Shown piece by piece: positions 1 through 12,608 of a DNA stretch of 12,608 bases (positions within the stretch are counted from its first letter, which is position 1; each line of letters begins with the position of its first letter). The position numbers and the translations under genes were made by a program. The notes beneath the pieces are model-generated. The model did no database searches and was not told where the DNA came from. It saw nothing but the letters and a program-made list of their open reading frames with translations. The stretch lies in IMG/VR virus record IMGVR_UViG_2537562191_000063; one strand, 5' to 3'. Origin of the DNA: a virus. Its lineage: Duplodnaviria; Heunggongvirae; Uroviricota; Caudoviricetes.

Positions 1-288
1 ATAAGCGGAAGCCTGGCGAAGGATATCGTTACTGCGGCGCAGTTCACGATTTTCACGTTCCAGCTCTTTCAGACGCTGACGTTCAGCGCTGGTGAGCCCA
101 CCATCACCGCCCCCGGTATCCCGCTCATGCTGGCGAACCCAGACACGCAGAGTCTCCGGCGTACAGCCAATCTTTGGGGCAATGGAACAAATTGCCGCCC
201 ACTGTGAGTCATATTCATCCTGACTTTCCAGAACCATACGAATCGCCCGCTGACGGACTTCGGGGGAAAAACGAGTATTTTTAGTCAT
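1..288 (-). CDS. IS3-family transposase OrfA (HTH subunit), N-terminal 96 codons; C-terminus off-window
   Basis: Minus-strand ATG at 288-286 preceded by GAGG; translation [64 protein letters not shown]...[16 protein letters not shown] matches my recollection of IS629/IS1203 OrfA. Not in the ORF track because it is open at the window edge. Confidence 0.85.
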
Positions 289-342
289 CCTGTTTACCTC
301 TTTCTCAGGGAGTTTAGTCTCCAGGATTTCCGGGGCGGTTCA
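1..342 (-). mobile_element. IS3-family insertion sequence (IS629/IS1203-like), partial; one terminus at 342
   Basis: Minus-strand 331-342 reads TGAACCGCCCCG, an IS3-family terminal inverted repeat ending in TG/CA, followed inward by the OrfA gene. The rest of the element lies beyond the window start. Confidence 0.8.
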
Positions 343-507
343 CGTCGTTATACAATTCAATAACTGGCTCAATTATTTTTCCGATTATCCAGACTAGGAT
401 TAACGGGGATATCGGTATCATCAACACGATAAACAGAATGAGAAACAGAAATTCTGTTGTTCTACTCTTTCGCGGATATTTTTTCTAAATAATGTGACCA
501 TTCATTA

Positions 508-523
508 CCGCCCTTTCGGGCGG
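508..523 (-). terminator. GC-rich hairpin (CCGCCC-tttc-GGGCGG) just downstream of the 70-aa gene; weak U-tract
   Basis: Perfect 6-bp GC stem with 4-nt loop, 11 nt beyond the stop at 534-536. On the minus strand it is followed by TAATGAAT, so the U-tract is poor. Confidence 0.35.
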
Positions 524-533
524 CCTCCTGACA

Positions 534-746
534 TTAATCGTTGTGATAACTCATAGCTTCATTTGCAGCATCAACTGGATCAACCTCCCTCCAGCAATAA
601 TTTGGGTCGGCTCCTTCAGGCGTCCACGGTTCTAATTCATTTTTTGCCGCATTCTCATCGCCAGTAATTTTAAAAATCTGCTCAGAGAATTTTCTTGCCC
701 ACTCGTTATATTTTTCCGCATTAATGGCTTTCTGTGTATTTAACAT
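534..746 (-). CDS. hypothetical small protein (70 aa)
   Basis: ORF with ATG at 746-744, GGAGG 8 nt upstream, and an AT-rich putative promoter region at 747-851. No family recognised. Confidence 0.55.
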   Translation of the reverse strand: MLNTQKAINAEKYNEWARKFSEQIFKITGDENAAKNELEPWTPEGADPNYCWREVDPVDAANEAMSYHND

Positions 747-851
747 AAATATACCTCCAGTTAAGGATTAAATTTTATTTACAGTGCTGAACTTAATTAT
801 TCAGATTTGGATTATGCTTTCTCTTCACGAAGTTCCGATTGTTAATTTGGC

Positions 852-1274
852 TCACAACAGCACCTTCTGAAAATTACCCTGATAGAAAGCCAGTACACGC
901 TGCATAGCTTCGCTCTTCCGGCACTCGCTACAGATTATGTTCAGACGCCTGTCGTAGCGGCGTATTTCTCCGTCTGGTAATGACCAGATAAGATCCGGAT
1001 CAACCACAACCGGTTTCTTCACCTTTGCCCTTGATAGTTTTTTGCGGGCGTTTTGCCAGTCTTTACGCGCCTGCTCAGACGGGAATAATCCGTAGCCTGA
1101 ATTGTAAACATCACCACTGGCGACCAGTTCTCTGGCGAGAGTGCTTATGTAATACCTTGATGCACCGGTTTTAGCCTCCAGAGCCCGTAACGTCTCGCGA
1201 CCGCTCAGACGTACAAGTTCAACAACCTGCCCTTTAATTTTTTCCCGCTCTTCTGGTGTAAATACTTTTGCCAT
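852..1274 (-). CDS. hypothetical protein, possible HTH DNA-binding (140 aa from the ATG at 1274)
   Basis: The ORF is open from 1289, but the ATG at 1274-1272 has GGAGG 5-6 nt upstream and lies after the upstream gene's stop (1290-1292). Segment TLRALEAKTGASRYYISTLARELV looks HTH-like; a C-terminal CSEC motif is present. Confidence 0.6.
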   Translation of the reverse strand: MAKVFTPEEREKIKGQVVELVRLSGRETLRALEAKTGASRYYISTLARELVASGDVYNSGYGLFPSEQARKDWQNARKKLSRAKVKKPVVVDPDLIWSLPDGEIRRYDRRLNIICSECRKSEAMQRVLAFYQGNFQKVLL

Positions 1275-1289
1275 AGGTGCCTCCGGCAA

Positions 1290-2051
1290 TCACTTTTCCG
1301 ACACAATACGACTGGAGGAATCGAAAATCTGTCGAACAATATCCCGGTGCTTGTTCAGCTCCCGCAGCGCGGCGCAGACTCGCTCCCACTTCTGGACATG
1401 ATTTTTCGCCCGACGCAGTTCGCGGTTTGCCATATGCAGCGATGGTAAAACCAGGTCATCCGCTCGCGTTTCAGTAAACGATGGCAGCGACTGCACAATG
1501 TCCGCCACCGTTTCTGTTTTAATATCTTCCTGTGTTGCAGCCTCCTGTACTGGTAACGCAACACCTGTGGGCTGAGGAAAGGCCTTACCATCAGTTTCCG
1601 CTACCGATGCTGCTTTCGGCTCTGCTGGTAAATTATCGCCCGGTATGCAGTAACGAAATTTACCGTTCTGGTTTACGCGAATCAGGCGTCCTTTGCTGAT
1701 AGCCATTGCCAGCGTTGAAGCTACTTTGCGTGATGTGGTACCGAACAATGTAGCCAACTCATCCGCCGTTTGTGGGCCACGTTGTTCAATCGTCGCGGTT
1801 AAATCGCACTCTGAGATTTTCGCTACTGTTGCCATGGTGGTTTCTTCCGGCAGCTCTGCCGGCGCTGGCTGTTCCTGCTGAACGTTGTTATCAGCCACGC
1901 GCCAGGTGTATACGCTTTTATCAACGAAGCCAGCCTTTTTCAGTTCCCACAGCTCGTTCAGCACTTCTTCTCGACTGATATCAAGTCGCGTAGCCAGTTC
2001 TACCGACGTGGCTTTTCCCATCGCTTTCAGTGCGTCAAAAACGGTCTCCAT
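1290..2051 (-). CDS. hypothetical protein with two predicted winged-helix-like segments (253 aa)
   Basis: The track ORF extends to 2102, but the ATG at 2051-2049 has GGGAGG upstream and follows the ydaV stop (2074-2076). Starts [42 protein letters not shown]. Position after the DnaC-like gene suggests the intact version of a gene decayed in K-12 Rac; not verified. Confidence 0.6.
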
Positions 2052-2073
2052 TAAAATTTCCTCCCGGTAAAAA

Positions 2074-2820
2074 TTACTTCTCAATACCTGGCTGACCAAC
2101 ATTCGGGCGCCAGCTCTCCCAGTTAAAATTCACCCAGCGCCCGCCGTTCATGGTCATGCGATCCATAATCCGCTCGCCGAGCAATGTTTTCATGGCCTCA
2201 TAGTTCAGGTTTGTCAGCATCCCCACGCTGCGCATTGACGCTGTCCGGCGATCAACAATCTGGTGCAGTACCACCTGCTCGTTTTTCGTCTCGCGCTGAA
2301 TACCAATTTCATCAAGAACCAGCAGATCAACTTCGCACAGTTCCCGCAAAAATTTTTCGCCTGACTGCCCGTCGTCATAGCTGGCGTGCAGGGCGCTCAT
2401 AACATCAGCCACGGTAACCACAATCACTGTCTGGCCATCTTTCAGCAGGCGATTCCCGATAGCCGCCGCCAGATGGTTTTTTCCGGTACCAGGTTTTCCG
2501 CTGAACGCGAAATTTGTGCATCCGGTAACCAGTTCGTCAGCGATAGATTTCGCCTGACTCAACGCGTATCGCTGGCCGTCGTTCTGCACCTGGTAATTCG
2601 CAAACGAGCATTTGCGGTGCAACGGCTGTATGCCGGAGCGATTCAGGATTTTTTCCACCCGCAACTGACGATTCTGACGGTTGATCTCCTCACAACGTTT
2701 CTGGCCTTCTGCAAGTTGCCACTCGCGCCACTCCGCCACCGTCCTGAATGGCGCGGTTACATGTGGCGGGGCCAGTCTGCGGATACGTTCCAGAACGCCG
2801 CCTGTCGCAATATTTTTCAT
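2074..2820 (-). CDS. ydaV: DnaC/IstB-like AAA+ helicase loader, prophage replication protein (248 aa)
   Basis: Walker [14 protein letters not shown] and Walker [10 protein letters not shown] are present. Length matches my recollection of Rac YdaV (248 aa). Sits 6 nt downstream of ydaU. Confidence 0.85.
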
Positions 2821-2826
2821 GGTCTG

Positions 2827-3615
2827 TTACCCCCTGAAGCCTGGCGGGATCGCACTGTCCGGAAACGAGACGGTGTTAATCTGTCGGAGCAACGTCTCTG
2901 GCCGAACACCTTTCGGCGCGAACAAGCCCTGGTATTCATTGGCGATGCTGTGTCGAATCACCTGCTCAGGTGAAAAACCCTGCTGGCGGAATTTTTCCAG
3001 CTCCCGTATCGCCCCGTTAGCGCCCTGCTCCGTTCGAATCGGTTTTCGCAATGCCTGCCTGAACTGAACCCACTCATGCCAGAGTGTTTCCGGCAACCAG
3101 TCAGGCAGCTCGATAGCCTCCGGTTCGAATTTTTTAGACGCTCGTTTTTGGCGAGGGGGATTTAGGGGGAGATAAGTATTTATATCTTCCTCTTTCTCTT
3201 CCTCTGGTAACGCTTTTTGATCCGTTTTTGTAACGCTGGCAGCGTTACCTTTTCGTTTCAGTTCTCGTATTTTTGTTACTCTCTCGTTTGTAACCGCCCG
3301 TTTTTTAGAGCTTTTCCCGTTATGGCGCTCAAAGTTAGGAAGCGACAACACACCATTAGTTTCGACCAGCCATCCAACCTGAATTAACGCATCAGCAAAA
3401 CCAGCCATAAAAGTGATGCGATCTATTGCACTTTTTGTAACGCCGCGAGCGTTACACTCTGCGTTACCGTCTATCATTTGTTGATCCGCCCATGCCCAGA
3501 AGCGAATGACTTTCCCTAATGCGGCATCTGGATCAATATTCAGAATCTCAGCAAGCCTGAATATTTCCGGCTTATCCGGCGTAATAACTTCGAGCTTTAT
3601 CCAGTTTGAAGCCAT
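2827..3615 (-). CDS. ydaU: prophage replication-module protein, YdaU-like (262 aa)
   Basis: ATG at 3615-3613 with AGGTGA upstream; an in-frame TGA 3 codons upstream rules out an N-terminal extension. Immediately precedes the DnaC-like gene, in the position of lambda O relative to P. Contains the palindromic repeats described in findings. Confidence 0.7.
   Translation of the reverse strand: MASNWIKLEVITPDKPEIFRLAEILNIDPDAALGKVIRFWAWADQQMIDGNAECNARGVTKSAIDRITFMAGFADALIQVGWLVETNGVLSLPNFERHNGKSSKKRAVTNERVTKIRELKRKGNAASVTKTDQKALPEEEKEEDINTYLPLNPPRQKRASKKFEPEAIELPDWLPETLWHEWVQFRQALRKPIRTEQGANGAIRELEKFRQQGFSPEQVIRHSIANEYQGLFAPKGVRPETLLRQINTVSFPDSAIPPGFRG
3230..3248. repeat. 19-bp palindrome GTAACGCTGGCAGCGTTAC (copy 1 of 3), inside ydaU
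   Basis: Near-perfect dyad read directly from the sequence. An extra half-site GTAACGC lies at 3208-3214. Confidence 0.9.
3437..3455. repeat. 19-bp palindrome GTAACGCCGCGAGCGTTAC (copy 2 of 3), inside ydaU
   Basis: Dyad read directly from the sequence. An extra half-site GCGTTAC lies at 3461-3467. Confidence 0.9.
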
Positions 3616-3628
3616 TTGTTTTCACCTT

Positions 3629-3647
3629 GTAACGCTCGCAGCGTTAC
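3629..3647. repeat. 19-bp palindrome GTAACGCTCGCAGCGTTAC (copy 3 of 3), in the ydaT-ydaU intergenic region 14 nt upstream of the ydaU start
   Basis: Perfect 8-bp arms (GTAACGCT / AGCGTTAC) read directly from the sequence; lies immediately upstream of the ydaU ribosome-binding site. Confidence 0.9.
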
Positions 3648-3657
3648 ATTTAACTGA

Positions 3658-3679
3658 TACCGAACAAAACAGTTCGGTA
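3658..3679 (-). other. 8-bp inverted repeat / hairpin (TACCGAAC-aaaaca-GTTCGGTA) between ydaT and ydaU
   Basis: Perfect 8-bp stem with 6-nt loop, 14 nt after the ydaT stop. No U-tract follows on either strand. Confidence 0.5.
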
Positions 3680-3692
3680 CGATTAATTTCAA

Positions 3693-4115
3693 TCAATGCA
3701 CTACGACAGAATCGCTAGGAGAACCGCCGCCGCTGAAATGTGCTTTACGGTAAACGGCCTGGACTGCATCATCATGCGCATCAATTGCCGTACTCAGTGC
3801 ATCCTGTGCCGCCAGTAATGCACGGCGTTCCAGGGTATCGAAGATGCAGAGTCGGTGACGCAGCTCGCGAGGAAGAATTGCCAGAACCGCAGGGATCAGT
3901 TTCTGAATTTTTTCCCTTTGCGCATTCGTTTCACCTTTCAACCAACGATGATAGATATTCTGCTGATTGTTCCAGTCCTTGCCTGGTACCAGGGGCAATT
4001 CGCCGCCCCCCTGGCGCAGATATTCTTCAGTAATTGCGTTAGCGACCCACGCCTGCCCTTTTTCGGCTGCCAGGGCTAACAACACTGATTCGATGTGCTC
4101 ATGCTTGATTTTCAT
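3693..4115 (-). CDS. ydaT: YdaT-like protein (140 aa), reported toxic/CII-like partner of YdaS
   Basis: ATG at 4115-4113 with GGGAG upstream; start overlaps the ydaS stop (ATGA), implying translational coupling. Length and sequence (MKIKHEHIESVLLALAAEKGQAWVANAITEEY...) match my recollection of Rac YdaT. Confidence 0.8.
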   Translation of the reverse strand: MKIKHEHIESVLLALAAEKGQAWVANAITEEYLRQGGGELPLVPGKDWNNQQNIYHRWLKGETNAQREKIQKLIPAVLAILPRELRHRLCIFDTLERRALLAAQDALSTAIDAHDDAVQAVYRKAHFSGGGSPSDSVVVH

Positions 4116-4366
4116 GAATCAACTCCCATCAGCTTTTTCGTAGTAGTTTTATTTCTGCCAATAGTTAAAATTGCATCGGCAGAAAATAATCCGTTTGATG
4201 CATGAGCGATTTTTTCAGCGTAATTTGTTTCGCCGGTATATTCTGTGCGAGGCAATTTACCGTTATCCATCCATTTGTAGATTGCTCTTTGGCTGACACC
4301 ACAAACGTCGGCCACAACAGAAACGCGAACAGTTTTGATTACATCTTCAAGTGTTTTCTGGTTCAT
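4112..4366 (-). CDS. ydaS: Cro-like HTH protein, YdaS family (84 aa from the ATG at 4366; the ORF is open from 4438)
   Basis: The internal ATG at 4366-4364 has GAGGGTGA 5-6 nt upstream, whereas the ATG at 4438 has none. Segment VADVCGVSQRAIYKWMDNGKLP is HTH-like. Divergent from the repressor gene. Confidence 0.7.
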   Translation of the reverse strand: MNQKTLEDVIKTVRVSVVADVCGVSQRAIYKWMDNGKLPRTEYTGETNYAEKIAHASNGLFSADAILTIGRNKTTTKKLMGVDS

Positions 4367-4380
4367 ATCACCCTCACAAT

Positions 4381-4453
4381 GTGAACTTTGAGTACATGCT
4401 ATAACAGAACTGACAGTACATTCAAGAGCGAATATCATTGAACTTATGGTTCA
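4381..4453. promoter_or_regulatory. divergent promoter/operator region (OR-like) between ydaS and the repressor gene
   Basis: Direct repeats AGTACAT at 4391-4397 and 4415-4421 (24 bp apart); TGAACTT at 4382-4388 and 4439-4445; inverted repeat TGAAC-ttatg-GTTCA (4439-4453) centred on the repressor ATG. Confidence 0.55.
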
Positions 4454-4865
4454 TGAAGATAAAGCGCGTAAAGAGTTCGCCAGTAGGCTTGCGCTAGCCT
4501 GTGAAAACGCTGGTTATGAACAACATGGAAGGCAGGCAGAAATTGCCCGTCGAATGAAATTAACACCAAAAGCGGTTAGCAAATGGTTTAATGGTGAAAC
4601 AATTCCTCGCCGAGAGAAATTAAGGGAATTAGCAACACTCATTGGAACAACACCAACCTATCTTTTGGGAGAGGATACAGAAGAAAGTGGACAGATACGT
4701 TTCTATCAGGAGTTAAATCCAAGACAAAAAATCATCATTGACCTTCTGGACGAGCTCCCTGACAGTGAGACAGATGAACTTTTAAAAACTCTTGAGGAGA
4801 AAAAACAGAAGTACAATGCAATTTACGAAGAGTTAGCACGAAAGAAAAAACAAAAAGCCTCTTAA
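4446..4865 (+). CDS. racR: XRE/CI-type prophage repressor (139 aa), RacR-like
   Basis: N-terminal HTH (GRQAEIARRMKLTPKAVSKWFNGETIP), divergent from the Cro-like gene, charged C-terminus. No SD upstream of the ATG at 4446, so the transcript may be leaderless or use a short leader. My recollection of K-12 RacR is 158 aa, so the start or allele may differ. Confidence 0.7.
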   Translation: MVHEDKARKEFASRLALACENAGYEQHGRQAEIARRMKLTPKAVSKWFNGETIPRREKLRELATLIGTTPTYLLGEDTEESGQIRFYQELNPRQKIIIDLLDELPDSETDELLKTLEEKKQKYNAIYEELARKKKQKAS

Positions 4866-4934
4866 ACCAGCATAAATCCGGTAGCGTCCCCCTCCGGGTT
4901 TGTGCTTCACTTTATCCCGTCTCATTTTTTTATA

Positions 4935-4990
4935 CATAAAATGTACTTAAAGTACTTTACAATGATGAACACAAAGTACATTATATACCT
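4935..4990 (+). promoter_or_regulatory. operator/promoter-like region (OL/PL-like) downstream of the repressor
   Basis: Same motif as at 4391/4415: 13-bp palindrome GTACTTAAAGTAC (4943-4955), inverted ATGTACT (4941-4947), AGTACT (4951-4956) and AGTACAT (4975-4981), again 24 bp apart. TTTACA at 4956-4961 could serve as a -35 element, followed by an AT-rich -10 candidate near 4980-4987. Confidence 0.5.
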
Positions 4991-5152
4991 ACCAACCCAC
5001 CCCGCCCCACAGAACGCCGGGCAATACTTCGAGTTACCAGGCAGTGGTCAGGGGTTAAGTAGCCAGCCCGAGGCGTATGAACATGACGGCGGGATTCAAA
5101 TTTTGCAGTGCAGCAGTTAGTTCCGCCACCCGGCGTTAAGGGGATAGATAAG

Positions 5153-5287
5153 ATGGTGCATTACGAAGTAGTTCAGTATTTGATGGATTGTTGCGGTATC
5201 ACTTACAACCAGGCTGTGCAGGCTTTACGCAGCAACGACTGGGATCTCTGGCAGGCAGAAGTCGCTATACGTAGCAACAAGATGTGA
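5153..5287 (+). CDS. ydaG: small prophage protein YdaG (44 aa)
   Basis: ATG at 5153 with AAGGGGA upstream; translation MVHYEVVQYLMDCCGITYNQAVQALRSNDWDLWQAEVAIRSNKM. Length matches recollected Rac YdaG. Below the ORF-track size cutoff. Confidence 0.7.
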   Translation: MVHYEVVQYLMDCCGITYNQAVQALRSNDWDLWQAEVAIRSNKM

Positions 5288-5297
5288 GATTCGCAAA

Positions 5298-5453
5298 ATG
5301 CAAAAAATCGACCTCGGCAACAACGAATCCCTGGTGTGCGGCGTGTTCCCCAACCAGGATGGAACGTTCACTGCCATGACGTATACCAAAAGCAAAACAT
5401 TTAAAACCGAAACTGGTGCGCGCCGATGGTTGGAGAAGCACACAGTAAGCTAA
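5298..5453 (+). CDS. ydaF: small prophage protein YdaF (51 aa)
   Basis: ATG at 5298; translation MQKIDLGNNESLVCGVFPNQDGTFTAMTYTKSKTFKTETGARRWLEKHTVS. Length matches recollected Rac YdaF. Its 3' end overlaps the convergent sieB 3' end by 4 nt. Confidence 0.7.
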   Translation: MQKIDLGNNESLVCGVFPNQDGTFTAMTYTKSKTFKTETGARRWLEKHTVS

Positions 5454-5938
5454 CGATTAAAACGTCTACTCCTGCTGTTCCAGAATAACTTCATAAAATG
5501 GGAGTATTTTTCGGTGACGAGATAATAAGAACAGTTTGCGCTATCACTCTGATGTTGAATGATGCCCTTCCGTTCTAATTTTTTCATAACCGGGTTACGG
5601 CAAGGAGAAGTGATAATAAGATTTCCTGTTTTAAGGAAATCTTTAAATACAGCGATTTCTTTCTCAGATAAACGAAGCAATACTCGTTGCTCTGGTAGTA
5701 ATGAATAATGCTTTTGAATATGTGCTCGCAATCTTGAGAAGGAAATGGCGACCACGAAAGAAAAGGCAAAAACGATAATCTGAAAGAGCCAAGGTATTTC
5801 AGTATAAGCATTGAATGCGACAGTAAACTCTTTCGGTATCAGCCAGAGAGTGAGACCAAAAATGATAATCGTATACATAAGTCTTTCGAGTGGCTCGTTA
5901 GCAAAAAGTTTCAACAATGGAGTAAATACATCCAACAT
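5450..5938 (-). CDS. sieB: superinfection exclusion protein B (162 aa), membrane protein
   Basis: Start taken at the internal ATG 5938-5936 (MLDVFTPLLKLFANEPLERLMYTIIIFGLTLWLIP...), with GAGAG upstream, giving 162 aa as recalled for Rac SieB. Hydrophobic segments are present. The 41-codon upstream extension in the ORF track is rejected. Confidence 0.85.
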   Translation of the reverse strand: MLDVFTPLLKLFANEPLERLMYTIIIFGLTLWLIPKEFTVAFNAYTEIPWLFQIIVFAFSFVVAISFSRLRAHIQKHYSLLPEQRVLLRLSEKEIAVFKDFLKTGNLIITSPCRNPVMKKLERKGIIQHQSDSANCSYYLVTEKYSHFMKLFWNSRSRRFNR

Positions 5939-6156
5939 ATCAATAACTCTCAACTGTAAGGGTATTGAAATGTTAACACAAGCTCTCGCTGTAGGGGTAT
6001 AGCCGAGACCACCGAAGCCCGGAGGTGGTGAAATAAAACCGGGCACAACACGAAGGCGCATTTCCGATATCCATAAAGAGTCGGTCTTGTCTGTTAAATT
6101 TAAATGGTGGGAGTGCGCCTCCGGTTGTAAATAACGACATTGCTGTGTGTAGTCCT

Positions 6157-6204
6157 GGCGGCATCAGTTTTTTTCTTGAAGTTCGGCTGATGTCCGCCCT
6201 TTTT
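6157..6204 (+). terminator. candidate intrinsic terminator in the sieB-kilR spacer
   Basis: GGCGGCATCAG (6157-6167) pairs with CTGATGTCCGCC (6187-6198) as an 11-bp stem with one bulge; loop is 19 nt; followed by CTTTTTAAAG. On the minus strand no U-tract follows. Confidence 0.45.
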
Positions 6205-6379
6205 AAAGTGAATTTTGTGATGCGGTGAATGCGGCTAAGCGCACGTGGCACAGTTAAAAGTCATGTTAGTCCTTATTGGTTTGGGTGGGAAAGCCGACTG
6301 TAATTGTTAACTGGTTGCAGTCACCTGGAGGCACCAGGCACCGCATCAACAAAGTTCATTTGTAAAAATGGAGATAATT

Positions 6380-6601
6380 ATGATTGCACATCACTTCGGA
6401 ACTGATGAAATACCACGTCAGTGTGTGACTCCTGGCGATTATGTTCTTCATGAAGGCCGGACATATATTGCCTCGGCAAACAATATTAAAAAGCGAAAAC
6501 TATATATTCGTAACCTGACCACAAAAACATGCATTACTGACCGCATGATTAAAGTCTTCCTCGGTCGTGATGGTTTACCTGTAAAGGCGGAGTCATGGTG
6601 A
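6380..6601 (+). CDS. kilR: KilR, FtsZ-targeting cell-division inhibitor (73 aa)
   Basis: ATG at 6380 with GGAGA 7 nt upstream; [73 protein letters not shown] matches recollected KilR. Confidence 0.85.
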
Positions 6602-6771
6602 TGACTAAGAAAATAAAATGTGCTTACCACCTTTGCAAAAAAGACGTTGAAGAAAGCAAAGCTATTGAAAGAATGCTTCACTTCATGCACGGGATTTTAT
6701 CAAAAGACGAACCGAGAAAATATTGCAGTGAAGCTTGTGCCGAAAAAGACCAGATGGCACATGAACTTTAA
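6601..6771 (+). CDS. ydaE: YdaE (56 aa), Cys/His-rich small protein
   Basis: ATG at 6601 overlaps the kilR stop (TGATG); [56 protein letters not shown]. Below the ORF-track cutoff. Confidence 0.75.
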   Translation: MTKKIKCAYHLCKKDVEESKAIERMLHFMHGILSKDEPRKYCSEACAEKDQMAHEL

Positions 6772-6845
6772 TTAATTGACTATTCGAAACTGAATTTATG
6801 CCAGAAATGGCAGGTATTCGCTCAACCTTAATTAAGGAGAAAAAC

Positions 6846-7121
6846 ATGATTACCAATTATGAAGCCACTGTTGTAACTACCGATGACATTGTTCACGAGG
6901 TGAATCTGGAAGGAAAGCGCATTGGCTACGTAATTAAAACAGAAAATAAAGAAACCCCATTCACTGTGGTTGATATCGATGGTCCATCAGGCAACGTAAA
7001 AACACTTGATGAAGGTGTCAAAAAAATGTGCCTGGTGCATATCGGAAAGAATCTGCCCACAGAAAAAAAAGCCGAATTTCTGGCAACTCTAATTGCAATG
7101 AAATTAAAAGGTGAAATCTGA
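6846..7121 (+). CDS. racC: RacC (91 aa)
   Basis: ATG at 6846 with AAGGAG upstream; MITNYEATVVTTDDIVHEVNLEGKRIGYVIKTENKETPF... Length matches recollected RacC; the ORF-track start at 6798 is rejected. Confidence 0.85.
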   Translation: MITNYEATVVTTDDIVHEVNLEGKRIGYVIKTENKETPFTVVDIDGPSGNVKTLDEGVKKMCLVHIGKNLPTEKKAEFLATLIAMKLKGEI

Positions 7122-7126
7122 AAGAA

Positions 7127-12608: not shown

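Follow-up and report, generated by a model that had tools for sequence, protein, structure and literature searches.

The first lines of this stretch raise a simple question: what was interrupted at the point where a transposable element ends and a short hydrophobic reading frame begins, and was it the element that silenced it? The window, by which we mean the whole stretch of 12,608 nucleotides, opens inside the element. A first-pass annotation of the letters described an IS629-like element at the edge of a prophage, cutting a small ORF that might be the remnant of a membrane protein or of a small toxin. We conclude, with a probability of roughly 93%, that IS629/IS1203 lies in codon 54 of an already frameshifted DUF4014 gene in an Sp10-like prophage of E. 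coli O111:H8 strain 7-54 11A. The anatomy of the locus, the order of its events and their distribution among genomes are direct observations, with the coordinates collected in Table 1. The event itself is an ordinary one, and its two lesions, the IS and the frameshift of the pseudogene, already appear in the RefSeq annotation.

Table 1. Features at the left end of the window; L001 denotes the flanking sequence of record NZ_CP077574.1
Feature	Position in window	Strand	Details
IS629/IS1203, left end (342 of 1310 bp)	1-342	-	Remainder before the window start; L001 3033-4342 in NZ_CP077574.1; 100% match
Transposase orfA, 5' part	1-288 (ATG 288-286)	-	CDS end at L001 4288, equal to window 288
IS terminal inverted repeat, orfA-side end, 25 nt, imperfect	318-342		Closes in ...GGCGGTTCA
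Chimeric ORF	314-427	-	37 codons from GTG 427, 35 from ATG 421; DUF4014 residues 26-54, 8 IS residues (NRPGNPGD), stop
Target-site duplication CGT, 3 bp	343-345		Other copy at L001 3030-3032, beyond the window
DUF4014 (PF13198 / phrog_1832) pseudogene, 5' portion	343-501	-	Equivalent of residues 1-53; native start ATG 501-499
Frame-0 ORF after the frameshift	421-501	-	26-aa peptide MVTLFRKNIRERVEQQNFCFSFCLSC; only the first 7 residues native
T6 homopolymer (A6 on the coding strand)	479-484	-	Site of 1-nt deletion, from alignment with intact RM14723
Initiation region of the true start (putative function)	507-529	-	AGGAGG 524-529, hairpin 507-524 (RNAfold), then UAAUGA-AUG
Upstream neighbour, 70-aa hypothetical WP_000935420.1 (phrog_4659)	534-746	-	Intact, outside the event; fixes operon context

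The IS element and its insertion

Positions 1-900 of the window match, at 100% over their full length, the genome of a bovine faecal isolate, E. coli O111:H8 strain 7-54 11A (NZ_CP077574.1, from 2865418), and the sequence beyond the window start that the first-pass annotation had asked for could be taken from there. It contains the other end of the element. The two ends read TGAACCGCCCCGG.../...CCGGGGCGGTTCA and form imperfect inverted repeats of the type 5'-TG...CA-3', matching at 22 of the first 25 positions; compared with the opposite end, the repeat that closes at position 342, the terminus proposed from the letters alone, has 13 identical nucleotides, 3 mismatches and 9 further identical nucleotides. 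PGAP names the product 'IS3-like element IS1203 family transposase' and joins orfA and orfB into one CDS with a programmed frameshift, and the record also annotates an AL1L pseudoknot. The -1 frameshift between the two overlapping frames and the DDE transposase are taken from this record annotation, the window holding only the first 288 nt of orfA. Transcription of orfA runs in the direction of the interrupted phage gene, and the IS points the same way as the early-right operon.

The left flank ends in ...ATACCACGT and the right flank opens with CGTCGTTAT..., while IS-free genomes read ...ATACCACGTCGTTAT... and have ACGTCG at the unoccupied site, which identifies CGT as the duplicated target. 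When the IS and one copy of CGT were deleted in silico, the IS-free sequence was reproduced exactly, and over the 7,587 bp after excision there are 0 mismatches to strain E2863 and to Sp10 of O157:H7 Sakai. Three features assign the element to IS629/IS1203, namely a length of about 1310 bp with inverted repeats, the orfA/orfB frameshift (by annotation) and the 3-bp duplication. Target duplications of IS629 measure 3-4 bp, IS1203 is an IS629 isoform first described in O111, and the sites of IS629 in the prophages of O157:H7 are strain-specific (PMC3271280). The insertion resembles the IS629/IS1203 polymorphisms of EHEC prophages in length, ends, orfA/orfB frameshift, 3-bp duplication, choice of a lambdoid prophage as target and strain-specificity. 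It has no mechanistic difference from the known insertions; what sets it apart is its site, codon 54 of a DUF4014 pseudogene in an Sp10-like prophage, in one genome. Judged by its family, the element presumably reached this site through the usual transposition route of IS3-family elements.

Among the matches listed for window positions 1-900, the insertion junction occurs at 100% over the full length in 1 of 5,426 complete E. coli genomes, and the listing of matches per record should not hide a match of 900 nt. As a single genome carries the junction, the insertion is recent and strain-specific: it is real, clean and private to strain 7-54 11A. The exact 37-aa chimeric product has no record in other assemblies of a large assembly index, which is weak evidence for a private insertion because gene callers rarely call such ORFs. 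A scan of the IS and its flanks gave no convincing outward hybrid promoter or strong terminator, with counts at or below the shuffle expectation. Polarity of the IS on the downstream nin/Q-region genes is possible.

The interrupted DUF4014 gene

On the minus strand, the ATG at 421-419 opens a frame that begins MIPISPLILVWIIGKIIEPVIELYND and then passes into IS sequence, as first noticed. The frame extends upstream to GTG 427, and the nine IS-derived codons originally counted resolve into eight wholly IS-derived codons and one codon that straddles the junction, GTG 343-341, which by coincidence still encodes the native Val. With the IS removed, the frame continues as ...YNDVVWASFNTLHNKINPYKEN-stop, giving 47 aa that match PF13198 over positions 26-72 with 56.8 bits (E 3e-15). 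As present in the window, the fragment scores 21.4 bits (E 3e-4), just under the gathering score of 23.2 bits, and is therefore a fragment of a DUF4014 member and not an intact one. The search of the reconstructed ORF against protein families thus bore out the idea of a membrane-protein remnant interrupted by an IS: once frame-corrected and IS-excised, the product of 72 aa matches all positions of PF13198 (1-72 of 72) with 74.6 bits and E 8e-21, against a cut-off of 23.2 bits, and matches phrog_1832 with E 2.5e-38.

The insertion falls in codon 54 of 72. Beyond the IS, displaced by 1313 bp, stand the final 19 codons (VWASFNTLHNKINPYKEN), and the protein thereby loses precisely its best-conserved stretch, the 19 C-terminal residues. 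The locus also departs from an intact 72-codon gene ending in LHNKINPYK at its 5' end, where the frame is broken at A6: the frame of ATG 501 reads MVTLFRK... to a stop at 421-423, and the frame used from 421 is open further upstream (KKYPRKSRTTEFLFLILFIVL...). At window 314-501, and independently in IS-free genomes, PGAP reports a 'DUF4014 family protein, frameshifted'. From the 3' remnant, VWASFNTLHNKINPYKEN, it calls a 19-aa 'DUF4014 family protein' with a GTG start (WP_423826812.1, L001 2971-3030), which is an annotation artefact made by the insertion.

Intact relatives start at the upstream ATG equivalent to 501. In the window this AUG is separated from AGGAGG by a gap of 22 nt that is filled by a stable hairpin of 7 bp with a GAAA loop (GCCGCCC-GAAA-GGGCGGU), and the predicted fold may act as a hairpin-bridged Shine-Dalgarno sequence for AUG 501. 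Such 'split' Shine-Dalgarno sites are known from genes 38 and 25 of phage T4. Similarly, the GNRA hairpin here would bring AGGAGG to about 6 nt from the AUG, a likeness that goes no further than resemblance. The region 507-529 is identical in 4 of 4 aligned loci, so it offers no covariation. Ahead of ATG 421 and GTG 427 there is no purine-rich Shine-Dalgarno sequence, in agreement with the first reading; the sequence upstream of ATG 421 is TTCTGTTTATCGTGTTG. We infer that no protein is made from ATG 421.

A protein search returned 138 DUF4014 homologues, nearly all from E. coli, Salmonella or Shigella, and among those listed most have 72 aa and the start M[VTP]TLFRK[KEN]YPRKSR. The intact protein consists of a basic N-terminus (residues 1-17, net +5), a hydrophobic stretch of 24 residues (18-41, best 19-residue Kyte-Doolittle mean 3.0) and a tail of 31 residues, and across 21 family members the C-terminal LHNKINPYK is the invariant block. 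By the positive-inside rule it would be a single-pass (bitopic) inner-membrane protein with N-in/C-out topology. An AlphaFold2 model from the alignment of 21 sequences places helices at 14-28 and 31-66 with a break at prolines (mean pLDDT 80, pTM 0.38), and is compatible with a single-pass helical protein. The transmembrane look first ascribed to the ORF from 421 is only half borne out: the ORF carries just the last 14 residues of the 24-residue segment, its Met being residue 28.

Homologues are found in the accessory early regions of temperate enterobacterial phages, such as L0067 of 933W (NP_049467), gp46 of epsilon15 and gp26 of MG40. They share the length of 72 aa, the basic N-terminus, the one hydrophobic segment and LHNKINPYK. 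In 933W the gene lies between the Ea22-like genes and xis/int, as it does in the P22-like MG40, and in epsilon15 gp46 is near the right end. The copy studied here instead lies downstream of the replication genes, in a nin-like position, and not in the ea region, which has the recombination genes on one side and xis/int on the other; unlike the single ORFs of 933W, epsilon15 and MG40, it carries two lesions, the deletion of one A from A7 and the IS. Product names among the homologues include 'released from the phage upon host infection', which is also the label of PHROG 1832, 'acetyltransferase inhibitor' and 'sugar acetyltransferase inhibitor', and are borne by the records of 933W, Stx2 II, Min27, g341c, HK225, MG40 and ArgO145. 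A literature search gave no paper on DUF4014 and no support for the 'acetyltransferase inhibitor' or 'released from the phage' names, and the epsilon34 genome paper does not discuss its DUF4014 homologue. Because the search gave nothing relevant, we treat the names as unsupported; they appear to be propagated annotations.

Frame loss and the order of events

The first-pass annotation took the insertion as the event that broke the gene. Comparison with IS-free relatives, which it had proposed, does show an ORF spanning the insertion point, and it also reveals an older lesion. The intact allele of strain RM14723 (WP_000256993.1) has A7 and reads TTT AGA AAA AAA TAT CCG, encoding F R K K Y P. The A6 form is carried by all IS-free EHEC copies examined; these copies being already A6, the frameshift is older than the IS. 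Counted as exact matches in complete genomes only, the A6 81-mer is present in at least 269 E. coli genomes and the A7 82-mer in 18, counts that cannot tell one ancestral deletion from repeated slippage. Carriers of A6 include O157:H7 Sakai and EDL933, O26:H11, O103:H2 and O111:H8, and the DUF4014 copies in the Sp10-like prophages of O157, O111, O26 and O103 share one homopolymer frameshift. Several O111 (O111:H8, O111:H-) and O103 genomes hold A6 copies of DUF4014 at two places in the chromosome, which presumably belong to a pair of related prophages. By analogy, strain 7-54 11A may keep an IS-free A6 copy elsewhere.

A compensated allele speaks to the effect of the deletion. At the P0001 locus (GCA_037023045.1, L010 601-819), A6 is accompanied by an extra A nine nucleotides downstream, which brings the frame back with four residues altered (MVTLFRKNIREKSRTTEF...). 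As this second indel restores the frame, A6 is a genuine loss of frame, and a suppressible one. In protein P0116 a different out-of-frame stretch is read through before a return to frame. To judge from the sequences, the DUF4014 gene seems to gather indels in its 5' A-rich part.

Taken together, the favoured course of events has two steps. One A was lost from A7 at codons 6-8, so that translation from ATG 501 stops after 26 residues. Later, a recent and strain-specific second hit brought the 1310-bp IS into codon 54 and duplicated CGT. The ORF from 421 is the distal, out-of-frame part of the pseudogene, opened at an internal Met and continued into the IS.

Prophage context and competing readings

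An Sp10-like lambdoid prophage occupies the Rac/Sp10 attachment site beside ttcA, and the window covers the 12.6 kb of it nearest int. The gene order is intR, xisR, ralR, recT, recE, kilR, sieB, repressor/cro, ydaT, replication genes, DUF1627, DUF977, the 70-aa hypothetical and DUF4014. To the left of the IS come at least 30 kb more of prophage, which carry the 3' remnant of DUF4014, three small ORFs, two methyltransferases, Q/nin-like genes, tRNAs and genes for lysis, terminase, head and tail. In BLAST against the Rac prophage of MG1655, positions 4990-12608 match at 98.9%, 3695-4121 at 92.5% and 1602-3200 at 91.8%; the immunity region 4122-4989, positions 3201-3694 and everything left of 1602 are without match. 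The likeness to K-12 Rac thus covers the ttcA site, int-xis-ralR-recT-recE-kilR-sieB (98.9%) and, at about 92%, ydaT, ydaV and part of ydaW, the 1602-3200 block also taking in an adjoining part of ydaU. It ends at 1602 inside the ydaW/DUF1627 gene, which puts the limit about 1.26 kb rightward of the IS terminus. Nothing in K-12 Rac corresponds to window positions 1-1601; the K-12 prophage has its own deletion, which joins ydaW to rzpR, and therefore lacks a DUF4014 gene.

The same prophage holds a second copy of IS1203, 100% identical and in inverse orientation, 12.2 kb away (L004 15541-16850; NZ_CP077574.1 about 2850958-2852267). This copy splits the KilAC antirepressor gene and is flanked by a 3-bp duplication, AAC. 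An inverted pair of this kind could mediate inversion; the genes between the two copies keep the order and strand they have in Sp10, so none has occurred. The portal protein gene is annotated as frameshifted (L004 6073-8519). From the two IS insertions and the portal frameshift, the prophage is probably defective.

Against this background three other accounts of the locus can be weighed. The IS could mark a structural boundary, be it the end of the prophage, a deletion or inversion brought about by the IS, or the point of departure from Rac. A window that opens inside the IS is by itself compatible with a boundary, and the inverted second copy would supply a partner. We give this account no credence: both flanks are contiguous in IS-free genomes, the 3-bp duplication is clean with 0 mismatches over 7.6 kb, and neither the prophage edge nor the divergence from K-12 Rac that the first-pass annotation placed at the IS is found there, since at least 30 kb of prophage follow on the left and Rac homology already stops at 1602. 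The ORF from ATG 421 could also be an independent gene for a small hydrophobic protein or toxin, interrupted by the IS. In IS-free relatives the ORF does span the insertion point, with 47-49 codons from ATG 421 or GTG 427, some annotations call versions of 45-54 aa from internal codons (P0083, P0114), and toxicity is compatible with a family that lacks an assigned function. A stand-alone protein from either codon is nevertheless extremely unlikely, because neither has a Shine-Dalgarno sequence, the start lies in the membrane segment and the family has 72 aa with a start equivalent to ATG 501. A protein begun at residue 28 of 72 would keep 14 hydrophobic residues and lose the basic N-terminal anchor, and intact relatives use the upstream ATG, with AGGAGG 22 nt away unless the hairpin bridges the gap. 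The marks of a type I or small membrane toxin were sought as well: besides the missing ribosome-binding site at ATG 421, no RNA family of Rfam, and hence none for an antisense or antitoxin RNA, matched in window 1-1300 at E<=1, there was no PADLOC match, only noise far below the cut-offs in NCBIfam, and no paper in the literature searched. The label of small toxin therefore finds no support, and neither does a defence role in Rfam, PADLOC or NCBIfam.

The remaining account concerns the A6 allele itself. It holds that A6 is live, that -1 slippage on A_AAA_AAU or phase variation of the A tract still yields the 72-aa protein, and that the IS is the real loss of function. The heptamer, read as AGA-AAA-AAU, fits X_XXY_YYZ in frame with ATG 501, and a -1 shift on it would give MVTLFRKN-YPRKSRTTEF..., the native protein with K8N. 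In addition, the downstream frame is free of further stops in every copy examined, A6 is the commoner form (269 genomes against 18 with A7), and homopolymer tracts are classic contingency sites. Low-level -1 slippage could in this way leave A6 partly functional and make the IS the true inactivator. Several points weigh against it. By eye, neither a stimulatory hairpin or pseudoknot downstream nor a suitably spaced SD-like element upstream was seen. As an A-site codon, AAU slips poorly in E. coli next to AAG, and efficient transcriptional slippage calls for a longer run than A6. The homologues of 933W, epsilon15, MG40 and RM14723 are plain single ORFs, so a two-frame arrangement is not conserved, and in 933W the A run is interrupted (AGAAAAGAATAT). 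The A6 copies are near-identical, O111 and O157 agreeing at every position over 7.6 kb, and their open downstream frame is therefore no evidence of selection. In one lineage a second indel has mended the frame, an argument that A6 by itself does not suffice. We thus regard continued function of A6 as very unlikely, and the same small chance is all we allow to the fuller version, in which the allele of at least 269 complete genomes, mostly EHEC, is expressed at low level or phase-variably from the hairpin-bridged Shine-Dalgarno sequence. If it were true, strain 7-54 11A would be a natural mutant in which the IS has knocked out an accessory protein conserved in EHEC prophages; some of the database names hint that this protein might act on superinfection or on the modification of O-antigen.

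On the favoured reading, an insertion into a gene that had already lost its frame, the consequences are more modest. The names given to DUF4014 homologues and the 19-aa 'protein' called from the remnant call for caution as annotation artefacts. IS629/IS1203 polymorphisms in EHEC prophages are well documented and used in strain typing, and the insertion described here matters little beyond bookkeeping; its pair of empty and filled sites (CGT) could mark strain 7-54 11A.

Follow-up and report, generated by a model that had tools for sequence, protein, structure and literature searches.

The closest described counterpart of the locus studied here is the replication origin of bacteriophage lambda, which lies within the coding sequence of its initiator (about +350 to +480). 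The lambda record contains four dyad-symmetric iterons (TCCCTC-N6-GAGGGA) at +348 to +432 of the O gene, arranged in tandem about 20-24 bp apart, and then ACAAAAGAAAAAAGAAAAGATTATTC. Beside the sites there is an A+T-rich stretch with a purine/pyrimidine strand asymmetry, and the A-rich polypurine of the coding strand codes for a charged linker (T-K-E-K-R-K-D). The N-terminal domain of the initiator and its sites travel as a module, apart from the loader-facing C-terminal part. The gene of the loader, which is lambda-P-like, lies directly downstream of the initiator gene.

Two other kinds of systems are relevant. Origins of iteron plasmids are composed of tandem direct repeats and a DnaA box. 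[quoted passage not shown] The repeat (C/G)AGATGTT(C/G)AA occurs in K-12 ydaU six times (+147, +232, +391, +424, +436, and, inverted, +451). The annotation of MG1655 has no origin feature in the ydaU/ydaV region. In the same prophage region the CII-like protein YdaT has an inverted-repeat operator, (A/T)TGATT-N6-AATCAA (PMC11879457).

We analyzed a stretch of 12,608 nucleotides from a virus of the class Caudoviricetes (IMG/VR record IMGVR_UViG_2537562191_000063), which is called the window below. Its homology to MG1655, as detected by blastn, is confined to 1602-3200 and 3695-4121. Between these segments lies a mosaic module unlike K-12 Rac (3201..3694, no strand assigned). The module holds every palindrome and half-site discussed below together with the sequence that codes for the N-domain, and it is joined to the flanking DNA at a polypurine tract on one side and at the ydaT stop codon on the other. 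The initiator gene occupies 2827-3615 on the minus strand, in the same position between ydaT and ydaV as in K-12. Directly downstream of it is ydaV (2074..2820, minus), which encodes a DnaC-like helicase loader matching NCBIfam PRK12377 (2.7e-153), DnaC PRK07952 (6.6e-91), and Pfam IstB_IS21.

A first-pass annotation of the window named the initiator gene ydaU. We rejected this identity because only the C-terminal 124 aa match K-12 YdaU (79% identity), while the N-terminal 138 aa are unrelated to their K-12 counterpart (16% identity; no relation to the DUF1376 N-terminus by hhalign, probability 0.1%). Judging by these alignments, the gene belongs to a Rac-like module and is not K-12 ydaU. The N-domain, coded by 3202..3615 (minus), is presumed to be the palindrome reader. 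The linker and the C-terminal part, coded by 2827..3201 (minus), are the segment similar to K-12 YdaU, and the C-terminal part is presumably the partner of the helicase loader. The protein has no Pfam match (including DUF1376 and the lambda O family, Phage_rep_O) and no meaningful NCBIfam match, and Pfam and profile searches found no sequence relation to plasmid Rep families. It matches phrog_2509 “replication initiation protein” (E 5e-68); the match to the PHROG “O-like” family is limited to residues 76-236. The N-domain family has no Pfam model and comprises 6,596 cluster representatives at 50% identity, including those of epsilon15-like Salmonella and Klebsiella phages and of Xanthomonas, Ralstonia, Pseudomonas, and Vibrio phages. 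The fold of the N-domain is predicted to be winged-helix-like, with weak winged-helix matches, and the profile search gave no solved structure for it.

Exact copies of the palindrome GTAACGC-N5-GCGTTAC occur in the window at 3230-3248, 3437-3455, and 3629-3647. The first-pass annotation had reported these three copies as exceeding chance, and this is the case: 0.01 copies are expected, and none of 200 shuffles contained three or more. A scan of the window that tolerated up to two mismatches added no other palindrome. The centres are 207 and 192 bp apart, in agreement with the earlier estimate of about 200 bp; these separations are not whole helical turns. In the 37.8-kb record of vB_EcoS-673R7, which has an identical gene, the motif with up to two mismatches is present only at these three places. 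The palindromes themselves have no strand assigned. Site 1 (GTAACGC-CGCGA-GCGTTAC, 3437..3455) is at +160 from the initiator ATG and codes for the N-A-R-G-V-T loop of the N-domain (loop 50-60 of the structure model). Site 2 (GTAACGC-TGGCA-GCGTTAC, 3230..3248) is at +367 and codes within a linker predicted to be disordered (pLDDT <50 in the model). The upstream copy (GTAACGC-TCGCA-GCGTTAC, 3629..3647) is in the intergenic leader between ydaT and the initiator gene, where it precedes the ATG by 14 nt and lies immediately 5' of the ribosome-binding site AAGGTGA. Thus the earlier placement of two copies inside ydaU and one 14 nt upstream is right as to positions and wrong as to the gene name. A copy beside the ribosome-binding site would suit autoregulation too.

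The window contains 10 copies of the half-site GTAACGC where 1.2 would be expected, and eight of the 10 fall within 3207-3647. There are two lone half-sites, both within the initiator gene. The one at 3461..3467 (minus, coding strand), which precedes the left arm of site 1 by 12 nt, had been located correctly. It represents a 12-nt in-frame duplication (DGNA-ECNA-RGVT), and the same insertion is present in Pantoea and Pectobacterium. The other had been placed one base off, at 3208-3214. Its actual position is 3207..3213 (plus strand, GCGTTAC on the coding strand), and it directly adjoins the polypurine tract. Site 2 and this half-site form the only close pair, with half-site starts 23 nt apart. 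All three palindromes share one codon phase: site 1 codes for C-N-A-R-G-V-T-K and site 2 for G-N-A-A-S-V-T-K, and the upstream copy would give C-N-A-A-S-V-T-R followed by TGA. The shared phase had been put forward as evidence of a DNA- or RNA-level element. The observation is correct but weighs little, because one of the three phases gives a TAA stop (G-TAA-CGC) and only two are available inside a coding sequence.

Homologues with GTAACGC-class palindromes were found in E. coli, Klebsiella, Pantoea, Pectobacterium, Xanthomonas, Pseudomonas, Ralstonia, and Planctomycetota, at amino acid identity down to 43-54% and at locus GC of 47-66%. The arms are kept at two positions of the gene with zero to two mismatches, and the spacer is free to vary. 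The equivalent of site 1 is at +148 to +172 in every such homologue. The equivalent of site 2 falls between +337 and +393. Some homologues read it in frame 0 and others in frame 1, and none reads it in the frame that gives TAA; for instance, the site 2 peptide is G-N-A-A-S-V-T in the window and V-T-P-T-A-L in TL-2011b. The glycine codon of site 1 is GGT in 23 of 23 homologues against a background of 24%. Asn AAC in site 1 is paired with Val GTT (16/16) and His CAC with Val GTG (7/7), which is a symmetric compensated change (A:T to C:G). At least two exact copies of one 6+6 palindrome are present in 38 of 62 non-redundant homologues (61%), compared with 45 of 3,100 synonymous-codon shuffles (1.5%) and two of 3,100 base shuffles. 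Taken together, these comparisons show that selection on the palindromes acts at the nucleotide level. The alignment of homologues, which the first-pass annotation had proposed as a check, thus bears out its suggestion of a DNA- or RNA-level element on grounds other than the codon phase, namely the conservation of the arms across phyla with a free spacer, the differing frames, the fixed synonymous positions, and the loss under codon shuffling.

Another proposed check was a search for the motif in related phages. An N-domain homologue is encoded in 101 of 120 viral-contig stretches that contain the exact palindrome; all palindrome copies are in or beside the homologue gene in 100 of these 101, and two of three copies are in the remaining one. 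Each of the 52 stretches with at least two copies encodes an N-domain homologue. The upstream copy is more restricted. It is present at -32/-33 in Rac-type loci of E. coli and Shigella and at -44 in Pantoea, and it is absent from the compared homologues of TL-2011b, a Klebsiella phage, Pectobacterium, and Planctomycetota. The distance between sites in relatives is 189-300 bp, and some relatives carry two full sites 35-45 bp apart.

A scan of viral contigs with a single protein gave near-identical E. coli loci alone, and an alignment-based scan reached other palindrome classes. Diverged N-domains are accompanied by GTCACGC-N5-GCGTGAC, GTCCGC-N7-GCGGAC, GTAGACG-N6-CGTCTAC, GTGGCGC-N5-GCGCCAC, or TGTCAC-N9-GTGACA, and the palindrome is always present two or more times. 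Natural domain swaps separate the contributions of the two parts of the protein. Loci L006 and L107 have C-terminal parts that are 94% identical, N-domains that are 33% identical, and different palindromes; the same holds for L105 and L106 (89% and 32%). Conversely, L005 and L006 have N-domains with 90% identity, C-terminal parts with 19% identity, and palindromes of an identical class. The window and K-12 can be added to this series (C-terminal parts 79%, N-domains 16%), since K-12 has other repeats. Through these swaps the palindrome tracks the N-domain and not the C-terminal part. The specificity classes co-vary with the N-domain, and the link between sites and N-domain holds in both directions.

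The region next to site 2 has several further conserved elements. The polypurine tract AGAGGAAGAGAAAGAGGAAGA (3185..3205, minus, i.e., on the coding strand) is a degenerate copy of a family-wide (AGAGA)n. The family-wide tract is a near-invariant pentamer repeat of 23 nt, and most homologues carry AGAGAAGAGAAGAGAAGAGAAGA without a single nucleotide change, across palindrome classes and host GC of 48-69%. A half-site of the locus's own class adjoins the tract in 42 of 68 non-redundant homologues, with the junctions GCGTTACC/AGAG, GCGTGACC/AGAG, GCGGACC/AGAG, CGTCTACC/AGAG, and GCGCCACC/AGAG. Directly 3' of the tract is the A+T-rich stretch TATAAATACTTAT (3172..3184, minus), at the homologous position of which relatives read GATATAAAAGATAAA; the local GC minimum, 0.325, is at 3160-3199. 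Then follows the motif C5-TAAAT-C5 (3155..3169, minus), which codes for L-P-L-N-P-P. Many homologues have a C-tract-TAAAT-C-tract as well, and so does K-12 ydaU (C7-TAAAT-C7). A candidate role of the polypurine tract is unwinding or helicase entry. Its conservation could also reflect a recombination joint between modules; the joint between K-12 and the window falls exactly at the tract.

The layout of the locus matches that of lambda ori. The first-pass annotation had already compared ydaU with lambda O, the gene that contains lambda ori. In both, dyad-symmetric sites are found deep inside the gene, at about +350-430, and next to them comes an A-rich polypurine stretch with the same kind of strand asymmetry, which in the window codes for the charged linker E-E-E-K-E-E-D. 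The modular behavior of the N-domain with its sites and the adjacent loader gene are shared as well. The differences are also clear. Instead of four closely spaced iterons, the window has one palindrome and a half-site by the tract, with two more palindromes about 200 and 400 bp upstream, of which the more distant lies outside the gene, so the earlier remark that the spacing is unlike tandem iterons is correct. The loader is DnaC-like, and the pentamer repeat of the polypurine tract hardly varies even between distant hosts. The K-12 Rac module has an A-rich stretch and repeats dispersed through the N-domain coding region, as the window does, but no GTAACGC sites and no homology over the module. 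In contrast to iteron plasmid origins, the repeats of the window are palindromes within coding sequence, and no DnaA box (TTWTNCACA) is present anywhere in the window. The dispersed spacing, the lack of a DnaA box, and the confinement of the upstream copy to the Rac-type lineage and Pantoea count against an origin, as does the possible role of the polypurine tract as a recombination joint.

On balance, we consider it probable that the palindromes, which the gene of the phage's own lambda-O-like replication initiator carries in its leader and in its N-domain-coding segment, are binding sites of that protein within a lambda-style origin. The conservation, the co-variation, and the layout all argue for such sites, and binding and origin firing are what we infer from them. 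The origin-like or replication-protein-binding role suggested earlier thus gains considerable support from the finding that each N-domain class has its own palindrome. The putative origin would include the three palindromes, the half-site 3207-3213, the stretch 3172-3205, and C5-TAAAT-C5. The N-domain would be the palindrome-binding protein, and its dimers would occupy the dyad-symmetric 19-bp sites, with one more subunit taken by the half-site beside the tract. The sites about 200 bp apart may then be drawn together into a single nucleoprotein complex, the nearby A-rich polypurine tract would melt, and host DnaB would be recruited by the C-terminal part of the initiator via the DnaC-like loader YdaV.

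Co-variation with the N-domain suits any cognate binding site, including an operator. The initiator or a partner could control its own operon via the leader and intragenic copies, with replication starting elsewhere. The closeness of the upstream copy to the ATG and its adjoining the ribosome-binding site agree with this, and the wide spacing resembles that of looping operators. However, most of the family lacks the leader copy, whereas both intragenic copies are universal. Moreover, the best-kept arrangement is that of a palindrome, a half-site, and the polypurine/A+T-rich tract deep in the gene, at the position of lambda ori, and no sigma-70-like promoter was found near any copy. We therefore regard purely regulatory sites as unlikely.

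It is quite improbable that the palindromes act as hairpins, either in RNA (in mRNA stability or translation) or in single-stranded DNA (in priming or primosome assembly), and not as duplex sites. A stem of 7 bp closed by a 5-nt loop is possible for every copy, the leader folds better than 200 of 200 shuffles (z = -3.7), and the class differences preserve pairing, as the compensated change in site 1 illustrates. Some relatives also have a DnaT-like ssDNA-binding C-terminal domain. Yet all copies in a genome have one sequence and change together between classes, which a plain hairpin does not need. The arms are invariant within a class, and the observed mismatches are uncompensated. An RNA hairpin of the upstream copy, proposed in the first-pass annotation, is conceivable but not favored as an explanation, since the lone half-sites beside the tract, which are unpairable, are conserved too. 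Rfam has no relevant match over 3000-4500 at E up to 1.

Binding by another protein, i.e., a prophage repressor, a Cro-like protein, YdaT, or a host protein, is highly improbable, even though there are genes for three helix-turn-helix proteins within 1.3 kb. The neighboring genes vary widely among phages sharing a palindrome, and the N-domain alone is constant. A host factor is disfavored because the palindrome class differs between phages of a single host genus. YdaT was rejected as the binder, as its published box differs from the GTAACGC palindrome in both arms and spacer (PMC11879457). A perfect TTGATT-N6-AATCAA is found at 4105-4122, over the ydaT start codon, with no YdaT box within 3200-3650, and the palindrome also occurs in phages without ydaT. 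Finally, the chance that the repeats are a functionless by-product of a repeated protein motif N-A-x-S-V-T is negligible despite the similar peptides of the two internal copies in one phase, because the upstream copy is non-coding, several homologues read site 2 in another frame, synonymous positions are fixed, and codon shuffling destroys the repeat.

If the palindromes are initiator sites, the locus provides a concrete candidate origin for the Rac-like prophages of pathogenic E. coli and Shigella and assigns sites to their initiator. The assignment would extend to the very large family of phage initiators with its 6,596 representatives. The layout, which recurs in thousands of related phage genes, seems to be previously undescribed. 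We found no description of the GTAACGC palindrome sites in the literature covered, which excluded the original oriJ mapping papers. More tentatively, the family may represent an undescribed origin design across bacterial phyla, although we regard this as a possibility rather than an expectation. Such a design would combine a near-invariant core (the half-site, the (AGAGA)n polypurine tract, A+T-rich DNA, and C-tracts) with swappable specificity cassettes, each encoding a DNA-reading domain and its own palindromic sites within the same 0.4-0.5 kb. With the domain and the sites in one cassette, a single recombination event at the polypurine joint would therefore carry initiator specificity and origin along together. 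The leader copy and the other dispersed copies may also form a looped control complex that couples origin firing to the control of initiator synthesis.

At least five natural protein/site specificity classes, together with the natural domain swaps, offer a route to a recognition code, and the classes could be used for building orthogonal phage replicons. The protein sequence and the predicted binding site are overlapping codes that constrain one another. Under the proposed design the sites dictate some protein codons, for example those of the G-N-A-x-S-V-T and G-H-A-x-G-V-T loops.

The three palindromes in and upstream of the gene for a 262-aa replication initiator are best explained as predicted binding sites of the initiator itself. 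With a half-site and a polypurine and A+T-rich tract they make up the best-supported candidate for a lambda-style phage origin, one that lies within the gene of the initiator. The motif GTAACGC-N5-GCGTTAC is exact at 3437-3455 (site 1, +160 from the ATG), 3230-3248 (site 2, +367) and 3629-3647 (the leader copy, 14 nt 5' of the ATG), where the first-pass annotation had placed it. No further copy was found in the window, even at two mismatches. Its description as well beyond chance holds: 0.01 exact palindromes are expected, and 0 of 200 shuffles had three. The 7-mer GTAACGC occurs 10 times (1.2 expected), eight of these within 3207-3647. Phage vB_EcoS-673R7 has the same module, and in its 37.8-kb record the motif is confined to the same three places. 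One of the two reported lone half-sites is at 3461-3467 as described; the other, reported at 3208-3214, is at 3207-3213, one base away. The reading frames and encoded peptides had been given correctly. The shared codon phase is also real but is weak proof of a DNA- or RNA-level element, since the G-TAA-CGC phase would place a stop codon in the gene.

The window is 100% identical to a Rac-like prophage carried by E. coli strain E2863. The initiator gene (2827-3615, minus strand), labelled "replication initiation protein" in PHROGs (phrog_2509, 3e-88), is followed by ydaV (2074-2820, minus), which encodes a DnaC-like helicase loader (NCBIfam PRK12377, 2.7e-153; DnaC, 6.6e-91); a loader in this position fits the origin reading. 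On the other side lie ydaT (3693-4115, minus), a Cro-like gene (4112-4366, minus) and a repressor-like gene (4446-4865, plus). The name ydaU given earlier to the initiator gene has to be dropped: only the last 124 aa match K-12 YdaU (79%). The first 138 aa, the N-domain, are unrelated and have no Pfam match, whereas K-12 YdaU has DUF1376. Homology to K-12 Rac covers 1602-3200 and 3695-4121 with none between, therefore the exchanged module, 3201-3694, contains all the palindromes and half-sites and the N-domain coding region.

In an AlphaFold2 model of the initiator (mean pLDDT 67), the N-domain has helices at residues 16-25, 29-48, 61-68 and 73-80 and a beta-hairpin at 84-91, the linker (125-166) is disordered and the C-terminal part is helical. 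Site 1 codes for loop 50-60 and site 2 for the linker; as modelled, both are segments that tolerate DNA-imposed sequence. The C-terminal 19 aa (2827-2885, …PDSAIPPGFRG) weakly resemble the C-terminal 19 residues of the primosomal protein DnaT (NCBIfam NF002770; E 0.0038, well short of the cutoff), and several relatives have the DnaT-like ssDNA-binding domain PF17948.

We gathered N-domain homologues from phage records, viral contigs and bacterial genomes. The same arms, with 0-2 mismatches and a free 5-nt spacer, recur at two places in the gene (about +148 to +172 and +337 to +393) in homologues down to 43-54% amino acid identity from Pantoea, Pectobacterium, Klebsiella, Xanthomonas, Pseudomonas, Ralstonia and Planctomycetota, at loci of 47-66% GC. 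Site 2 is read as xGT-AAC-GCx (G-N-A-A-S-V-T) in the window and as GTA-ACG-C (V-T-P-T-A-L) in phage TL-2011b and a Klebsiella phage; frames 0 and 1 are both used across the homologue set, and the TAA frame was never seen there. Alignment of the homologues, proposed earlier as a check, showed that the palindromes are kept at synonymous positions. The glycine of site 1 is GGT in 23/23 non-redundant genes (24% of glycine codons in the remainder of these genes), and a change in one arm is mirrored on the other: Asn AAC is paired with Val GTT in 16/16 and His CAC with Val GTG in 7/7. One and the same 6+6 palindrome (arms of 6 each) is present in two or more exact copies in 38 of 62 non-redundant homologues, against 45 of 3,100 synonymous-codon shuffles that keep the protein and 2 of 3,100 base shuffles. 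These comparisons show selection on the palindromes at the nucleotide level.

A distinct palindrome, invariably in at least two copies, marks every diverged N-domain class: GTCACGC-N5-GCGTGAC in homologue loci L113-L116, L161 and L165; GTCCGC-N7-GCGGAC in epsilon15, BUCT711, RPZH3, phiPSA1 and many contigs; GTAGACG-N6-CGTCTAC in the Raharianne group; GTGGCGC-N5-GCGCCAC in L176; and TGTCAC-N9-GTGACA in L170 and L178. Natural domain swaps, as judged from sequence identity, show that the palindrome follows the N-domain half of the protein. Two Klebsiella phages (L006/L107; C-part 94%, N-domain 33% identical) and two Ralstonia phages (L105/L106; 89% and 32%) have GTAACGC versus GTCCGC, and L005 and L006 (C-part 19%, N-domain 90%) share one palindrome. 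In the reverse test, viral contigs scanned for the exact palindrome gave 120 stretches, 101 of which encode an N-domain homologue. Every copy is in or beside the gene in 100 of the 101; in the remaining stretch this is true of 2 of its 3 copies. Stretches with two or three copies number 52, and every one of them encodes a homologue; the 19 that lack a homologue have a single copy each. The N-domain family as a whole is large, with 6,596 representatives (50% identity, E up to 1e-3). Palindrome and N-domain are thus associated in both directions, and the predicted specificity classes co-vary.

Most homologues have a polypurine tract that is directly abutted by a lone half-site of the same class as the palindromes of that locus (GCGTTACC/AGAG, GCGTGACC/AGAG, GCGGACC/AGAG, CGTCTACC/AGAG, GCGCCACC/AGAG); 42 of the 68 non-redundant loci match exactly. 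This tract, AGAGAAGAGAAGAGAAGAGAAGA (23 nt, (AGAGA) x 4.6, coding R-E-E-K-R-R-E), usually begins 31 nt past the first base of site 2 and lies within about +370 to +435 of the gene in L005-L188. It is nucleotide-identical in most homologues, in hosts of 48-69% GC and in all palindrome classes, and its arginine codons are AGA, GC-rich phages included. On its 3' side come A+T-rich DNA (GATATAAAAGATAAA or a similar sequence) and a pair of C-tracts coding P-P-N-P-P. The window has a degenerate version of this layout: the half-site at 3207-3213, the tract AGAGGAAGAGAAAGAGGAAGA at 3185-3205, the A+T-rich TATAAATACTTAT at 3172-3184 and C5-TAAAT-C5 (P-L-N-P-P) at 3155-3169, with the local GC minimum (0.325) at 3160-3199. 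Many homologues keep the C5-TAAAT-C5 DNA, and so does K-12 ydaU, whose N-domain is unrelated. The K-12/window mosaic joint falls exactly at the tract, which may therefore have an additional role as a recombination joint.

Lambdoid phages classically have their origin within the initiator gene, with sites that co-vary with the protein's N-terminal domain. In its record, lambda ori has four dyad-symmetric iterons (TCCCTC-N6-GAGGGA) between +348 and +432 in gene O and then ACAAAAGAAAAAAGAAAAGATTATTC, coding T-K-E-K-R-K-D-Y. This order of dyad-symmetric sites and A-rich stretch is also that of the window, whose layout, by this comparison, is shown to be lambda-like. K-12 ydaU (2120-2977 of the MG1655 locus, L189) has repeats (C/G)AGATGTT(C/G)AA at +147, +232, +391, +424 and +436, and inverted at +451; like the window sites, they precede an A-rich stretch, followed by C7-TAAAT-C7. 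In K-12 Rac (oriJ), they probably correspond to the window sites. Three things set the present case apart from the classical one: the N-domain family lacks a Pfam model, and a search for solved relatives found none; the palindromes are dispersed about 200 bp apart with one half-site at the tract instead of tandem iterons; and the (AGAGA)n tract hardly varies between distant hosts. No description of these palindromic sites was found in the searchable literature, which for oriJ means papers open without subscription.

Nucleotide-level selection, co-variation with the N-domain and the lambda-like layout thus favour the origin-like, replication-protein-binding role suggested by the first-pass annotation. 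The N-domain would bind the palindromes as a dimer, the dispersed sites would be brought into one complex, the duplex would open at the polypurine tract, and the C-terminal part would recruit YdaV and DnaB. Possibly the palindromes are instead autoregulatory operators, the leader copy above all; that copy is restricted to loci of the Rac type and of Pantoea. RNA hairpins and single-stranded DNA hairpins are both disfavoured because all copies within a genome share one sequence, arm mismatches lack compensation and unpaired half-sites are conserved. Binding by a factor other than the initiator is unlikely because the YdaT box is a different sequence (PMC11879457) and neighbouring genes differ among palindrome-bearing phages. 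A by-product of a protein motif is excluded by the site 2 frames, the synonymous positions and the codon shuffles.

The number of sites appears to evolve through local duplication inside the coding sequence, since small in-frame duplications yield extra half-sites or whole sites: 12 nt with a half-site at 3456-3467 of the window, shared with Pantoea and Pectobacterium, and 24 nt with the full palindrome at +148 to +190 of a MAG homologue (L098). In viral contigs L159, L167, L172, L170, L176 and L178, both full palindromes are in the linker, 35-45 bp apart, and the N-domain core has none; the dispersal over about 200 bp is therefore not obligatory in the family.

The immunity region (4122-4989), with a repressor-like protein of 139 aa and a Cro-like one of 84 aa, is not homologous to K-12 racR/ydaS, and its flanks are 92-99.5% identical to K-12; on this comparison it is a second mosaic replacement, adjoining the replication module. 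A perfect inverted repeat, TTGATT-TTCATG-AATCAA (4105-4122), spans the ydaT start codon and matches the published YdaT box (PMC11879457). Between ydaT and the initiator gene, a hairpin at 3658-3679 (TACCGAAC-N6-GTTCGGTA, 8-bp stem) has a terminator-like score on the plus strand, which is antisense to the operon. Folding of the leader that contains this hairpin beats 200/200 shuffles (z = -3.7). The hairpin may be the end of an oop-like antisense RNA or a transcript-processing signal.

What the first reader, a model, noticed from the sequence alone, without database searches (positions are those of the whole stretch)
4381..4990. Repressor gene flanked on both sides by the same AGTACAT motif with identical 24-bp spacing
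Upstream of the repressor, in the spacer shared with divergent ydaS, AGTACAT occurs at 4391 and 4415. Downstream, after the repressor stop and before ydaG, the same motif occurs at 4951 (AGTACT) and 4975 (AGTACAT), plus an inverted copy at 4941-4947 that creates the 13-bp palindrome GTACTTAAAGTAC. This mirrors lambda, where OR and OL flank cI, and places a PL-like promoter heading the silent ydaG...kilR...recET...int operon. The repressor ATG sits at the centre of TGAAC-N5-GTTCA with no SD, suggesting a leaderless or autoregulated transcript.
Basis: partly seen in the sequence, partly recalled or inferred. Interest (0 to 1): 0.55.

Follow-up and report, generated by a model that had tools for sequence, protein, structure and literature searches.

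The report
HK022-type phage repressor operators, both sides
The repeated AGTACAT words are real, but they are pieces of five 15-base repressor-binding sites laid out as in the studied phage HK022, so this is an ordinary, previously unremarked prophage on/off switch.

Summary
AGTACAT occurs only 4 times in the window, all beside the repressor gene, against 0.77 expected.

The motif is incomplete, though. AGTACAT is the right arm of a 15-bp inverted repeat, TGWAC-N5-GTWCA. There are three copies upstream (4382-4396, 4406-4420, 4439-4453) and two downstream (4942-4956, 4966-4980).

Sequence, spacing (24 and 33 bp; 24 bp) and overlap with promoters match the oR and oL sites annotated in phage HK022. 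The repressor's DNA-binding domain is 46% identical to HK022 CI. The "YdaS" gene is 62% identical to HK022 Cro. The same layout recurs in 22 of 35 loci retrieved by protein similarity alone.

K-12 Rac is 98.9% identical from 4990 onward but differs across 4122-4989. There it carries RacR-type sites around its own promoter.

So the lambda-like OR/OL, PL and leaderless reading is supported. It is a new member of a known kind. The modest novelty is that the repressor lacks the S24 self-cleavage domain.

The parts
4382..4396 (.). OR1-equivalent operator TGAACTTTGAGTACA.
   Evidence: It aligns with the HK022 oR site at 3057-3071. It sits 64 bp before the ATG in relatives.
4406..4420 (.). OR2-equivalent operator AGAACTGACAGTACA.
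   Evidence: It aligns with the HK022 oR site at 3033-3047 (GGAACTGATAGTACA). It sits 40 bp before the ATG in relatives.
4439..4453 (.). OR3-equivalent operator TGAACTTATGGTTCA, a perfect inverted repeat with the repressor ATG (4446-4448) at its centre.
   Evidence: It is identical in sequence to the HK022 oR site at 3000-3014, which covers the cI ATG. It sits 7 bp before the ATG in relatives.
4433..4438 (+). Repressor promoter (PRM-like) -10 hexamer TATCAT, paired with the -35-like CTGACA at 4410-4415 across a 17-bp spacer. Only 7 nt separate it from the ATG and there is no Shine-Dalgarno sequence, which implies a leaderless mRNA.
   Evidence: Promoter scan, 10 of 12 matches. TATnAT is conserved at this exact offset in 28 distinct relatives.
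4398..4425 (-). PR-like promoter for ydaS(cro)-ydaT: -35 TTGAAT (4425-4420) and -10 TATAGC (4403-4398) preceded by TGT (an extended -10), with a 16-bp spacer.
   Evidence: Position-for-position alignment with HK022's annotated pR -35 TTGACT and -10 CATAAT. The consensus scan did not find it.
4446..4865 (+). Repressor, 139 aa: an HTH_3 DNA-binding domain (residues about 2-74), a flexible linker, then a short helical C-terminal domain. It has no S24 peptidase domain.
   Evidence: Pfam. It is 46% identical to HK022 CI over residues 4-102, E = 9e-32. Family alignment. Structure model with pLDDT 83.8.
4112..4366 (-). Cro-like regulator, annotated as YdaS-like or helix-turn-helix, transcribed divergently from the repressor.
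   Evidence: 62% identical to HK022 Cro, E = 1e-34. RefSeq annotation.
4942..4956 (.). OL2-equivalent operator TGTACTTAAAGTACT.
   Evidence: It aligns with the HK022 oL site at 2225-2239 (TGTACTATTGGTACT). It is conserved in 22 distinct loci.
4966..4980 (.). OL1-equivalent operator TGAACACAAAGTACA, overlapping the PL -10.
   Evidence: It aligns with the HK022 oL site at 2201-2215 (TGAACTTTAAGTACA).
4956..4984 (+). PL-like promoter: -35 TTTACA, 17-bp spacer, -10 CATTAT. The predicted start is near 4991, heading the leftward operon (small ORFs, kilR, recE, recT, xis, int).
   Evidence: Promoter scan. It matches HK022's annotated pL, TTTACA / CATCAT. Homology to K-12 Rac begins at 4990.
4122..4989 (.). 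Exchangeable immunity cassette (cro-like gene, OR, repressor, OL and PL hexamers) that replaces the racR-type cassette of K-12 Rac.
   Evidence: blastn against MG1655 Rac matches 3695-4121 at 92.5% and 4990-12608 at 98.9%, with nothing in between.

Best explanation
The region is the genetic switch of a Rac-like prophage that carries an HK022-type immunity cassette.

The 139-aa repressor most likely binds as a dimer to 15-bp inverted repeats, TGWAC-N5-GTWCA. Three lie in the 79-bp gap between the repressor gene and the divergent cro-like gene: OR1 4382-4396, OR2 4406-4420 and OR3 4439-4453, with centres 24 and 33 bp apart. Two lie just past the repressor stop codon: OL2 4942-4956 and OL1 4966-4980, with centres 24 bp apart.

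OR1 and OR2 overlap the promoter of the cro-like and ydaT genes. OL2 and OL1 overlap the -35 and -10 of a PL-like promoter that reads into kilR, recET, xis and int. Occupied sites would therefore keep both early operons silent.

OR3 covers the start of the repressor's own mRNA and would give negative autoregulation at high repressor levels. That mRNA most likely begins at or next to the A of the ATG, making it leaderless. The cro-like protein probably uses the same sites.

Shown here: the sites, their spacing, their homology to HK022's annotated sites, their conservation, and the homology of both proteins. Inferred: binding by this particular protein, cooperativity between neighbouring sites, any OL-OR looping, and the transcript starts.
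For: 1. Enrichment. Five of the six window matches to TGWAC-N5-GTWCA flank the repressor gene, against 1.2 expected.

2. HK022. The HK022 record X16093.1 annotates 15-bp repressor sites with the same sequences and geometry. There are three at oR, spaced 24 and 33 bp, one of them over the cI ATG. There are two at oL, spaced 24 bp, overlapping the pL -35 TTTACA and the -10. Window OR3 is identical to the HK022 site TGAACTTATGGTTCA. The OL/PL stretch aligns almost base for base.

3. Proteins. The repressor N-terminal domain is 46% identical to HK022 CI, with recognition helix TPKAVSKWFNGE against TPKAISKWFNGE. The cro-like protein is 62% identical to HK022 Cro.

4. Conservation. Of 35 loci retrieved by protein similarity alone, 22 keep three sites with 24/33-bp spacing and the ATG inside the third. 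Eight more keep the two outer sites 57-58 bp apart. Half-sites stay fixed while the N5 spacers vary.

5. The downstream pair follows the promoter, not the gene end. It lies 497 to about 2,900 bp from the ATG, depending on inserted genes (higBA, an AAA ATPase), and always keeps the form OL2/TTTACA/OL1/CATnAT.

6. Co-variation of repressor and sites. K-12 Rac is 98.9% identical from 4990 onward but unrelated across 4122-4989. At the equivalent spot it has two RacR-type sites (TAGGC-n3-GCCTA, the consensus footprinted in PMC9638921) 25 bp apart around TTGACA/TATAGT.

7. Literature. HK022 CI binds adjacent operators cooperatively and loops OL to OR (PMC8053113). Silencing racR in K-12 derepresses ydaG, kilR, recE, recT, xisR and intR (bioRxiv 10.64898/2026.09.06.749655).
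Against: There are no binding or transcript data for this protein or these exact sites. The C-terminal domain that gives HK022 CI its cooperativity is replaced here, so pairwise cooperativity and looping cannot be assumed. OR2 fully overlaps the -35-like hexamer of the repressor promoter, so it is unclear whether bound repressor activates or shuts its own promoter. The PR -10 (TATAGC) is poor and was missed by the consensus scan. HK022's third left operator, 53 bp from OL2, has no counterpart in the window (and direct reading). The conservation tables were built from sites selected by pattern, so half-site invariance is partly built in; the fixed offsets are not.
Confidence: 0.85

Rival explanations
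1. The recognition unit is the 7-bp word AGTACAT in direct repeat, read by tandemly bound monomers 24 bp apart. The palindrome over the ATG would then be an unrelated feature.
For: AGTACAT is exact at 4391, 4415 and 4975 in one orientation, with identical 24-bp spacing.
Against: In relatives the final T and the preceding A vary. AGTACAT is kept at OR1 in only 16 of 28 distinct sequences, and OR2 reads AGTTCA in 10. The left arm TGAAC, 5 bp upstream, is conserved at every site. OL2 has two GTAC arms and no AGTACAT on the + strand. HK022 annotates 15-bp symmetric sites. The flanking T is explained by adjacent promoter hexamers.
Confidence: 0.04
2. The sites are used mainly or only by the cro-like YdaS protein (a lytic-cycle repressor), and the 139-aa protein acts elsewhere or is inactive.
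For: The cro-like protein is closer to its HK022 counterpart (62%) than the repressor is (46%). In CP-933P both PaaR2 and YdaS footprint the same region (PMC8630535).
Against: The repressor's recognition helix is nearly identical to that of HK022 CI and is invariant across relatives that keep the same sites. The repressor ORF is intact and 99-100% identical in deposited phage genomes. Shared use by both proteins is the norm in lambdoid switches, so this is a complement rather than a rival.
Confidence: 0.06
3. The sites are inherited relics in a defective prophage. They are conserved by descent from an HK022-like ancestor but no longer regulate anything.
For: Rac-type prophages are largely cryptic. 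The PR -10 is weak, and the third left operator is missing.
Against: All five sites retain intact half-sites. The cassette covers at least 80% of the 1.2-kb query in 1,042 of 5,426 complete E. coli genomes, mostly at 99% identity or more. It is present in phage records Tritos and vB_EcoS-673R7. In K-12 the analogous repressor is essential because it silences toxic neighbours (PMC5700373).
Confidence: 0.05

Closest known systems
Phage HK022 immunity region (cI, cro, oR1-3, oL, pL, pR; record X16093.1; my recollection is that the repressor's binding was characterised by Carlson & Little 1993, which PMC8053113 cites)
   Same: The 15-bp operator family is the same, and one site is identical. The 3 + 2 layout, the 24/33 and 24 bp spacings, a site over the repressor ATG, and oL sites overlapping a TTTACA -35 and a CATnAT -10 all match. 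The repressor DNA-binding domain and Cro are homologous.
   Different: The window repressor is 139 aa with a short helical C-terminal domain, whereas the HK022 cI reading frame translates to 235 aa (its S24 assignment rests on the precomputed Pfam domains of the 235-240-aa relatives). There is no counterpart of the HK022 oL3 site, 53 bp away. The leader after PL lacks the HK022 put sequence. A YdaT-type protein takes the place of lambda-type cII. The cassette sits in a Rac-type prophage at ttcA.
E. coli K-12 Rac prophage racR-ydaS switch (PMC9638921, PMC5700373)
   Same: It occupies the same chromosomal prophage and position, with the same flanking genes at 92-99% identity. It has three operators between divergent repressor and ydaS genes, with the third over the repressor ATG (PMC9638921).
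   Different: The repressor is unrelated (158 aa) and the operator consensus differs (TAGGC-n3-GCCTA). The cassette at 4122-4989 is not homologous.
CP-933P PaaR2/YdaS/YdaT switch of E. coli O157:H7 (PMC8630535)
   Same: It has a short repressor (about 15 kDa with its His tag), operators on both sides (OR and OL), a PL-like promoter repressed about 100-fold, a repressor mRNA shown to be leaderless, and a YdaT cII analogue.
   Different: Its operator sequence differs (GTTTAGTAA-type 18-bp repeats), and a toxin-antitoxin pair lies downstream of the repressor. Sequence similarity between PaaR2 and the window repressor was not tested here.
933W / phi24B Stx-phage repressor and operators (record EF517298.1)
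   Same: The N-terminal domain is 51% identical over 73 aa. It has three OR and only two OL sites, OR3 lies at the cI start, and the half-sites are related (CGTAC...GTACG).
   Different: The half-site sequence differs and the cI reading frame is 236 codons, so heteroimmunity is likely.

Membership tests
HK022-type lambdoid immunity region | The repressor's DNA-binding domain is homologous to HK022 CI, with a matching recognition helix. | tested here: met
   BLASTP gives 46% identity over 99 aa, E = 9e-32, with TPKAVSKWFNGE against TPKAISKWFNGE. tblastn hits to HK022 records.
HK022-type lambdoid immunity region | A divergently transcribed Cro homologous to HK022 Cro. | tested here: met
   62% identity over 73 aa, E = 1e-34.
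HK022-type lambdoid immunity region | 15-bp symmetric operators of the form TGWAC-N5-GTWCA. | tested here: met
   Five sites with 0-1 mismatch. The HK022 annotated sites read TGAACTTATGGTTCA, GGAACTGATAGTACA, TGTACTATTGGTACT and TGAACTTTAAGTACA.
HK022-type lambdoid immunity region | Three right operators with centres 24 and 33 bp apart, the third over the repressor start codon. | tested here: met
   Window centres are 4389, 4413 and 4446. The HK022 sites are at 3057-3071, 3033-3047 and 3000-3014.
HK022-type lambdoid immunity region | Two left operators 24 bp apart that overlap the pL -35 and -10. | tested here: met
   Window sites at 4942-4956 and 4966-4980, with TTTACA-17-CATTAT. HK022 sites at 2225-2239 and 2201-2215, with TTTACA/CATCAT.
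HK022-type lambdoid immunity region | A C-terminal S24 (LexA-like) self-cleavage and oligomerisation domain in the repressor. | tested here: not met
   Pfam finds only helix-turn-helix families. The alignment shows the S24 part missing, replaced by about 55 helical residues.
HK022-type lambdoid immunity region | A third left operator about 53 bp from OL2, and a distal operator beyond cro (both described in PMC8053113). | tested here: not met
   No match with up to 2 mismatches at the expected positions. Relatives L005 and L012 do have a site at 53 bp.
HK022-type lambdoid immunity region | Binding of the repressor to these sites, and cooperativity between neighbours. | not testable with these tools
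   This needs EMSA or footprinting with the purified 139-aa protein.
Leaderless repressor mRNA (as lambda cI from PRM, and paaR2) | The transcript starts at or within a base or two of the A of the start codon, with no Shine-Dalgarno sequence. | tested here: inconclusive
   The -10 TATCAT ends 7 nt before the ATG and no purine-rich stretch lies between. The same geometry is conserved in 28 relatives. No 5' end data exist.
K-12 RacR-type switch | A RacR homologue and TAGGC-n3-GCCTA operators. | tested here: not met
   There is no DNA homology across 4122-4989. The window sites belong to a different family (consensus from PMC9638921).

The most novel reading that the evidence does not exclude
The 139-aa protein may be a domain-swapped HK022-specificity repressor. 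It keeps the operator code of an SOS-inducible phage family but has exchanged the RecA-sensitive S24 domain for a short helical hook, a SinR-like layout. The prophage would then be uninducible by DNA damage, controlled instead by an antirepressor or not at all. It could also give its host, about a fifth of complete E. coli genomes, standing immunity against HK022-type phages that share the same operators.
Probability: 0.3. Interest if true: 0.45.

Novelty: new member of a known kind. Interest (0 to 1): 0.27.

Why it matters
It gives a sequence-level map of the switch that silences toxic and recombination genes (ydaS/ydaT, kilR, recET) in the Rac-type prophage of many Shiga-toxin-producing and other E. 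coli. At least 80% of the 1.2-kb region around the cassette is found in 1,042 of 5,426 complete genomes.

It shows that Rac prophages come in at least two immunity types that swap as a cassette. That cassette is bounded by the ydaT start and the PL transcript start.

It also makes testable predictions. One is cross-immunity with HK022. Another is RecA-independent control. A third asks whether cooperativity and looping survive replacement of the repressor's C-terminal domain. None of this changes how lambdoid switches are understood.

Tried and rejected
1. AGTACAT as the unit. Rejected in favour of the 15-bp inverted repeat after the family comparison.

2. K-12 RacR operators. These are a different consensus and a different protein (PMC9638921).

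3. A third left operator at the HK022 distance, and a distal operator beyond cro. Nothing was found with up to 2 mismatches.

4. An intrinsic terminator after the repressor gene. The scan found none. A 7-bp stem near 4876-4899, seen by eye, is weak and was not pursued.

5. Rfam. At gathering thresholds only RalA at 10874-11052 matched. A permissive search of 4860-5200 gave only chance-level hits, including JUMPstart at E = 1.3.

6. A put-like or other structured RNA in the PL leader. The single-sequence fold has z = -1.57 and the six-sequence consensus fold is weak (-6.4 kcal/mol), so this is inconclusive.

7. Solved structures and fold search for the C-terminal domain. Only generic XRE-type helix-turn-helix matches and weak coiled-coil resemblance came back.

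8. The Carlson & Little J Bacteriol 1993 paper (PMC206910) is not held. The details of HK022 footprinting therefore rest on the GenBank annotation and on PMC8053113.

Full report
**What the window is.** The 1.2 kb around the finding is 100% identical to chromosomes of many Shiga-toxin-producing E. coli. At least 80% of it is present in 1,042 of 5,426 complete genomes. RefSeq annotation of one such genome shows a Rac-type prophage next to ttcA. In window coordinates the genes are ydaT (3693-4115, minus strand), a helix-turn-helix gene (4112-4366, minus) and a 139-aa helix-turn-helix protein (4446-4865, plus). Two small ORFs, sieB, kilR, recE, recT, ralR, xisR and intR follow.

**Checking the observation.** AGTACAT occurs four times in the window, at 4391, 4415 and 4975 on the plus strand and 4941 on the minus strand. 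The expected number is 0.77, and 1 of 200 shuffles reaches four. The bare core AGTAC is only mildly enriched, with 19 matches against 11.8 expected. The signal therefore lies in a longer word.

**The real unit.** Lining up the copies shows a conserved GAAC four bases upstream of each AGTACAT. GAAC-N4-AGTACAT gives 4 matches against 0.15 expected, reached by 0 of 200 shuffles. The repeat finder reports a 22-nt family at 4382, 4406 and 4966.
- The unit is a 15-bp imperfect inverted repeat, TGWAC-N5-GTWCA.
- With up to one mismatch it occurs six times in the window against 1.2 expected. Five of these are at 4382-4396, 4406-4420, 4439-4453, 4942-4956 and 4966-4980.
- The centres are 24 and 33 bp apart upstream, and 24 bp apart downstream.

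**Identification with HK022.** A tblastn search of phage records finds the same protein, at 99-100% identity, in phages Tritos and vB_EcoS-673R7. Its N-terminal domain also matches HK022 CI at 46.5% and 933W/phi24B CI at 50.7%.
- The HK022 record X16093.1 annotates three 15-bp repressor sites at oR: 3000-3014 (over the cI ATG), 3033-3047 and 3057-3071.
- It annotates two at oL, 2201-2215 and 2225-2239. These overlap the pL -10 and the -35 TTTACA.
- The site sequences are TGAACTTATGGTTCA, GGAACTGATAGTACA, TGAACTTATGGTTCA, TGTACTATTGGTACT and TGAACTTTAAGTACA.
- This is the same family, the same spacings and the same promoter overlaps as in the window, and one site is identical. The OL/PL stretch aligns almost base for base, and the OR stretch aligns throughout.
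- The window repressor is 46% identical to HK022 CI over residues 4-102 (E = 9e-32) with a near-identical recognition helix.
- The gene annotated as YdaS-like is 62% identical to HK022 Cro.
- PMC8053113 states that HK022 CI binds cooperatively to adjacent operators in OR and OL, and shows that it loops OL to OR.

**Conservation.** A protein search found relatives with the same N-terminal domain, fused either to a short C-terminus or to an S24 peptidase domain. In Salmonella, Raoultella and metagenome contigs the same three sites lie at identical offsets before the ATG. Where the contig extends far enough, a downstream pair is present as well.
- A scan of one genome per species returned 35 loci by protein similarity alone.
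- Twenty-two of them keep three sites with 24/33-bp spacing, with the ATG at the centre of the third. They span Enterobacterales, Vibrionaceae, Pseudomonas, Salinicola and Pseudooceanicola.
- Eight Pasteurellaceae loci keep two sites 57-58 bp apart.
- Across 28 distinct OR sequences the half-sites are fixed while the spacers vary. A TATnAT hexamer sits exactly 7 nt before the ATG.
- The half-site invariance is partly a consequence of how the sites were picked. The fixed offsets are not.
- AGTACAT itself survives at the first site in only 16 of the 28.

**The downstream pair belongs to a promoter, not to the gene end.** In 22 distinct loci, including HK022, the module reads OL2, TTTACA, OL1, CATnAT. 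Its distance from the repressor ATG is 497 bp in the window and 769 bp in HK022. Where other genes such as higBA or an AAA ATPase are inserted after the repressor, it is 1,300 to about 2,900 bp. The one "mismatch" in OL2, a final T, is conserved because that base is the first T of the -35.

**Comparison with K-12 Rac.** blastn of the window against MG1655 Rac gives 92.5% identity over 3695-4121 and 98.9% over 4990-12608. Nothing matches between those blocks. The cassette 4122-4989 is therefore exchanged as a unit, and its right edge falls just after the PL -10. At the equivalent place K-12 reads TTAGGCATAGCCTATTGACAATCAATTAGGCATTACCTATAGT. That is two sites of the footprinted RacR consensus TAGGC-n3-GCCTA (PMC9638921), 25 bp apart, around TTGACA and TATAGT. 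Each repressor type thus has its own sites on both sides of its gene. This is the strongest internal support for the OR/OL reading. A 2026 preprint reports that silencing racR in K-12 derepresses ydaG, kilR, recE, recT, xisR and intR (10.64898/2026.09.06.749655).

**How it most likely works.** Repressor dimers on OR1 and OR2 would block the promoter of the cro-like and ydaT genes. Its -35 TTGAAT (4425-4420) and -10 TATAGC (4403-4398, preceded by TGT) were placed by alignment with HK022 pR.
- Dimers on OL2 and OL1 would block PL (TTTACA 4956-4961, 17-bp spacer, CATTAT 4979-4984).
- OR3 covers the start of the repressor transcript and would shut the repressor promoter at high repressor levels.
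- That promoter (CTGACA at 4410, 17-bp spacer, TATCAT ending at 4438) leaves 7 nt before the ATG and no Shine-Dalgarno sequence, so the mRNA is probably leaderless. This has been shown by 5' RACE and N-terminal sequencing for paaR2 (PMC8630535).
- These steps are inferred from homology and geometry. None has been measured for this protein.
- It is unclear whether OR2 occupancy helps or hinders the repressor promoter, because OR2 contains the -35-like hexamer.

**What differs from HK022.** The repressor lacks the S24 domain. The model shows a five-helix DNA-binding domain, a disordered linker at residues 77-86 and a helical hairpin at 92-138 (pLDDT 83.8). Structure matches are generic XRE-type regulators, some with helical C-terminal extensions such as SinR. 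Self-cleavage stimulated by RecA is therefore unlikely, and cooperativity must rest on a different interface. There is no third left operator. The PL leader is not the HK022 put sequence.

**Verdict.** The motif was mis-delimited, and the system is a recognisable HK022-type switch. It is a new member of a known kind and of modest interest.

Noticed in passing
window 4105-4122: A perfect TTGATT-N6-AATCAA inverted repeat (TTGATTTTCATGAATCAA) straddles the ydaS stop and the ydaT start codon. This is exactly the site recognised by CP-933P YdaT, the cII analogue (PMC9986795). It also marks the left edge of the exchangeable immunity cassette. It probably belongs to a PRE-like promoter reading toward the repressor, as reported for K-12 (PMC11879457).
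   Followed up: partly
window 4446-4865 (residues 77-139 of the product): The repressor shares its DNA-binding domain with S24-peptidase repressors of Raoultella, Klebsiella and HK022. Its C-terminus is replaced by a helical hairpin of about 55 residues, and Salmonella relatives share this short form. That suggests control independent of RecA cleavage.
   Followed up: partly
window 4991-5153: A GC-rich, roughly 160-nt untranslated leader follows PL. In relatives this slot is modular: some carry the HK022 put sequence, some a boxA-like CTCTTTAACAA, and a third type is shared by the window, Shigella L010, phage Tritos and, more distantly, Salmonella L002/L003. There are hints of compensatory changes around AAGTAGCC...GCCCG/CGGGA, but the folding support is weak (z = -1.57).
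   Followed up: partly
L048 (K-12 MG1655 Rac), reverse strand, just upstream of the point homologous to window 4990: Two RacR-consensus sites, TTAGGCATAGCCTAT and TTAGGCATTACCTAT, lie 25 bp apart around TTGACA and TATAGT, between racR and ydaG. This looks like an OL/PL for K-12 Rac. PMC9638921 never mentions ydaG (0 occurrences), and no description of these sites turned up in the passages read from the other Rac papers.
   Followed up: partly
window 4933-4947: A further GTACT arm is shared with OL2, 9 bp out of register (TACATAAAATGTACT). In Raoultella L005 the same position is a good overlapping site (TGAACAAAATGTACT). In the window its left arm is degenerate.
   Followed up: no
window 10874-11052, minus strand: The RalA antitoxin sRNA (Rfam RF02694, 225 bits) lies opposite ralR, as in K-12 Rac.
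   Followed up: no
L002 3553-4220 and L005 3808-5250: Relatives carry extra genes between the repressor and OL: a higB/higA-like toxin-antitoxin pair in Salmonella and a 480-aa AAA ATPase in Raoultella. This is the slot where lambda carries rexAB.
   Followed up: no

Follow-up and report, generated by a model that had tools for sequence, protein, structure and literature searches.

The window, by which we mean the whole 12,608-nucleotide stretch of DNA analysed here, corresponds to the early region of the Escherichia coli Rac cryptic prophage, in an orientation reversed relative to that in MG1655. The order along the plus strand is racR, ydaG, ydaF, sieB (on the minus strand), kilR, ydaE, racC, recE, recT, ralR/RalA, rcbA, xisR, and intR. 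The spacer between the divergent sieB and kilR genes, which the original prediction had marked out as long for a phage genome, does run from 5939 to 6379 (441 bp), with the start of sieB at 5938 (minus strand) and the ATG of kilR at 6380 (plus strand), in agreement with the RefSeq annotation. The Shine-Dalgarno sequence (GGAG) and start codon of kilR together occupy 6370-6382 on the plus strand. A 521-nucleotide alignment of positions 5900-6420 with RefSeq MG1655 gave a single mismatch, at 6338, and is otherwise identical. At a coverage of ≥80%, the spacer is found in 1760 of the 5426 complete E. coli genomes. When the window was scanned with Rfam at gathering thresholds, RalA alone was matched.

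The hairpin in this spacer belongs to an already catalogued small RNA, KilS (b4833), which lies upstream of the cell-killing gene kilR. Positions 6107-6204 on the plus strand (98 nucleotides) are 100% identical to kilS of MG1655 and have the same annotated ends (RefSeq ncRNA kilS, 1418405..1418502 on the minus strand). The original prediction had allowed for a small RNA that starts in the spacer and ends near 6204, and KilS is this RNA, its RefSeq 3′ end (1418405) being position 6204 of the window, its transcription start site position 6107, and its Northern signal of a fitting size. Previously, KilS was predicted from RIL-seq data as sieB.kilR.IGR and confirmed by Northern blotting (Bar et al., 2021, Front Microbiol 12:635070, PMC8175672), and the transcription start site given there at 1418502 (Table S6) is position 6107. 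In the same study, the Northern signal appeared in stationary phase and was Hfq-dependent, being absent in an hfq deletion, and KilS was classed as a kilR 5′ UTR RNA with an independent promoter (Bar et al., 2021, PMC8175672). KilS is of low abundance, and its RIL-seq partners there number three, with yncL as the one robust partner. Moreover, an RNase E cleavage site is located inside KilS at 6138/6139 on the plus strand, in the context AC↓AUU (site 1418471 of Clarke 2014, via Table S6 of Bar et al., 2021). As regards transcription initiation, an extended −10 type element, TGtTAAATT (6092-6100, plus strand), ends 7 nucleotides before the start site at 6107, a good −35 element is absent from this region, and the sequence GTTAAATT at the same place is conserved in related prophages, Qin included. 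Judging by these features, TGtTAAATT is probably the promoter of KilS, and a weak one.

The terminator-like hairpin that had been pointed out at 6157-6204 is indeed present on the plus strand. Here, the 5′ arm GGCGGCAUCAG (6157-6167) pairs over 11 bp with the 3′ arm CUGAUG(U)CCGCC (6187-6198), in which a single U is bulged, and directly after this stem (6157-6198) come the C and the five U residues of CUUUUU (6199-6204). The RNA from 6139 to 6204 folds with −21.0 kcal/mol (z = −3.63), an energy equalled by none of 200 shuffled sequences, and the complete RNA from 6107 to 6204 has a z of −3.28. With a G+C-rich stem and a U-run directly 3′ of it on the transcribed strand, which is the criterion for Rho-independent termination, 6157-6204 is the Rho-independent terminator of KilS; by analogy with comparable RNAs, it may well also form the Hfq-binding 3′ end of KilS. 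A consensus terminator scan of the window did not report this hairpin, because its loop of 19 nucleotides exceeds the scan maximum of 8.

The spacer is divided into two unequal parts. The sieB-proximal part (5939-5983, minus strand) is restricted to prophages that carry sieB, and it presumably holds the ribosome-binding site and promoter of this gene. In two relatives without sieB (L005 and L007), a DUF1391 (ydaF-like) gene directly joins the homologue of the window from 5984 onward, and because these relatives continue from the DUF1391 gene into the homologue of 5984-6379, sieB is an insertion into the early-left operon. From about 5984, roughly 396 of the 441 bp of the spacer are thus part of the conserved plus-strand early-left operon of Rac/Qin-type prophages. 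The length of the spacer is explained by a series of conserved RNA processing structures rather than by empty DNA. An open reading frame of 203 amino acids that would lengthen sieB to 6061 is probably spurious, as 5984-6061 is conserved in prophages without sieB. The conserved structured module into which sieB is inserted, and likewise the kinship of KilS with DicF and with RprA described below, had been missed by the original prediction.

The first of the structures lies at 6008-6044 on the plus strand, where two interleaved stems can be drawn. Stem 1 pairs ACCACC (6008-6013) with GGTGGT (6024-6029) and stem 2 pairs (G)CCCGG (6017-6022) with CCGGG(C) (6039-6044). These inverted repeats had been proposed beforehand around 6010-6040; they are real in sequence, about 2 nucleotides off the positions given for them, and their fold energy is within chance (plus strand z = −1.43, equalled or bettered by 18 of 200 shuffles; minus strand z = −0.01). 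Stem 2 is nevertheless supported by comparison: among 44 distinct relatives, equivalents of it occur with other sequences, such as CCCUGA/UCAGGG, GCCUG/CAGGC, and GCUCC/GGAGC. Stem 2 lies directly 5′ of CACAACACGAA in Rac and, in the relatives, always directly 5′ of CA(C/U)AAC(A/G)CGAA, which is the start of the helix that we call D1. In per-sequence folds, three sequence types have stem 2 interleaved with stem 1 (ACCAC(C)/G(G)UGGU), with loops of about 3 nucleotides and 1-2 nucleotides and an A-rich third loop of 6-9 nucleotides. The MAFFT alignment set the second stem out of register, and the pseudoknot reading is based on these individual folds. With three such types, the evidence is suggestive only, and we describe 6008-6044 as a candidate H-type pseudoknot, or at least as a conserved hairpin (stem 2).

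Precursor helix D1 follows, in which 6045-6063 pair with 6111-6128 on the plus strand. The RNA from 6040 to 6130 has a z of −3.66, and one of 200 shuffles was as good. Covariation in D1 was seen among 61 distinct relatives at G6055-C6119 (GC in 16, AU in 43), at U6062-A6112 (UA in 20, GC in 37), and at U6063-G6111 (UG in 16, GC in 35). The promoter and start site of KilS lie within D1, so the helix can form solely in transcripts that enter from the upstream early-left operon. On the other side of KilS, the strongly conserved structured leader of kilR, D3, covers 6205-6361 on the plus strand and is made up of a closing helix of about 20 bp (6207-6227 with 6339-6360) and the inner hairpins 6296-6322 and 6324-6338. 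Its fold is matched by none of 200 shuffles (z = −5.53). Over the 20 pairs of the closing helix in 66 distinct sequences, a single non-canonical cell was found; the substitutions that occur there nearly all preserve pairing (GC/GU or UA/UG), and the hairpin at 6296-6322 has two compensatory pairs. Depending on the prophage, this type of leader is found 5′ of kilR, dicB, or a rha-type gene. In Qin, the dicBF transcript is processed by RNase III to a 72-nucleotide DicF that extends 19 nucleotides beyond the terminated 53-nucleotide form (Balasubramanian 2016). The end of the 72-nucleotide form maps to about position 6218 of the window. Because this falls within the 5′ strand of the helix that closes D3, we read the helix as an RNase III site, and by analogy with Qin it is a probable site in Rac for the processing of read-through transcripts.

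The comparison with Qin extends to the whole region. The gene order there is the same (dicA, ydfA with DUF1391, ydfB, ydfC, dicF, dicB), and alignment of Qin with Rac revealed homology in both arms of D1, in the terminator hairpin, and in the leader, so that the hairpin at 6157-6204 is a homologue of the DicF terminator hairpin. With the Rfam covariance model, DicF was matched at 6144-6199 with 39.1 bits (E = 6e-7), as compared with a gathering score of 48, and in the alignment with Qin the DicF 5′ seed, UUUCUGGUGACG, was absent from KilS. Gene order and alignment thus place KilS in the DicF slot as its Rac allele, a positional homologue of DicF, but neither its Rfam score nor its seed makes it a DicF. 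Hairpin loops are also exchanged among relatives. In one of them (L105), a KilS-type seed is joined to a hairpin of the DicF type, and its score of 61.6 bits exceeds the gathering score for DicF. To view the slot irrespective of the seed, IMG/VR was scanned with an anchor composed of the terminator tail and the start of the leader, which gave at least 118 usable loci, counted as contigs and not as lineages, many of them near-identical E. coli prophages. Among the anchor matches listed, 75 have DicF-type seeds and about 30 have boxes of the KilS/RprA type described below (14 exact, 11 near-exact, and 5 with one mismatch), and a third seed type, CCAUGUUGAUUACCUUUU, was found along with a few others.

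A weak Rfam match to RprA prompted a direct comparison of KilS with this small RNA. The match itself scored 28.1 bits (E = 0.48) with the covariance model, the gathering score being 70. More conspicuously, KilS nucleotides 33-48 (6139-6154, plus strand) and RprA nucleotides 60-75 are identical at 16 of 16 positions. This 16-nucleotide box, AUUGCUGUGUGUAGUC, a candidate seed, is the longest stretch that the two RNAs have in common, and its flanks are alike (AAAUAACGAcAUUG versus AAACAACGA-AUUG). In KilS, the box starts at the nucleotide after the RNase E site (nucleotide 32). RprAproc, a form produced by processing and active in its own right, consists of the last 47 nucleotides of RprA (Brosse 2022), and from this length its start falls at RprA nucleotide 59/60, in the context GA↓AUU. 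As both contexts, AC↓AUU in KilS and GA↓AUU in RprA, fit R-N↓W-U-U, the two processed RNAs would share a 16-nucleotide 5′ end, followed in each by a terminator. This motif is reportedly the one that RNase E prefers. The likeness also has a bearing on the detection of KilS. By manual count, about 26 of the 30 nucleotides of KilS Northern probe 2 (the complement of 6127-6156) are complementary to RprA, and since this probe spans the shared box, and RprA is nearly alike in size, Hfq dependence, and growth-phase pattern, part of the published KilS signal could be RprA. Probe 1 (6175-6197), for its part, is specific.

We then considered what the box might pair with. The rpoS leader was rejected as a KilS target in the manner of RprA: the best KilS duplex lies elsewhere, and 68 of 100 shuffles are as good, and as a control RprA recovered its known rpoS leader site at −118..−93. 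In the case of yncL, on which TRIC-seq and RIL-seq agree as a target of RprA (bioRxiv 10.1101/2025.09.11.675593), a 20-nucleotide query with the box was predicted to pair with +97..+118, just 3′ of the stop codon, at −20.4 kcal/mol for KilS (reached by 2 of 60 shuffles) and at −18.7 kcal/mol for RprA (reached by 0 of 60). With longer segments of the small RNAs, the pairing with yncL was not significant (8-11 of 100 shuffles). Unrestricted RNAduplex runs returned meaningless whole-molecule duplexes, and windowed runs with shuffles were used instead. Neither the box nor the hairpin gave a signal above shuffles against the start regions of ftsA and ftsZ or the kilR leader, and no complement of the box with up to 3 mismatches was found elsewhere in the 12.6-kb window. 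On the strength of these predicted duplexes, a modest case can be made for yncL as a candidate target of KilS via the box. Alternatively, the box could be conserved for recognition by RNase E or Hfq and not for target pairing.

The box recurs in other prophages. An exact 14-mer from it is present in at least 120 IMG/VR contigs; because the scan selects the exact box, its invariance there is partly circular, and many of the contigs, which are what was counted, are near-identical E. coli prophages. Among the 120 matches listed, a hairpin and T-run follow within 16 nucleotides in 74, as compared with 9.5% of random control positions examined with the same lax detector. Moreover, these 74 comprise 46 distinct box-plus-terminator sequences, in which the terminator stem takes many different forms and the sequence upstream is of several unrelated kinds. 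Genes for DicA/RacR-like repressors lie 0.4-2 kb upstream of these loci on the same strand, RecE/RecT are often encoded downstream, and YdiK/YdiL are encoded beside none of the matches listed. From such flanks, these loci belong to the early-left operons of prophages and do not represent rprA, and on the same grounds we rejected the explanation that the most RprA-like of the matches on viral contigs are host rprA genes on badly delimited contigs. None of the relatives reaches the Rfam gathering score for RprA. Some of the loci nonetheless encode a near-complete RprAproc, such as L034 (AUUGCUGUGUGUAGUCUUUGCCCAUCUCCCGUGGUGGGCCUUUUUU). In the complete E. coli genomes, the 3′ 56 nucleotides of RprA are found in rprA itself in 5424 of 5426. 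About 790 additional matches lie elsewhere, with no more than 4 in any one genome and 27 of them on plasmids. In the KilS-type loci, the pattern would fit an Hfq-dependent trans-acting small RNA, with the seed kept, the remainder varied, and a terminator with a U-tail. We found no paper in the literature searched that gives the sequence of the box for Rac or KilS, or that links KilS with DicF or RprA, though the link may be known elsewhere; Bar et al. (2021, PMC8175672) make no mention of RprA or DicF.

Taken together, we are rather confident that the hairpin is the terminator of KilS, that KilS is an allele of the DicF slot, that this terminator has a dual role, and that cleavage provides KilS with an RprAproc-like 5′ end for pairing through the box. 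In the lysogen, the internal KilS promoter alone would fire, from the start site at 6107 within the 5′ region of kilR. Derepression of the operon would yield long transcripts, which would be cut at helices D1 and D3 as well as at the RNase E site. The terminator would have two jobs, namely to make KilS and to limit the entry of polymerase into kilR-recET. The RNase E cut at 6138/6139 would leave a form of KilS of about 66 nucleotides that has AUUGCUGUGUGUAGUC as its 5′ end, as in processed RprA, and the box would then pair with host mRNAs, yncL being a candidate with a predicted site just 3′ of its stop codon.

A possible but clearly less probable explanation is that the hairpin serves mainly in cis, as a tL-like attenuator that silences kilR-recET, as the original prediction had suggested, with KilS as a by-product of premature termination that, like terminated-leader RNAs, lacks a trans function. 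Consistent with this, KilS was classed as a kilR 5′-UTR RNA and has very few RIL-seq partners. Because the terminator is situated between every upstream plus-strand promoter and kilR, it should also attenuate. Such silencing would suit kilR, which is toxic and normally silent. NusG, a cofactor of the termination factor Rho, has a part in this. The documented silencing of kilR is NusG-dependent, and not intrinsic, as seen from OxyS, which lowers NusG and raises kilR mRNA about 3-fold (Barshishat 2018); this NusG dependence argues against the hairpin as the main cause. Moreover, what is conserved here is the single-stranded box 5′ of the hairpin, with variable hairpins, which is the pattern of a seed and not of an attenuator, and KilS is both Hfq-dependent and found in chimeras with yncL. 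The roles of attenuator and small RNA are compatible and do not exclude each other, and the attenuation of kilR by the hairpin is likely a second role rather than the main explanation.

It is very unlikely that KilS acts like DicF, as an antisense RNA that blocks the translation of ftsZ while KilR inhibits FtsZ itself. KilS and DicF do occupy the same slot, have homologous terminator hairpins, and are directly followed in both prophages by a gene for a division inhibitor. Against this, the DicF 5′ seed is missing from KilS, its hairpin loop is unlike that of DicF, and its score with the DicF model is under the gathering threshold. Pairing of the KilS hairpin with the ftsZ start gave −17.7 kcal/mol, with 53 of 60 shuffles as good, in a crude test that also failed on the real DicF-ftsZ pairing. 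Least probable of all is the explanation that the structures serve sieB on the minus strand, in its promoter, its operator, or its 5′ UTR, or that they are inverted repeats present by chance in a long intergenic region, for although the sieB promoter must lie in the spacer and the upstream inverted repeat is energetically ordinary, 5984-6379 is conserved in prophages entirely without sieB, minus-strand folds have z values of about 0 to +0.8, the covariation and wobble-preserving changes fit plus-strand RNA helices, and the published plus-strand RNA has exactly these ends.

To return to KilS as a processed small RNA, the RNA and its terminator were already known, from RefSeq and from the 2021 paper, and what is apparently undescribed is its membership of the DicF slot and the processed seed that it has in common with RprA. 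Both its position in this slot and a processed 5′ end identical to that of RprAproc provide KilS with a testable mechanism, and RprAproc is itself a form whose independent activity is documented and poorly understood. A broader picture, for which we regard the case as evenly balanced, is that the early-left operons of Rac/Qin-type lambdoid prophages contain a modular small RNA slot, in which the helices and leader are kept and the seed and terminator are swapped, with the RprAproc-type seed second to that of DicF. Prophages would in this way feed into the RprA regulon, with yncL as the first shared target; alternatively, the 3′ half of RprA would itself descend from such a module. Should the shared box work as a seed, about one third of complete E. 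coli genomes would express a second, prophage-borne source of RprAproc-like activity, and seed swapping at a fixed prophage slot would, if true, be a clear example of phages rewiring the post-transcriptional networks of their host.

Among known systems other than KilS itself, one of the closest is DicF of Qin (Rfam RF00039). In both, the repressor and DUF1391 genes precede the small RNA, and a conserved leader and the gene for a division inhibitor follow it. DicF has a homologous terminator hairpin (GGCGG(C/U)AUCAG...CCGCCCUUUUU), and the flanking D1 and D3 helices are common to both; the short form of DicF is, moreover, made by RNase E. In contrast, the single-stranded seed and the hairpin loop of KilS are not those of DicF, and Qin has about 130 nucleotides between the 3′ arm of D1 and the seed that are missing in Rac. 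RprA (Rfam RF00034), an Hfq-dependent small RNA of the core genome, resembles KilS in a different way, the box being placed in both between an RNase E site (R-N↓A-U-U) and the terminator hairpin, and KilS too is Hfq-dependent, accumulates in stationary phase, and contacts yncL. However, the KilS locus is in Rac and without ydiK/ydiL, the 5′ half and the terminator stem are unlike those of RprA, and the rpoS-pairing region of RprA (nucleotides 32-63) is not reproduced in KilS.

The kilR leader has a likeness of its own, to STnc100 (Rfam RF02076), a candidate Hfq-associated RNA of Salmonella. The model was matched over its full length at 6201-6387 with 35.5 bits (E = 5e-6), below its gathering score of 47, and the long closing helix and the CCUGG-AGGCA-CCAGG hairpin of STnc100 are also found in the leader. 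Unlike this candidate RNA, the kilR element is a 5′ leader common to kilR, dicB, and rha-type genes. Lastly, the early-left operon of phage lambda has intrinsic tL terminators ahead of kil and the recombination genes, where transcription is subject to N/nut antitermination. The KilS terminator is likewise intrinsic, in an early-left operon, and 5′ of kil and recombination genes, but no N-like gene or boxA/boxB nut site was noticed here, and, unlike lambda tL, the KilS element yields a stable Hfq-dependent RNA from a promoter of its own.

Between positions 5900 and 6420, the window differs from E. coli K-12 MG1655 at a single base, 6338, which is a G in the window and an A in MG1655. On the 3' side, this base closes a conserved hairpin of the kilR leader, CCUGG-AGGCA-CCAGG (6324-6338). 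Because the closing pair is C-G in 65 of 66 distinct relatives and C-A in the remaining one, MG1655 seems to have a rare variant in which this pair is disrupted. In several IMG/VR loci (e.g. L111, L020, L033, and L042, among the matches listed), a hairpin GGUGG-AGGCA-CCACC, followed by GCCACAAC, is found directly 5' of the box (the KilS stretch that is identical to RprA nt 60-75). Here, the loop and 3' flank are the same as those of the Rac leader hairpin, CCUGG-AGGCA-CCAGG-CACCGCAUCAAC (6324-6350), while the stem is compensated with respect to it. Judging from this likeness, the AGGCA-loop hairpin and its 3' flank look like a mobile RNA module.

Matches to the STnc100-like domain that forms the core of the kilR/dicB leader (window 6221-6346) also occur, with 74-80% identity, in the P1-like phages P7 (AF503408 72453-72568) and D6 and in Klebsiella phage Kp4865-4, apparently outside the lambdoid early-left context. 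Upstream of the leader, sieB (5450-5983) looks like an insertion, as L005 and L007, two related loci, are without it and have the DUF1391 gene joined directly to the homologue of window 5984 onward. The extension of sieB to 6061 as a 203-aa ORF is probably an artefact, since it runs into this conserved sequence that does not belong to sieB, although some phage records (H71-H73) do annotate sieB across it. On the minus strand, at 10874-11052, there is a full-length Rfam match (225 bits) to RalA, the already known small RNA that acts as the antitoxin in the RalR/RalA pair and is included in the MG1655 annotation.

With the 3' 56 nt of RprA as the query, rprA itself was found in 5424 of 5426 complete E. 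coli genomes, along with about 790 additional places (no more than four per genome), of which 27 are on plasmids. Presumably, these additional matches represent prophage-borne modules resembling RprAproc, the RNase E-processed form of RprA. Among the IMG/VR matches listed, loci such as L013, L015, L032, L036, L043, L119, and L128 have the box as ATTGCTGTGTGTAG, then GGCGGT, and no complete terminator follows; instead, the box leads into a Shine-Dalgarno sequence and an ATG (...CTTCAACC...GGGGGAGCGAAGATAATG), so that in some prophages its predicted location is a 5' UTR rather than the end of a small RNA.

Among the matches listed from our seed-independent scan, anchored on the terminator tail and leader start, some carry a third type of seed, CCAUGUUGAUUACCUUUU, or the hybrid CCAUG(U/C)GUAGUCUUUGG in the DicF/KilS slot, ahead of DicF/KilS-type terminators and at a position equivalent to window ~6130-6156. 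To our knowledge, no named small RNA has either seed. A small RNA of the related locus L105 (2444-2495, minus strand) combines a KilS/RprA-type seed with a DicF-type hairpin and, at 61.6 bits, scores above the Rfam gathering score for DicF, the Qin prophage small RNA, such that automated annotation would label it DicF despite its different seed.
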